Positions 1-64,000 of a DNA stretch of 64,000 nt are shown piece after piece. The DNA is from Escherichia coli (lineage in GTDB: Bacteria > Pseudomonadota > Gammaproteobacteria > Enterobacterales > Enterobacteriaceae). The DNA lies in NCBI RefSeq assembly GCF_016903815.1, contig NZ_CP069973.1; one strand, 5' to 3'. The notes under the pieces are model-generated. The model was not told the DNA's origin. It saw only the letters and a list, made by a program, of their open reading frames with translations, and did not search any database. Numbering within the stretch: the first letter of the stretch is position 1; each line of letters starts with the position of its first letter. The translations under genes and the position numbers were made by a program.

Positions 1-112
1 GTGAAAAAATAGCATGTTTATCCAGTTCAACAGCTCCAACCAAGTTGAAACCGGCTCGAGTTGCCCCTAAGCTTAAACCGCCAACTCCAGAGAATAAATC
101 AACTACATTCAT
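1..112 (-). CDS. DNA (cytosine-5) methyltransferase, N-terminal 37 codons only (gene runs leftward out of the window)
   Basis: Reverse complement of 1..112 reads MNVVDLFSGVGGLSLGATRAGFNLVGAVELDKHAIFS: the FxGxGG AdoMet-binding motif I and the following E-x-D-K motif of C5-MTases. Start codon is complement of 110..112. Confidence 0.6.
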   Translation of the reverse strand, partial: MNVVDLFSGVGGLSLGATRAGFNLVGAVELDKHAIFS

Positions 113-394
113 ATTCAAATAACCATGCTAAAGATTCAACTAACGATCATGTATTCTATCATGACATCAGTCATTGTCTAAAGCCATAGTTGCTTTAAAA
201 GTTGAATCAAACTAACAATCCCTTAATGTGAGAAAGTGATTTTTCGGATGATTAATAGCCACGCTCCAGCCCCCTGAAGTTCCCAATTTGCTGCTGATGG
301 TCATTTTGAAAAACTCAAAGCAAGTGAACGACAGTTACTCTCTCCAAGCTCCGACCATCCAAACGAACAATGTAATCCTATGCAATTATATCAG

Positions 395-2500
395 CTAGCC
401 ACTTATCTTCTCTTGCCGAGTAAACATTGGCAAATAATGCTTTAATGTGTTTCTAAACACTCTGACGACCTCTGGGTCACTCCATTCGATAACACCGTCA
501 TCAACCAGATTAAGCACTGCTGCGGCGTGCTCAGAAGGTGTGGGAGCCGGTAACGAAGTATCACCACCAGTGAGCTTTCCACAGTTATTGACAGGACTCC
601 GAGGCGCGGCGATGCCGCTTTTTAAAGTCAAAGGCTCAACGACCGGAACTTTCGGCACAATGCGCCAGTCCGTCGTTCTGGTGATATGAATATGACGCGC
701 GCCGAGATGCGGCGCGTAAATGCCGACCACTCTCTCGACTTCTTCCTCGTACTCGTTAACGTCATCCGACGGGCTACGGGCAACCCTGACAGTCTGACAA
801 TCGCGCGGGACATTTGCCCCACCCTGCGCGCTGATATACAACGCAAAATCACCACTGTCTGCGGCAGCGCGAGCAGCCTCGACGCGTTCGTCAAACTCAT
901 CAGCAATACTGACGCCGCGAGGCAATTTGCGTAGTTCACGGTAAGCCCCCATTGTCGGCAGTCCAACCGTTTTAAATTGCGGGATGCGCCACGTTGACGC
1001 CCATGCAGTAACAGCCGCGGCAGTATCTTTCAGAGGTCTGCCGGTATCGTTATCGAGCTGACCATCCAGTGCATAGCCGTCGATGTTTTTTGAGATGTAT
1101 TTCGCGATATACCCCGCAGCACCGCCCCGGTTAAGGTGTTTTGCCTGAAAACGGTTTCGCGCGGCTCCTCTTTCGTCGCCATCCTCTTTGAGCGCATAGC
1201 GACGCATGATTTCGATAATCTGGTTACGCTGGCGCGGATTACAAAAAAGCATCATATGCCAGTGCGGCGTTCCGTCGTGGTGTGGCTCGACGACACGCAA
1301 ACCGTAGACCTGTAAATCATTATCCTTGAATGCCGTGCGCATCAGGCTCCAGATACGGCAGAGATAACGCTGCGCATCCTTTGGATTAAATGCCTCATCG
1401 TTCCAGCCGTGATTTAGCTGGACGGTTTTACTTTCGCCTTTTCTGACCTGACGTGTCGGGTGATACTTTGACGGCGCGGTCAGCGTGATAAACATCCCCA
1501 CATCACCCTCTGCTGCGGCGTAACGCTCAATACCGGCAATGGTGTTCATCAGCTCCATCCGGCGAATTTCAGGATTAGAAATACTGCCCATCACCTTACT
1601 GATAAGGTCGATGCGCTCGCCGGTTTCCCTGTTTTCGAGATCACACGATTTAAGAAATTCCAGATTTGCCTGGCGGCGTGCACGCACATCACGAATGGCA
1701 TGTTTACTGGCATAAGGAGAACGGTCTTTATTGACCTCCCCGACAGCAATCAGTAACGCCTCATGCCAGCGCATACGCTGGCCTTTAAGCTGATGAGTCC
1801 ACCACTCATCGTTAAACAGACGGGCAATGGCAGAATATGCCTGCCTCGTGGTCATCTGCCCTTTACGGTATTTTTTCCAGTAGAGAGGGGATATATTGAA
1901 AGCACGTGCAGCGCCAGCAACATGACCATAGAGGTGAGCCTGCGCCTCATCCGTAAACAGCGATTCTTTTTCGCCATGCGCATCCACCCAGGCATCGCTG
2001 AGTTCCTCATACATCATGAAAAGCTGCGATGAGATACGGGCAGCAAACTTTTTCAGCTCCTTGTCATTCATTCCCGGCAGGCGCGCATAGTGGTCACGCT
2101 CTGCCAGAAACAGTAACGACGCGTCGGTGTTCATTTCATGGCGCTGATTCACACGCTCAATGCGCGGCCATAAACGGCGCTGAAAAGTGGATGTGAGGAA
2201 ATAAAACCCGTGCACCGGGCTTTTATTGCGCCGGATGTAGTCATAGCGTGAAGTAAACAGCGAACGCAAAAAGTAAGGCAGGCGGTTAATCGTGGATAAA
2301 ACACCTTGCACCTGACGCATCTCGTCACGTGTAAGGGGTCTTTCGCGCCCGACAGCCTCGCGTGGCGCGCTCCATGCATAAGCACCGGTAAACGTCTTAC
2401 CGGTGCCTGCAGCAAATGCTGACGGAGGGACAAAACGCCCGGAGGCTTTAATGGCCATATGAGCCAAAAGCCTCTGAACAACGCTTGCTGAGTTGCTCAA
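395..2500 (-). CDS. P2 gpA-like replication initiation protein (701 aa)
   Basis: Large ORF at the distal end of the cox-B-A early operon; size and position as for P2 gene A. Confidence 0.7.
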   Translation of the reverse strand: MSNSASVVQRLLAHMAIKASGRFVPPSAFAAGTGKTFTGAYAWSAPREAVGRERPLTRDEMRQVQGVLSTINRLPYFLRSLFTSRYDYIRRNKSPVHGFYFLTSTFQRRLWPRIERVNQRHEMNTDASLLFLAERDHYARLPGMNDKELKKFAARISSQLFMMYEELSDAWVDAHGEKESLFTDEAQAHLYGHVAGAARAFNISPLYWKKYRKGQMTTRQAYSAIARLFNDEWWTHQLKGQRMRWHEALLIAVGEVNKDRSPYASKHAIRDVRARRQANLEFLKSCDLENRETGERIDLISKVMGSISNPEIRRMELMNTIAGIERYAAAEGDVGMFITLTAPSKYHPTRQVRKGESKTVQLNHGWNDEAFNPKDAQRYLCRIWSLMRTAFKDNDLQVYGLRVVEPHHDGTPHWHMMLFCNPRQRNQIIEIMRRYALKEDGDERGAARNRFQAKHLNRGGAAGYIAKYISKNIDGYALDGQLDNDTGRPLKDTAAAVTAWASTWRIPQFKTVGLPTMGAYRELRKLPRGVSIADEFDERVEAARAAADSGDFALYISAQGGANVPRDCQTVRVARSPSDDVNEYEEEVERVVGIYAPHLGARHIHITRTTDWRIVPKVPVVEPLTLKSGIAAPRSPVNNCGKLTGGDTSLPAPTPSEHAAAVLNLVDDGVIEWSDPEVVRVFRNTLKHYLPMFTRQEKISG

Positions 2501-2723
2501 CCTGCGCGTTTAAATCAGCAAAAGACTTTGCGCTTCCGGTCAGAATATCGTGATGCATCAGGCCGGAAACGAGCTGGCTTAATTTCGGGTAATAACCAAC
2601 CACCGCCAGCCACTCCTGACCGGCGTTTTTACCGCTTTCCGCTCTCTTTTTCTCATGGAGAATAAACTGAAAGCTGTCACTGGTAACGACATAACGTTCG
2701 CCAATTTCTATACGAATGCTCAT
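2448..2723 (-). CDS. Hypothetical phage early protein (orf83 position)
   Basis: 91-aa ORF in the early operon, overlapping the A start; no recognisable motif. Confidence 0.4.
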   Translation of the reverse strand: MSIRIEIGERYVVTSDSFQFILHEKKRAESGKNAGQEWLAVVGYYPKLSQLVSGLMHHDILTGSAKSFADLNAQVEQLSKRCSEAFGSYGH

Positions 2724-2944
2724 GCCATTCTCCGGTAATGTTTGTTTTTTGCTTCAAAGACTGACTGACAGGAAACACAACGCGTGGCTGACGGATAAGC
2801 CGCACGACGGGCAGCAGGTATTGGCACGTCACACTCTTCACAAACCAGCGCAGAAGCACCGCAATGTTTTACCCTTGCCGCGTTAATCTGGCGCTCCAGT
2901 AATTCAGCCTGCTGTTCCTGAATAAAATCCACGTTGTCCGGCAT
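2720..2944 (-). CDS. TraR/DksA-type C4 zinc-finger protein (orf82 position)
   Basis: 74 aa with CEECDVPIP...ATRCVSCQ, two CxxC pairs typical of phage TraR/DksA-like proteins. Confidence 0.55.
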   Translation of the reverse strand: MPDNVDFIQEQQAELLERQINAARVKHCGASALVCEECDVPIPAARRAAYPSATRCVSCQSVFEAKNKHYRRMA

Positions 2945-3249
2945 TACCAGCTCCTTTTGTCGTTCAGCTTCTTAAATTCATCAGCGCAATAGCTGGCGAT
3001 TTCTGTCGTTAATTTCGTCAGTTCATCCACGGAGGAGATTTGCTTATGAAATACAGCGCGTTTAACAAGTAAATTGACCACATCAGACAGGAGGTTTAAT
3101 TCGTTCTGATAAATCGCGATAACAGATTCAGTTATTTCGCGTTTTTCTTTATCAAGACCAAGTTGAATAAGAGACAAATCGCCATTTTTCATAACGGCGA
3201 TTTTTAAGGCATTGTTCAGTAATACAACTGAATGAGAACAGGACATCAA
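2944..3249 (-). CDS. Hypothetical phage early protein (orf81 position)
   Basis: 101-aa ORF, start overlaps stop of the upstream ORF. Confidence 0.4.
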
Positions 3250-3503
3250 AGCACCTCCCCGCGAGACAACCCGATATTGTGAAATTTTTCCGACTCCTGA
3301 CTGAGCAGCTCGACTATCTCCACGCGGGATAACTCCGCCTTTGTGATATGGCGAATCATGGCGTCAAGATGAGAAGAAAAGCGCGTCGCTGCGTCGGCCT
3401 GTGCTTCGGTTCTGGCCTGTTGCAGCAGTAATGCGTATTTACCGCACTGATTTTCAGAAACTGTATGCATGACTTTCTCCAGGCAAAAAGAAGCCCCGCA
3501 CAA
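3246..3503 (-). CDS. Hypothetical phage early protein (orf80 position)
   Basis: 85-aa ORF, 4-nt overlap with the next ORF. Confidence 0.4.
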
Positions 3504-3533
3504 TTAAGTGCGTTAAAAACTCTGGTTAATTAC

Positions 3534-4034
3534 TTAATGCAGATATTGCTCTGGTTTTACCGATGTCAGAATTGTCGGTGCATACTCAAACAGACTGAAT
3601 AATTCACGTAATGCACGGAATAAAGCTTCACGCCAGTAACATGATTCTTCATTAATTCGCCAGTATGGCTGGTTAAATTCTTTTTCTGTCAGTCGTGCGT
3701 GCATAAATAAAGTGCGGCGCTGACTGACAGTTAAAAAGCTAATATATGCATACTCACTTGCACCGACCTGACGGCGTTTTGAGAATGCCCCACGCAATTC
3801 ATCAATTGCACAAACCAGCCGTTCACGTTCGACGTCGTTCATTTCTTCAAAACGCATCGTTGCGTGACGTTGTTTTAACTGCGCATGAAAGCAAACTGTT
3901 AGCCGTTCGCGCTCCATCATCTGATTATAATAATCACATGTCTCCTGCCAGCGAGGAACGGCAAGATGCTTACCAATTATCCGGCGCATAGTTGCTGGCT
4001 GTTTTTCAACGAGATTGAGCGTCATCACTGTCAT
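3534..4034 (-). CDS. P2 gpB-like replication protein (166 aa)
   Basis: Exact size and position of P2 gene B between orf78-like and orf80-like. Confidence 0.6.
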   Translation of the reverse strand: MTVMTLNLVEKQPATMRRIIGKHLAVPRWQETCDYYNQMMERERLTVCFHAQLKQRHATMRFEEMNDVERERLVCAIDELRGAFSKRRQVGASEYAYISFLTVSQRRTLFMHARLTEKEFNQPYWRINEESCYWREALFRALRELFSLFEYAPTILTSVKPEQYLH

Positions 4035-4225
4035 TTCCAGCCCCTCCGGCTTTTCAGAAAGGTCAGAGCCTTCTTTAACGGACTCTGTTTTTTGGTGCGG
4101 ATAATGATTCCCTTGCGTCCCTTCCCGTGGGTGATGGTGAAGTCAATCGCCCTGGGGCTTTCGTTACGCAATAACTGAGCAATACAACGAGGCTCATTCA
4201 TACGGTTCTCCTTAACGTGGTTCAC
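4031..4225 (-). CDS. Small phage early protein (orf78 position)
   Basis: 64-aa ORF (56 aa from an internal Met) between cox and B. Confidence 0.35.
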   Translation of the reverse strand: MNHVKENRMNEPRCIAQLLRNESPRAIDFTITHGKGRKGIIIRTKKQSPLKKALTFLKSRRGWK

Positions 4226-4487
4226 CGAGACCTAACCACATCAACCAGCCGTCACGAATCTCTTTAGGACGGCTTTCATAAGCCAGTTTTAGTCCGTTAT
4301 TCCATGCCGGAATGTATACCCAATATTCACCAGCACGCCCCGATACTGACTGAGGGTCAGTAATCTCAATAACTGGTAATTTCCCTTTCTCAATCATGCC
4401 CCTTACAGCTCTTGGAGTTTTACCAATGAGTTTTGCAAACTCCTGATAAGGCACGGCATCAGTCACGCTTACAAGCTGTCTATTCAT
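4212..4487 (-). CDS. cox: Cox-like excisionase / transcriptional regulator (91 aa)
   Basis: First gene of the leftward early operon, divergent from the C repressor; 91 aa as for P2 Cox. Confidence 0.6.
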   Translation of the reverse strand: MNRQLVSVTDAVPYQEFAKLIGKTPRAVRGMIEKGKLPVIEITDPQSVSGRAGEYWVYIPAWNNGLKLAYESRPKEIRDGWLMWLGLGEPR

Positions 4488-4608
4488 CTGCTACGATTCT
4501 CCCTTAGTGCTTCTAATGGCTCCTAATGGCTAATTATTGCCTAAAAGGATAACTCCAGAAGCACAACATTTCACACCATCAGCAAGAAATTACGCAATCG
4601 GAGTAATT
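4488..4608. promoter_or_regulatory. Divergent early/repressor promoter region (lysis-lysogeny switch) with direct-repeat operator candidate
   Basis: 121-nt gap between divergent cox and C; direct repeat CTAATGGC at 4513..4520 and 4523..4530, one helical turn apart. Confidence 0.45.
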
Positions 4609-4908
4609 ATGTCAATAGACGTTTCGGAGAAGTTGAAGCTAATCCGTGAATCTGAAAGGTTAAACCGTAAAGAATTCAGTGAATTAACTGGTGTAGCCTA
4701 CAGCTCACTTTCGAGCTATGAGAGCCGGTCAAAAAACGCTGGAGTTGAAGCCATAATGAAGGTCTTACAACATCCCAGATTTACTAAATATACTTTGTGG
4801 TTCATGACTGATCAGGTAGCTCCAGAAGCCGGGCAAATTGCGCCCGCTCTCGCACACTTTGGGCAAAACGAAACAACGTCGCCCCACTCCGGTCAAAAGA
4901 CTGGTTAA
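4609..4908 (+). CDS. C: C-type immunity repressor (99 aa from internal Met; track ORF starts at 4537)
   Basis: MSIDVSEKLKLIRESERLNRKEFSELTGVAYSSLSSYE has an HTH-like segment; size and position as P2 C immediately upstream of int. Confidence 0.6.
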   Translation: MSIDVSEKLKLIRESERLNRKEFSELTGVAYSSLSSYESRSKNAGVEAIMKVLQHPRFTKYTLWFMTDQVAPEAGQIAPALAHFGQNETTSPHSGQKTG

Positions 4909-5023
4909 CAATTTATCGTGAATATATTCATCACAAGTGCCTACTATTGGTGGCTAAATTTCAGCCACCACGAAAAAAGCGATTAGTAGTAGCAAAAAAA
5001 AGTACCACTCGGAGGGTTTTCTG

Positions 5024-6037
5024 ATGGCAATCAAAAAACTCGATGATGGTCGATATGAAGTGGACATTCGCCCTACTGGACGTAACGGAAAACGCATCCG
5101 TAGGAAGTTTGATAAGAAAAGCGAAGCTGTCGCTTTCGAAAAATACACGTTGTACAACCACCACAATAAAGAATGGCTATCAAAACCAACAGACAAACGA
5201 CGTCTGTCGGAACTGACACAGATCTGGTGGGATTTAAAGGGTAAACACGAAGAGCATGGGAAATCTAATCTTGGAAAAATTGAAATCTTCACAAAAATAA
5301 CGAATGACCCATGCGCATTTCAAATCACGAAATCCCTTATCAGCCAGTACTGCGCCACCCGAAGAAGTCAGGGTATTAAACCTTCGAGTATCAATCGTGA
5401 TTTAACATGTATTAGCGGCATGTTTACAGCCCTGATTGAAGCGGAGTTATTCTTTGGTGAGCACCCTATCAGAGGGACAAAGAGGCTTAAGGAGGAAAAA
5501 CCAGAAACAGGCTATCTCACACAGGAAGAAATTGCCTTACTGCTTGCAGCACTTGACGGCGACAATAAAAAGATTGCGATTCTTTGCCTGAGTACAGGAG
5601 CACGTTGGGGAGAAGCAGCTCGTTTGAAAGCAGAAAATATCATCCATAACCGCGTCACGTTTGTTAAAACGAAAACAAACAAACCACGCACCGTCCCGAT
5701 CTCAGAGGCTGTTGCCAAAATGATCGCGGATAACAAACGAGGTTTTTTATTCCCTGATGCTGATTACCCTCGCTTCAGACGAACAATGAAAGCAATAAAA
5801 CCGGATTTGCCAACGGGGCAAGCCACACATGCACTAAGGCACAGCTTTGCCACTCATTTCATGATTAATGGAGGAAGTATTATCACGCTACAACGGATAC
5901 TAGGTCACACGCGGATTGAGCAAACTATGGTTTACGCTCATTTTGCGCCAGAGTACCTTCAGGACGCCATTTCTCTTAATCCGCTAAGAGGTGGTACTGA
6001 AGCCGAGAGTGTCCACACAGTGTCCACAGTAGAGTAA
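5024..6037 (+). CDS. int: Tyrosine recombinase, P2-type integrase (337 aa)
   Basis: C-terminal HALRHSFATHF...LGHTRIEQTMVYAHF carries the R/H-x-x-R/Y catalytic signature; 337 aa as P2 Int. Confidence 0.9.
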   Translation: MAIKKLDDGRYEVDIRPTGRNGKRIRRKFDKKSEAVAFEKYTLYNHHNKEWLSKPTDKRRLSELTQIWWDLKGKHEEHGKSNLGKIEIFTKITNDPCAFQITKSLISQYCATRRSQGIKPSSINRDLTCISGMFTALIEAELFFGEHPIRGTKRLKEEKPETGYLTQEEIALLLAALDGDNKKIAILCLSTGARWGEAARLKAENIIHNRVTFVKTKTNKPRTVPISEAVAKMIADNKRGFLFPDADYPRFRRTMKAIKPDLPTGQATHALRHSFATHFMINGGSIITLQRILGHTRIEQTMVYAHFAPEYLQDAISLNPLRGGTEAESVHTVSTVE

Positions 6038-6116
6038 CGTTTAAGGGCTTTCAGTGGTAATTTATGCCGCTCAAACCCGCATTGTACCGTTGAAAGCCCC
6101 TACTGGTGACACCCTA

Positions 6117-6143
6117 AATCTCCCTTACACGGGCTTATTTTTT
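6117..6143. other. Putative P2-type attachment site core (prophage/host junction)
   Basis: AATCTCCCTTACACGGGCTTATTTTTT is the reverse complement of the 27-bp P2 att core as I recall it (AAAAAATAAGCCCGTGTAAGGGAGATT); 80 nt past the int stop. Confidence 0.55.
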
Positions 6144-6313
6144 GTGCATAAACCATAGAGACGGATTGATCCCAGGTGACCGTCTTCCATTGACCACATC
6201 GATAGAATCTCCCTTCATAGCACGATGCCTTTCACGTAACGGCATCGTGCTCGCACAGGTTCCGGCTAAGCACAACCAGAACGCGCATGTTTGACGCTTA
6301 CCAAAAAATATTC

Positions 6314-6631
6314 TCACTCTCCACATTTGAATGTCAGACGAGCGACGCCATGTAATCCTGCACCTTCTGTCTTCAGGTCAACTATCTGCATTTTTTTGCC
6401 CTGAGTAACACAGAAATGAGCTGCATCATTTTTTACTATATTTTCTGCACCAGATATTCTGCCCCTGGCTAAAGAAGCTTCGGCTTCGGTGTAGTATTGG
6501 TTATCGAGTTTACGCTGAATATTACTTTTATATGCAAGACCAAATTTACCGATACTTGTCTCATCATTATGTACAGCACACCCAGACATAAGAAAAACAC
6601 TAATTAATGATATAGCAGCTATCTTTTTCAT
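6314..6631 (-). CDS. yegR: Small lipoprotein YegR (105 aa)
   Basis: MKKIAAISLISVFLMSGC signal peptide with lipobox; track ORF extends to 6691. Confidence 0.7.
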   Translation of the reverse strand: MKKIAAISLISVFLMSGCAVHNDETSIGKFGLAYKSNIQRKLDNQYYTEAEASLARGRISGAENIVKNDAAHFCVTQGKKMQIVDLKTEGAGLHGVARLTFKCGE

Positions 6632-7045
6632 CTTACCTTCCCCCATTAAATACCAACGACACGCTCTGGTGTTAAAATATAATAATGGCATGATTATTAT
6701 AATTGAATAGGATTATAATAAATGTTCTGTACAACATTTCCTACATAAGTAGGAATTACAAACATGAAGCCCTGCCCAGGTATCCCCATGAGGGCTTTAA
6801 TATATTTAGAATAAGATAGTGAAGATGCCACTGTTTAGTTGAATATTAGGTATATGCTCTTTTTTGAAATTTACCGGTGGCTACCGTTAACATTCACTGT
6901 CCCCATTGCAAGCTCCTGGTGGTAACCACTGAATCCTCCATACTTGAACTGATTTTTTATCCTCCGACTTTCATCCTGTTCTGACTCCACCTTTTCTTTT
7001 CTGCTCTACACTATCTACAGACCAATCATAAAGGCACATACGATC

Positions 7046-7945
7046 ATGGCAGAATTTCCCGCCAGCTTACTGATTCTTAATGGCAAAAGTACTGACAATT
7101 TACCATTGCGCGAAGCAATTATGCTGTTGCGTGAGGAAGGAATGACGATCCATGTGCGGGTCACCTGGGAGAAAGGCGATGCCGCACGATATGTAGAGGA
7201 GGCCCGGAAGTTGGGCGTCGCAACGGTGATTGCCGGTGGTGGCGATGGCACCATTAATGAAGTTTCTACGGCGTTGATTCAGTGTGAGGGGGATGACATA
7301 CCCGCGCTAGGAATTTTGCCATTAGGAACCGCCAATGATTTTGCCACCAGTGTAAGGATTCCTGAGGCACTGGATAAGGCGCTGAAACTGGCAATTGCCG
7401 GTGACGCCATTGCGATAGATATGGCGCAGGTCAACAAACAAACCTGTTTTATTAATATGGCGACAGGCGGATTTGGGACGCGTATTACCACAGAAACGCC
7501 GGAAAAATTAAAAGCCGCGCTGGGTGGCGTCTCTTACATCATTCATGGCTTAATGCGCATGGATACTCTGCAACCGGACCGTTGTGAGATCCGCGGTGAA
7601 AACTTTCACTGGCAAGGTGACGCCCTGGTCATTGGTATTGGTAACGGGCGTCAGGCCGGTGGCGGTCAGCAATTGTGCCCGAACGCGTTAATTAACGATG
7701 GCTTGCTGCAACTGCGCATTTTTACCGGCGATGAAATTCTTCCGGCTCTCGTATCAACATTAAAATCTGACGAAGATAACCCGAATATTATCGAAGGCGC
7801 TTCGTCGTGGTTTGATATACAAGCCCCACACGAAATCACTTTTAATCTTGATGGCGAACCGTTGAGCGGACAAAACTTTCATATTGAAATACTTCCGGCG
7901 GCGTTGCGTTGTCGATTACCACCAGATTGCCCATTGTTGCGTTAA
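7046..7945 (+). CDS. yegS: Lipid kinase YegS (DAGK-like)
   Basis: 299 aa with GGDGT motif of the diacylglycerol-kinase catalytic fold. Confidence 0.85.
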
Positions 7946-7981
7946 TCACACTATTCTCTCTTGAACCAGGGAGAATCCGTA

Positions 7982-8014
7982 ATGCCGGATGCGGTGTAAA
8001 AACTTTATCCGGCA
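7982..8014. repeat. REP-like palindrome / bidirectional terminator between yegS and gatR
   Basis: ATGCCGGAT...ATCCGGCAT perfect 9-bp inverted repeat of the GCCGGATG REP type. Confidence 0.4.
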
Positions 8015-8026
8015 TACAGAGCAATA

Positions 8027-8806
8027 CTACACCGTAATTAATTTCACCCGTGTCTTCTGCAATGCCAGTTTATCCACCTCTGACACGGCATCATCGGTAA
8101 TAATAATGTCAATTTTTTCGATTGGCAGTACCTGATTAAAACCGCGACGATTAAATTTCGATGAATCGAGAACGGCAATCACTTTATTTGCGGCTGTAAC
8201 CATCGCCCCGCTAATCGAATAACCTTCATTAAAGGTCGTAATACCATTAACCGCATCAATACCATCAGCACCGACAAACATTAAATCGGCATTAATATCC
8301 TGCAATGAACGCTCGGCAATGGAACCATGCATCGAGCGTGTTTTATGGCGGACGGTCCCACCACAGACGACCAGAGTAATGTCTTTATTTTCGGAAAGGG
8401 CAAATGCTGCCGGGAGACTGTTGGTAATCACCGTGATATTTTTGGCGGTCATTAATCCTTCGGCGATAAGCATTGTCGTACTTCCGCTGTCGAGAATAAC
8501 GGTCATCCCTTCGTGGATCATTTTGACTGCCGCCTGCGCTATTCTGTTTTTTGGCGCGCTGGCGAGCTGAAATCGCTCTTTAAACCCAACTTCCTGGGTC
8601 TCGGTTTCACTATTACCGGACATTATTTTCGCCGCACCGCCATGAAAGCGCGTAACCACGCCTTTTTGTTCGAGAAAGCGCAAATCGGCACGGATTGTCG
8701 CTTCCGAGGCAGCAAATACTCCCGCCAGATCCTGAACAAGCACGGTTCCCTGTTCATTCACTAATTGGATGATCTTATTCCTTCGCTCGAATGAATTCAT
8801 CGTCAT
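8027..8806 (-). CDS. gatR: DeoR-family repressor of the galactitol operon, intact
   Basis: 259-aa DeoR-type ORF adjacent to gatD; uninterrupted. Confidence 0.8.
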   Translation of the reverse strand: MTMNSFERRNKIIQLVNEQGTVLVQDLAGVFAASEATIRADLRFLEQKGVVTRFHGGAAKIMSGNSETETQEVGFKERFQLASAPKNRIAQAAVKMIHEGMTVILDSGSTTMLIAEGLMTAKNITVITNSLPAAFALSENKDITLVVCGGTVRHKTRSMHGSIAERSLQDINADLMFVGADGIDAVNGITTFNEGYSISGAMVTAANKVIAVLDSSKFNRRGFNQVLPIEKIDIIITDDAVSEVDKLALQKTRVKLITV

Positions 8807-8905
8807 TTACCCATATTCAATTGTGGCTAGTGTAAACGAAGGGGGACCATTGGTGAATGATCTGTTTTGCACAATACCGGGCCAGCATCACGCTGGCCCG
8901 CGGTT

Positions 8906-9946
8906 TCAGGGAATGAGCAACACTTTGCCCGGCATAGCATTACGAGCGATGTCACGCACCGCCTGGGCGAAGCTTTCAAAGCTTCCACGGTGAGCGATTA
9001 ATGGCTCCAGGCTTAACTTACGTTCTGTCAGCAACCGGCTCGCCGTTTCCCACTCCTGCCCCGGCCAAGGGCTGGAGTAGTTCATCCAGCTGCCGATAAC
9101 CGTCAGCTCTTTACGTAATATTTTGCCAAACGTTGTCGATGTTAAATGCAGATCCTGATGCAACGTGCCCACCAGCGCCAGCTGGGCATGAGGCCCGGCA
9201 ATCTCTACCGCCAGTTCGACGGTTTTCGGGACACCAGCCGTCTCGAGGATAAGCTGATTAAAGCGCAGCTCGCGTAAAACGCCCTGCATTTGCGGCGCGC
9301 TCATTTCAAGGCTGTTAAATGTTAGCATCGCCCCGAAAGATTTTGCCAGAGCCAGTTTTTCTGAGCTAATGTCGATAGCCGTCACACTCTTTGCTCCCAG
9401 CGCGACAGCGCACTGAATTGCCAGCAGGCCAATGGTTCCGGCACCAATAATAATAACGTTTTTATTCTCACAACCTTGCGCTAAATGAAAAGCATGCAGG
9501 CCAACGGTAATCGGCTCAATAAAAGCCCCATCCTCAATAGACATATCCGTGGGTAGAGCAAAGACATTTTTTCGCTTAACGACAATATATTCAGCAAATC
9601 CACCATCACGCCGCGAGCCAATAAAATCATATTTTGCGCACTGGGAATAAAACCCTTTCAAACACTCTGGACAAGTAAAACAGGGTAATAACGGCACACA
9701 GGCAACCGCATCGCCAGGGTGTAAATCATCAACACCGGATCCCACCGCATCAATATAGCCGCTAAATTCATGGCCTAACGTTATTGGATAATAATGTGCA
9801 CCATTTTTAAATATCCTGGGTAAATCGGAACCACATAAGCCCGAGCTGGCAATTTTTACCCGCACCTGATCCTGATGTTTAATTTCAGGAATGACGCTTT
9901 CTGCAATGCGCACGATACCATCAGTATCATTCACCACTGATTTCAT
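8906..9946 (-). CDS. gatD: Galactitol-1-phosphate 5-dehydrogenase
   Basis: 346-aa zinc-type alcohol dehydrogenase (GHEFSG, Cys cluster) in gat operon position. Confidence 0.9.
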   Translation of the reverse strand: MKSVVNDTDGIVRIAESVIPEIKHQDQVRVKIASSGLCGSDLPRIFKNGAHYYPITLGHEFSGYIDAVGSGVDDLHPGDAVACVPLLPCFTCPECLKGFYSQCAKYDFIGSRRDGGFAEYIVVKRKNVFALPTDMSIEDGAFIEPITVGLHAFHLAQGCENKNVIIIGAGTIGLLAIQCAVALGAKSVTAIDISSEKLALAKSFGAMLTFNSLEMSAPQMQGVLRELRFNQLILETAGVPKTVELAVEIAGPHAQLALVGTLHQDLHLTSTTFGKILRKELTVIGSWMNYSSPWPGQEWETASRLLTERKLSLEPLIAHRGSFESFAQAVRDIARNAMPGKVLLIP

Positions 9947-9993
9947 AAAAACTCCTGATTGTTAAGGGGGATTACCTCCCCCTCAGGTAAAAA

Positions 9994-11349
9994 TTATTCT
10001 GCGAGAACGGCTTTCTCTTGTTTAATAAAACCACGCGCTCTACGCCAGGTCATGAAAATACCGGTCAGATAAATTGCGCCGATAATAATGAAACCGGGAA
10101 TATTTTGCGGGGAGAAAACCTGAATCAGTAACCAGGTAATGGGAGAACCGCCCTGATCCATTGAAGCCACCATACCTCCGGCTTTTAACGCCCCAGCATT
10201 GGCCGCCAGTTGGGTGTGCAAACCAATAGTTTGCGTCGCGATCCACAGGGTGATGCTCATAATGATGACACCCGAGATTAAGGTGCGGAACAGATTTCCA
10301 CGATGCACGGCGACCGCCATCGCCACGAAGAAGCCGATAGTTGCAAGATCGCCAAACGGCAGCACCTGATTACCCGGCACACAAACAGCAATTAAAATGG
10401 TGAGTGGAATAAAAATCAGGCTTGCCGATACCACCGCCGTATGCCCCAGCAGCAACGCCGGATCAAGGCCAATCAGGAACTCCTGACCGCCGAACTTCGC
10501 CTGTAAACGACTACGGGCCTGCTTAGCGATGGGCGTTAAACCATCCATGATGGGTTTAATCACCCGTGGCATCAGCAGCATAACTGCCGCCGTTTTTACC
10601 GCCAGCTGCAATACACCTTTGACATCGTAACCCGCGAGGATGCCGATAATTAGCCCCATCACAAAACCCACGGTGACAGGCTCGCCAAATGGGCCAAATT
10701 TGCGCTGAATATCGTCGGCGCTAAATTTAATACGGTTAACGCCTGGGATTTTCTCGATGATAGCATCCACCAGCACCGCAATTGGCCCCAGATACGCCGA
10801 CGTACCGTGCGGAATGGCAATGCCTTCCAGCTCAAAGAAATTTCGGGTATCGCGGGCAAACCAGTCGCCGAGCTTATAAACAAACGCCGCGTGAATTACC
10901 ACACCCGCCATCCCTATCATCCATGAACCGGTTGCCAGATGCAGCAATGCGCCGGTGAAGGTCATATGCCAGATATTCCAGATATCAACATTTACCACCC
11001 GCGTCATACGGGTCAGTAGCATCGCCACGTTAACCAGAATCGCAATCGGAATCGCCACCAGCGCAATTTGCGACGCCCAGGTCATTGGTGAAGAGCCCGG
11101 CCAACCGACATCGACCACATGCAGATTCAGGTCGAAATTTTCCGCCATCGCTTTCGCCGCCGGGCCAATGGAATCCAGCATTAAGCCAATCACAAGGCCA
11201 ATGCCAACAAAGCCAATCCCGATATGCAGACCCGCTTTAAAGCAATCGCCTGCCTTCATGCCTAATATTTTAGAAAAAATAATGATGACAATCGGCAGCA
11301 TCACCGTAGGGCCGAGGTCGAGAATATAACGCATGACTTCTGAAAACAT
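9994..11349 (-). CDS. gatC: PTS galactitol EIIC
   Basis: 451-aa polytopic membrane protein between gatD and gatB. Confidence 0.9.
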   Translation of the reverse strand: MFSEVMRYILDLGPTVMLPIVIIIFSKILGMKAGDCFKAGLHIGIGFVGIGLVIGLMLDSIGPAAKAMAENFDLNLHVVDVGWPGSSPMTWASQIALVAIPIAILVNVAMLLTRMTRVVNVDIWNIWHMTFTGALLHLATGSWMIGMAGVVIHAAFVYKLGDWFARDTRNFFELEGIAIPHGTSAYLGPIAVLVDAIIEKIPGVNRIKFSADDIQRKFGPFGEPVTVGFVMGLIIGILAGYDVKGVLQLAVKTAAVMLLMPRVIKPIMDGLTPIAKQARSRLQAKFGGQEFLIGLDPALLLGHTAVVSASLIFIPLTILIAVCVPGNQVLPFGDLATIGFFVAMAVAVHRGNLFRTLISGVIIMSITLWIATQTIGLHTQLAANAGALKAGGMVASMDQGGSPITWLLIQVFSPQNIPGFIIIGAIYLTGIFMTWRRARGFIKQEKAVLAE

Positions 11350-11352
11350 AGG

Positions 11353-11637
11353 TCACCCCTGTAAGATAGTCAGAATTTTATTTTGTAATGCTTCGATACC
11401 GACACCAGAAACAAAAGGCATGCCGTGAACTAACGGAATATCGCCAAAACTACGGTCAACTTTGGCGGTAGTACATATCAAATGCACGCCATCCATATAG
11501 GTTTCTATTTCATTAACCCGACACTGGATTAATTCAACAGGAATATTATGACTCTGACACAACTCTTTAATTTCTTCCGCCGCCATCGTGGAGGTCGCAA
11601 CCGCGCCTCCGCAAGCGACAATAATCTTGCGTTTCAT
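11353..11637 (-). CDS. gatB: PTS galactitol EIIB
   Basis: 94 aa, [16 protein letters not shown] with active-site Cys. Confidence 0.9.
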
Positions 11638-11667
11638 AAATAGTCCTTTTTATTGTTACAGAGGGAT

Positions 11668-12120
11668 TTATTCGTCTGAATCTAAAACATACTTTGTGAA
11701 GTATTCCTTTAACTGGGTTTCAGGAAGAGTGATTAGTGTCTCGACGATCTCGGGCTGTTGTAACTTGCCAAATAAACAGCGTAAAAGTTTCAATTGCTGC
11801 TGCGGATTTTCCACAATTAACGCAATAACCAACGATACCGCCACGTCGTTATCATCATCCGCTTGCTGAAAATGAACTTTATTTGTTGGCCTTAACAGAT
11901 AAATGGCTGACGACTTAGCATGAATCGCCTCACAATGCGGTATTGCAATGGCGTGCTGCTCAAGCATTATCCCGGTAGGGAATTCTGCTTCTCTGGCAAT
12001 TAATGCCTGTGGCCAGGTATCATGAACCACACCTTTCGCGAGCATCTCATTACCGATATGGGTTAAAACTTCGCTACGATCGACAAAAGAAATTCCGCTA
12101 CGAACAAACAGGTTAGTCAT
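11668..12120 (-). CDS. gatA: PTS galactitol EIIA
   Basis: 150-aa EIIA-type ORF in operon position. Confidence 0.9.
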   Translation of the reverse strand: MTNLFVRSGISFVDRSEVLTHIGNEMLAKGVVHDTWPQALIAREAEFPTGIMLEQHAIAIPHCEAIHAKSSAIYLLRPTNKVHFQQADDDNDVAVSLVIALIVENPQQQLKLLRCLFGKLQQPEIVETLITLPETQLKEYFTKYVLDSDE

Positions 12121-12129
12121 ATACCGTCC

Positions 12130-14324
<2,195 letters not shown>

Positions 14325-14436
14325 TTAAATGTCGAGATAACGATCACAAAAACGACAATATGAAAATTGTTCGAGGAGTGAAAGGCAAAAAAACGGCCTC
14401 CCGATAGGGAAGCCGTAGCAAAGTGCGCGTTATTTT

Positions 14437-14473
14437 ATGCCGGATGCAGTGTAAACGCCTTATCCGTCATACG
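14437..14473. repeat. REP element
   Basis: ATGCCGGATGCAGTGTAAACGCCTTATCCGTCATACG matches the REP consensus family. Confidence 0.4.
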
Positions 14474-14499
14474 TGGCAGTGCTGGTCGTACAAAGCACA

Positions 14500-15552
14500 T
14501 CAGGCGATAGTAATTTTGCTATCGAGATAAACGTCCTGCACGGCGTTAATCAGTTTCACGCCGTCAGCCATCGATTTCTTGAACGCCTTACGTCCAAGAA
14601 TCAGCCCCATTCCGCCAGCGCGTTTGTTGATGACCGCAGTACGCACTGCATCGCTGAGGTCAGTTTCACCGCCTGCAGCACCGCCGGAGTTTATCAACCC
14701 TGCCCGGCCCATATAGCAGTTAGCTAACTGATAACGCACCAGATCAATCGGGTTTTCGCTGGTTAACTTGCTGTACACGCGATCGTCGGTATAACCGTAA
14801 TTAATCGCTTTATAGCCGCCGTTATTTTCCGCCATTTTTTGTTTAACGATATCTGCACCTATGGTCGCCGCCAGATGGTTTGCCTGACCGGTCAGGTCGG
14901 CGGAAACATGGTAATCAACGCCATCTTTCTTAAAGGCGGAGTTACGCAAATAGGCCCACAGCACTGTCACCATGCCCAGCTCGTGCGCACGTTCAAAAGC
15001 CGCAGAAATTTCTTCAATCTGGCGACGTGACTCTTCCGAACCAAAATAGATAGTCGCACCAACCGCCACCGCGCCCATGTTGAAGGCCTGCTCCACGCTG
15101 GCATACAGCGTTTGATCGTAGGTATTCGGGTAACTTAGCGTCTCGTTGTGATTAAGTTTGACGAGGAATGGAATGCGATGCGCGTAACGCCGCGATACCG
15201 ATGCCAGCACACCGTAAGTTGACGCCACACAGTTACAGCCCGCTTCGATCGCCAGTTCAACAATGTTTTTCGGGTCAAAGTAGAGCGGGTTAGCGGCAAA
15301 TGAAGCTCCGGCAGAGTGCTCAACGCCCTGGTCAACCGGCAGAATAGAAAGATATCCTGTGCCAGCCAGACGCCCAGTGTTGTACAACGTCTGCATATTA
15401 CGTAACACCGCTGGCGGGCGATTATTGTCAATCATCACGCGGTCTACGTAGTCATGCCCGGGGAGATAAAGCTGGTCAGAAGGAATAGTCATACAACGGT
15501 GCTGTAAAAGGTTGTCGGCGTCTTTGCCAAGCAACTGCGCAATATCTGTCAT
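14500..15552 (-). CDS. fbaB: Fructose-bisphosphate aldolase class I
   Basis: 350 aa from [16 protein letters not shown]; track ORF extends 24 codons upstream. Confidence 0.9.
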
Positions 15553-15808
15553 TACTATGCTCCCGTAAATTCCGATTGGATATCGGCTATGGATTGTCCT
15601 GGCCCGCCTTTTGCGGGCAATCATAATCCTGGTCGTTACAGGCGAGTTTTTCCATCTTTTGGATGTTTTTTCAGCGTTTTCTGTTGGCTCGATTCATCAG
15701 AAAAAATGTTACCGCGGTCAAGTTTTCACCGCAAAGGTATTTAAAAGGTATTATTAAATGGTATTGTCATCGCGTACCTTACATTACCTGTCATGAAGGA
15801 ATTAAAAG

Positions 15809-17086
15809 ATGAAAACAACAGCAAAGCTGTCGTTCATGATGTTTGTTGAATGGTTTATCTGGGGCGCGTGGTTTGTGCCATTGTGGTTGTGGTTAAGTAA
15901 AAGCGGTTTTAGTGCCGGAGAAATTGGCTGGTCGTATGCCTGTACCGCCATTGCGGCGATCCTGTCGCCAATTCTGGTTGGCTCCATCACTGACCGCTTT
16001 TTCTCGGCGCAGAAAGTGCTGGCGGTATTGATGTTCGCTGGTGCGGCGCTGATGTATTTCGCTGCGCAACAGACCACTTTTGCCGGGTTCTTCCCGTTAC
16101 TGCTGGCCTACTCGCTAACCTATATGCCGACCATTGCGCTGACTAACAGTATCGCTTTTGCCAACGTGCCGGATGTGGAGCGTGATTTCCCACGCATTCG
16201 TGTGATGGGCACTATCGGCTGGATTGCCTCCGGTCTGGCATGTGGATTTTTGCCGCAAATGCTGGGTTATGCCGATATCTCTCCGACTAACATCCCGCTA
16301 CTGATTACCGCCGGAAGTTCTGCTCTGCTCGGTGTGTTTGCGTTTTTCCTGCCCGACACGCCGCCAAAAAGCACCGGCAAAATGGACATTAAAGTCATGC
16401 TCGGCCTGGATGCGCTGATCCTGCTGCGCGATAAAAACTTCCTCGTCTTTTTCTTCTGTTCATTCCTGTTTGCGATGCCACTGGCGTTCTATTACATCTT
16501 TGCCAACGGTTATCTGACAGAAGTCGGCATGAAAAACGCCACCGGCTGGATGACGCTCGGCCAGTTCTCTGAAATCTTCTTTATGCTGGCATTGCCGTTT
16601 TTTACCAAACGCTTTGGTATCAAAAAGGTATTATTACTTGGTCTGGTCACCGCTGCGATCCGCTATGGCTTCTTTATTTACGGTAGTGCGGATGAATATT
16701 TCACCTACGCGTTACTGTTCCTCGGCATTTTGCTGCATGGAGTAAGTTACGATTTTTACTACGTTACCGCTTACATCTATGTCGATAAAAAAGCCCCCGT
16801 GCATATGCGTACCGCTGCGCAGGGGCTGATCACGCTCTGCTGCCAGGGCTTCGGCAGTTTGCTCGGCTATCGTCTTGGCGGTGTGATGATGGAAAAGATG
16901 TTCGCTTATCAGGAACCGGTAAACGGACTGACTTTCAACTGGTCCGGGATGTGGACTTTCGGCGCGGTGATGATTGCCATTATCGCCGTGCTGTTCATGA
17001 TTTTTTTCCGCGAATCCGACAACGAAATTACGGCTATCAAGGTCGATGATCGCGATATTGCGTTGACACAAGGGGAAGTTAAATGA
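15809..17086 (+). CDS. yegT: MFS nucleoside transporter
   Basis: 425-aa polytopic membrane protein, first gene of yegTUV. Confidence 0.85.
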   Translation: MKTTAKLSFMMFVEWFIWGAWFVPLWLWLSKSGFSAGEIGWSYACTAIAAILSPILVGSITDRFFSAQKVLAVLMFAGAALMYFAAQQTTFAGFFPLLLAYSLTYMPTIALTNSIAFANVPDVERDFPRIRVMGTIGWIASGLACGFLPQMLGYADISPTNIPLLITAGSSALLGVFAFFLPDTPPKSTGKMDIKVMLGLDALILLRDKNFLVFFFCSFLFAMPLAFYYIFANGYLTEVGMKNATGWMTLGQFSEIFFMLALPFFTKRFGIKKVLLLGLVTAAIRYGFFIYGSADEYFTYALLFLGILLHGVSYDFYYVTAYIYVDKKAPVHMRTAAQGLITLCCQGFGSLLGYRLGGVMMEKMFAYQEPVNGLTFNWSGMWTFGAVMIAIIAVLFMIFFRESDNEITAIKVDDRDIALTQGEVK

Positions 17087-18087
17087 AAACAGAACGTATT
17101 CTCGGTGCTCTTTATGGGCAGGCGTTAGGGGATGCGATGGGGATGCCCTCCGAGCTTTGGCCACGCAGCCGCGTTAAAGCACACTTTGGCTGGATTGACC
17201 GTTTTCTGCCTGGACCAAAGGAGAATAACGCGGCCTGTTATTTTAACCGCGCCGAATTCACCGACGATACCTCGATGGCGCTGTGTCTGGCGGATGCGTT
17301 ACTGGAACGTAAAGGCAAGATCGATCCGGATCTGATTGGGCGTAATATTCTCGACTGGGCGCTGCGTTTCGACGCCTTTAACAAAAACGTACTAGGTCCG
17401 ACCTCGAAGATTGCTCTCAACGCCATTCGCGACGGTAAACCCGTTGCTGAACTGGAAAACAACGGCGTGACCAACGGCGCAGCGATGCGCGTCTCGCCAT
17501 TAGGTTGTTTGCTTCCGGCGCGTGATGTTGATTCCTTTATTGATGATGTGGCGCTGGCGTCCAGCCCGACCCATAAATCCGATCTGGCGGTTGCAGGTGC
17601 GGTAGTCATCGCATGGGCGATTTCCCGTGCCATTGACGGAGAAAGCTGGTCAGCGATTGTTGATTCACTACCCTCGATTGCGCGACATGCACAGCAAAAA
17701 CGCATCACCACCTTCAGCGCCTCACTGGCGGCGCGCCTGGAGATTGCGCTGAAAATTGTGCGCAATGCCGACGGCACTGAATCCGCCAGCGAACAGCTTT
17801 ACCAGGTCGTTGGCGCAGGTACCAGCACTATTGAGTCCGTTCCGTGCGCCATTGCGCTGGTTGAACTGGCACAAACCGACCCGAACCGTTGCGCCGTCCT
17901 CTGCGCTAACCTTGGCGGCGATACAGACACCATCGGTGCTATGGCGACGGCAATCTGCGGCGCGTTGCATGGCATTAACGCTATCGATCCTGCGTTAAAG
18001 GTGGAGCTGGATGCGGTAAATCAGCTTGATTTCAACCGCTATGCCACAGCGCTGGCGAAATATCGTCAACAACGGGAGGCGGTATGA
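17083..18087 (+). CDS. yegU: ADP-ribosylglycohydrolase-family protein
   Basis: 334 aa, 4-nt overlap with yegT, Asp/Thr-rich metal-site segments. Confidence 0.8.
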   Translation: MKTERILGALYGQALGDAMGMPSELWPRSRVKAHFGWIDRFLPGPKENNAACYFNRAEFTDDTSMALCLADALLERKGKIDPDLIGRNILDWALRFDAFNKNVLGPTSKIALNAIRDGKPVAELENNGVTNGAAMRVSPLGCLLPARDVDSFIDDVALASSPTHKSDLAVAGAVVIAWAISRAIDGESWSAIVDSLPSIARHAQQKRITTFSASLAARLEIALKIVRNADGTESASEQLYQVVGAGTSTIESVPCAIALVELAQTDPNRCAVLCANLGGDTDTIGAMATAICGALHGINAIDPALKVELDAVNQLDFNRYATALAKYRQQREAV

Positions 18088-19049
18088 GCGGCGCTCGATT
18101 ACACACGCTGCTGCCTGAATTAACCACGCGTCAGTCGGTGATGGTCGTCGGCGCGGCGGTCATTGACGTGATCGCCGACGCTTATGCCCTCCCCTGGCGT
18201 GGGTGCGATATCGAACTGAAACAGCAGAGCGTTAACGTTGGCGGCTGCGCACTGAATATTGCCGTGGCGTTAAAGCGCCTCGGCATCGAAGCGGGTAACG
18301 CCTTGCCGCTCGGTCAGGGCGTGTGGGCGGAGATTATTCGCAACCGGATGGCAAAAGAGGGCTTAATCAGCCTGATCGATAACGCCGAAGGTGATAACGG
18401 CTGGTGTCTGGCGCTGGTTGAGCCGGATGGCGAACGCACTTTTATGTCATTCAGCGGTGTGGAAAATCAGTGGAATCGCCAGTGGCTGGCGCGATTAACC
18501 GTTGCGCCTGGCAGCCTGCTCTATTTTTCCGGTTATCAACTGGCCTCGCCCTGCGGCGAATTATTAGTGGAATGGCTGGAAAAGCTGCAAGACGTGACGC
18601 CGTTTATCGATTTTGGCCCACGTATTGGCGATATCCCGGATGCATTGCTGGCGCGGATCATGGCCTGTCGACCTTTAGTGTCACTCAATCGTCAGGAGGC
18701 TGAGATTGCCGCCGAACGTTTTGCTTTATCCGCAGAGATAACAACACTTGGCAAGCAATGGCAGGAGAAATTTGCCGCGCCGTTGATCATTCGTCTCGAT
18801 AAAGAGGGCGCATGGTATTTCAGCAACGACGCTTCTGGCTGCATTCCGGCATTTCCAACGCAAGTAGTAGACACCATTGGGGCGGGCGACAGTCATGCAG
18901 GTGGCGTACTTGCCGGGCTAGCCTCTGGTCTGCCACTGGCGGATGCCGTATTACTGGGCAATGCAGTGGCGTCGTGGGTTGTCGGGCATCGGGGCGGTGA
19001 TTGTGCGCCAACGCGCGAGGAACTACTCCTCGCACACAAAAACGTATAG
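18084..19049 (+). CDS. yegV: PfkB-family sugar/nucleoside kinase
   Basis: 321 aa with C-terminal DTIGAGDSHAGG ribokinase signature. Confidence 0.85.
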   Translation: MSGARLHTLLPELTTRQSVMVVGAAVIDVIADAYALPWRGCDIELKQQSVNVGGCALNIAVALKRLGIEAGNALPLGQGVWAEIIRNRMAKEGLISLIDNAEGDNGWCLALVEPDGERTFMSFSGVENQWNRQWLARLTVAPGSLLYFSGYQLASPCGELLVEWLEKLQDVTPFIDFGPRIGDIPDALLARIMACRPLVSLNRQEAEIAAERFALSAEITTLGKQWQEKFAAPLIIRLDKEGAWYFSNDASGCIPAFPTQVVDTIGAGDSHAGGVLAGLASGLPLADAVLLGNAVASWVVGHRGGDCAPTREELLLAHKNV

Positions 19050-19769
19050 ATCGCTGCGACAGTGGCTGATGCTGTACTCAATAGGCCGTTGCTGTTGGTC
19101 AAGCGCCACTTGCTTGATCACCAGCACCGGTATTTTGCTATCTAACTGAATATGTGACTGAAACTCGGCATCCGGCATCCGGGCGCTAACGCGGGAACGC
19201 GTACGTTGTGGGTAAATGTGCTGGCTGCGGAAGTAGTCATAAAGAGAAATTCCGATGGCATCAACATCATGAATTAAATGCGCAGGAACCCACGATTCCT
19301 CAATTGATACCGCTTCTTCATCGACATAGCGAATACGCTTAAGCAAAAAGACATTACTTCCTGCTTCGACCGCTAGCTGCTGCGCGACTTCTTCGGGACA
19401 TTTCACGACACGCTTGTTAACCCATAGTGTATCGGGCTTTTTCCCGCGCAATACCACCTGCTGAGAAAAACCTCGCGCTTCTTTCAACGAGTATTCGAAG
19501 ATGTTGTTGATCTGCGTACCGTAACCACGCGAACGCGTCACCACGCCCTCTTCTTCCAGCGCCTGCATCGCCTTGCGCACCGTAATGCGCGAAACGCCGG
19601 TTAACTGACTTAAATCACGCTCACCGGGCAAAATATTGCCATGCTCCAGCACCCCGCTGCGCACGGCATTTTTTACCGTTTCGGCAAACTTAATATAAAG
19701 CGGCGTGTTATCCGCCGCTAAAATACGTTCGTTCAGTTGGGCAATCAGCTGGGTATGCGCTTGTTCCAT
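19023..19769 (-). CDS. yegW: GntR/HutC-family transcriptional regulator
   Basis: 248 aa, N-terminal winged HTH (LPGERDLSQLTGVSRITVRKAM). Confidence 0.85.
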   Translation of the reverse strand: MEQAHTQLIAQLNERILAADNTPLYIKFAETVKNAVRSGVLEHGNILPGERDLSQLTGVSRITVRKAMQALEEEGVVTRSRGYGTQINNIFEYSLKEARGFSQQVVLRGKKPDTLWVNKRVVKCPEEVAQQLAVEAGSNVFLLKRIRYVDEEAVSIEESWVPAHLIHDVDAIGISLYDYFRSQHIYPQRTRSRVSARMPDAEFQSHIQLDSKIPVLVIKQVALDQQQRPIEYSISHCRSDLYVFVCEE

Positions 19770-19820
19770 TTGTCTTTTTCCTGCCAGGGAGTCTGGTGGG
19801 AGTATATCACTGCTTCTTAT

Positions 19821-20639
19821 TTAAGGCGTTTCTTTAATCCCATCAACGAATGCCTGCAACTCCTCCACCGTGCCATTAAATACATTAAAATCCACCGGAC
19901 CATTGATGCCATCTACCTGTCCACGGTCGGAATGCTGCCAGAAGCGCCAGGCCATTCCGTCATTGTCCGGACGACGTTGATAGTAATGAGCCACCCACCA
20001 CGGATATTCATTGAAATAGCCCGCCAGATTCGTGTGATAAAAAACGGCTCCTGAGTAAATAATCGGCTTTTTCCCCGTACTTTTTTCGACCATTTTTAGC
20101 CACTGACTTACCCACTTGCGTAATTCTTTTGCCGATAATTTTCCCCGTTCTTCTACGTCCAGCACGGCAGGGAAATCGCCTTGTGAGAAATCCACCGTTT
20201 GCAGAAATAATCTCGCCTGAACTGAAGCGGATACCGACGGGGAAAAATAATGATACGCCCCGCGCAGCAGGCCATTTTCGCGGCTTAGTTGCCAGTTACG
20301 CGAAAAATAGGGGTCCACCAGCTTTTCGCCTTCCGTCGCCTTGATAAAGGCAAATTGCAAGCGAATACCGTTATCGCGCATTTTTGCCACCCGCTGCCAG
20401 TCGATTCGCTCCTGCCAGCGCGAAACATCTATTCCGTGAATGGTGTAACTGGCAGGAATGCGAATAGCGAAAGATTTAACCGGGCGATAACCGTAGAAGT
20501 GGATGTAGTCTTTAATCTGAATTGCTGTCGAATAGAAAAAATTCACCGTCTGACGCGGATGAATCGCAACGATGGAAATTAGCCCAAGAGCGCATAATAA
20601 AGCGGTGAGTTTTTTTCGACTGGTGATTCTTAGCTGCAT
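19821..20639 (-). CDS. yegX: GH25 lysozyme-like glycoside hydrolase
   Basis: Signal peptide plus GH25-like GIDVSRWQ segment. Confidence 0.75.
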   Translation of the reverse strand: MQLRITSRKKLTALLCALGLISIVAIHPRQTVNFFYSTAIQIKDYIHFYGYRPVKSFAIRIPASYTIHGIDVSRWQERIDWQRVAKMRDNGIRLQFAFIKATEGEKLVDPYFSRNWQLSRENGLLRGAYHYFSPSVSASVQARLFLQTVDFSQGDFPAVLDVEERGKLSAKELRKWVSQWLKMVEKSTGKKPIIYSGAVFYHTNLAGYFNEYPWWVAHYYQRRPDNDGMAWRFWQHSDRGQVDGINGPVDFNVFNGTVEELQAFVDGIKETP

Positions 20640-20703
20640 TGGTTTCATCCCTGAATGTCAGTGCCAAAGGCTGACAATAACCAAAGCAGCTATAGTACGG
20701 TGC

Positions 20704-21504
20704 TCACCACCAGGCGTGGAAGTGGTGAACCGGACCAATACCGTGACCAACTTCCAGCGTGTCGGCCTGGGCTAACGCCGATGAAAGCCAGCTTTTTGCC
20801 TCCTGTACGGTGTCAGCCCAGTTTGTATGGCGCGGGCGTAGTGCAGCCAACGCCGCAGAGAGCGTACAACCAGTGCCGTGGGTGTTTTGGGTCATAATGC
20901 GCGGTGCAGTAAATCGTTGTTCCCCCTCACGAGTAAACAGCCAGTCAGGGCTTTGCTCATCATCCAGATGACCACCTTTCATTAGCACTGCGCCACAGCC
21001 CATCGCCAACAGCGATCGCCCTTGTTCCAGCATTTCCTGTTCGGTGCGCGCGTGTGGCGCGTCGAGCAAGGCAGCAGCTTCGGGCAAGTTTGGCGTTATT
21101 AATGAAACCTGTGGCAATAATCGACTGCGCAGCGTAGCAACCGCCGAAGGTGAAAGCAGCGGGTCGCCGCTTTTTGCCAGCATAACGGTGTCGAGTACCA
21201 CGTTTTGGATCTGATAACGTTGCAACCGTTCTGCCACCGCTTCAACAATATCGGTTTCCGCCAACATACCGATTTTAGTGGTGTCGATTCGCACATCGCT
21301 GAACACCGAATCGAGCTGGGCGGCGACAAAATCAGGCTCAATGCGATACACCGACTGTACGCCACGGGTATTTTGCGCCACCAGTGCAGTAATCACTGAG
21401 CAACCATAAGCGCCAAGTGCCGAGAAGGTTTTAAGATCGGCCTGAATCCCCGCACCACCACTCGGATCAGTACCGGCAATCGTCAGAGCGTTAATTCGTT
21501 TCAT
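20704..21504 (-). CDS. thiD: Hydroxymethylpyrimidine/phosphomethylpyrimidine kinase
   Basis: 266 aa, [21 protein letters not shown]-terminus typical of ThiD. Confidence 0.9.
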
Positions 21505-22289
21505 GCCTGCACCTCCGGCGTCAATTGCCAGAGCGCATCAAGGAAATGTGGAACAAAACTGCCTGGCCCCTCGCTACTGGCGACTGCGCGTTCTCCGGCT
21601 TGTTTCATCCAGTGACAGGCAGATGCGATATTTTCCAGCGTATCGCCTGGTAGCGCACAACAGGCAGCGACAACCGCCGATAATGCACAGCCAGTTCCTA
21701 CCACTTTGGTCATTAACGGATCGCCACCGTGAATACCAATGATACGATGTCCATCGGTAACATAATCCATCTCGCCAGTGACCACGACGATTGCGCCAGT
21801 TTCCCGTGCCAGTGTTTGTGCAGCGGGTATCGCATTAGCTGCGGCGTCAGTGGTATCCACTCCCCGTCCACCATTAGCAACGCCAGCTAATGCCATGATT
21901 TCCGAAGCATTACCACGTATGGCGGTTGGCTTATGAGACAGAAGTTCCAGACAAAAACGGCGGCGATAATCGAGTGCACCCACCGCTACTGGATCAAGCG
22001 TCCAGGGTGTTTGAGAGCGTTTTGCCTGTTCAATGGCGGCACGCATCGCCTGTGCGCGTGGCTGCGTCAGCGTGCCAACGTTAATCAGCAACGCACTGGC
22101 GATAGCCGCAAACTGACTGGCCTCTTCGGTTTCGATAACCATCGCTGGGGATGCACCGAGCGCCAGCAAGGTATTGGCAGTAAAGGTTTGCACCACATCG
22201 TTGGTCATGCAGTGCACAAGAGGGGAATGTTGGTGAAAAAGATGTAACGCGTGCGCAGATTGCGCGGAACTCAGCAGGTCGACTTGCAT
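21501..22289 (-). CDS. thiM: Hydroxyethylthiazole kinase
   Basis: 262 aa, 4-nt overlap with thiD. Confidence 0.9.
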
Positions 22290-22291
22290 AG

Positions 22292-22450
22292 TTTGCTCCT
22301 GCCATAACGTGAAGAAGCAATGACCTGGTGGTCCGTGACTTCCCTACGCTGGCATTATCCAGATCAGGTGATACGGGTATTTCTCAGCCTTCACGCAGAA
22401 GGGCACCCCGAGTCGTTTGATTGCGATGATAAATCGCAGAGGAGGATGGT
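22292..22450 (-). promoter_or_regulatory. TPP riboswitch (thi-box) in thiMD leader
   Basis: Minus strand reads GGGGTGCCCTTCTGCGTGAAGGCTGAGAAATACCCGTATCACCTGATCTGGATAATGCCAGCGTAGGGAA with the conserved CTGAGA; thiM RBS lies in the downstream stem. Confidence 0.8.
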
Positions 22451-22511
22451 AATGTCCAGCGCACGCGTTGTAAACGAGTAAAAACCGCAGTTTTACAATC
22501 GCGTTAATAAA

Positions 22512-22784
22512 TTATTTGATATAAGAATCCAGCACCTTCAGAACGACATCCAGATCTTCTTCACGTTTTAGCTCATCCCCCTGGTGAACGATGTGTTCCG
22601 TCAGATGACCTTTAATCACTTCCCGCATCAGACCGTTTACCGCGCCACGGATAGCAGCAATCTGTTGTAAAACTGCAGCGCATTCGTGCGGCTCGTCGAG
22701 CATTTTCTTGAGCGCCACGACCTGGCCCTGAATCTTACTGGCACGCGCTTTCAGTTTCTGTTTATCACGGATGGTATGAGACAT
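22512..22784 (-). CDS. rcnR: Ni/Co-responsive repressor (CsoR/RcnR family)
   Basis: 90-aa CsoR-like protein divergent from rcnA. Confidence 0.9.
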
Positions 22785-22832
22785 GGCAACACCTGGTTAA
22801 TAAGAATATGAAAAATCATAGCACTATTAATC

Positions 22833-22866
22833 TACTGGGGGGTAGTATCAGGTACTGGGGGGGAGT
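22833..22866. promoter_or_regulatory. RcnR operator sites in rcnR-rcnA intergenic region
   Basis: Two TACT-G6/G7-AGTA inverted repeats (TACTGGGGGGTAGTA, TACTGGGGGGGAGTA). Confidence 0.7.
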
Positions 22867-22904
22867 AGAATCAGATTGCCGAATTAATACTAAGAATTAT
22901 TATC

Positions 22905-23729
22905 ATGACCGAATTTACAACTCTTCTTCAGCAAGGAAACGCCTGGTTCTTCATCCCCAGCGCCATCTTACTTGGTGCGCTTCATGGCCTGGAACCAGGG
23001 CACTCAAAAACGATGATGGCGGCGTTTATCATCGCCATCAAAGGCACCATTAAACAGGCGGTGATGCTCGGACTGGCAGCAACCATTTCGCATACCGCAG
23101 TGGTCTGGTTGATTGCCTTTGGCGGGATGGTGATCAGCAAGCGCTTTACTGCTCAATCAGCAGAACCGTGGCTCCAGTTGATTTCCGCAGTGATCATTAT
23201 TGGCACCGCGTTCTGGATGTTCTGGCGTACCTGGCGCGGCGAACGAAACTGGCTGGAGAATATGCACGAGCATGATCATGAGCATCATCACCACGATCAC
23301 GAAGATCACCACGACCATGGACATCATCACCATCACGAACATGGCGAGTATCAGGATGCCCATGCACGAGCCCATGCCAATGACATTAAACGACGCTTTG
23401 ATGGTAGAGAGGTCACCAACTGGCAAATTTTGCTATTTGGCTTAACCGGTGGCCTTATCCCCTGCCCGGCAGCAATTACCGTGCTGTTGATATGCATTCA
23501 GTTGAAAGCCCTGACACTGGGCGCAACACTGGTCGTCAGTTTCAGCATTGGCCTGGCGTTAACGCTTGTCACCGTAGGCGTTGGCGCAGCAATCAGCGTT
23601 CAGCAGGTCGCAAAACGCTGGAGCGGATTTAACACTCTCGCTAAACGCGCCCCCTATTTTTCCAGTCTGTTGATTGGCTTAGTTGGTGTGTATATGGGCG
23701 TACATGGCTTCATGGGCATAATGCGATAA
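22905..23729 (+). CDS. rcnA: Nickel/cobalt efflux permease
   Basis: 274-aa membrane protein with His-rich loop HEHDHEHHHHDHEDHHDHGHHHHHEH. Confidence 0.9.
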   Translation: MTEFTTLLQQGNAWFFIPSAILLGALHGLEPGHSKTMMAAFIIAIKGTIKQAVMLGLAATISHTAVVWLIAFGGMVISKRFTAQSAEPWLQLISAVIIIGTAFWMFWRTWRGERNWLENMHEHDHEHHHHDHEDHHDHGHHHHHEHGEYQDAHARAHANDIKRRFDGREVTNWQILLFGLTGGLIPCPAAITVLLICIQLKALTLGATLVVSFSIGLALTLVTVGVGAAISVQQVAKRWSGFNTLAKRAPYFSSLLIGLVGVYMGVHGFMGIMR

Positions 23730-23947
23730 CTCAATCCTTTAGGCTTGCATGTTATCTTCAGCCCAGGATGATTCTTAAATCAGCTATTTCCGCTGACTCT
23801 CTGCTCGCTAAGGATGCTTTTAGGGCATCCTTTCATTTACACTTTTTACGAAATCATGGGATCACTAACAAAATATCGCTTGCCAGTTATATTGTATGGC
23901 AGGAAAGATATGCGACTGATATTACAGATCCCCAAAGTGGAGAGTTT

Positions 23948-24286
23948 ATGACCATTAAAAATAAGATGTTGCTGGGTGCGCTTTTGCTGGTTACCAGTGC
24001 CGCCTGGGCCGCACCAGCCACCGCGGGTTCGACCAATACCTCGGGAATTTCTAAGTATGAGTTAAGCAGTTTCATTGCTGACTTTAAGCATTTCAAACCA
24101 GGCGATACCGTCCCAGAGATGTACCGCACCGATGAGTACAACATTAAGCAGTGGCAGTTACGTAACCTGCCCGCGCCTGATGCCGGGACGCACTGGACCT
24201 ATATGGGTGGCGCGTACGTGTTGATCAGCGACACCGACGGTAAAATCATTAAAGCCTACGACGGTGAGATTTTTTATCATCGCTAA
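23948..24286 (+). CDS. rcnB: Periplasmic Ni/Co homeostasis protein (112 aa)
   Basis: Signal peptide MTIKNKMLLGALLLVTSAAWA; track ORF starts 60 codons upstream. Confidence 0.8.
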   Translation: MTIKNKMLLGALLLVTSAAWAAPATAGSTNTSGISKYELSSFIADFKHFKPGDTVPEMYRTDEYNIKQWQLRNLPAPDAGTHWTYMGGAYVLISDTDGKIIKAYDGEIFYHR

Positions 24287-24311
24287 AAAAAGCCCCCTCA
24301 TCATGAGGGGG
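24285..24311 (-). terminator. Intrinsic terminator of the yeh fimbrial operon
   Basis: GC hairpin CCCCCTCA/TGAGGGGG followed on the minus strand by a T7 run, 57 nt past the yehA stop. Confidence 0.5.
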
Positions 24312-24367
24312 AAATGCAGACACCTTGTTATTTTTTATTATTAGCCACTTGCTCGTCTTGCTTGTTA

Positions 24368-25402
24368 TTAGTCGTATTTCACGTTGATTAATGCGGTTGC
24401 CTCCAGTGCGCCAGATTTAACTTTGTTTGTATCGTAGACGTAGTAACTGGCAGTTATCGGAATTGAAACCGTTGTATCTGTAAGTTTTGACTTCGCAGCA
24501 ACTTCCTTTAAATTTGTATATCCTTTACTGCTGTTAGTGATATTTAAAAGTGTGACTGGCGAACCATTACTTTCAAGAATAAACCCTACGCCATTATCTT
24601 CCGCACCTTTCAGGATCGTGTTACTACTGCCCCACAAATCAGAACTTGATAAATACACCTGCATTTTTCGTGATGTTTGATTTTGTTGACCTAATAAATT
24701 TTTACAACGCAGAATAATATCTCCTTTTTTACTATTTATTGTTGCTTTGTTACCTGTGGCTGGTAATTGTGAAACGGGAGTACTCTCTAAAGTAATTAAT
24801 AAATCGTCCGGTTTGCAGGTCGTTGTTATCGGGTTATATGACAATGCCAGATTAAAGGAATAGACACCTGCATTTTGTGCCAATGCATTTCTGTAGCTAT
24901 TTACACATGCATCCCATGACTTGCCACCTAATAAACACAGTAGAAATTGTACTGCGGCACTCCCGCGTGTCGATGATGAAGCACTGGATAATGTCGCAAC
25001 TCCATTAATCATCACTGAACCGCCGCCCCCCGCAGAAACATTCACTTTTGCATTACTGGCTGCAGGTGTCACCGTTACCGAATAACCATTGGTGAAACTG
25101 GTCTGATTATTTGACAACGTGATGTTATTTTTATTGGTCCATTCAAAATGTAAATTTAATTTAATGGTATCGTTATAAAGTCCAACAATAATATCCGACG
25201 GGCTCATAGGGGTGATAGTATTTGTACTCACGCATGACGAATCATTAAAATTATGCTCATAGGTCGCCATTTGTGTTTGAGTAAGTGCAAAATCCCCCTG
25301 AACAACCAAATTGTGCTGAACAGATAACTCACTATAACATGCTGCATAGCTCACTGGCATAACCATCATCATTAATATAAATAGCATTATGCGAATTTTC
25401 AT
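24368..25402 (-). CDS. yehA: Fimbrial adhesin-like protein
   Basis: 344-aa secreted protein, last gene of the chaperone-usher cluster. Confidence 0.75.
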   Translation of the reverse strand: MKIRIMLFILMMMVMPVSYAACYSELSVQHNLVVQGDFALTQTQMATYEHNFNDSSCVSTNTITPMSPSDIIVGLYNDTIKLNLHFEWTNKNNITLSNNQTSFTNGYSVTVTPAASNAKVNVSAGGGGSVMINGVATLSSASSSTRGSAAVQFLLCLLGGKSWDACVNSYRNALAQNAGVYSFNLALSYNPITTTCKPDDLLITLESTPVSQLPATGNKATINSKKGDIILRCKNLLGQQNQTSRKMQVYLSSSDLWGSSNTILKGAEDNGVGFILESNGSPVTLLNITNSSKGYTNLKEVAAKSKLTDTTVSIPITASYYVYDTNKVKSGALEATALINVKYD

Positions 25403-25417
25403 AGAACCACCTGACTA

Positions 25418-27898
25418 TTACTGGCAAATATAATTTCTACTTTCATCAATCTCTTTACCGAAGGTGATTGTGCATGAAAGTCCTTGTTGCTTATTAATTG
25501 CCACATTAACCGACGGCGGTACTTCATTGGTGCGAATAAATAACTGGCTTCCCTGGCCGACAACGCCAATATTATGACCATGGATATCATTGACTTCATA
25601 ACCAAACGTTAATGGTTGCCCATCCGTTCTTAACGCTTTTATAAACCAGGGCTTGCGCTGATCGGTATCAAAATTAACCAGTACAACCGCGCCGCGATAA
25701 GGTGCGGCAATTTTCCGGTTACCGCGCAATTCTGCTTCGCTATCGCTTTGCGACACATCCAGCATCAGGTGATTTTCCCGATAAGGTGTCATTCCGTCGT
25801 ATACCACCACTCCATTACGGTTTGTTGTGCGATATTTTTGCCCATTGACATAAGCATCTTTAATTCCTGGCGCATTCATCACTGCAAACGTTTCGGAAAG
25901 ACGGTTCGCCAGATTAACGCCCTCCGACCAGGCGACAATGCCCCCTGAAACACTGGCTCCAGCCTGTAGATAAGTACTCGACTGACTATAACTGCCATTC
26001 ACTGTCGCAACCGGCGCGTTCCAGGTTAAATTCGCTCCAGCTGTCGTTTCATTTCCCTGATGCTGATGACTCAGGTTGACCCCATAGTTAAATTGATCCC
26101 GGCTTCCAACGGTTCCCGATAATCCCGTATTATTTGAGGCAAAACCCTGATCATCAAACGTCGTTGAGTTAGACATATATATTTGCCGACGAGGCGTCGT
26201 AACGTCATCACCCCAATCAAAGGGAATCGATATAAAAATATTAAAACGTTTCTCTTCATGATGATTCTCGTCATAAGCCTGGCTTGCCGCGAGGGTATAG
26301 CTTATCCGTCGCAGGTTGTTGGAATAACTCAACTGATAATCCTTACTGCTGCCGCTACGCCCCCAGTAATCTCGCCATAACGTACTTAAGGACACAGAAC
26401 CCCAGCCTTCTGGCAATGACTGGCTCATATTGGCAGAAAAGCTATTTTTACGGCCAAAATCGTTCTGGTAATAATCGGCAATGTCATAGATATCGTTTTC
26501 ATCACGGCGATAATTATCTTTATTGTTTGCCCAAACATGATCGTTAAATGTCCGGTAATCACGCGACGAATAACGCCAGGCCGCCAGACCAAAACGCGTC
26601 GACGTTTGGCTCACAAATTTGTTGTAGGCAATTTGATAACTTTGCCCGTCAAACACATCGCCGTTGTCTTGTTTACTATGCGACTTCGTGGCATCGACGG
26701 AAATGGCACCAATGCGTGTATTCCAGCCAGTCCCCAAAGTGAACGCGTAATAATTATTCGCGACCATCGATCCGCCATACAGCGTCAATAAGTTATTAAA
26801 ACCATACTGATAACCCGCCTGGACAAAATCACTTTGTTTGCTCGCCCCTTCAATATGGCTACGACCCGCCGCAAAATCATATTTCGACACGCCAGGTTGC
26901 AGCATATTCGGCACCGCTGCATAAGGCACCAGATAGGTGGTTACCGAACCGTCCGCCTCTTTCACGCTGACATCAAGATCTGCTCCACCACCGGCCAACT
27001 GCAAATCTGTAATCGCAAACGGGCCAGGAGGAACCTCTTTCTGATAAACCACAAAACCGTTCTGTTCAATAGTTACCAGCGCGTTACTCTGAGCAATCCC
27101 CTGCACCCGTGGAGTAAAATTCTGTTTCGAGTTAGGCAACATCTGCATATCACGAAACAACCGCACACCGCTGAAGCGAACAGAATCAAAAATATCGCTT
27201 GATGTGTACATATCACCCACGCGAAGCGTGCCGAGAAGTTGGGCAAATCCACGTTCCAGATACAGGGTATTGCTTTTCCACCCCCCTGGATTGCTATTTG
27301 TTTTACTGAAACTGGCATCAGAATGCAGTTGCCACCCCAGTAAGTTTAACCCGCTGTTAAAACGTACATATGTACTCTTGCTATTACCCGACGCTTTATA
27401 GTCGCTGTAATACTGACTCACATAATAAGAGGTATAAAACGCATTAATACCCCGCTCCCAGTTTTCCGGTGGAACATAGCCACTTTCCAGTTCTTCCACC
27501 CACGCCTGCGGGACACTGAAATCGAGACGAAAAACTCCGATATCCCAGGTATAGCTCCCACCCTGAACAAGTTGCTCAAATGTTAAACATTGCTTACCGC
27601 TGGCAAAGTTATCGGTATTAATGCCTAACCGCTTGATAATTTCCCTTGATATACATGTTTCTTGCGGGTTGTCTTTAACAATGATCTCATATTTCCCGCG
27701 CCATTGCTTATTGACATAAATATCGATGTCATACTGCCCCGGCAAGGGTTGATTATCATCAAGACGAATATTTGCAACCTGCTGGTCTTTCATTCCACCT
27801 ATCATAAAATGGGTATCAAAGGTTTCTTCAGCTGCATAAGCTTCAATGCCGAGCAATAACGCTACGATTGCTGATGCAAGTGGGGTCATTCTCAACAT
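25418..27898 (-). CDS. yehB: Fimbrial outer-membrane usher
   Basis: 826 aa from MLRMTPLA; usher-like beta-barrel protein. Confidence 0.85.
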   Translation of the reverse strand: MLRMTPLASAIVALLLGIEAYAAEETFDTHFMIGGMKDQQVANIRLDDNQPLPGQYDIDIYVNKQWRGKYEIIVKDNPQETCISREIIKRLGINTDNFASGKQCLTFEQLVQGGSYTWDIGVFRLDFSVPQAWVEELESGYVPPENWERGINAFYTSYYVSQYYSDYKASGNSKSTYVRFNSGLNLLGWQLHSDASFSKTNSNPGGWKSNTLYLERGFAQLLGTLRVGDMYTSSDIFDSVRFSGVRLFRDMQMLPNSKQNFTPRVQGIAQSNALVTIEQNGFVVYQKEVPPGPFAITDLQLAGGGADLDVSVKEADGSVTTYLVPYAAVPNMLQPGVSKYDFAAGRSHIEGASKQSDFVQAGYQYGFNNLLTLYGGSMVANNYYAFTLGTGWNTRIGAISVDATKSHSKQDNGDVFDGQSYQIAYNKFVSQTSTRFGLAAWRYSSRDYRTFNDHVWANNKDNYRRDENDIYDIADYYQNDFGRKNSFSANMSQSLPEGWGSVSLSTLWRDYWGRSGSSKDYQLSYSNNLRRISYTLAASQAYDENHHEEKRFNIFISIPFDWGDDVTTPRRQIYMSNSTTFDDQGFASNNTGLSGTVGSRDQFNYGVNLSHQHQGNETTAGANLTWNAPVATVNGSYSQSSTYLQAGASVSGGIVAWSEGVNLANRLSETFAVMNAPGIKDAYVNGQKYRTTNRNGVVVYDGMTPYRENHLMLDVSQSDSEAELRGNRKIAAPYRGAVVLVNFDTDQRKPWFIKALRTDGQPLTFGYEVNDIHGHNIGVVGQGSQLFIRTNEVPPSVNVAINKQQGLSCTITFGKEIDESRNYICQ

Positions 27899-27913
27899 AG
27901 GCAGCTCCTGCAA

Positions 27914-28588
27914 TTAAATTTTGTCACTAATATAGTTGCCATGGTCATCGATAATGGTCAGATACCAGTTATTCGCATTATTACTTTTGACATTAATACT
28001 CTGACTTTCTAAGGGGGCAATCATAATAGTTTCATAATTGACTTTGACATTATTAGCTTTGACATCCGAAATCGTTACCCAATTTGCTGAGTCATTTTTT
28101 ATCACCAATCCATTGCCACTGCGATTTACCAGTAACTTTTTAAATGTCGCTTTATTTACTGGCGCAATACCCGCAGGCCGGTAAAACAATTTAATTCTGT
28201 TTTGCATTGCAAATTTCAGTGCATTCTTGCCCTCTTGCTCTGGACTATTTGGTGGAATATCCAGAACATTCAGATAAAAAATGCTCTCTTTATTAGTGGG
28301 CAGTTTATTCGGCATAATTTTGATTTTTACTTGCTGCCCGGAATTTGCCCCTATTTTTGCCACTGGTGGCGTTAACATGAAAGGAACCTGAATTTTTTCT
28401 GGTGGTAACGACGTATCGCCATCATCAATCCACGCCTGCAGCAGCGAAGAACGGTTTCCCTGATTCATCAACTGCACCATCACTTCTTTATTTTCTGCCG
28501 GGTAAATAATACGCGTCCCGTAGATAACAATACCGGCATGTGCAGGAAGGACCATAGAAGAAATGAGTAAAGCTAATAATCCTTTCAT
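27914..28588 (-). CDS. yehC: Periplasmic fimbrial chaperone (PapD-like)
   Basis: 224 aa with signal peptide and chaperone-like N-terminal domain. Confidence 0.85.
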   Translation of the reverse strand: MKGLLALLISSMVLPAHAGIVIYGTRIIYPAENKEVMVQLMNQGNRSSLLQAWIDDGDTSLPPEKIQVPFMLTPPVAKIGANSGQQVKIKIMPNKLPTNKESIFYLNVLDIPPNSPEQEGKNALKFAMQNRIKLFYRPAGIAPVNKATFKKLLVNRSGNGLVIKNDSANWVTISDVKANNVKVNYETIMIAPLESQSINVKSNNANNWYLTIIDDHGNYISDKI

Positions 28589-28668
28589 CTTAATGCCTCT
28601 TAAATTAAAAGGCCGCCATGGGGATAGCGGCCATGTTTATTACCTGGAGAAACTTGAAGTTTTATTTA

Positions 28669-29211
28669 TTAATCCTGCGCCACACGCATAACCAGAGAAG
28701 ATAACACATCACCTGATTGCACTGAATTATCTGTCAGCTTCAGGTATTTTGCTTTAAACGGAATAGCATATTGACCTTCCGCTGTTTTATAACTCTCAAT
28801 GTTAAAAGGTGCAGAAACATCCAGGACATCGCTGTTATCACCTAAATAGAGATAGTACCCCACGGTATCGTTGCTACTGGCTATCGCCTTATCGTTTCCG
28901 GTTATTTTATCGTTGGTAATCAACGAGAGTTTTACACCAGCAACTTCTTTCGGACAGCTAATTTTTAACATGCTGCTGGTTACACCGACTGCATCATCAT
29001 AGGTCGAGTATTTAGCTTTACCTTCAAAGACAGTGGTTGGTACAGTTGGCATATTAATACTTACTGAATCGCCACCCGCTTCGAATTTACACGGAGATTC
29101 TGCAATATTCCCTTTAATGGTTAATGTTCCGGTATCAACGTCTGCGGCAAATACCCCAGCGCTCATAAAAAAAGAAGAAAAGACAGCGGCAGCAATAATT
29201 GAACGTTTCAT
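28669..29211 (-). CDS. yehD: Major fimbrial subunit
   Basis: 180-aa pilin-like protein with signal peptide and conserved Cys pair. Confidence 0.8.
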   Translation of the reverse strand: MKRSIIAAAVFSSFFMSAGVFAADVDTGTLTIKGNIAESPCKFEAGGDSVSINMPTVPTTVFEGKAKYSTYDDAVGVTSSMLKISCPKEVAGVKLSLITNDKITGNDKAIASSNDTVGYYLYLGDNSDVLDVSAPFNIESYKTAEGQYAIPFKAKYLKLTDNSVQSGDVLSSLVMRVAQD

Positions 29212-29431
29212 AATATGTTCCTTAATAAAATTTATTTTTTGGTTGTTAAGAGTCTGTATCTCTTGGAAACAAATTTCTCACATCAAAAAAGTTGCCGAAA
29301 TGTAAACATATTGTTTTATTGATTTAAAACAAATTAACTATTGCAATATAAACACAACAAATACTTAAGCATATTAAATATTTATCACATCTATTAATTA
29401 ATGCAGATTTTTGTAAGTGGTATTATTGATA

Positions 29432-29472
29432 TAAATAAAAAAGCTGAAATCATTCACACGAATGATTTCAGC
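29432..29472 (-). terminator. Intrinsic terminator downstream of yehE
   Basis: Perfect 13-bp stem GCTGAAATCATTC/GAATGATTTCAGC, 4-nt loop, then T-run on the minus strand. Confidence 0.5.
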
Positions 29473-29506
29473 TTTCTAAATCCGATTAAAAAACCAGGGT
29501 GGCAAA

Positions 29507-29788
29507 TTAATCGTAGCGATTTAACACGATTCGACGTTTGCTATCGCTACCTGCAACAACCACTTCTGTCGTTACACCTTTGACTGGCGAAGAAACCTGA
29601 TGACGGGTATCAACATCATACGTTAACTGACCACAATACTGTTGAGGTTGACCATTAACCATAGCCATACTGCATGTTGGGGGACTGATCCTGCCATTAA
29701 TCGTTAATGTGGCAGTCTGTGAAGAGAACGCGGGAGAAGCCATTCCATAGGCAAGAAAAATAATTCCTGACAGCCAGTACTTATTCAT
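29507..29788 (-). CDS. yehE: Small secreted protein YehE
   Basis: 93 aa with signal peptide. Confidence 0.7.
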   Translation of the reverse strand: MNKYWLSGIIFLAYGMASPAFSSQTATLTINGRISPPTCSMAMVNGQPQQYCGQLTYDVDTRHQVSSPVKGVTTEVVVAGSDSKRRIVLNRYD

Positions 29789-29977
29789 TGAACGTTATCC
29801 CTGTAGTAAAGGTTATGCCTGGATAGAATGAGTGCATAACAAACTATAGCTGTACATCCACTACACAGCCACGAAGGATGATAATGAAGCATTGCCTGTA
29901 CGATCAATCGACTTTATAGAGTTTCGGACGAAGGTCCGCAGAATATTTGCAGCATTAAATAAGTGTTCATTAATGCG

Positions 29978-30020
29978 GCAAAAACAAATACACCGCATCA
30001 ATGTAACATCTCTGCGGTGT
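29978..30020 (-). terminator. Putative mrp terminator
   Basis: Hairpin ACACCGCA...TGCGGTGT followed by ATTTGTTTTT on the minus strand, 30 nt past the mrp stop. Confidence 0.4.
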
Positions 30021-30050
30021 ATGAAAAACAACCAAAAAGGTTAATACGCG

Positions 30051-31160
30051 TTAGACCGCGCGGAAGGAAATCTCGCCAGGAATGACTTCTCCCTGCCAAT
30101 AAAGCTGGGCTGCAACGCGGTCAGCCAGCTGGCGGTAGATAGCGGTAAATTCGCTCTCCGGACGGCTGATAACCGTTGGCGTGCCTTTATCGAGATCTTC
30201 ACGTAAGGAGATGTGTAACGGCATCTGCCCCAGCAACTGCGTGTGATATTTCTCGGCCAGTTTCTCTGCACCACCGGTACCGAAAATCGGTTCATGGTGA
30301 CCACAGTTACTGCAAATATGCACACTCATGTTCTCGACAATACCGAGCACCGGAACCTCGACTTTCTCGAACATCACAATGCCTTTTTTCGCATCGATCA
30401 ACGCAATGTCCTGCGGAGTGGTGACCACTACCGCGCCAGTTACTGGTATGTTTTGTGCCAGTGTCAATTGAATGTCACCGGTGCCTGGCGGCATATCAAG
30501 CACCAGATAGTCGAGATCCGGCCACAAGGTTTCCTGCAACATCTGCATTAACGCCTTGCTCGCCATCGGACCACGCCACACCATCGCATTGTCGTCAGTG
30601 ACCAGATAACCAATTGAATTGGTTGCCAGTCCATGAGACATAATCGGTGCCATATGGGTACCGTCCGGCGAAGTTGGACGCTGATTTTCTGCACCCAGCA
30701 TGGTGGGTATTGATGGGCCGTAGATATCGGCGTCCAGAATGCCGACTTTCGCCCCTTCCGCCGCCAGTGCCAGCGCCAGGTTTACCGCCGTGGAGGATTT
30801 ACCCACGCCGCCTTTACCGGAGCTGACCGCAATGATGTTCTTCACGCCGTTAATTCCCGGCTGATTCTTCACGCGTTTTAAGGTGGCGATATTGTGCGAC
30901 AGTTTCCAGTCGATAGCTTTCGCCCCGGTGATGCGCAGCAGTTCGGCGCTACATTGCTCTTTTAACTCTTCGAACGCGCTATGCCAGACGAATGGCATAA
31001 CCAGTTCCACATGCAACGTGTCGTCCATCCAGGCGACATGGTGCAACGCTTTCAGCGTGGTGAGGTTATGCTTCAGGGTTGGGTGCTGAAAATTGGCCAG
31101 TGTCCCGGCGACCATTGCGCGCAAGGCTTCTGGTGATTTGGCCTGGGATTGTTCGTTCAT
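30051..31160 (-). CDS. mrp: Fe-S cluster carrier ATPase Mrp/ApbC
   Basis: 369 aa from MNEQSQ; deviant Walker A SGKGGVGKSS and CxxC. Confidence 0.9.
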   Translation of the reverse strand: MNEQSQAKSPEALRAMVAGTLANFQHPTLKHNLTTLKALHHVAWMDDTLHVELVMPFVWHSAFEELKEQCSAELLRITGAKAIDWKLSHNIATLKRVKNQPGINGVKNIIAVSSGKGGVGKSSTAVNLALALAAEGAKVGILDADIYGPSIPTMLGAENQRPTSPDGTHMAPIMSHGLATNSIGYLVTDDNAMVWRGPMASKALMQMLQETLWPDLDYLVLDMPPGTGDIQLTLAQNIPVTGAVVVTTPQDIALIDAKKGIVMFEKVEVPVLGIVENMSVHICSNCGHHEPIFGTGGAEKLAEKYHTQLLGQMPLHISLREDLDKGTPTVISRPESEFTAIYRQLADRVAAQLYWQGEVIPGEISFRAV

Positions 31161-31291
31161 CCCGACTCCTTTTTTGTATAGATAAACCATCAGCTGATAG
31201 TTTACCTGAAGAATATAGAGAAGTACTTACTTAACATTTTTCCATTTGGTACTATCTAACCCCTTTTCACTATTAAGAAGTAATGCCTACT

Positions 31292-33325
31292 ATGACTCAA
31301 GTCGCGAAGAAAATTCTGGTGACGTGCGCACTGCCGTACGCTAACGGCTCAATCCACCTCGGCCATATGCTGGAGCACATCCAGGCTGATGTCTGGGTCC
31401 GTTACCAGCGAATGCGCGGCCACGAGGTCAACTTCATCTGCGCCGACGATGCCCACGGCACACCGATCATGCTGAAAGCTCAGCAGCTCGGTATCACCCC
31501 GGAGCAGATGATTGGCGAAATGAGTCAGGAGCATCAGACTGATTTCGCAGGCTTTAACATCAGCTATGACAACTATCACTCGACGCACAGCGAAGAGAAC
31601 CGCCAGTTGTCAGAACTTATCTACTCTCGCCTGAAAGAAAACGGTTTTATTAAAAACCGCACCATCTCTCAGCTTTACGATCCGGAAAAAGGCATGTTCC
31701 TGCCGGACCGTTTTGTAAAAGGCACCTGCCCGAAATGTAAATCCCCGGATCAATACGGCGATAACTGCGAAGTCTGCGGTGCGACCTACAGCCCGACTGA
31801 ACTGATCGAGCCGAAATCGGTGGTTTCTGGCGCTACCCCGGTAATGCGTGATTCTGAACACTTCTTCTTTGATCTGCCCTCTTTCAGCGAAATGTTGCAG
31901 GCATGGACCCGCAGCGGTGCGTTGCAGGAGCAGGTGGCAAACAAAATGCAGGAGTGGTTTGAATCCGGCCTGCAACAGTGGGATATCTCCCGCGACGCCC
32001 CTTACTTCGGTTTTGAAATTCCGAACGCGCCGGGCAAATATTTCTACGTCTGGCTGGACGCACCGATTGGCTACATGGGTTCCTTCAAGAATCTGTGCGA
32101 CAAACGCGGCAACACCACCAGCTTCGATGAATACTGGAAGAAAGATTCCACCGCCGAGCTGTACCACTTCATCGGTAAAGATATCGTTTACTTCCACAGC
32201 CTGTTCTGGCCTGCCATGCTGGAAGGCAGCAACTTCCGCAAGCCGACTAACCTGTTTGTTCATGGCTATGTGACGGTGAACGGCGCGAAGATGTCCAAGT
32301 CTCGCGGCACCTTTATTAAAGCCAGTACCTGGCTGAATCATTTTGATGCTGACAGCCTGCGTTACTACTACACTGCGAAACTCTCTTCGCGCATTGATGA
32401 TATCGATCTCAACCTGGAAGATTTCGTTCAGCGTGTGAATGCCGATATCGTGAATAAAGTGGTTAACCTGGCATCCCGTAACGCTGGCTTTATCAACAAG
32501 CGTTTTGACGGCGTGCTGGCAAGCGAACTGGCTGACCCGCAGTTGTACAAAACCTTCACGGATGCCGCTGAAGTGATTGGTGAAGCGTGGGAAAGCCGCG
32601 AATTTGGTAAAGCAGTACGCGAAATTATGGCGCTGGCTGATCTGGCTAACCGCTATGTCGATGAACAGGCTCCGTGGGTGGTGGCGAAACAGGAAGGCCG
32701 CGATGCCGACCTGCAGGCAATTTGCTCGATGGGCATCAACCTGTTCCGCGTGCTGATGACTTACCTGAAGCCGGTACTGCCGAAACTGACCGAGCGTGCA
32801 GAAGCATTCCTCAATACAGAACTGACCTGGCATGGTATCCAGCAACCGCTGTTGGGCCATAAAGTGAATCCGTTCAAGGCGCTGTATAACCGCATCGATA
32901 TGAAGCAGGTTGAAGCACTGGTGGAAGCATCTAAAGAAGAAGTAAAAGCCGCTGCCGCGCCGGTAACTGGCCCGCTGGCTGACGATCCAATCCAGGAAAC
33001 TATCACCTTTGATGACTTCGCCAAAGTTGACCTGCGCGTGGCACTGATTGAAAACGCAGAGTTTGTTGAAGGTTCCGACAAACTGCTGCGCCTGACGCTG
33101 GATCTCGGCGGTGAAAAACGCAATGTCTTCTCCGGCATTCGTTCTGCTTACCCGGATCCGCAGGCACTGATTGGTCGTCACACCATTATGGTGGCTAACC
33201 TGGCACCACGTAAAATGCGCTTCGGTATCTCCGAAGGCATGGTGATGGCTGCCGGTCCTGGCGGGAAAGATATTTTCCTGCTAAGCCCGGATGCCGGTGC
33301 TAAACCGGGTCATCAGGTGAAATAA
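31292..33325 (+). CDS. metG: Methionyl-tRNA synthetase
   Basis: 677 aa from [14 protein letters not shown] (HLGH), KMSKS and zinc knuckles CPKC...CEVC. Confidence 0.95.
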
Positions 33326-33334
33326 TCTCCTTTC

Positions 33335-33366
33335 AAGGCGCTGTATCGACAGCGCCTTTTCTTTAT
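33335..33366 (+). terminator. metG intrinsic terminator
   Basis: Hairpin AGGCGCTGT-ATCG-ACAGCGCCT followed by TTTTCTTT. Confidence 0.6.
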
Positions 33367-33465
33367 AAATTCCTAAAGTTGTTTTCTTGCGATTTTGTCT
33401 CTCTCTAACCCGCATAAATACTGGTAGCATCAGCATTCAACTGGATAAAATTACAGGGATGCAGA

Positions 33466-36400
33466 ATGAGGCACTTTATCTTTCAGGACGAAAAATCACA
33501 TAAATTCTGGGCGGTGGAGCAACAGGGAAACGAGTTGCATATCTGTTGGGGAAAAGTTGGCACCAAAGGGCAAAACCAGGTAAAAAGTTTTGCGGATGCT
33601 GCGGCAGCGGCAAAAGCGGAGCTTAAGCTGATCGCAGAGAAAACGAAAAAAGGCTATGTGGAAAATGCTTTAGCAAACGTGCATATCCCCCCCATCACCA
33701 AAGCCACTCCTGAAGTTGAAACCTCCCCTGAGAGTAAAAACAAACGCCCATGGGTGGCTGATGATGCAGTCATTCCGGTAACTGGCGATATTAATCGATT
33801 TGCTTTTCCTCATCGCTCTCGCCCCAGAGAGATCAATTATCTGTACAAAGATGGCCAAATATGGAAGCGCATCGCGAATAACACCAGGGCATATGACCCC
33901 GACAATAATTACCGCTCTTATCCTGAAAACTGGCAGCTGGCGTTTGCCGAGTTACAAAGGCGAATTCTGAATAATCAACAAACAGGAAGTATACAATCTG
34001 ATGCGGCATTGCTCTGGAATTTATGGAACTCTTACTCTACAGATGAACTGGTCGATGACTTAGTCATTCGCTGTGGTCTGGAAACTACCGTTGAAATCGC
34101 CCTTCTCGCTCTTCAACTCAAATATAAACCAGTAAAAGCCGACGTCACCACCATTATTCCCCCTGATCTCAAAGCAGAATCACTACCGAACTGGCATCAA
34201 CGTCTATGTCATCATCTTTCACTCGCTTCAGAAGATGAGTGGCAACGCTGTGTAGATAAAGTTCTCGCTGCTATTCCCTCGCTATCCCCAGCACGGCAAC
34301 CTTTTGCGGCGTTACTGCTCCCTGAACGCCCGGATATTGCCAATGCTATGGCGCTACGTTATGCAGATCAAAACGTTCCGGCGATGACCTGGTTAAGACT
34401 GGTGGTAACCGATGACGCCGCTCTGACTACAGCAGAAAAATACGACTTCCCACCGTTGTATCATGATTTTCGCGCTTATCTGGCAATGTTGCTGGCAAAT
34501 AATGGGGTGCGCGGTGTAAGCCGGATACTTCTTGAGTTTACGGAAGAGCATTCTGACAATCCCACTTATCTCTTCGAGCGCATCAGCGAGACTGAAGATC
34601 TTGTCAAATGGCTATGGAAAACGAATCACCCGGATGCGATTCAAATTCTGATCCTCGGTGTAATTGGCAAGAAAAAGCACCTGGAATACTTAAGCAAAGC
34701 CTGTCAAAAACATCCCGCTGCGGCTCTTGCCGCTTATGCAACTTTACTGGCAATACATGAAGATGCACAGTGGCGTAAAGCGCTTGTCAAACTGATTACC
34801 GCCACGCCAGATTTAGTCACTGACGTCATTCCCTGGGTTAATGCTAAAGCGGCAGGCATCTTATCTGAATGTCGTACTCAGTTAGTCGCTGAAGAATGTG
34901 AATACGCCACTGCGGATATGTTGCCGGAGCTGTTTGTCGCTCCACCGTGGGTAATAAATAAGAAAACGAATGTAATACCCGTATTTGATTTACCGGTGCT
35001 TCCCATCCCTGCAGTCACTGACATCACGCCAGGAATTACAGAGTTAATCAGTCATACTGACATATCCAGATTCAGTGAAATCGCGCAATATCAGTCATCA
35101 CAGCAAACCTTATTTACCGACCTGCCACTAATTGAAAAAGAAAGCTGGGAGACATCTTTCATTCCTTTTACACCAGAACAACAAATCCTTTGGCAATTAG
35201 GTTTTAATGAATGGCTGCATTGCGAAGATGACTTACATGAAAAAAAATATATACCGCAAAGCGCTGTTGATGCCTTGTTGCGCTTTGATTTTCCAGCACT
35301 AAAAGCTGAGTTTGCGAAATATCACAACAATGCCAACAAAAGCTGGAATCTATCTGCGCTTTGTTACTTACCGGGACAACAGGCGATTTCATTTCTCAAC
35401 CAAATAATCATTGAGGAGCGATATTCAGGTGAGAAAGAGATTCTGGCAGTTTTTGGTAGTACGGCCATTCCTGCGTTTATGACCTGCTTGCAACGAGATC
35501 ATCAACGACTGTGGATATTCACCCTCTTTATTGGGGCCAGTGAACTAGCCTTACCAATGGCGCAGCGGTTACAGAAAAAAATGGCTTACAAGGATGCCAT
35601 TAATTGGCTGGCAAATAACCCGCGCCATGCCGCCGCCGGGCTACTGCCTTTGGCGCTGGGCAAACCGTGCCAAAATCGGGAATATGCCCGCCAGGCATTC
35701 CGCCTGCTAGTGAAATTAAACCAGCGAGAAACGATTGAAGAAATCGGCCGGAGATACAACCAACCTGATGTTTTAGCTGCGCTGGCAACATTGTTCGATA
35801 GCGATCCGCTGGAAGAATATCCCGCTAAAATCGCCCCACTGCCCGGCTTTTATCAGTTCACCTTATGGCGCAGACCACGGCTTAAAAGTAACAACCTGCC
35901 TCTGCCAGATGACGCTATGCGCCACCTGGGCACAATGTTGAGCTTTCCACGCGACATTACCTCCTACGCTGGGCTGGCGACCATCAAAGAGACCTTCACC
36001 CACGAATCACTGGCTGACTTTGGCTGGGATCTCTACACGGCATGGACAGAAGCTGGCGCACCCGCAAAAGAAAACTGGGCATTTACTTCGCTTGGGATTT
36101 TAGGCAATGACGACACCGCACGTAAATTAACCCCGCTTATCCGTGCCTGGCCGGGTGAATCCCAGCATAAACGCGCGGTTTACGGGCTGGATGTATTAGC
36201 TGATATTGGCAGCGATGTTGCGCTAATGCTGCTTAATGGCATCGCGCGAAAAATTAAATTCAAAGCATTACAGGAACATGCCCGCGAGAAAATCAACATA
36301 GTTGCTGAAAACCGTGGGCTGACTATGGCTGAACTGGAAGACCGCCTGGCTCCAGATTTAGGGCTTGATAACAGTGGCTCGCTGATACTGGATTTCGGCC

Positions 36401-37263
36401 CACGTCAATTCACCGTTGGTTTTGACGAAACCTTAAAACCTGTAGTGCACGATGCAAACGGCAAAGTCCTGAAAGATTTACCCAAACCAAATCAGAGCGA
36501 TGATCAAACACTGGCAACTGACTCCGTTAACCTCTTCAAACAATTGAAGAAAGATGTGCACGCCATTGCCAGCCAGCAGATTGATCGTCTGGAGCAGGAT
36601 ATGTGCCAGCGCAGACGCTGGACGGCAGAGCAGTTCCGCCTGTTTCTGGTGGAGCATCCGCTGGTACGTCACTTAACCCGACGGGTGTTATGGGGGGTAT
36701 ATACTGAGGAAAACACGCTGATCGCCTGCTTCCGGGTCGCAGAAGACAGCACTTACAGCGATGCGCAGGATGAGTTATTCACGCTGCCAGCAGGAAACAT
36801 CGGTATACCGCATGTGCTGGAAATATCTCCTGAATCCGCCACTGCATTTGGGCAAATTTATGCTGATTACGAAAAGCTTCCTCCCTTTCGCCAACTCGAT
36901 CGTGGTTATTACCACCTTACTGATAATGAACGTGATACCCATGAATTGATACGCTGGCAAGGACGTCTTTGCCAGGCCGGGCGCATTGTCGGGCTGGAAC
37001 GTCGAGGCTGGCAACGTCTGGAAGAAAGCGGCAGCGTCTATGCGATGCGCAAATCTACCCCTTATGGCGCTCTCGAACTTGAAACAGAACATTTTTCATT
37101 AATTTATGGCGAAACGGGGTATAGCGACCTGCTACCTGTTGAAAGCGTAAAAATCACTTCACCAGGGGAACGCTACAGTACACAGCCCTCGCTCACGTTC
37201 TCCGCGCTTGATGCCATCACCGCCAGCGAACTCATTAACGACATCGAATCACTTTTTGATTAA
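33466..37263 (+). CDS. molR: MolR-family giant protein, intact (1265 aa), N-terminal WGR-like module
   Basis: N-terminus HKFWAVEQQGNELHICWGKVGTKGQ resembles the WGR fold; long helical body; first gene after the metG terminator. Confidence 0.8.
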   Translation: MRHFIFQDEKSHKFWAVEQQGNELHICWGKVGTKGQNQVKSFADAAAAAKAELKLIAEKTKKGYVENALANVHIPPITKATPEVETSPESKNKRPWVADDAVIPVTGDINRFAFPHRSRPREINYLYKDGQIWKRIANNTRAYDPDNNYRSYPENWQLAFAELQRRILNNQQTGSIQSDAALLWNLWNSYSTDELVDDLVIRCGLETTVEIALLALQLKYKPVKADVTTIIPPDLKAESLPNWHQRLCHHLSLASEDEWQRCVDKVLAAIPSLSPARQPFAALLLPERPDIANAMALRYADQNVPAMTWLRLVVTDDAALTTAEKYDFPPLYHDFRAYLAMLLANNGVRGVSRILLEFTEEHSDNPTYLFERISETEDLVKWLWKTNHPDAIQILILGVIGKKKHLEYLSKACQKHPAAALAAYATLLAIHEDAQWRKALVKLITATPDLVTDVIPWVNAKAAGILSECRTQLVAEECEYATADMLPELFVAPPWVINKKTNVIPVFDLPVLPIPAVTDITPGITELISHTDISRFSEIAQYQSSQQTLFTDLPLIEKESWETSFIPFTPEQQILWQLGFNEWLHCEDDLHEKKYIPQSAVDALLRFDFPALKAEFAKYHNNANKSWNLSALCYLPGQQAISFLNQIIIEERYSGEKEILAVFGSTAIPAFMTCLQRDHQRLWIFTLFIGASELALPMAQRLQKKMAYKDAINWLANNPRHAAAGLLPLALGKPCQNREYARQAFRLLVKLNQRETIEEIGRRYNQPDVLAALATLFDSDPLEEYPAKIAPLPGFYQFTLWRRPRLKSNNLPLPDDAMRHLGTMLSFPRDITSYAGLATIKETFTHESLADFGWDLYTAWTEAGAPAKENWAFTSLGILGNDDTARKLTPLIRAWPGESQHKRAVYGLDVLADIGSDVALMLLNGIARKIKFKALQEHAREKINIVAENRGLTMAELEDRLAPDLGLDNSGSLILDFGPRQFTVGFDETLKPVVHDANGKVLKDLPKPNQSDDQTLATDSVNLFKQLKKDVHAIASQQIDRLEQDMCQRRRWTAEQFRLFLVEHPLVRHLTRRVLWGVYTEENTLIACFRVAEDSTYSDAQDELFTLPAGNIGIPHVLEISPESATAFGQIYADYEKLPPFRQLDRGYYHLTDNERDTHELIRWQGRLCQAGRIVGLERRGWQRLEESGSVYAMRKSTPYGALELETEHFSLIYGETGYSDLLPVESVKITSPGERYSTQPSLTFSALDAITASELINDIESLFD

Positions 37264-37275
37264 AAGGACTTTGCA

Positions 37276-40200
37276 ATGAAAACCTATATTTATCAGGACG
37301 AAAAATCACATAAATTCTGGGCGGTGGAGCAGCAGGGAAACGAACTGAATATCAGTTGGGGCAAAGTCGGCACCAACGGGCAAAGTCAGGTAAAAAGCTT
37401 TGCAGATGCTGCGGCGGCGGAAAAAGCGGAACTCAAGCTGATTGCGGAGAAAACGAAAAAGGGGTATGTGGAACATGCGGAGAATGCTACATCGAAACAT
37501 ACTCGAACGGTAACGAAATCTCTCGAATTATCTGACTTTTCTACCATCATTCAGGAACAGCCCTCAGTTACACCAGAATTCTACGTGGCTGACAAAAATA
37601 CAGACGTTATTTTACCGTGGCTGGCAAAAGATATTGCTGTCGTTTTTCCGCTTGAAGTCGTACCCACCACCTTAAGCCATCGCCGCTTTCCCGGAGATCC
37701 TGTTACACCTGTAGATAAATTAACCCAGTTACGTCGCTTAGCCTGTGGCGTGTCGCAACGGGATAACAAAACAGCTACATTTGACTTCAGCGCCTGTACT
37801 TTAGAGTGGCAAAACTTCATCGCTCAGGCGATCGATCTGATTAACAGCCCGAAAACGACAAAATTACCATCACCGGTAATGGCTGTACTCGCGGCACTTG
37901 AACTGCACTGCACGAGATATAAAGAGCGTGCGGATGTTATGGATCAGATTATTCAGGAAGGCGGTCTGGAATATGCTACTGATGTAATAATACATCTTCA
38001 ACAAATATCTATTGAATGGGATTATGTCAACAATAATATTGTTTTCCTGTCGTCTGGCATTTCACCTGATTATTTGCAGCAATATTCCAGCTTTGAATTA
38101 CGCCTACGTAAACATTTATCACTGGCGGAAGAGTCTCTCTGGCAAAAATGTGCACAAAAACTTATTGCCGCAGTTCCACATATTCCAGAATGGCGGCAAC
38201 CATTAATTGCTTTGTTATTGCCCGAAAAACCAGAAATTGCACATGAAATTGCCCAGCGTCTACTGGGGCAAAAGAAATTACCCTCGCTGGAGTGGCTAAA
38301 AATAGTGGCGACTGATGAGCACATTCTTGCCTCATTAGAAAAATATCACGAGCCATATGCCATTTTTGATGATTACTATTGTGGTGCGATATGGTCAGCC
38401 ACCGTATTACAGGAGCAAGGTGTTGCGGCCCTGCCCCGATTTGCTCCCTATGTCGCAAGTGACTACTGCGCCGATGTGTTGCGTCATATCAATCATCCGT
38501 TCGCATTAACACTGCTTATACGTGTAGCAGGGCATACTAAACGCTGTCACGATCGAATGACGAAAGCCTGCGCTGCGTTCCCACACGCAGCACTGGCAGC
38601 ACTGGCGGAACTTCTAGTGCAAAAAGAAGAGAATAGTTGGCGCATTATGCTAATGACGATGCTTATCTCGCAACCGACACTAGCAGAACAGGTCATTCCC
38701 TGGCTTTCGACACCCGCAGTTGCAGTGCTGAAATCATGCCAGCAACAACTGACACAGCCCTCAAACCATGCCAGCGCCGATCTACTGCCGGCCATAGTAG
38801 TCTCCCCACCATGGCTTTCGAAAAAGAAAAAATCGCCGATTCCAGTGCTTGATTTAGCACCATTAGGTATTGAGCCAATCAGTTATCTGACAGAAGAAAT
38901 CAGTAATCAACTTTTGGCGAAATATATCTGGTATTCAAAACACATCACGGTTAGTCATGAAGAAAGTACTGCCAATCTGTTGGCAAGGATGGGTTTTCAA
39001 CGACGGATCGCTGGTACATATATTAAAGCTCCCGAAGCGGTAGTTGAGGCATGGCTAAATGAAGATTATTCAACTTTAATAAGTGAATTTAAGGTGTTTC
39101 ATTCACCTACCGGGCATTATTGGCATTTGGGGATTTTGACAACATTGCCGCTGGAGAAAGCAGTAAGAGCATGGAATGCCCTTACTCTATCTCCGCATAC
39201 CGATACCGAATACGCCATGTTACATTTTGGACTCAAAGGATTACCTGGGTTAGTAAACTCACTTGCACGCTATCCACAGGAAGCCTTGCCCATAACGAAT
39301 TACTTCGCAGCGAGTGAGCTGGCACCTGCCGTCGCCCGCGCCTTCAACAAACTCAAAACCCTACGACAAGACGCCCGCACCTGGCTGCTGAAATACCCGG
39401 AACACGCCATTACCGGCCTGCTGTCTGCGGCGCTCGGCAAAGCCGGTGAAGCACAGGATAACGCCCGCGCTGCATTGCGTATGCTTACCGAAAACGGTCA
39501 TCAACCATTACTGCAAGAAATCGCCCGGCGTTATAACCAGCCGGAAGTAACAGATGCGGTGAACGCTATGCTTGCGCTCGATCCCTTAGATAATCACCCG
39601 ACAAAAATCCCCACTCTTCCGGCCTTTTATCAGCCATCGATCTGGACCCGCCCGGTATTAAAAGCAAATGCCCAATCACTGCCCGATAGCGCACTCCAGC
39701 ACCTCGGTGAAATGCTCCGCTTCCATCAGGAGGAGGCGCTGTATCCGGGATTATTGCAGGTGAAAGATGCCTGTACCGCCGACTCACTGGCTGAATTTGC
39801 CTGGGATCTGTTTACCGCCTGGCAGACCGCTGGCGCGCCGTCGAAAGAGAGTTGGGCGTTCACTGCGTTAGGCGTTCTCGGTAACGATGACACCGCCCGC
39901 AAACTGACGCCATTAATACGCGCCTGGCCTGGTGAATCCCAGCATAAACGCGCCACCGTCGGGCTGGATATCCTCGCCGCTATCAGTAGTGATATCGCCC
40001 TGATGCAGCTTAACGGCATTGCCCAGAAACTGAAATTCAAAGCATTACAGGAGCGGGCGAAAGAGAAAATTGCCGACATTGCCGAAAGTCGCGAACTGAC
40101 GGTAGCGGAGCTTGAAGATCGGTTAGCACCGGCTCTCGGTCTGGATGATAACGGTTCGCTGCTGCTGGATTTTGGCCCACGGCAGTTCACCGTCAGCTTT

Positions 40201-41070
40201 GATGAAACCTTAAAACCGTTTGTGCGCGATGTTTCCGGCAGCCGCCTGAAAGACTTACCTAAACCCAATAAAAGCGATGATGAATCACAGGCAAACGATG
40301 CTGTTAACCGCTACAAATTGCTGAAAAAAGATGCGCGTACCGTCGCCGCCCAGCAGGTAGCAAGGCTGGAATCCGCCATGTGCCTGCGCCGCCGCTGGTC
40401 GCCGGAAAACTTTCAGCTCTTCCTGGTTGAGCATCCGCTGGTTCGTCACTTAACCCGCCGTCTGATTTGGGGCGTTTATAGCGCCGAAAACCAGCTACAG
40501 GCGTGCTTTAGGGTGGCGGAAGATAACAGCTACAGCACCGCTGACGATGATCTTTTCACCTTGCAGGAAGGCGATATCTCTGTTGGCATTCCTCACGTTC
40601 TGGAAATATCACCGACGGATGCTGTCGCCTTTGGTCAGCTTTTTGCCGACTACGAACTGCTACCACCGTTCCGTCAGCTTGAACGTAACAGTTACGCCCT
40701 GACAGAAGCCGAGCGCAACGCCAGCGAACTGACCCGCTGGGCAGGCAGAAAATGCCCGAGCGGCCGGGTCATGGGGCTGGCAAATAAAGGCTGGATAAAG
40801 GGCGAACCACAGGATGGAGGCTGGATCGGATGGATGATCAAACCTCTCGGTCGCTGGTCGTTAATCATGGAAATCGACGAAGGTTTTGCGGTGGGTATGT
40901 CACCAGCCGATCTTAGCGCTGAGCAGGTCTTAAGCAAGCTGTGGCTATGGGAAGGCAAAGCGGAAAGCTATGGCTGGGGGAGTAATTCAACTCAGGAAGC
41001 GCAGTTCTCCGTGCTCGACGACATCACCGCCAGCGAACTCATTAACGATATTGAAGCCCTGTTTGAATAA
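37276..41070 (+). CDS. yehI: MolR paralog (1264 aa), N-terminal WGR-like module
   Basis: Collinear homology to molR along its length; near-identical N- and C-terminal ends; 12-nt gap after molR stop with AAGGA RBS. Confidence 0.8.
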   Translation: MKTYIYQDEKSHKFWAVEQQGNELNISWGKVGTNGQSQVKSFADAAAAEKAELKLIAEKTKKGYVEHAENATSKHTRTVTKSLELSDFSTIIQEQPSVTPEFYVADKNTDVILPWLAKDIAVVFPLEVVPTTLSHRRFPGDPVTPVDKLTQLRRLACGVSQRDNKTATFDFSACTLEWQNFIAQAIDLINSPKTTKLPSPVMAVLAALELHCTRYKERADVMDQIIQEGGLEYATDVIIHLQQISIEWDYVNNNIVFLSSGISPDYLQQYSSFELRLRKHLSLAEESLWQKCAQKLIAAVPHIPEWRQPLIALLLPEKPEIAHEIAQRLLGQKKLPSLEWLKIVATDEHILASLEKYHEPYAIFDDYYCGAIWSATVLQEQGVAALPRFAPYVASDYCADVLRHINHPFALTLLIRVAGHTKRCHDRMTKACAAFPHAALAALAELLVQKEENSWRIMLMTMLISQPTLAEQVIPWLSTPAVAVLKSCQQQLTQPSNHASADLLPAIVVSPPWLSKKKKSPIPVLDLAPLGIEPISYLTEEISNQLLAKYIWYSKHITVSHEESTANLLARMGFQRRIAGTYIKAPEAVVEAWLNEDYSTLISEFKVFHSPTGHYWHLGILTTLPLEKAVRAWNALTLSPHTDTEYAMLHFGLKGLPGLVNSLARYPQEALPITNYFAASELAPAVARAFNKLKTLRQDARTWLLKYPEHAITGLLSAALGKAGEAQDNARAALRMLTENGHQPLLQEIARRYNQPEVTDAVNAMLALDPLDNHPTKIPTLPAFYQPSIWTRPVLKANAQSLPDSALQHLGEMLRFHQEEALYPGLLQVKDACTADSLAEFAWDLFTAWQTAGAPSKESWAFTALGVLGNDDTARKLTPLIRAWPGESQHKRATVGLDILAAISSDIALMQLNGIAQKLKFKALQERAKEKIADIAESRELTVAELEDRLAPALGLDDNGSLLLDFGPRQFTVSFDETLKPFVRDVSGSRLKDLPKPNKSDDESQANDAVNRYKLLKKDARTVAAQQVARLESAMCLRRRWSPENFQLFLVEHPLVRHLTRRLIWGVYSAENQLQACFRVAEDNSYSTADDDLFTLQEGDISVGIPHVLEISPTDAVAFGQLFADYELLPPFRQLERNSYALTEAERNASELTRWAGRKCPSGRVMGLANKGWIKGEPQDGGWIGWMIKPLGRWSLIMEIDEGFAVGMSPADLSAEQVLSKLWLWEGKAESYGWGSNSTQEAQFSVLDDITASELINDIEALFE

Positions 41071-41079
41071 GGAAAGAGC

Positions 41080-43278
41080 ATGGACAAGGAATTACCGTGG
41101 CTGGCGGATAACGCCCAAGTGGAACTGAAATATAAAAAAGGCAAAACGCCGCTCAGCCATCGCAGTTGGCCGGGCGAACCGGTGCCTGTTATCACTGAAA
41201 GCCTCATCCAGACACTGGGTGATGAATTGCTACAAAAAGCTGAGAAGAAAAAAAACATTGTCTGGCGTTATGAAAATTTTTCACTGGAGTGGCAGTCGGC
41301 CATTACGCAGGCCATCAACTTGATTGGCGAACACAAACCCTCAGTTCCGGCCCGGACAATGGCGGCGCTAGCCTGTATCGCGCAAAATGATAGCCAACAG
41401 TTGCTCGACGAAATCGTCCAACAAGAGGGACTGGAATATGCGACTGAGGTGGTGATTGCACGCCAGTTTATTACACGATGTTATGAAAGTGATCCTCTGC
41501 TAGTGACATTGCAGTATCAGAACGAGGATTATGGCTATGGTTATCGATCAGAAACCTATAACGAATTCGATCTCCGACTGCGTAAGCATCTCTCTCTGGC
41601 AGAGGAAAGCAGCTGGCAGCGTTGCGCCGACAAACTCATTGCCGCACTGCCAGGAATAACCAAAGTTCGCCGCCCTTTTATTGCTCTGATCCTCCCGGAA
41701 AAACCAGAAATCGCCAATGAGTTGGTAAGCCTTGAATGCCCGTGGACTCATTTTCATTCTAAGGAGTGGTTAAAAGTTGTTGCTATTGACCCCAGAGCGG
41801 TGAGAAAACTCGAACGCTACTGGAGCCAGGATATATTTAGCGATCGGGAAGCCAGCTACATGTCGCATGAAAACCACTTCGGCTACGCGGCCTGCGCTGC
41901 CCTTTTGCGCGAACAAGGACTGGCAGCCGTTCCACGCCTGGCAATGTATGCCCATAAAGAAGATTGCGGCAGTCTGCTGGTACAAATTAACCATCCGCAG
42001 GTCATCCGCACCCTGCTGTTAGTTGCTGATAAAAACAAACCCAGCCTGCAACGTGTAGCTAAATACAGTAAAAATTTCCCCCATGCGACGCTTGCCGCAC
42101 TGGCAGAACTGCTGGCGCTAAAAGAACCACCTACGCGCCCTGGTTATCCAATCATCGAAGACAAAAAGCTGCCTGCACAGCAAAAAGCACGTGATGAATA
42201 CTGGCGTACGCTGTTACAAACGCTGATGGCATCGCAGCCACAACTGGCAGAAGAGGTGATGCCGTGGTTAAGTACTCAAGCCCGGTCAGTGCTGAATAGT
42301 TATTTATCGGCACCGCCTAAAACGGTTATTGATAGCACCGATAACAGCCAAATGCCTGAAATCCTCGTTTCACCACCGTGGCGTAGTAAGAAAAAAATGA
42401 CAGTTCCACGTCTTGATTTGGCACCGTTCGAATTAACGCCGCAAGTTTACTGGCAACCAGGCGAACGAGAGAGGCTTGCCGCCACTGAGTCTGCCCGTTA
42501 TTTCAGCACGGAATCTCTTGCGGAACGCATGGAACATAAAAGTGGACGAGTTGTACTACAGGAGCTGGGTTTTGGAGATGATGTATGGCTGTTTCTGAAT
42601 TATATACTCCCCGGAAAACTGGATGCTGCACGCAATTCACTCATTGTTCAGTGGCATTACTACCAGGGGCGGGTTGAAGAGATCCTGAATGGCTGGAACT
42701 CCCCGGAAGCACAATTAGCAGAACAGGCGCTTCGCAGCGGTCACGTAGAAGTGTTAATTAACATATGGGAAAATGACAGCTACTCACGCTATCGTCGGGA
42801 AAAGAGTATCTGGAACCTGTATTTATTGGCACAGTTGCCGCGTGAGATGGCTTTGACTTTCTGGCTACGTATCAATGAGAAAAAGCATCTGTTCGCGGGT
42901 GAGGACTATTTTCTCAGTATCTTCGGATTGGATGCTCTACCAGGTCTGCTGTTGGCTTTTTCACATCGTCCAAAAGAAACATTTCCGTTAATTTTAAATT
43001 TTGGCGCAACAGAACTGGCCCTGCCCGTTGCCCGCGTCTGGCGACGTTTCGCGGCGCAGCGTGATCTGGCTCGCCAGTGGATTTTACAATGGCCGGAACA
43101 TACGGCTACTGCACTTATCCCTCTTGTCTTCACCAAATCCAGCGATAATAGCGAAGCTGCATTACTTGCCCTACGTTTACTTTACGAACAGGGACATGGT
43201 GAATTGCTGCAAACCGCGGCAAACCGCTGGCAGCGTACAGATGTATGGCCTGCCCCGGTCTGGCAAAACTGGTGCTGA
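41080..43278 (+). CDS. Third MolR/YehI-family paralog (732 aa), no WGR module, ends at TGA
   Basis: Aligns to YehI residues ~100-800 (LPWLA, LRLRKHLSLAEES, PEKPEIA, VSPPW.SKKK blocks); starts 10 nt after yehI stop with AAGGAAAGA RBS; no P-loop. Confidence 0.6.
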   Translation: MDKELPWLADNAQVELKYKKGKTPLSHRSWPGEPVPVITESLIQTLGDELLQKAEKKKNIVWRYENFSLEWQSAITQAINLIGEHKPSVPARTMAALACIAQNDSQQLLDEIVQQEGLEYATEVVIARQFITRCYESDPLLVTLQYQNEDYGYGYRSETYNEFDLRLRKHLSLAEESSWQRCADKLIAALPGITKVRRPFIALILPEKPEIANELVSLECPWTHFHSKEWLKVVAIDPRAVRKLERYWSQDIFSDREASYMSHENHFGYAACAALLREQGLAAVPRLAMYAHKEDCGSLLVQINHPQVIRTLLLVADKNKPSLQRVAKYSKNFPHATLAALAELLALKEPPTRPGYPIIEDKKLPAQQKARDEYWRTLLQTLMASQPQLAEEVMPWLSTQARSVLNSYLSAPPKTVIDSTDNSQMPEILVSPPWRSKKKMTVPRLDLAPFELTPQVYWQPGERERLAATESARYFSTESLAERMEHKSGRVVLQELGFGDDVWLFLNYILPGKLDAARNSLIVQWHYYQGRVEEILNGWNSPEAQLAEQALRSGHVEVLINIWENDSYSRYRREKSIWNLYLLAQLPREMALTFWLRINEKKHLFAGEDYFLSIFGLDALPGLLLAFSHRPKETFPLILNFGATELALPVARVWRRFAAQRDLARQWILQWPEHTATALIPLVFTKSSDNSEAALLALRLLYEQGHGELLQTAANRWQRTDVWPAPVWQNWC

Positions 43279-43332
43279 CAGTGGGGCTTACAGCAGGCGG
43301 GAGAACAACTGCTAAAAACGGTTCTCACCCGT

Positions 43333-44772
43333 TTGCGCCAGCACCACTTGCCTGCTTCGACCGCGGATATGGCTGCCGCTCATCTGCATGCGATGGCGCT
43401 GGCACAGTTGCGCGGACATAAACTACCGTTACGCACTGACTGGCTGGATGCCATAGCAGGCTCGCTGATTAAAGAAGCCCTGAACGCGCCGTTGCCGTGG
43501 AGCTATCGCGGCGTTATTCATCCCGACACCGATCCGATTCTGCTAACGTTGATAGACACATTAGCGGGTGACGGATTCGGTAAACTTGCCCCTTCTACGC
43601 CACAACCGCCTCTGCCAAAAGATGTCACCTGCGAACTGGAACGTACCGCAATCTCTCTTCCGGCGGAGCTTACCTTAAATCGCTTTAACCCCAATGGACT
43701 AGCGCAAAGTCAGGTGTTACATCGGCTGGCAATACTGGAGATCCCAGGGATTGTACGCCAGCAGGGAAGCACACTGACACTTGCAGGCAACGGTGAAGAA
43801 CAGTGGAAATTAACCCGCCCGCTTAGCCAGCATGCGGCATTGATTGAGGCCGCCTGCTTTGGTGCCACACTCCAGGAAGCCGCACGCCATAAATTAGAAG
43901 CCGATATGCTGGACGCGGGTGGAATCGGCAGTATCACCACATGTCTTAGCCAGGCGGCGTTAGCGGGTCTGGCGTCCTTCAGTCAACAATTATTGGAGCA
44001 ACTCACATTATTAATCGCCCAGGAAAATCAATTTGCCGAAATGGGCCAGGCGCTGGAAGTGCTATATGCCTTATGGCGGCTGGATGAAATTAGCGGTATG
44101 CAAGGCGCGCAGATATTACAAACGACGTTATGCGCGGCTATCGATCGCACGCTGTGGCTGTGTGAATCTAACGGCAGACCAGATGAAAAGGAGTTTCACG
44201 CTCACCTGCATAGCTGGCAGGCGCTTTGCCATATCCTGCGCGATCTACATAGCGGCGTTAATTTACCCGGCGTTTCTCTTTCTGCGGCGGTAGCCTTACT
44301 GGACCGCCGCAGTCAAGCGATTCATGCCCCGGCGCTGGATCGCGGCGCGGCTCTTGGCGCACTGATGCGTCTGGAACATCCCAACGCCAGTGCCGAAGCG
44401 GCGCTGACAATGCTGGCGCAGTTATCCCCGGCACAATCCGGCGAAGCGCTGCACGGTTTGCTGGCGCTGGCCCGCCATCAACTGGCCTGTCAGCCGGCAT
44501 TTATCGCCGGTTTCAGTAGTCATTTAAATCAACTGAGTGACGACGATTTTATTAACGCCCTGCCCGATTTACGCGCGGCGATGGCCTGGCTACCACCACG
44601 AGAACGCGGGACGCTGGCGCATCAGGTGCTTGAGCATTATCAACTGGCGCAACTTCCCGTTTCGGCACTGCAAATGCCGTTGCATTGTCCACCACAAGCC
44701 ATTGCACATCATCAACAACTCGAACAGCAGGCACTGGCATCGCTGCAACACTGGGGAGTTTTCCATGTCTGA
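43333..44772 (+). CDS. Ala/Leu-rich protein, start uncertain (TTG 43333 or ATG 43369); same frame as upstream paralog
   Basis: 479-aa ORF unrelated to the MolR C-terminal domain; overlaps yehP start by 8 nt. May correspond to the C-terminal part of K-12 yehM (recollection, unverified). Confidence 0.5.
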   Translation: MRQHHLPASTADMAAAHLHAMALAQLRGHKLPLRTDWLDAIAGSLIKEALNAPLPWSYRGVIHPDTDPILLTLIDTLAGDGFGKLAPSTPQPPLPKDVTCELERTAISLPAELTLNRFNPNGLAQSQVLHRLAILEIPGIVRQQGSTLTLAGNGEEQWKLTRPLSQHAALIEAACFGATLQEAARHKLEADMLDAGGIGSITTCLSQAALAGLASFSQQLLEQLTLLIAQENQFAEMGQALEVLYALWRLDEISGMQGAQILQTTLCAAIDRTLWLCESNGRPDEKEFHAHLHSWQALCHILRDLHSGVNLPGVSLSAAVALLDRRSQAIHAPALDRGAALGALMRLEHPNASAEAALTMLAQLSPAQSGEALHGLLALARHQLACQPAFIAGFSSHLNQLSDDDFINALPDLRAAMAWLPPRERGTLAHQVLEHYQLAQLPVSALQMPLHCPPQAIAHHQQLEQQALASLQHWGVFHV

Positions 44773-45901
44773 ACTGAACGATCTTCTGACCACCCGTGAG
44801 CTACAACGCTGGCGATTAATTCTTGGCGAAGCGGCAGAAACGACGCTTTGTGGGCTGGATGACAACGCCCGGCAGATAGACCACGCGCTGGAGTGGCTGT
44901 ATGGGCGCGATCCTGAACGGCTCCAGCGTGGTGAACGCTCCGGTGGATTAGGTTGCTCAAATCTCACCACCCCTGAGTGGATCAACAGTATTCACACGCT
45001 GTTTCCGCAACAGGTGATTGAACGGCTGGAAAGCGATGCCGTACTGCGCTACGGCATTGAAGATGTGGTGACGAATCTCGACGTGCTGGAACGTATGCAG
45101 CCTTCTGAAAGCCTGCTACGCGCCGTTTTGCACACCAAACATCTGATGAATCCCGAAGTACTGGCTGCCGCCCGCCGGATAGTACGCCAGGTTGTTGAAG
45201 AAATTATGGCGCGACTGGCAAAGGAAGTTCGTCAGGCTTTTTCTGGTGTCCGCGATCGCCGTCGCCGCTCATTTATTCCACTGGCGCGAAACTTTGATTT
45301 CAAAAGTACGCTGCGCGCCAACCTGCAACACTGGCACCCGCAACACGGCAAGTTGTATATCGAATCCCCCCGCTTTAACAGCCGCATTAAACGCCAAAGC
45401 GAACAATGGCAACTGGTCTTACTGGTTGATCAAAGCGGATCAATGGTGGACTCGGTGATCCACTCAGCGGTGATGGCGGCCTGTTTATGGCAGTTACCCG
45501 GTATTCGTACCCATCTGGTGGCGTTTGACACCAGCGTGGTTGATCTCACGGCAGATGTTGCCGATCCGGTAGAGTTATTAATGAAAGTGCAATTAGGCGG
45601 CGGAACCAATATCGCCAGTGCCATGGAATATGGTCGGCAACTTATTGAACAACCAGTGAAAAGCGTCATTATCCTCGTGAGCGATTTTTACGAAGGGGGT
45701 TCATCATCATTACTGACGCATCAGGTGAAAAAGTGTGTCCAGAGCGGCATCAAAGTGCTGGGACTGGCGGCGCTCGATAGCACCGCAACACCTTGCTATG
45801 ACCACGATACGGCCCAGGCGCTGGTTAATGTCGGCGCACAAATAGCCGCCATGACACCGGGCGAGCTGGCATCATGGCTTGCGGAGAATCTTCAGTCATG
45901 A
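44765..45901 (+). CDS. yehP: von Willebrand factor A domain protein
   Basis: 378 aa from MSELNDLL; MIDAS-like DQSGSM...GGTN...SDF. Confidence 0.8.
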   Translation: MSELNDLLTTRELQRWRLILGEAAETTLCGLDDNARQIDHALEWLYGRDPERLQRGERSGGLGCSNLTTPEWINSIHTLFPQQVIERLESDAVLRYGIEDVVTNLDVLERMQPSESLLRAVLHTKHLMNPEVLAAARRIVRQVVEEIMARLAKEVRQAFSGVRDRRRRSFIPLARNFDFKSTLRANLQHWHPQHGKLYIESPRFNSRIKRQSEQWQLVLLVDQSGSMVDSVIHSAVMAACLWQLPGIRTHLVAFDTSVVDLTADVADPVELLMKVQLGGGTNIASAMEYGRQLIEQPVKSVIILVSDFYEGGSSSLLTHQVKKCVQSGIKVLGLAALDSTATPCYDHDTAQALVNVGAQIAAMTPGELASWLAENLQS

Positions 45902-47898
45902 ATTCACTACGTCCGGAATTATTAGAACTGACACCACAAGCTTTGACGGCGTTAAGCAATGCCGGTTTTGTTAAGCGCAGCCTTAAAGAACTGGAAAATG
46001 GCAACGTCCCGGAAATCAGCCATGAGAACGGCGCTTTAATCGCCACCTTCAGTGACGGTGTCCGCACCCAGCTGGCGAACGGTCAGGCACTGAAAGAGGC
46101 TCAGTGCAGCTGCGGGGCCAGCGGCATGTGCCGCCATCGCGTGATGCTGGTTTTAAGTTATCAGCGACTTTGCGCCACCACCCAGCCTACGGAAAAAGAA
46201 GAAGAGTGGGATCCGGCAATCTGGCTGGAAGAACTGGCTACCCTGCCCGATGCCACCCGCAAACGCGCGCAGGCACTGGTCGCTAAAGGTATCACCATTG
46301 AGTTGTTCTGTACGCCGGGCGAAATTCCCTCTGCCCGCTTACCGATGAGCGATGTACGTTTTTATTCCCGCAGCAGCATTCGTTTCGCACGCTGTGATTG
46401 TATTGAAGGAACACTTTGCGAACATGTCGTACTGGCAGTACAGGCCTTTGTCCAGGCCAAAGCGCAGCAAGCGGAATTTACTCATTTAATCTGGCAGATG
46501 CGCAGCGAACACGTCACATCATCTGACGATCCGTTTGCCAACGATGAGGGCGACGCGTGTCGTCAATATGTTCAGCAATTAAGCCAGGCGTTATGGCTTG
46601 GCGGCATCAGCCAGCCGCTTATTCATTACGAGGCTGCTTTCAGCCGCGCGCAGCAAGCGGCGGAACGCTGCAACTGGCGATGGGTGAGTGAATCGCTACG
46701 GCAACTGCGCGCCAGCGTTGATGCCTTCCACGCCCGCGCCAGCCACTATCATGCCGGAGAATGCTTACGTCAGCTTGCGGCATTAAACAGTCGATTAAAT
46801 TGCGCACAAGAGATGGCGCGGCGCGACAGTGTTGGTGAAGTTCCTCCGATGCCGTGGCGCACGGTCGTTGGCGCTGGCATTGCCGGAGAAGCAAAGCTTG
46901 ATCATCTGCGGCTGGTGTCTTTAGGTATGCGTTGCTGGCAGGATATTGAGCAGTATGGTTTACGCATCTGGTTCACCGATCCCGACACCGGCAGTATTTT
47001 GCACCTTTCGCGCAGTTGGCCGCGAAGTGAACAGGAAAACTCACCGGCAGCGACGCGTCGGCTATTTAGTTTTCAGGCTGGCGCACTGGCAGGTGGGCAA
47101 ATTGTTTCACAAGCAGCAAAACGCAGTGCCGATGGCGAGCTGTTGTTAGCTACCCGCAACCGCTTGAGTAGTGTTGTGCCGCTGTCGCCAGACGCCTGGC
47201 AAATGTTGAGCGCGCCATTGCGCCAGCCGGGCATTGTGGCTTTGCGGGAATATTTACGCCAGCGTCCCCCCGCCTGCATACGGCCTCTTAATCAGGTGGA
47301 TAACTTATTTATTCTGCCAGTCGCTGAGTGTATTTCACTCGGTTGGGATAGCAGCCGCCAGACGCTGGATGCGGAGGTAATCAGCGGCGAAGGTGAAGAT
47401 AACGTGCTGACATTATCCCTACCAGCCTCTGCCTGTTCGCCCTTTGCTGTTGAACGCATGGCAGCTCTGTTACAACAAACAGAGGACCCCGTGAGTATGG
47501 TTTCTGGCTTTGTCAGTTTTGTAGAGGGGCAATTGACACTGGAACCACAGGTAATGATGACAAAGACTCGTGCCTGGGCTCTGGACGCAGAAACTACGCC
47601 TGTGGCACCGCTACCTTCTGCCAGCGTTTTGCCTGTGCCGTCTACCGCTCATCAGTTGCTGATGCGCTGCCAGGCGTTACTTATTCAACTGCTCCATAAC
47701 GGCTGGCGCTATCAGGAACAGAGTGCTATTGGTCAGGCAGAGTTGCTGGCGAATGACCTCACCGCGGTGGGTTTTTATCGGCTGGCACATGTGTTGGCAC
47801 AATTTCGTAATACAGAAAGCGAGGCACGGGTAGAAGCAATGAATAACGGTGTTTTGCTTTGCGAACAATTATTCCCCATGCTTCAGCAACAAGGATGA
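45898..47898 (+). CDS. yehQ: SWIM zinc-finger protein, two SWIM motifs
   Basis: ATGA overlap with yehP; CSCGASGMCRHRV and CDCIEGTLCEHVV are both CxCx(n)CxH. Confidence 0.8.
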   Translation: MNSLRPELLELTPQALTALSNAGFVKRSLKELENGNVPEISHENGALIATFSDGVRTQLANGQALKEAQCSCGASGMCRHRVMLVLSYQRLCATTQPTEKEEEWDPAIWLEELATLPDATRKRAQALVAKGITIELFCTPGEIPSARLPMSDVRFYSRSSIRFARCDCIEGTLCEHVVLAVQAFVQAKAQQAEFTHLIWQMRSEHVTSSDDPFANDEGDACRQYVQQLSQALWLGGISQPLIHYEAAFSRAQQAAERCNWRWVSESLRQLRASVDAFHARASHYHAGECLRQLAALNSRLNCAQEMARRDSVGEVPPMPWRTVVGAGIAGEAKLDHLRLVSLGMRCWQDIEQYGLRIWFTDPDTGSILHLSRSWPRSEQENSPAATRRLFSFQAGALAGGQIVSQAAKRSADGELLLATRNRLSSVVPLSPDAWQMLSAPLRQPGIVALREYLRQRPPACIRPLNQVDNLFILPVAECISLGWDSSRQTLDAEVISGEGEDNVLTLSLPASACSPFAVERMAALLQQTEDPVSMVSGFVSFVEGQLTLEPQVMMTKTRAWALDAETTPVAPLPSASVLPVPSTAHQLLMRCQALLIQLLHNGWRYQEQSAIGQAELLANDLTAVGFYRLAHVLAQFRNTESEARVEAMNNGVLLCEQLFPMLQQQG

Positions 47899-47975
47899 AA
47901 TAGTGTTTTTTACTAAGAGTTCCACTCCAGTTCCGGACTGCTCACGCCACGGTATTAGGCATATCCTATATAGCC

Positions 47976-47999
47976 CCTGGTGAGAGTCACCAGTTTCTT
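47976..47999 (+). terminator. Intrinsic terminator after yehQ
   Basis: Hairpin CTGGTGA-GAG-TCACCAG followed by TTTCTTG. Confidence 0.5.
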
Positions 48000-48022
48000 G
48001 ATTAAATAAAATGGAGTTTTAC

Positions 48023-48484
48023 ATGAAGGCTTTCAATAAGCTGTTTTCCCTCGTTGTTGCATCTGTTCTGGTTTTCTCTCTTGCTGGCTGCGGTGACAAA
48101 GAAGAATCGAAAAAATTCAGCGCCAATCTGAACGGTACTGAAATTGCCATTACCTATGTCTACAAAGGTGACAAGGTGCTTAAGCAATCTTCTGAAACCA
48201 AAATTCAATTTGCCTCCATTGGTGCAACCACCAAAGAAGACGCTGCCAAGACACTTGAGCCGTTAAGCGCCAAATACAAAAACATCGCGGGTGTTGAAGA
48301 AAAATTAACCTATACCGATACTTACGCGCAGGAAAACGTGACTATCGATATGGAAAAAGTGGATTTCAAAGCCCTGCAGGGTATTTCAGGAATCAACGTT
48401 TCTGCTGAAGATGCCAAAAAAGGTATCACTATGGCGCAAATGGAACTGGTGATGAAAGCCGCTGGTTTTAAAGAAGTGAAATAA
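48023..48484 (+). CDS. yehR: Lipoprotein YehR
   Basis: MKAFNKLFSLVVASVLVFSLAGC lipobox. Confidence 0.8.
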   Translation: MKAFNKLFSLVVASVLVFSLAGCGDKEESKKFSANLNGTEIAITYVYKGDKVLKQSSETKIQFASIGATTKEDAAKTLEPLSAKYKNIAGVEEKLTYTDTYAQENVTIDMEKVDFKALQGISGINVSAEDAKKGITMAQMELVMKAAGFKEVK

Positions 48485-48490
48485 TCTGTC

Positions 48491-48516
48491 GGCGGCCATG
48501 TTTTTGCATGGCCGCC
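48491..48516. terminator. Hairpin between convergent yehR and yehS
   Basis: GGCGGCCATG/CATGGCCGCC 10-bp stem; no strong T-tract. Confidence 0.35.
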
Positions 48517-48525
48517 ATACCCGTC

Positions 48526-48996
48526 TTAGCTTTTCTTCACATGCTGGCGCGCTGCCAGTCCACGCAGAAAATAACGTAAAAATTGATCGCCGCATTCGCG
48601 GAAGTTTTTATGATCCGGTGCACGCATCATCGCCGTAATTTCCGGCATCGAAACGCGGAACTGCTGTTCGGTAAGGATCGCCAGAATGTCATCGGTTTTC
48701 AGCGAAAACGCGATGCGTAATTTTTTCAGCACGATGTTGTTATTAATGCGACGTTCCGGCTCCAGTGCCGGAGCAGACTCATCCTTGCCGCGTTTTTCAT
48801 AAATCAGGCCATTGAGGAAGGAAGACAAAACAATGTCCGGACAACGCTGAAAACCCTCTTCGTCTTCTTTACGTAGCCAGACGGCGATCTGTTCCGCGGT
48901 GGCTTCGACATTACCCAGCGCCAGAATACGCACCAGGTCATTATTATTGGCTTTCAAAATGTAGCGCACGCTGCGCAGAATATCGTTACTTAGCAT
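48526..48996 (-). CDS. yehS: DUF1456-family protein YehS
   Basis: 156 aa from MLSNDILRSV; position before btsR. Confidence 0.75.
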   Translation of the reverse strand: MLSNDILRSVRYILKANNNDLVRILALGNVEATAEQIAVWLRKEDEEGFQRCPDIVLSSFLNGLIYEKRGKDESAPALEPERRINNNIVLKKLRIAFSLKTDDILAILTEQQFRVSMPEITAMMRAPDHKNFRECGDQFLRYFLRGLAARQHVKKS

Positions 48997-49042
48997 GAGG
49001 CCTTCAGGTGTTGATGAGGCAAAAAGCCATTTTAGCAGTCTT

Positions 49043-49762
49043 TTAAAGGCCAATCGCCTCTTTTAAGCTTTTCAGATAACGGCGGCTGACCGGCACGGTT
49101 AAGCCATTACGCAAAATCAACTCGGCCTGGCCGTTATCTTCCAGACGAATCTCCTGTAAATGCGCGAGGTTAACCAGATACTGACGATGGCAGCGCAGTA
49201 GTGGTGTACGACTTTCCAGGGTACGTAATGTCAATTCGGTAAAGCCCTCTTTCCCTTCGTGGCTGGTAACGTAGACACCGCTCATCCGACTGCTGACAAA
49301 TGCCACATCTTTCATTTGCAGCAAATAAATCCGACTATGCCCCGTACAAGGGATAAACTTCAGCGCCTGTTGATTTTCCGGTAACAGCGAAACATCCTGC
49401 TTGCTGCGCTCCTGACGCAATCGCGCCAGCGTTTTTTCCAGTCGCGCTTCATCAATTGGCTTCAGCAGATAATCAAAGGCATGTTCTTCAAAGGCTTTAA
49501 TAGCGTATTCGTCAAACGCGGTGAGAAAAACGATATACGGTCGATGTTCGGGGTCGAGCATCCCCACCATTTCCAGACCACTGATGCGCGGCATCTGGAT
49601 ATCGAGAAACAGCACATCCGGGCGCAGTTTATGCACCGCGCCGATCCCTTCTACGGCGTTTGAACACTCTCCAACGATTTCAATATCGCTCTGCTCCTGC
49701 AAAAATACGCGCAGGTTCTCCCGTGCAAGCGGTTCATCATCGACAATTAAGACTTTAATCAT
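49043..49762 (-). CDS. btsR: LytTR-family response regulator
   Basis: 239 aa from [16 protein letters not shown]; receiver domain plus LytTR. Confidence 0.9.
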
Positions 49763-51444
49763 GCCTCGTCCCTCCATGGTAGTCGTAACGTTATTCGGGT
49801 GTAACAATCAGGCTCACAGGCGACGCTTATCCCATAGTCATCGCCAAACCGTTCACGTAAACGCTTATCCACCAGATTCATCCCCAGCCCACTGGCATTG
49901 GTTACCGGTTGATACAAACCGGCATTGTCTTCGATCTCCAGCATCAAATGTTGCCCCTCACGTCGGGCGCTGATCGCCACTCGCCCTGTATCCAGCAGTT
50001 GTGATGTCCCATGTTTAATGGCGTTTTCCACTATCGGTTGCAGGGTAAACGCGGGCAATTGCTGCTGGGATAATTCTTGCGGAATAGCAATATTGACCTG
50101 CAACCGCGACTGGAAGCGCGCCTTTTCAATTTGCAGATAAGCGTTCACATGTTCAATTTCGTCGGCGAGAGTAACAAACTCCGAAGGCCGCTTTAAGTTT
50201 TTGCGGAAAAAAGTGGAAAGATACTGCACCAGCTGGCTGGCCTGTTCGCTGTCGCGGCGGATCACCGCTTTAATGGTGTTAAGCGCATTAAACAAAAAAT
50301 GGGGGTTCACCTGGGCGTGAAGCAGTTTGATCTCTGACTGGGTGAGCATCGCTTTTTGCCGCTCATATTGCCCGGCGAGGATCTGCGCCGAAAGCAGTTG
50401 CGCAATCCCCTCACCCAGCGTGCGATTGATTGAACTGAATAAACGGTTTTTGGCTTCATACAATTTGATGGTACCCATCACCCGCTGATTTTCACCACGC
50501 AACGGAATTACCAGCGTCGACCCCAGTTTGCATTGCGGATGCAAAGAGCAACGATAAGGTACTTCGTTGCCATCAGCGTAGACCACTTCACCGGTTTCAA
50601 TCGCTTTTAAGGTGTAAGTCGAAGAAATCGGTTTGCCGGGTAAATGGTGATCGTCACCAATTCCGGTAAAGGCCAGCAATTTCTCTCGATCGGTAATCGC
50701 GACTGCACCAATATCCAGCTCCTGATACAGCACCTGTGCCACTTTCATGCTGTTCACTTCGTTAAACCCCTGGCGCAAAATGCCTTCCGTCGAGGCAGCC
50801 ACTTTTAGCGCAGTGGCAGAAAAAGCCGAAGTGTATTTTTCAAACATCGCGCGTTTATCGAGCAATATACGCATAAACAGCGCCGCGCCGACGGTATTGG
50901 TGACCATCATTGGCGCAGCAATATTACTCACCAGACGCACCGCATCTTCATAAGGTCGGGCGATTGCCAGGATGATCAACATTTGCACCATTTCAGCGAC
51001 GAACGTGACGGCACCGGCGGTAATGGGGTTAAAGACTTTATCAGTGCGCCCGCGACGGATCAGGATGCTGTGTACCAGGCCGCCGAGCAACCCTTCAACG
51101 ATGGTCGAGATCATGCAACTTAGCGCGGTCATGCCCCCCATCGAATATCGATGTAACCCGCCGGTCAGACCAACCAGCCCACCGACGACCGGACCGCCGA
51201 GTAAGCCGCCCATTACCGCGCCTATCGCACGGGTATTGGCAATAGAATCGTCAATGTGCAACCCAAACCAGGTGCCCATGATGCAGAAGATGGAAAAGAC
51301 GATGTAGCAGAGAAATTTATGCGGCAGACGAACCGTGACCTGCATTAACGGTATGAATAATGGCGTTTTACTCATTAACCACGCAATGACTAAAAAAACG
51401 CACATCTGCTGAAGCAGCAGCAACACCAGATTAAAATCGTACAT
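49759..51444 (-). CDS. btsS: LytS-type sensor histidine kinase
   Basis: 561 aa from MYDFNLV; stop overlaps btsR start. Confidence 0.9.
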
Positions 51445-51665
51445 ACCCGCAAACCACACTTCCCTTTAAAACGCGTAACATACATTGCCTGCGTTTAACT
51501 TTCTTTGAACTCTTGCAGAAAAATGAGAATTCGTGAGTACGATCACTCAAAATCGCCTGGCAAAAATAAAATCACCCTATAGATGCACAAAAAACGGGCA
51601 AAACTACCTGGTTCGCAAAACTGCGTCTAAAGTTAAACCGGGACCTCGCGAGCAAGGGTGAGACG

Positions 51666-52397
51666 ATGGCGCTTTACACAATTGGTGAAGTGGCGTTGCT
51701 TTGTGATATTAACCCTGTCACGTTACGCGCGTGGCAGAGGCGTTACGGATTGCTGAAACCGCAACGGACAGACGGCGGCCATCGGCTGTTCAACGATGCC
51801 GATATTGACCGGATCCGCGAGATCAAACGCTGGATCGACAACGGCGTGCAGGTCAGCAAAGTTAAAATGCTGCTCAGTAATGAAAATGTTGATGTGCAGA
51901 ACGGCTGGCGCGATCAGCAAGAAACATTACTGACTTACCTGCAAAGCGGCAATCTGCATAGCCTGCGAACGTGGATCAAAGAGCGCGGTCAGGATTACCC
52001 CGCCCAGACGCTCACCACACATCTGTTTATTCCTCTGCGCCGACGACTTCAGTGCCAACAACCGACTCTCCAGGCGCTGCTGGCGATCCTCGACGGCGTA
52101 CTGATCAACTACATCGCCATTTGCCTGGCTTCGGCACGTAAAAAACAGGGTAAAGATGCGCTGGTGGTTGGCTGGAATATTCACGATACCACCCGTCTGT
52201 GGCTGGAGGGCTGGATTGCCAGTCAACAAGGATGGCGCATTGATGTCCTCGCCCACTCGCTCAATCAACTACGCCCTGAACTGTTCGAAGGCCGTACATT
52301 GCTGGTGTGGTGCGGTGAAAATCGAACCTCCGCCCAACAGCAGCAACTCACCAGTTGGCAGGAACAAGGCCATGATATTTTCCCACTCGGCATTTAA
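51666..52397 (+). CDS. mlrA: MerR-family regulator MlrA
   Basis: 243 aa, N-terminal MerR HTH YTIGEVALLCDINPVTLRAWQRRYGL. Confidence 0.9.
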   Translation: MALYTIGEVALLCDINPVTLRAWQRRYGLLKPQRTDGGHRLFNDADIDRIREIKRWIDNGVQVSKVKMLLSNENVDVQNGWRDQQETLLTYLQSGNLHSLRTWIKERGQDYPAQTLTTHLFIPLRRRLQCQQPTLQALLAILDGVLINYIAICLASARKKQGKDALVVGWNIHDTTRLWLEGWIASQQGWRIDVLAHSLNQLRPELFEGRTLLVWCGENRTSAQQQQLTSWQEQGHDIFPLGI

Positions 52398-52456
52398 TCA
52401 TTCGTTAACAAATGCGCTTTACTGTACAATCCTTTCGTTAACATAAGGAGTGCATC

Positions 52457-52564
52457 ATGCGCATAGCTAAAATTGGGGTCATCGCCCTGTTCCTGTTTAT
52501 GGCGTTAGGCGGAATTGGTGGCGTCATGCTCGCAGGTTATACCTTTATTTTGCGTGCTGGCTAA
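52457..52564 (+). CDS. yohO: Small membrane protein (35 aa)
   Basis: [35 protein letters not shown] with GGAG RBS; below ORF-track cutoff. Confidence 0.55.
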
Positions 52565-53276
52565 GCGCCTGCACCAGCCTTTCAAACAGGCGGTCTGCAA
52601 TGATCGCCGCCAGTGCCACCAGTAACGCCCCCTGGATCACATACGCGGTATTAAATCCGCTAAGCCCGATGATGATGGGCGTACCCAGCGTGCTGGCCCC
52701 TACCGTTGAGGCGATCGTCGCCGTACCAATGTTGATAATCACCGAAGTTCGCACGCCCGCCAGAATCACCGGAGCCGCCAGCGGTAGCTCGACCTTACGC
52801 AGTCGCTGACCACGGCTCATTCCCATACCTTTCGCAACTTCTGTCACGCTGACATCAATCGCTCCCAGCCCGGCAAGTGTCGCCTGCAGGACGGGCAGCA
52901 CGCCGTAAAGGATCAAGGCGATAATCGCGGGTTGCAGACCAAAGCCGATCACCGGAACGGCAATCGCCAGCACCGCAACGGGCGGAAAAGTCTGCCCAAC
53001 GGCGGCAATAGTTTCCACCAGTGGGCGAAATTCCGCGCCCCACGGGCGAGTAACAATAATTCCGGCACCAGTACCAATGATCACCGCAAACAAACTCGAA
53101 ATTCCCACCAGCCAGAAATGAGCCAGTGCCAGAGCTGCAAAGCTTTCCTGCTGATAAACGGGTCGTGGCAGTTGTGGGAACAAGGCAGCAAACAGCGGCT
53201 GGCTGTAAGGCAGCCAGAAAAGCAGTGCCACAAACAAAGCAATGAGCCAGAACAGCGGATCGCGCAACATCTTCAT
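52545..53276 (-). CDS. yehW: Osmoprotectant ABC permease
   Basis: 243-aa ABC permease in yehZYXW operon. Confidence 0.9.
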
Positions 53277-53280
53277 ACGC

Positions 53281-54207
53281 TTACGCCTCCACCAGCAGAT
53301 CCTGAAAATGCAGCGTGCCGCAAGGCTGGCCCTGCGTGTTCACCACCGGCAGCACCTCGCATCCCCGCGCGACAAACAGGGAGAGCGCATCGCGTAGCGT
53401 CATCTCTTCTGCCAGTGCCTCACCTTCTGCCCGTTCTTCGCGACGCACGTAATCCGCCACACTACGTAACGAAAGCAGGCGGACACCCAGTTCACTATGC
53501 CCAAAAAACTGGCGGACAAAATCATTCGCCGGACGAGTCAGCATCGTCAGCGGATTGCCCTGCTGCACCACTTCACCGTGATCCATCAACACCAGATGTT
53601 CTGCCAGTCGTAGCGCCTCATCAATATCATGAGTGACCAGCACAATGGTACGCCCCAGCAAACGGTGTATGCGCGTCATCTCTTGTTGCAACGCGCCGCG
53701 CGTTACCGGGTCCAGCGCGCCAAAAGGTTCATCCATCAGTAAGACTTGCGGATCGGCAGCCAGTGCGCGCGCCACTCCCACACGTTGCTGCTGACCACCG
53801 GAAAGCTGATGCGGATAACGCTCACGCAAATTTGGCTCCAACCCCAGTAGCGCCATTAATTCGTCGATACGATCGTCGATCCGCGCCCGTGACCATTTTT
53901 GTAATTGCGGCACGGTGGCAATATTTTGCGCCACGCTCCAGTGGGGAAACAGGCCAATAGATTGAATGGCATAGCCCATCCGGCGGCGCAACTCCAGCAC
54001 TGGCAGCGAGCGAATTTCTTCTCCGGCAAAGCGGATCACGCCACTGTCATGCTCCACCAGGCGGTTAATCATTTTCAGAGTGGTGGATTTACCGGAGCCT
54101 GATGTACCAATCAGCACCGAAAAACTCCCCTCCTGAAAATTGAGATTGAGATCGTTAACGGCTTTTTGTATGCCGAACAGTTTGCTGACATGGCTAAATT
54201 CAATCAT
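53281..54207 (-). CDS. yehX: Osmoprotectant ABC ATP-binding protein
   Basis: Walker [10 protein letters not shown], signature [10 protein letters not shown]-terminal CBS-like region. Confidence 0.9.
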
Positions 54208-55357
54208 TACGTTTCACCTTCAGCAGTGCGATAAGCAAATCGAACAGCGCATCGATCAGCACCGCCAGAACAATTACCGGGATCACCCCTAGCAACACTA
54301 AATCAATGGCACTGCTTAGCAGCCCCTGGAAAACCAGCGCACCAAAACCGCCTGCGCCGATTAACGCCGCAATCACCGCCATGCCGACGGTTTGCACCAT
54401 CACCACCCGCAGGCTACGCAGAAATACCGGTAACGCCAGTGGTAACTGAACATGCAGGAATCGCTGCGCCCCGCTCATGCCCATCGCTCTGGCGCTCTCC
54501 AGCACATCGCGCGGGATCTGGTTCAAGCCGACTACCACGCCGCGCACCAGCGGCAGCAAGGCATAGAGCACCAGCGCAATCAGTGCGGGTGTCATTCCGG
54601 TTCCTGCTATGCCGAGCTTACCCAGCCACGGAAAGGCCGTAACCAGTGCGGCAAGCGGCGCAATCAACAGGCCAAAGAGCGCCACCGAAGGCACGGTCTG
54701 AATGACATTCAGCAGAGAAAAAATCGCCCCCTGCCGCGCAGTGGAAAAGTAGCACCAGACGCCCAGCGGCACACCAATCACTAACGCAGGCAGCACCGCA
54801 CCAAACAGCAACGTCAGATGTTGCGCCAGCGCGTCATCAAACACATCCTGACGGTTGGCGTATTCTTTCATTAGCGAGAGATCGTTAAGCGCGCCGGAAT
54901 ACAGCAACCACAGCGGAATGATGGCAATCTGCATATGCAACAACCAGCGCCACAGCGGATGCGTGGAGATTCGGCGGATGGCATCGCTACAGGCCAGCAA
55001 TGCCAGCGCCGCAGCCAGCCAGAAACCACTGCCGAGGCTGGTACGCGCCAGCGCACTGCCATTTTGTGCCAGTTGTGTCGCCGCCTTTCCTGCTCCCCAC
55101 ACCAGCAATACGAAGACGAATTGCGCCAGAATGAGTGCAAAAATGCTGCCTTTTTTAGCGGGAATAAAACAGGCTGTCATCCAGGCGCAACCAACGCCCA
55201 CCAGCATCCAGATCGTTTGCGGCCACAGCTGCCAGAGATGACGCCCCTCACCCGAAACTAAACGATTAGGCGCGTAACTGATAAACGGCAGCGCCGCTGC
55301 GATTGCCGTCAGCAACAGCAGCAGCGCCAGAACAGGATTAATACGGAAATAAGTCAC
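54200..55357 (-). CDS. yehY: Osmoprotectant ABC permease
   Basis: 385-aa polytopic permease, 8-nt overlap with yehX. Confidence 0.9.
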
Positions 55358-55363
55358 GGGAAA

Positions 55364-56281
55364 TTACTTCGTCCACCCTTTTTGTTTCAGGTAGTCGGCA
55401 GCCACTTTTTTGGCATCCAGTCCTTCCACAGCAATGCTGGCATTCAGTTGCTGCAATGTTTTTTCATCGAGGCTGGCGAAGACTGGCTGTAGCCACTGTG
55501 CCATTTGTGGATACTCTTTCAACACCGACTCACGCACCACTGGTGCAGGCGCGTAGATAGGTTGCACGCCTTGCGGATCGCTTAAGGTTTGCAGCCCCAG
55601 CGCCGCGACCGGGCCGTCAGTGCCGTAAGCCATCGCCGCATTAACGCCAGAGGTTTGCTGGGCAGCGGCTTTGATCGTCACCGCCGTGTCGCCACCAGCC
55701 AGTGACAGCAACTGATCCTGACCGAGCTTAAAGCCATAGGCTTTTTCAAACGCGGGTAACGCATCGGCGCGTTCAATAAATTCTGCCGAGGCCGCCAGTT
55801 TGAAGGTGCCGCCCTCTTTCAGATAACGACTCAGGTCGGCAAGCGAAGTGAGTTTGTTTTTCTCTGCCACATCTTGACGCACGGCGATAGTCCAGGTGTT
55901 ATTTGCAGGCGCGGGCGTCAGCCAGATTAACTTGTTTTGCTCTGCATCGAGTTTTTTGACTTTCTCGTAGCCTTGCCCGGCATTTTTCCATGCCGCATCG
56001 TTTTCATCTTTAAAGAAAAACGCGCCATTGCCGGTATATTCCGGATAGATATCCAGTTCACCGGAAGTAATCGCCCCGCGCACCACGGGAGTCGTTCCCA
56101 GTTGCACTTTATTTACCGTAGGAACACCGTGACTTTCCAGCACCTGCAAAATGATATTGCCGAGCAGCGCGCCTTCGGTATCGATTTTTGAACCGACCTT
56201 AACGGGGGAAGCCGCCTGTAGCGGCAGGCTCACGGCTGCCAACAAAACCAATGAACCTGCCCAGAGCTTTGAGAGTGGCAT
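55364..56281 (-). CDS. osmF: Periplasmic glycine betaine-binding protein
   Basis: 305 aa with signal peptide; first gene of the operon. Confidence 0.9.
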   Translation of the reverse strand: MPLSKLWAGSLVLLAAVSLPLQAASPVKVGSKIDTEGALLGNIILQVLESHGVPTVNKVQLGTTPVVRGAITSGELDIYPEYTGNGAFFFKDENDAAWKNAGQGYEKVKKLDAEQNKLIWLTPAPANNTWTIAVRQDVAEKNKLTSLADLSRYLKEGGTFKLAASAEFIERADALPAFEKAYGFKLGQDQLLSLAGGDTAVTIKAAAQQTSGVNAAMAYGTDGPVAALGLQTLSDPQGVQPIYAPAPVVRESVLKEYPQMAQWLQPVFASLDEKTLQQLNASIAVEGLDAKKVAADYLKQKGWTK

Positions 56282-56375
56282 GATGCTTTCCTCATTCTTT
56301 TACTGTTGTTTTCAGCGAATTAAGAGAAAAGCATAGTTGATAATGACAGGGTTAGCCTGTCTGGGCGGATTCAGT

Positions 56376-56420
56376 TGCAGAATCAGATAAATACTTAAAG
56401 GGCGCAGACGTCGCGCCCTT
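56376..56420 (-). terminator. Putative bglX terminator
   Basis: Hairpin AAGGGCGC-AGACGTC-GCGCCCTT just past the bglX stop, T-rich tail on minus strand. Confidence 0.45.
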
Positions 56421-56429
56421 ACTAAAGCA

Positions 56430-58727
56430 TTACAGCAACTCAAACTCGCCTTTCTTAACGCGTGCGGAATCAGTGCCGATAAAGACATTGAACTTGCCAG
56501 GCTCGGCGTCATATTTCATCTGTTGATTCCAGAACTTCAGCGCCTCGATATCAATCGGGAAGCTGACGGTCTGGGTTTCGCCCGGTTTCAGGGTGATTTT
56601 CTCAAAGCCTTTCAGCTGCTTCACCGGACGACTCATGGAAGCCGTCACATCCTGCAAGTACATCTGCACTACCGTCGCCCCTTCGCGCTTACCGGTGTTC
56701 GTCACCTGCACACTGGCGGTCACTTTGCCGTCACGCTTCATGGTCGGCGCAGAAAGTTTCACATCAGAGACGGTGAAAGTGGTATAGCTCAGACCATAGC
56801 CGAACGGATAAAGCGCCCCGTTAGCTTCATCAAAATAACGCGAAGTGTATTTGTTCGGCTTATCGGCGTTATACGGGCGACCGGTATTCAGATGGCTGTA
56901 GTACACAGGGATCTGCCCGACAGAACGCGGGAAGGACATCGGCAGCTTGCCGGACGGGTTGTAATCGCCAAACAATACATCGGCAATCGCATTCCCCCCT
57001 TCAGTCCCCGCAAACCAGGTTTCCAGAATCGCATCAGCCTGCTGATCTTCTTTCACCAGCGCCAGCGGACGCCCATTCATCAGCACCAGCACCAGCGGTT
57101 TACCGGTGGCTTTCAGCGCCGCAATCAAGTCACGTTGGCTTTGCGGAATAGTGATATCGGTACGGCTGGAAGCCTCGTGCGCCATCCCCTGTGCTTCACC
57201 GACCACAGCCACCACCACATCAGATTGTTTCGCGGTTTGCACCGCTTCATCAATCATCTCTTGCGGCGAACGCGGATCGACTTTGACCGCTTCTTCATAC
57301 TGATTCAGGAAATCGATAATGCCTTTGTCACTGGTAACGTTAGCCCCTTTGGCATACAGCACTTTACCGTTTTCACCGACGGCATTTTTAATCCCGGTCA
57401 GCACGGTCACGGATTGATCGGCAACCCCTGCCGCCGACCAGCTGCCCATCACGTCACGCTTGCTGTCTGCCAGCGGGCCAACCACCGCAATGGTTGCGGA
57501 TTTTTTCAGCGGTAACGTTTCGAGACGGTTTTTCAGCAACACCAGGCTTTCGCGCGCCACTTCACGCGCTTCTTTGCGGTGCAGGCGGCTTTCGGCATTG
57601 GTATCCACCGGGTCAGACTCTTTCGGCCCCAAATGGCTGTATGGGTCGTTAAACAACCCCATATCATATTTAACGTTCAGTACGTGGCGGGCTGCATCGT
57701 CCAGCTCTGCCATGGTCACTTTGCCGGATTTGATCAACCCAGGCAGATACTTCGAGTAATACTCGTCGCTCATACTCATGTTGATGCCGGATTTCAGCGC
57801 CACGCGCACCGCGTCTTCCGGGTCTGCCGCCGTGCCATGTTTAATCAGCTCTTTGATTGCGCCGTGATCGGAAACGGTGATGCCTTTAAAGCCCCACTGG
57901 TCGCGCAGAACATCTTTCAGCAGCCAGGAGTCGGAGGTGGCTGGCGTACCGTTCAGCGAGTTCAGCGCCACCATCACCGCGCCGCTGCCTGCCTCCAGCC
58001 CCGCTTTGTACGGCGGCATATAATCATTAAACAGGCGCTGCGGACTCATATCGACGGTGTTGTACTCTTTACCGCCTTCTACCGCGCCGTAAGCGGCAAA
58101 GTGTTTGACGCTGGTCATCACCGAGTAGCGATCTGCCGGACTTTTACCCTGCATCGCTTCCACCATGGTTTTCCCCATTATTGAGGTGAGATACGTATCT
58201 TCGCCAAAACCTTCGGAAGCACGTCCCCAGCGCGGATCGCGCGAGACATCGACCATTGGTGCCCAGGTCATATTCAGGCCATCATCTGCCGCTTCATAAG
58301 CAGAGACACGCCCGACTGTTTTCACCGCATCGAGGTTAAAAGACGAGGCCAGACCGAGGCTAATCGGGAACACCGTGCGCTGACCGTGCAGCACGTCGTA
58401 AGCAAAGAAAAGAGGAATTTTCAGGCGGCTTAATTCCATCACCTGATCCTGCATGGCGCGGATATCCTGACGGGTTACGGTGTTGAAAATCGCCCCAACC
58501 TGCCCGTCTTTGATCATCTCGCGGATCGCCTCTTTCGGGTTATCCGGGCCGACGCTGATTAAGCGCAGCTGACCAATTTTCTCATCAACTGTCATTTTCT
58601 TAAGCAGTTCGGTGACGAACGCATCCCGCGCTTCAGGCGTTAATGGATGGTTACCGAATAAATCATCCGCCAGTGCTGGCTGCAGAGCCAGACTCACCGC
58701 GATTCCTACTGAACATAGCCATTTCAT
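56430..58727 (-). CDS. bglX: Periplasmic beta-glucosidase (GH3)
   Basis: 765 aa from MKWLCSVGIAVSLALQPALA; GH3 motifs. Confidence 0.9.
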   Translation of the reverse strand: MKWLCSVGIAVSLALQPALADDLFGNHPLTPEARDAFVTELLKKMTVDEKIGQLRLISVGPDNPKEAIREMIKDGQVGAIFNTVTRQDIRAMQDQVMELSRLKIPLFFAYDVLHGQRTVFPISLGLASSFNLDAVKTVGRVSAYEAADDGLNMTWAPMVDVSRDPRWGRASEGFGEDTYLTSIMGKTMVEAMQGKSPADRYSVMTSVKHFAAYGAVEGGKEYNTVDMSPQRLFNDYMPPYKAGLEAGSGAVMVALNSLNGTPATSDSWLLKDVLRDQWGFKGITVSDHGAIKELIKHGTAADPEDAVRVALKSGINMSMSDEYYSKYLPGLIKSGKVTMAELDDAARHVLNVKYDMGLFNDPYSHLGPKESDPVDTNAESRLHRKEAREVARESLVLLKNRLETLPLKKSATIAVVGPLADSKRDVMGSWSAAGVADQSVTVLTGIKNAVGENGKVLYAKGANVTSDKGIIDFLNQYEEAVKVDPRSPQEMIDEAVQTAKQSDVVVAVVGEAQGMAHEASSRTDITIPQSQRDLIAALKATGKPLVLVLMNGRPLALVKEDQQADAILETWFAGTEGGNAIADVLFGDYNPSGKLPMSFPRSVGQIPVYYSHLNTGRPYNADKPNKYTSRYFDEANGALYPFGYGLSYTTFTVSDVKLSAPTMKRDGKVTASVQVTNTGKREGATVVQMYLQDVTASMSRPVKQLKGFEKITLKPGETQTVSFPIDIEALKFWNQQMKYDAEPGKFNVFIGTDSARVKKGEFELL

Positions 58728-58922
58728 ATGGATTTTTCTTCCTTTGTTGCCCGACGTGGCAGCGAAAATGGTGCAAAAACCGTAGTTTGCCATAAGCATG
58801 ATGGAGAGAGAAAAAGAATGCTCAGTTTATTGTCTGAATTTTCAAAATATTCACTCGCTGAATTGTCATACAAGGCGCTATTCTAGTTTGTGATATTTTT
58901 TCGCCACCACAAGGAGTGGAAA

Positions 58923-60638
58923 ATGTCTTCCATGACAACAACTGATAATAAAGCCTTTTTGAATGAACTTGCCCGACTGGTGGGTTCTTCACACCTGCTC
59001 ACCGATCCCGCAAAAACGGCCCGCTATCGCAAGGGCTTCCGTTCTGGTCAGGGCGATGCACTGGCTGTCGTTTTCCCTGGCTCACTACTGGAATTGTGGC
59101 GGGTGCTGAAAGCCTGCGTCACCGCCGACAAAATTATTCTGATGCAGGCAGCCAATACAGGTCTGACCGAAGGCTCGACGCCAAACGGTAACGACTATGA
59201 TCGCGATATCGTGATCATCAGCACCCTGCGTCTCGACAAGCTGCACGTTCTTGGCAAGGGCGAACAGGTGCTGGCCTATCCGGGCACCACGCTTTATTCG
59301 CTGGAAAAAGCCCTCAAACCGCTGGGACGCGAACCGCACTCGGTGATTGGCTCATCGTGTATAGGCGCATCGGTCATCGGCGGTATTTGTAACAACTCCG
59401 GCGGCTCGCTGGTGCAGCGTGGCCCAGCGTATACCGAAATGTCGTTATTCGCGCGTATAAATGAAGACGGCAAACTGACGCTGGTGAACCATCTGGGGAT
59501 TGATCTGGGCGAAACGCCGGAGCAGATCCTTAGCAAGCTGGATGACGATCGCATCAAAGATGACGATGTGCGCCACGATGGTCGTCACGCCCACGATTAT
59601 GACTATGTCCACCGCGTTCGTGATATTGAAGCCGACACGCCCGCACGTTATAACGCCGATCCGGATCGGTTATTTGAATCTTCTGGTTGCGCCGGGAAGC
59701 TGGCCGTCTTTGCGGTACGTCTTGATACCTTCGAAGCGGAAAAAAATCAGCAGGTGTTTTATATCGGCACCAACCAGCCGGAAGTACTGACCGAAATCCG
59801 CCGTCATATTCTGGCTAATTTCGAAAATCTGCCGGTTGCCGGGGAATATATGCACCGGGATATCTACGATATTGCGGAAAAATACGGCAAAGACACCTTC
59901 CTGATGATTGATAAGTTAGGCACCGACAAGATGCCGTTCTTCTTTAATCTCAAGGGGCGCACCGATGCGATGCTGGAGAAAGTGAAATTCTTCCGTCCGC
60001 ATTTTACCGACCGTGCGATGCAAAAATTCGGTCACCTGTTCCCCAGCCATTTACCGCCGCGCATGAAAAACTGGCGCGATAAATATGAACATCATCTGCT
60101 GTTAAAAATGGCGGGCGATGGCGTCGGTGAAGCCAAATCGTGGCTGGTGGATTATTTCAAACAGGCCGAAGGCGATTTCTTTGTCTGTACGCCGGAGGAA
60201 GGTAGCAAAGCGTTTTTACACCGTTTCGCCGCTGCGGGCGCAGCAATTCGTTATCAGGCGGTGCATTCCGATGAAGTCGAAGACATTCTGGCGCTGGATA
60301 TCGCTCTGCGGCGTAACGACACCGAGTGGTATGAGCATTTACCGCCGGAGATCGACAGCCAGCTGGTGCACAAGCTCTATTACGGCCATTTTATGTGCTA
60401 TGTCTTCCATCAGGATTACATCGTTAAAAAAGGCGTGGATGTGCATGCGTTGAAAGAACAGATGCTGGAACTGCTACAGCAGCGCGGCGCGCAATACCCT
60501 GCCGAGCATAATGTCGGTCATTTGTATAAAGCACCGGAGACGTTGCAGAAGTTCTATCGCGAGAACGATCCGACCAACAGTATGAATCCGGGGATCGGTA
60601 AAACCAGTAAGCGGAAAAACTGGCAGGAAGTGGAGTAA
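58923..60638 (+). CDS. dld: FAD-dependent D-lactate dehydrogenase
   Basis: 571 aa from MSSMTTTDNKAFLNEL; track start is an upstream GTG. Confidence 0.9.
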   Translation: MSSMTTTDNKAFLNELARLVGSSHLLTDPAKTARYRKGFRSGQGDALAVVFPGSLLELWRVLKACVTADKIILMQAANTGLTEGSTPNGNDYDRDIVIISTLRLDKLHVLGKGEQVLAYPGTTLYSLEKALKPLGREPHSVIGSSCIGASVIGGICNNSGGSLVQRGPAYTEMSLFARINEDGKLTLVNHLGIDLGETPEQILSKLDDDRIKDDDVRHDGRHAHDYDYVHRVRDIEADTPARYNADPDRLFESSGCAGKLAVFAVRLDTFEAEKNQQVFYIGTNQPEVLTEIRRHILANFENLPVAGEYMHRDIYDIAEKYGKDTFLMIDKLGTDKMPFFFNLKGRTDAMLEKVKFFRPHFTDRAMQKFGHLFPSHLPPRMKNWRDKYEHHLLLKMAGDGVGEAKSWLVDYFKQAEGDFFVCTPEEGSKAFLHRFAAAGAAIRYQAVHSDEVEDILALDIALRRNDTEWYEHLPPEIDSQLVHKLYYGHFMCYVFHQDYIVKKGVDVHALKEQMLELLQQRGAQYPAEHNVGHLYKAPETLQKFYRENDPTNSMNPGIGKTSKRKNWQEVE

Positions 60639-60641
60639 TAA

Positions 60642-60671
60642 TTACGGATGGCAGAGTATCGCCATCCGTAA
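60642..60671. terminator. Bidirectional terminator between dld and pbpG
   Basis: 11-bp stem TTACGGATGGC/GCCATCCGTAA between convergent stops. Confidence 0.5.
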
Positions 60672-60676
60672 TTCAT

Positions 60677-61609
60677 TTAATCGTTCTGTGCCGTCTGCCC
60701 CGCCGCCGCCATTTGGGCGGCTTTTTGTTTTTTATAGCTCAACGCTGCTGCCGGAACAGGCATCACTTTACCGGTTTCAATCCAGGTACGCAGGCGGCTG
60801 GCATCGGCAAAATGGGTATATTTGCCAAACGCGTCCATCACTACCAGCGCCACCGGTTTATTATTGATAACCGTACGCATCACCAGACAATGGCCCGCCG
60901 CATTGGTAAAGCCGGTTTTGGTTAACTGAATATTCCAGTTATCGCGATACACCAGATGGTTAGTATTGCGGAACGGCAGCGTATACGTCGGGTTAGAGAA
61001 GGTTGCCATATCTTCCCGGGTGGTACTTAACTGCCCGATCAACGGATATTGTTTGCTGGCAATGAGCAGTTTGGTTAAGTCACGGGCGGTTGAAACGTTA
61101 TGCACCGACAATCCGGTCGGTTCAACAAAGCGCGTGTTGTTCATTCCGAGCGATTTCGCTTTCGCATTCATCGCCTTAATAAAGGCTTTGTAACCACCGG
61201 GATAATGGTGCGCAAGGCTTGCCGCCGCGCGGTTTTCTGAAGACATCAGCGCCAGCAACAGCATATCTTTACGGCTGATTTCGCTATTCAGTCGTACGCG
61301 CGAATAGACCCCTTTCATCTCCGGCGTCTGGCTGATATCCACTTTTAGTTTTTCATCCAGCGGCAGTCGTGCATCCAGCACAACCATCGCGGTCATTAAT
61401 TTGCTGATAGACGCAATCGGGCGCACCAGATCCGGGTGGTTCGAATAGATCACTTTGTTGGTATTCAGATCAACAATCATCGCGCTACCGGAGGCAATTT
61501 CCGGCTGTGAAGCGGTGGTAGCGGCTGCCGTTTTCGCAACGGCCTGCGGTGCAAAAGGCACAGCCAGCATCAGGGCCAGGCTAAATAAAGAAACTCGAAA
61601 TTTCGGCAT
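60677..61609 (-). CDS. pbpG: D-alanyl-D-alanine endopeptidase (PBP7)
   Basis: Signal peptide and SxxK active site (ASISKLMT). Confidence 0.85.
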
Positions 61610-61782
61610 GATGAGCATTCAGATAGTGGTTCACGCGCACGGGTTGCGCACCGCCGGAGTAAGGATTTACTGAGGCTAGCGACGCCATCATAACGAGCAA
61701 AAAGTGCGATCGTCAAAGGAGAATCGTGAGGAAATGCTGCATTGCTGACATTTACGCCAGCAATGCAACACAAAAGAACTTT

Positions 61783-62370
61783 CTAGAACAAACGATAACC
61801 GTAACCCCATAGTATAACGGTAAGGGCGAGCAGCACTTCCAGCACCAGCACGCCTATCGCCAGCGTCGAACTGGAGAAGCTAAGGCCTTCCTCTTTGTTG
61901 ATATTCAGGAAGCTCGGAATACCGAGATAAAGCAGGTAGCCGGTGTAAAACAGCGCCACCGTGCCGACCAGCGCACACAACCAGACCAGCGGATAAAGCG
62001 CCACCAGACCGCTTAAAAACAGCGGAGTTGCAACGTAGCCCGCGAAGACCATGCAGTGCGCAAGTGACGGACGCTGTGGGTAATTGCGCGCCATCCACCA
62101 GATGACCCGCCCCATCACCGCGACCCCAGCCAGCATAACGCCGTAAAACAAGACAGCCAGCGCCAGTCCGGTAAACCAGGATAACTTCAGAATAGTGCCA
62201 TCGCCAAAATTCCAGCCAATCTGTGTAGTGCCAATGAAGGCGCAAATCACCGGAATCGCCGCCATCAGCAAAACGTGGTGGGTGTAGTGATGAGAAATCG
62301 TTTCGTTTTCACGATTAATCACCTGCATTTCACGATCGGGATGGGAAAACAGTCCCCAGACATGGCTCAT
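61783..62370 (-). CDS. yohC: Yip1-family inner membrane protein
   Basis: 195 aa from MSHVWGLFSHP; polytopic. Confidence 0.8.
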   Translation of the reverse strand: MSHVWGLFSHPDREMQVINRENETISHHYTHHVLLMAAIPVICAFIGTTQIGWNFGDGTILKLSWFTGLALAVLFYGVMLAGVAVMGRVIWWMARNYPQRPSLAHCMVFAGYVATPLFLSGLVALYPLVWLCALVGTVALFYTGYLLYLGIPSFLNINKEEGLSFSSSTLAIGVLVLEVLLALTVILWGYGYRLF

Positions 62371-62539
62371 ACCGCCCCCTTGTTGTGAGTTCATGAACCT
62401 GACAGTTCAAGTATAAGCCAGCTTGTGATTATTTTTTGTTCGCTCATATAATTTGCACCGTCTGATGTACGTCCTTTTTCAGCGTGAACTATTCACAGGG
62501 TGTATGCTTACAGGCAACTAAAGGGAGACAGACTGGCCT

Positions 62540-63118
62540 ATGGATCTCAATACACTCATCTCACAATATGGTTATGCCGCGCTGGTGATCGGTAGCCTGG
62601 CGGAAGGTGAAACCGTGACTTTGCTGGGAGGCGTTGCGGCACATCAGGGGCTATTAAAGTTCCCGCTGGTGGTACTTTCTGTGGCGCTTGGCGGCATGAT
62701 TGGCGACCAGGTGCTTTATCTGTGCGGGCGGCGGTTTGGCGGCAAGCTGTTACGCCGTTTCTCGAAACATCAGGATAAAATTGAGCGGGCGCAGAAACTT
62801 ATCCAACGCCATCCGTATCTGTTTGTCATTGGTACGCGTTTTATGTATGGCTTTAGGGTGATTGGCCCGACGCTGATTGGTGCCAGCCAGCTGCCGCCGA
62901 AAATCTTTCTGCCACTGAATATCCTTGGCGCATTTGCCTGGGCGTTGATTTTTACCACTATCGGTTACGCTGGTGGTCAGGTGATTGCGCCGTGGTTGCA
63001 CAATCTCGACCAGCATTTGAAGCACTGGGTCTGGTTGATTCTGGTCGTGGTTCTGGTGGTAGGCGTGCGCTGGTGGCTGAAACGACGCGGGAAGAAAAAG
63101 CCGGATAATCAGGCGTAA
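62540..63118 (+). CDS. yohD: DedA-family inner membrane protein
   Basis: 192-aa DedA/SNARE-associated-type membrane protein. Confidence 0.85.
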   Translation: MDLNTLISQYGYAALVIGSLAEGETVTLLGGVAAHQGLLKFPLVVLSVALGGMIGDQVLYLCGRRFGGKLLRRFSKHQDKIERAQKLIQRHPYLFVIGTRFMYGFRVIGPTLIGASQLPPKIFLPLNILGAFAWALIFTTIGYAGGQVIAPWLHNLDQHLKHWVWLILVVVLVVGVRWWLKRRGKKKPDNQA

Positions 63119-63128
63119 AACCATTGCC

Positions 63129-63207
63129 TAGGATAAGGCGTTCGCGCCGCATCCGACATCCGGTGCACCATGCCTGATGCGACGCTTGTGCGTCTTATCA
63201 TGCCTAC
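63129..63207. repeat. REP elements (pair)
   Basis: GGATAAGGCGTTCGCGCCGCATCCGACATCCGG and TGCCTGATGCGACGCTTGTGCGTCTTATCATGCCTAC are REP-family palindromes. Confidence 0.5.
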
Positions 63208-63247
63208 CCAAATATTACCCATTGAAATAACCACGCACCTCACTGCG

Positions 63248-64000
63248 CTATTCTGGGTTGAACTGCGGATTCGCCAGCATAAAGCCGCCATCCACTATCA
63301 ACGACTGCCCAGTGGTGTAATTTGCGCCCTCCGAACAAAGCCACACCACCAGGCTGGCAATCTCATGCGTTGCGCCAAAACGCCGCAAGGGAATCGAAGG
63401 CTCCGCGCCGGGCTTCACGTCGCCATCATCCATGCCGTTCATTGGCGTGGCGATCGCCCCAGGTGCAACCGCATTCACCAAAATCTTATGCCTGACCAGC
63501 TCCAGCGCCATCGCTTTGGTTAACCCGCCGAGCGCATGTTTAGCGGCTGTGTAGGCGCTGGCATCCGGCAACGGCGTATGTTCATGCACCGACGTAATGT
63601 TGATGATGCGACCACCCTGCCCTTGTTTCACCATCTGGCGGGCAGCAATTTGCGAGCATAAAAATGCACCATCGACATCAACGGTAAAAATCTTGCGCCA
63701 CTCATCGAAAGCCATATCAAGAAACGGCGCTTTGGTCATTGCACCCGCATTATTCACCAGCACATCAATACGCCCCAGCCGTTGAATGAGTTTCTCCAGC
63801 GCCAGTGCCCCTTCTGGTAGATTGCCGAGATCCAGCTGCACGATCTCCGCACGTACGCCGTGGCTAACTACCTCACGCGCGGTATCTTTTGCCCCTTCTT
63901 CATCTGAGTGCCAGGTAATACCAATATCAAACCCCTGCTGCGCCAGTAATAACGCGCACTCTTTGCCGATCCCCGAATCGGAAGCGGTAATAATCGCAAC
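63248..64000 (-). CDS. yohF: Short-chain dehydrogenase/reductase, 5' end cut by window
   Basis: Minus-strand translation at the window edge reads VAIITASDSGIGKECALLLAQQGFD (TGxxxGIG Rossmann motif). Confidence 0.8.
   Translation of the reverse strand, partial: VAIITASDSGIGKECALLLAQQGFDIGITWHSDEEGAKDTAREVVSHGVRAEIVQLDLGNLPEGALALEKLIQRLGRIDVLVNNAGAMTKAPFLDMAFDEWRKIFTVDVDGAFLCSQIAARQMVKQGQGGRIINITSVHEHTPLPDASAYTAAKHALGGLTKAMALELVRHKILVNAVAPGAIATPMNGMDDGDVKPGAEPSIPLRRFGATHEIASLVVWLCSEGANYTTGQSLIVDGGFMLANPQFNPE

Follow-up and report, generated by a model that had tools for sequence, protein, structure and literature searches.

The N-terminal 200 residues of YehQ are a tandem duplication of a unit of about 90 amino acids, with a SWIM-type CxCx5CxH motif at the end of each copy, and yehQ closes a conserved cassette consisting of molR/yehI, yehL, yehM, yehP and yehQ. 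Analogy and gene order suggest, with slightly better than even probability, that YehQ serves a five-component MoxR-VWA machine as its recognition or adaptor subunit, stabilised by zinc. The features found in the window (the whole stretch of 64,000 nucleotides of Escherichia coli DNA that was analysed, contig NZ_CP069973.1) are listed in Table 1. The SWIM domains of YehQ have been annotated before. In RefSeq and also in EcoCyc the K-12 product is named 'SWIM zinc finger domains-containing protein YehQ', and in strain 7/2 (NZ_CP023820), whose DNA is 100% identical, positions 45898-47898 are labelled yehQ, 'SWIM zinc finger family protein'. The observation is real, but because the product name already contains the SWIM assignment it adds little as stated. 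The wider interest lies in the cassette as a whole, present in some 98% of the complete genomes of E. coli.

Table 1. Genes of the yehQ cassette in the window and domains of YehQ.
Feature	Position	Strand	Description
Extra WGR and DUF4132 paralogue	33466..37263	+	1265 aa; K-12 lacks it
Intact molR-type gene	37276..41070	+	WGR and DUF4132, 1264 aa; in K-12 yehF and yehH pseudogene
Truncated yehI	41080..43278	+	first ~726 codons; in-frame fusion to yehM
yehM remnant, pseudogene	43249..44772	+	DUF5682, from codon ~252
yehP	44765..45901	+	VWA_CoxE, Pfam E 1e-71
yehQ CDS	45898..47898	+	full length, 666 aa; K-12 counterpart has amber at codon 615
SWIM unit 1	46009..46182	+	aa 38-95; Pfam SWIM, invariant ligands, model
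SWIM unit 2	46288..46473	+	aa 131-192; sub-threshold Pfam SWIM, hhalign to unit 1, ligands in 102/109
Helical bundle 1	46543..46830	+	aa 216-311; model
OB-like domain 1, beta-rich	46870..47217	+	aa 325-440; model; mildly basic, family mean pI 8.9
OB-like domain 2, beta-rich	47290..47583	+	aa 465-562; model; acidic
C-terminal helical bundle	47644..47880	+	aa 583-661; model; mostly missing from K-12 amber allele

The mechanical open reading frame of yehQ opens earlier, at 45874, but homologues align from the methionine at 45898. At the sequence ATGA (45898-45901) the stop codon of yehP and the start codon of yehQ overlap, with GGAG upstream, which bears out the proposal of the first-pass annotation that yehQ is translationally coupled to the gene of a VWA protein. 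The gene was found in 5317 of 5426 E. coli genomes, and its dN/dS of 0.10 indicates purifying selection.

The same annotation had described two CxCx(n)CxH motifs spaced by about 90 residues. Both are present, namely CSCGASGMCRH at residues 70-80 (nt 46105-46137, site 1) and CDCIEGTLCEH at residues 166-176 (nt 46393-46425, site 2), while their computed distance is 96 residues. Within a set of 109 diverse homologues of 25-47% identity, the CCCH ligands are found in all 109 sequences at site 1 and in 102 at site 2, and the five-residue spacer is kept in 96 and 101 sequences, respectively. The seven homologues without site 2 have lost three to four of its ligands together and have kept the surrounding fold residues, the joint loss being the pattern expected for a metal-binding tetrad. 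When YehQ is shuffled, the chance expectation of CxCx5CxH motifs is 0.00025 per protein; with the looser pattern CxCx2-25CxH it rises to 0.0057.

The Pfam SWIM model (PF04434) matches unit 1 at residues 56-88 with 32.3 bits (E 7e-8), above the gathering threshold of 19.6, whereas unit 2 scanned alone reaches 17.2 bits (E 0.0038) and stays below it. SWIM is the sole Pfam match for unit 2, and likewise for two of six homologous segments. Direct profile comparison of the two units by hhalign gives probabilities of 91.6-95.8% (best E 7e-9) with the ligands in register; the negative controls give 0.1-0.2%. That the motifs are chance clusters of cysteine and histidine with no metal role is thus effectively refuted: the passing of the curated Pfam threshold by one SWIM unit only would fit such a reading, but it is contradicted by the low chance expectation, the invariance of site 1, the 94% conservation and all-or-none loss of site 2, the homology of the units at profile level and the sole Pfam match of site 2.

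In the AlphaFold2 models, which are confident, unit 1 as assigned by DSSP comprises three strands, including residues 56-59 and 69-70, followed by a helix (79-93), with C70 and C72 placed at a strand end and C78 and H80 opening the helix. Correspondingly, the strands 152-155 and 164-166 of unit 2 are followed by helix 175-190, with C166 and C168 before the helix and C174 and H176 at its opening. The predicted arrangement at both sites, in which CxC closes a strand and CxH opens a helix, is the layout expected of a SWIM finger. The N-terminus of YehQ also has a conserved helix, LANxGxVKR. A Foldseek search of the PDB with the model of residues 1-212 returned ZSWIM8 (9rwz_N) as top match, which is weak and not significant (E 0.15, probability 0.80). 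Matches of the N-terminal model to polo-box domains were dismissed at probabilities of 0.03-0.09. Searches of PDB sequences by means of YehQ, the family profile and the N-terminal profile retrieved nothing relevant, and an NCBIfam scan of YehQ nothing informative.

The SWIM family includes bacterial SNF2 ATPases, MuDR/FAR1 transposase-derived proteins, MEKK1 and the ZSWIM proteins, and its CxCxnCxH motif was reportedly regarded by Makarova et al. in 2002 as a structural zinc site. YehQ resembles these proteins in the motif itself, in the order of strands and then a helix that begins with CxH, and in the Pfam score of unit 1; the non-significant structure match of the N-terminal module to ZSWIM8 hints at a further likeness. 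It differs from them in the sub-threshold score of unit 2, in the tandem arrangement of units that each lie inside a duplicated module of about 90 residues, in the short five-residue spacer, and in the joining of the units to helical bundles and OB-like barrels instead of a helicase, transposase, kinase or cullin adaptor.

The remainder of YehQ had been described as a long helical C-terminus. This description does not agree with the AlphaFold2 model (pLDDT 93.3, pTM 0.91), in which a helical bundle is followed by two OB-like barrels and a second helical bundle. The best structural matches of the barrels are RPA70, HIN, POT1 and Teb1, with marginal E-values. A relationship between the two beta domains themselves was considered and is undetectable (hhalign probability 1.2%).

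In a rival reading, YehQ is above all a sensor of nucleic acids: the barrels and the SWIM pair would bind single-stranded DNA or RNA and, with the WGR domain of MolR, would make the cassette a nucleic-acid-triggered AAA+/VWA system for conflict/defence or for the response to DNA damage. We consider this rather unlikely, and less likely than the adaptor reading. Besides the marginal structural E-values, Pfam scans of the single C-terminal domains gave no OB or SSB family even at E≤10, no aromatic residue in the range 325-562 is conserved at ≥80%, and the only conserved basic residues of the barrels are R338 and R409. Furthermore, barrel 2 carries a net charge of -9 (family mean -3), and YehQ is acidic overall. 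In contrast to RPA70 DBD-A/B, POT1, Teb1 and HIN-200, to whose sequence families it does not belong, YehQ has barrels without conserved aromatic or basic binding residues; its likeness to tandem OB-fold nucleic-acid binders may be one of fold only. The sensor reading is also opposed by the lack of any match in PADLOC-DB 2.0 for the six proteins searched (YehQ, YehP, the YehM remnant, truncated YehI and both MolR paralogues), by the absence of the family from phages and its rarity on plasmids, and by the fixed core-genome position of the locus in E. coli, relatives in other taxa being flanked by housekeeping genes. Still less probable is the wider proposal that the cassette is an undescribed nucleic-acid-responsive AAA+/VWA machine in which YehQ, with its double SWIM and tandem OB domains, and MolR, with its WGR domain, would sense DNA or RNA structure. 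If true, sensing would be coupled to ATP-driven remodelling, and the cassette would amount to a new system of conflict or genome surveillance, hidden in the core genome of E. coli and kept silent by H-NS.

The reading of YehQ as an adaptor draws on the composition of the cassette, in which MolR/YehI are WGR-DUF4132 proteins, YehL is a MoxR AAA+ protein, YehM belongs to DUF5682 and YehP is a VWA protein. The 80 genome loci scanned, a set obtained with a narrower alignment and biased towards Proteobacteria, include 69 sufficiently long ones, and in all 69 the whole cassette lies on one strand in the same order; it is also present in four of four distant metagenomic loci. This order is kept across Proteobacteria and Actinobacteria, from Enterobacteria to Mycobacteria, with genes that overlap or nearly abut; yehP and yehQ overlap by 4 nt at one extreme and lie 18 nt apart at the other, and a single protein fusing VWA_CoxE to YehQ is known (P0060). 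YehL is encoded in K-12 and in all 69 full-length loci. The MIDAS site of YehP is intact (DQSGS, residues 222-226, nt 45428-45442), with candidate threonine and aspartate residues downstream. PDB sequence searches returned no match for YehM or YehP, and matched MolR through its WGR domain only.

CbbQ-CbbO, NorQ-NorD and CoxD-CoxE are characterised MoxR-VWA pairs, and YehL names one of seven MoxR subfamilies. PMC3893208 adds RavA-ViaA to the characterised pairs, assigns most such pairs to metalloenzyme maturation and, after Snider & Houry, presents YehL as type member of an uncharacterised YehL subfamily. The yehQ cassette resembles these systems in that yehL, an AAA_5/MoxR gene, adjoins a VWA gene with intact MIDAS and the genes are translationally coupled. 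It differs from them in having three more obligatory partners (DUF5682, the double-SWIM/OB protein YehQ and WGR-DUF4132) and, in the window, in lacking the ATPase.

Alternatively, the CCCH sites of YehQ might handle metal instead of being structural, the cassette being a metallocentre-assembly chaperone of the CoxD-CoxE-CoxF, NorQ-NorD or chelatase-like kind, with YehQ holding or delivering the metal. Beyond the maturation role of most characterised pairs, such a function would fit the membership of YehP in VWA_CoxE and its weak similarity to a cobaltochelatase subunit, as well as the weak matches of YehL to Mg-chelatase and CbbQ/GvpN-type AAA+ families. The historical name of the neighbouring gene molR, 'molybdate metabolism regulator', would also agree with such a function, although its basis is old and disputed. 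We nevertheless regard metal handling as improbable: CxCxnCxH in a setting of strands and helix is the signature of SWIM, reportedly a structural site, no metalloenzyme gene is conserved beside the cassette in the 80 loci, and site 2 can be lost with its fold residues kept.

The suggestion of an adaptor or sensor role in the first-pass annotation is judged reasonable, and the adaptor reading can be put in mechanistic terms by analogy with the characterised pairs. A YehL hexamer would perform ATP-driven remodelling, and YehP, through its MIDAS site, would link the hexamer to a partner. YehQ, co-translated with YehP, would supply binding surfaces, each of its CCCH sites holding one structural zinc ion, and the SWIM pair together with the OB-like barrels may contact either a cassette protein (MolR/YehI or YehM) or nucleic acid.

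The cassette of the window is itself broken. A 4-kb deletion, shared by 94 of the 5426 E. coli genomes, has removed yehK and yehL and truncated yehI and yehM; the resulting yehI-yehM fusion has a microhomology junction at 43248-43258 and ends where TGG has become the stop codon TGA (43276-43278). The adjacent MoxR-class AAA+ gene, present family-wide, is thus missing here, and with yehL deleted and yehI and yehM truncated YehQ is left without its ATPase partner. The copy of YehQ in this lineage is probably an inactive remnant whose reading frame is still intact. As both K-12 (yehQ amber, molR pseudogene) and the yehL-deleted lineage tolerate the damage, the cassette is dispensable under many conditions, which counts against the adaptor reading. 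Common laboratory and clinical lineages hold damaged cassettes, and these two are unfit for functional work.

No experiment on YehQ, the cassette or YehL function was found in the literature that could be searched. Matches to 'yehQ' were mostly noise from author names or peptide strings and were set aside, together with one false match from an entrapment database. The gene does appear in the strain table of a butanol-tolerance mutagenesis study.

Both CxCx(n)CxH motifs proposed for YehQ in the first-pass annotation are present in the translated protein, in the form CxCx5CxH, and are conserved. A motif of this form arises in shuffled YehQ protein with a frequency of 0.00025 per sequence, and chance occurrence is excluded. 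HMMER, run over the full set of 1.84 billion representative proteins, yielded 868 relatives; when 109 of full length (25-47% identity) are aligned, Cys70, Cys72, Cys78 and His80 of site 1 are invariant, while Cys166, Asp167, Cys168, Cys174 and His176 of site 2 are conserved at 90% or more. The CCCH ligand set of site 2 is intact in 102 of the 109 relatives. The seven exceptions have lost three or four ligands together and retain the flanking fold residues, a pattern of joint loss that should be expected, on sequence grounds, from a four-ligand metal site. Pfam calls SWIM solely at site 1 (32.3 bits); when site 2 is scanned separately, SWIM is the single match, with 17.2 bits slightly below the cut-off of 19.6. 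Comparison of residues 1-100 with residues 101-200 (hhalign 95.8%, E 7e-9, over 83 columns with the ligands in register; 0.1-0.2% in control profile-profile comparisons) shows the two segments, as judged from their profiles, to be a tandem duplication. The N-terminal helix carries a further, very strongly conserved motif, L-x-N-x-G-x-V-K-R-A-x-K, with Asn21, Gly23, Lys26 and Arg27 each above 90%, which is a candidate docking surface.

Positions of features in YehQ and in the window
Feature	Position	Remark
SWIM site 1	YehQ 70-80	CSCGASGMCRH
SWIM site 2	YehQ 166-176	CDCIEGTLCEH
N-terminal helix motif	YehQ 19-30; window 45952-45987	
Helical bundle	YehQ 216-311	AlphaFold2 model
Two beta-rich domains	YehQ about 325-440 and 465-562	AlphaFold2 model
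Terminal helical bundle	YehQ 583-661	AlphaFold2 model
WGR+DUF4132 gene, extra paralogue	window 33466-37263	intact; absent from K-12
WGR+DUF4132 gene (molR)	window 37276-41070	intact; corresponds to K-12 yehF + yehH pseudogene
yehI-yehM deletion junction and stop	window 43248-43278	affected genes span 41080-44772
Upstream extension of mechanical yehQ ORF	window 45874-45897	24 nt, ATG within yehP

The gene (window 45898-47898, 2001 bases) matches at 100% identity the yehQ gene of E. coli strain 7/2, labelled 'SWIM zinc finger family protein'. Nearly all complete E. coli genomes, 5317 out of 5426, carry it at a coverage of 80% or more. Public annotation already includes the double SWIM content, since the K-12 product name reads 'SWIM zinc finger domains-containing protein YehQ', and the finding as such is known. 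A mechanical ORF call starts further upstream, within yehP; the annotated start, preceded by GGAG at a distance of about 10 nt, agrees with homologue N-termini and gives a protein of 666 residues.

The proposed coupling to a VWA gene was borne out: the yehQ start overlaps the yehP stop (ATGA), and YehP belongs to VWA_CoxE (E 1e-71), its DxSxS MIDAS motif being intact. The order [WGR/DUF4132], AAA_5 (MoxR), DUF5682, VWA_CoxE, YehQ recurs in four distant metagenomic loci. Scanning a single genome from each species gave 80 loci, which come from Enterobacterales, Burkholderiales, Xanthomonadales, Deltaproteobacteria, Mycobacteriaceae and Propionibacteriaceae; all 69 of full-cassette length encode MolR/YehI (1-3 copies), YehL, YehM, YehP and YehQ on a single strand, and in the five Burkholderia loci MolR is placed after YehQ. 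The single real exception is Betaproteobacteria bacterium MS502-89 (L078:7125-16252), in which a Schlafen/AlbA_2-HATPase_c_4 gene with a Fic-like_C region replaces YehL and YehM, its stop abutting the start of yehP, followed by YehQ and MolR. A metagenomic protein of 778 residues (P0060) joins VWA_CoxE (residues 31-208) and a YehQ-like region in one polypeptide, and is either a true fusion of YehP to YehQ or an artefact of gene calling. Phages lack the family and plasmids seldom carry it, none of the cassette proteins of the window matches PADLOC, and the searchable literature yielded no study of cassette function. Among the MoxR subfamilies, the one that has YehL as its type member is uncharacterised (PMC3893208).

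Domain anatomy, conservation and gene order are shown by the analysis, and the subunit roles are inferred from those in characterised MoxR-VWA pairs. The most economical reading, which we hold to be somewhat the better bet, makes YehQ the zinc-stabilised subunit, for recognition or as adaptor, in a MoxR-VWA remodelling machine, where it would act with YehP, and with YehL if the strain has yehL. A role in metallocentre assembly, to which only the likeness of YehP and YehL to CoxE and chelatases points, is very improbable.

The full-length model of YehQ (AlphaFold2 with the family alignment; pLDDT 93.3, pTM 0.91) and a separate model of the N-terminal 212 residues (pLDDT 94.6) are of high confidence. 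In both SWIM units CxC lies at the end of a β-strand and CxH at the start of a long helix; compared with the PDB, the N-terminal model comes closest to ZSWIM8, a SWIM protein, in a weak hit (E 0.15). Instead of the long helical C-terminus described earlier, the model gives a helical bundle, two beta-rich domains and a terminal helical bundle. An OB-like fold is a reasonable assignment for the beta-rich domains on the basis of the model, with nucleic-acid binding putative only: the Pfam scan detected no OB sequence family in them, the family alignment contains no conserved aromatic residues there, and the second barrel is acidic. The main rival, a nucleic-acid-sensing system composed of these barrels, the SWIM units and the WGR domain of MolR, is rather unlikely, and if true would be the speculative upside of the cassette.

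The cassette of the window is broken. Relative to K-12, yehI codon ~726 is joined to yehM codon ~252 across a short microhomology (43248-43258), and a microhomology-mediated deletion of ~4 kb has removed yehK and yehL together with the 3' third of yehI and the 5' third of yehM. The two genes are fused in frame, and a TGG to TGA stop ends the fusion nine codons on. Therefore YehQ of the window is without its cognate ATPase, and the H-NS-controlled yehL promoter region is gone as well; in hns/stpA mutants yehL and yehM are up-regulated, and H-NS binds the upstream intergenic region (PMC3686432). The junction is rare, with 94 carriers among 5426 complete E. coli genomes, and the exact-match strains together with PMC9334617 suggest an ST131-type background. 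Upstream, the truncated yehI and two tandem WGR+DUF4132 genes (~1265 residues each, 43% mutual identity) form three divergent paralogues side by side; molR, split in K-12, is intact.

The reference K-12 YehQ ends after 614 residues at a GAG to TAG change in codon 615 (L002:18943-18945 in the K-12 comparison locus; window 47740 region) and so is missing the greater part of its C-terminal helical bundle, whereas the window allele is full-length. With a dN/dS of 0.10 yehQ is subject to purifying selection. Its dS to K-12 is unusually high (0.21, versus 0.10 for the adjacent yehP), and so is its divergence within the species: 4638 of 5363 E. coli yehQ records are just 90-95% identical to the window allele, in contrast to 97.5% for metG. 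These values point to recombination or to alleles that split long ago, and less to relaxed selection.
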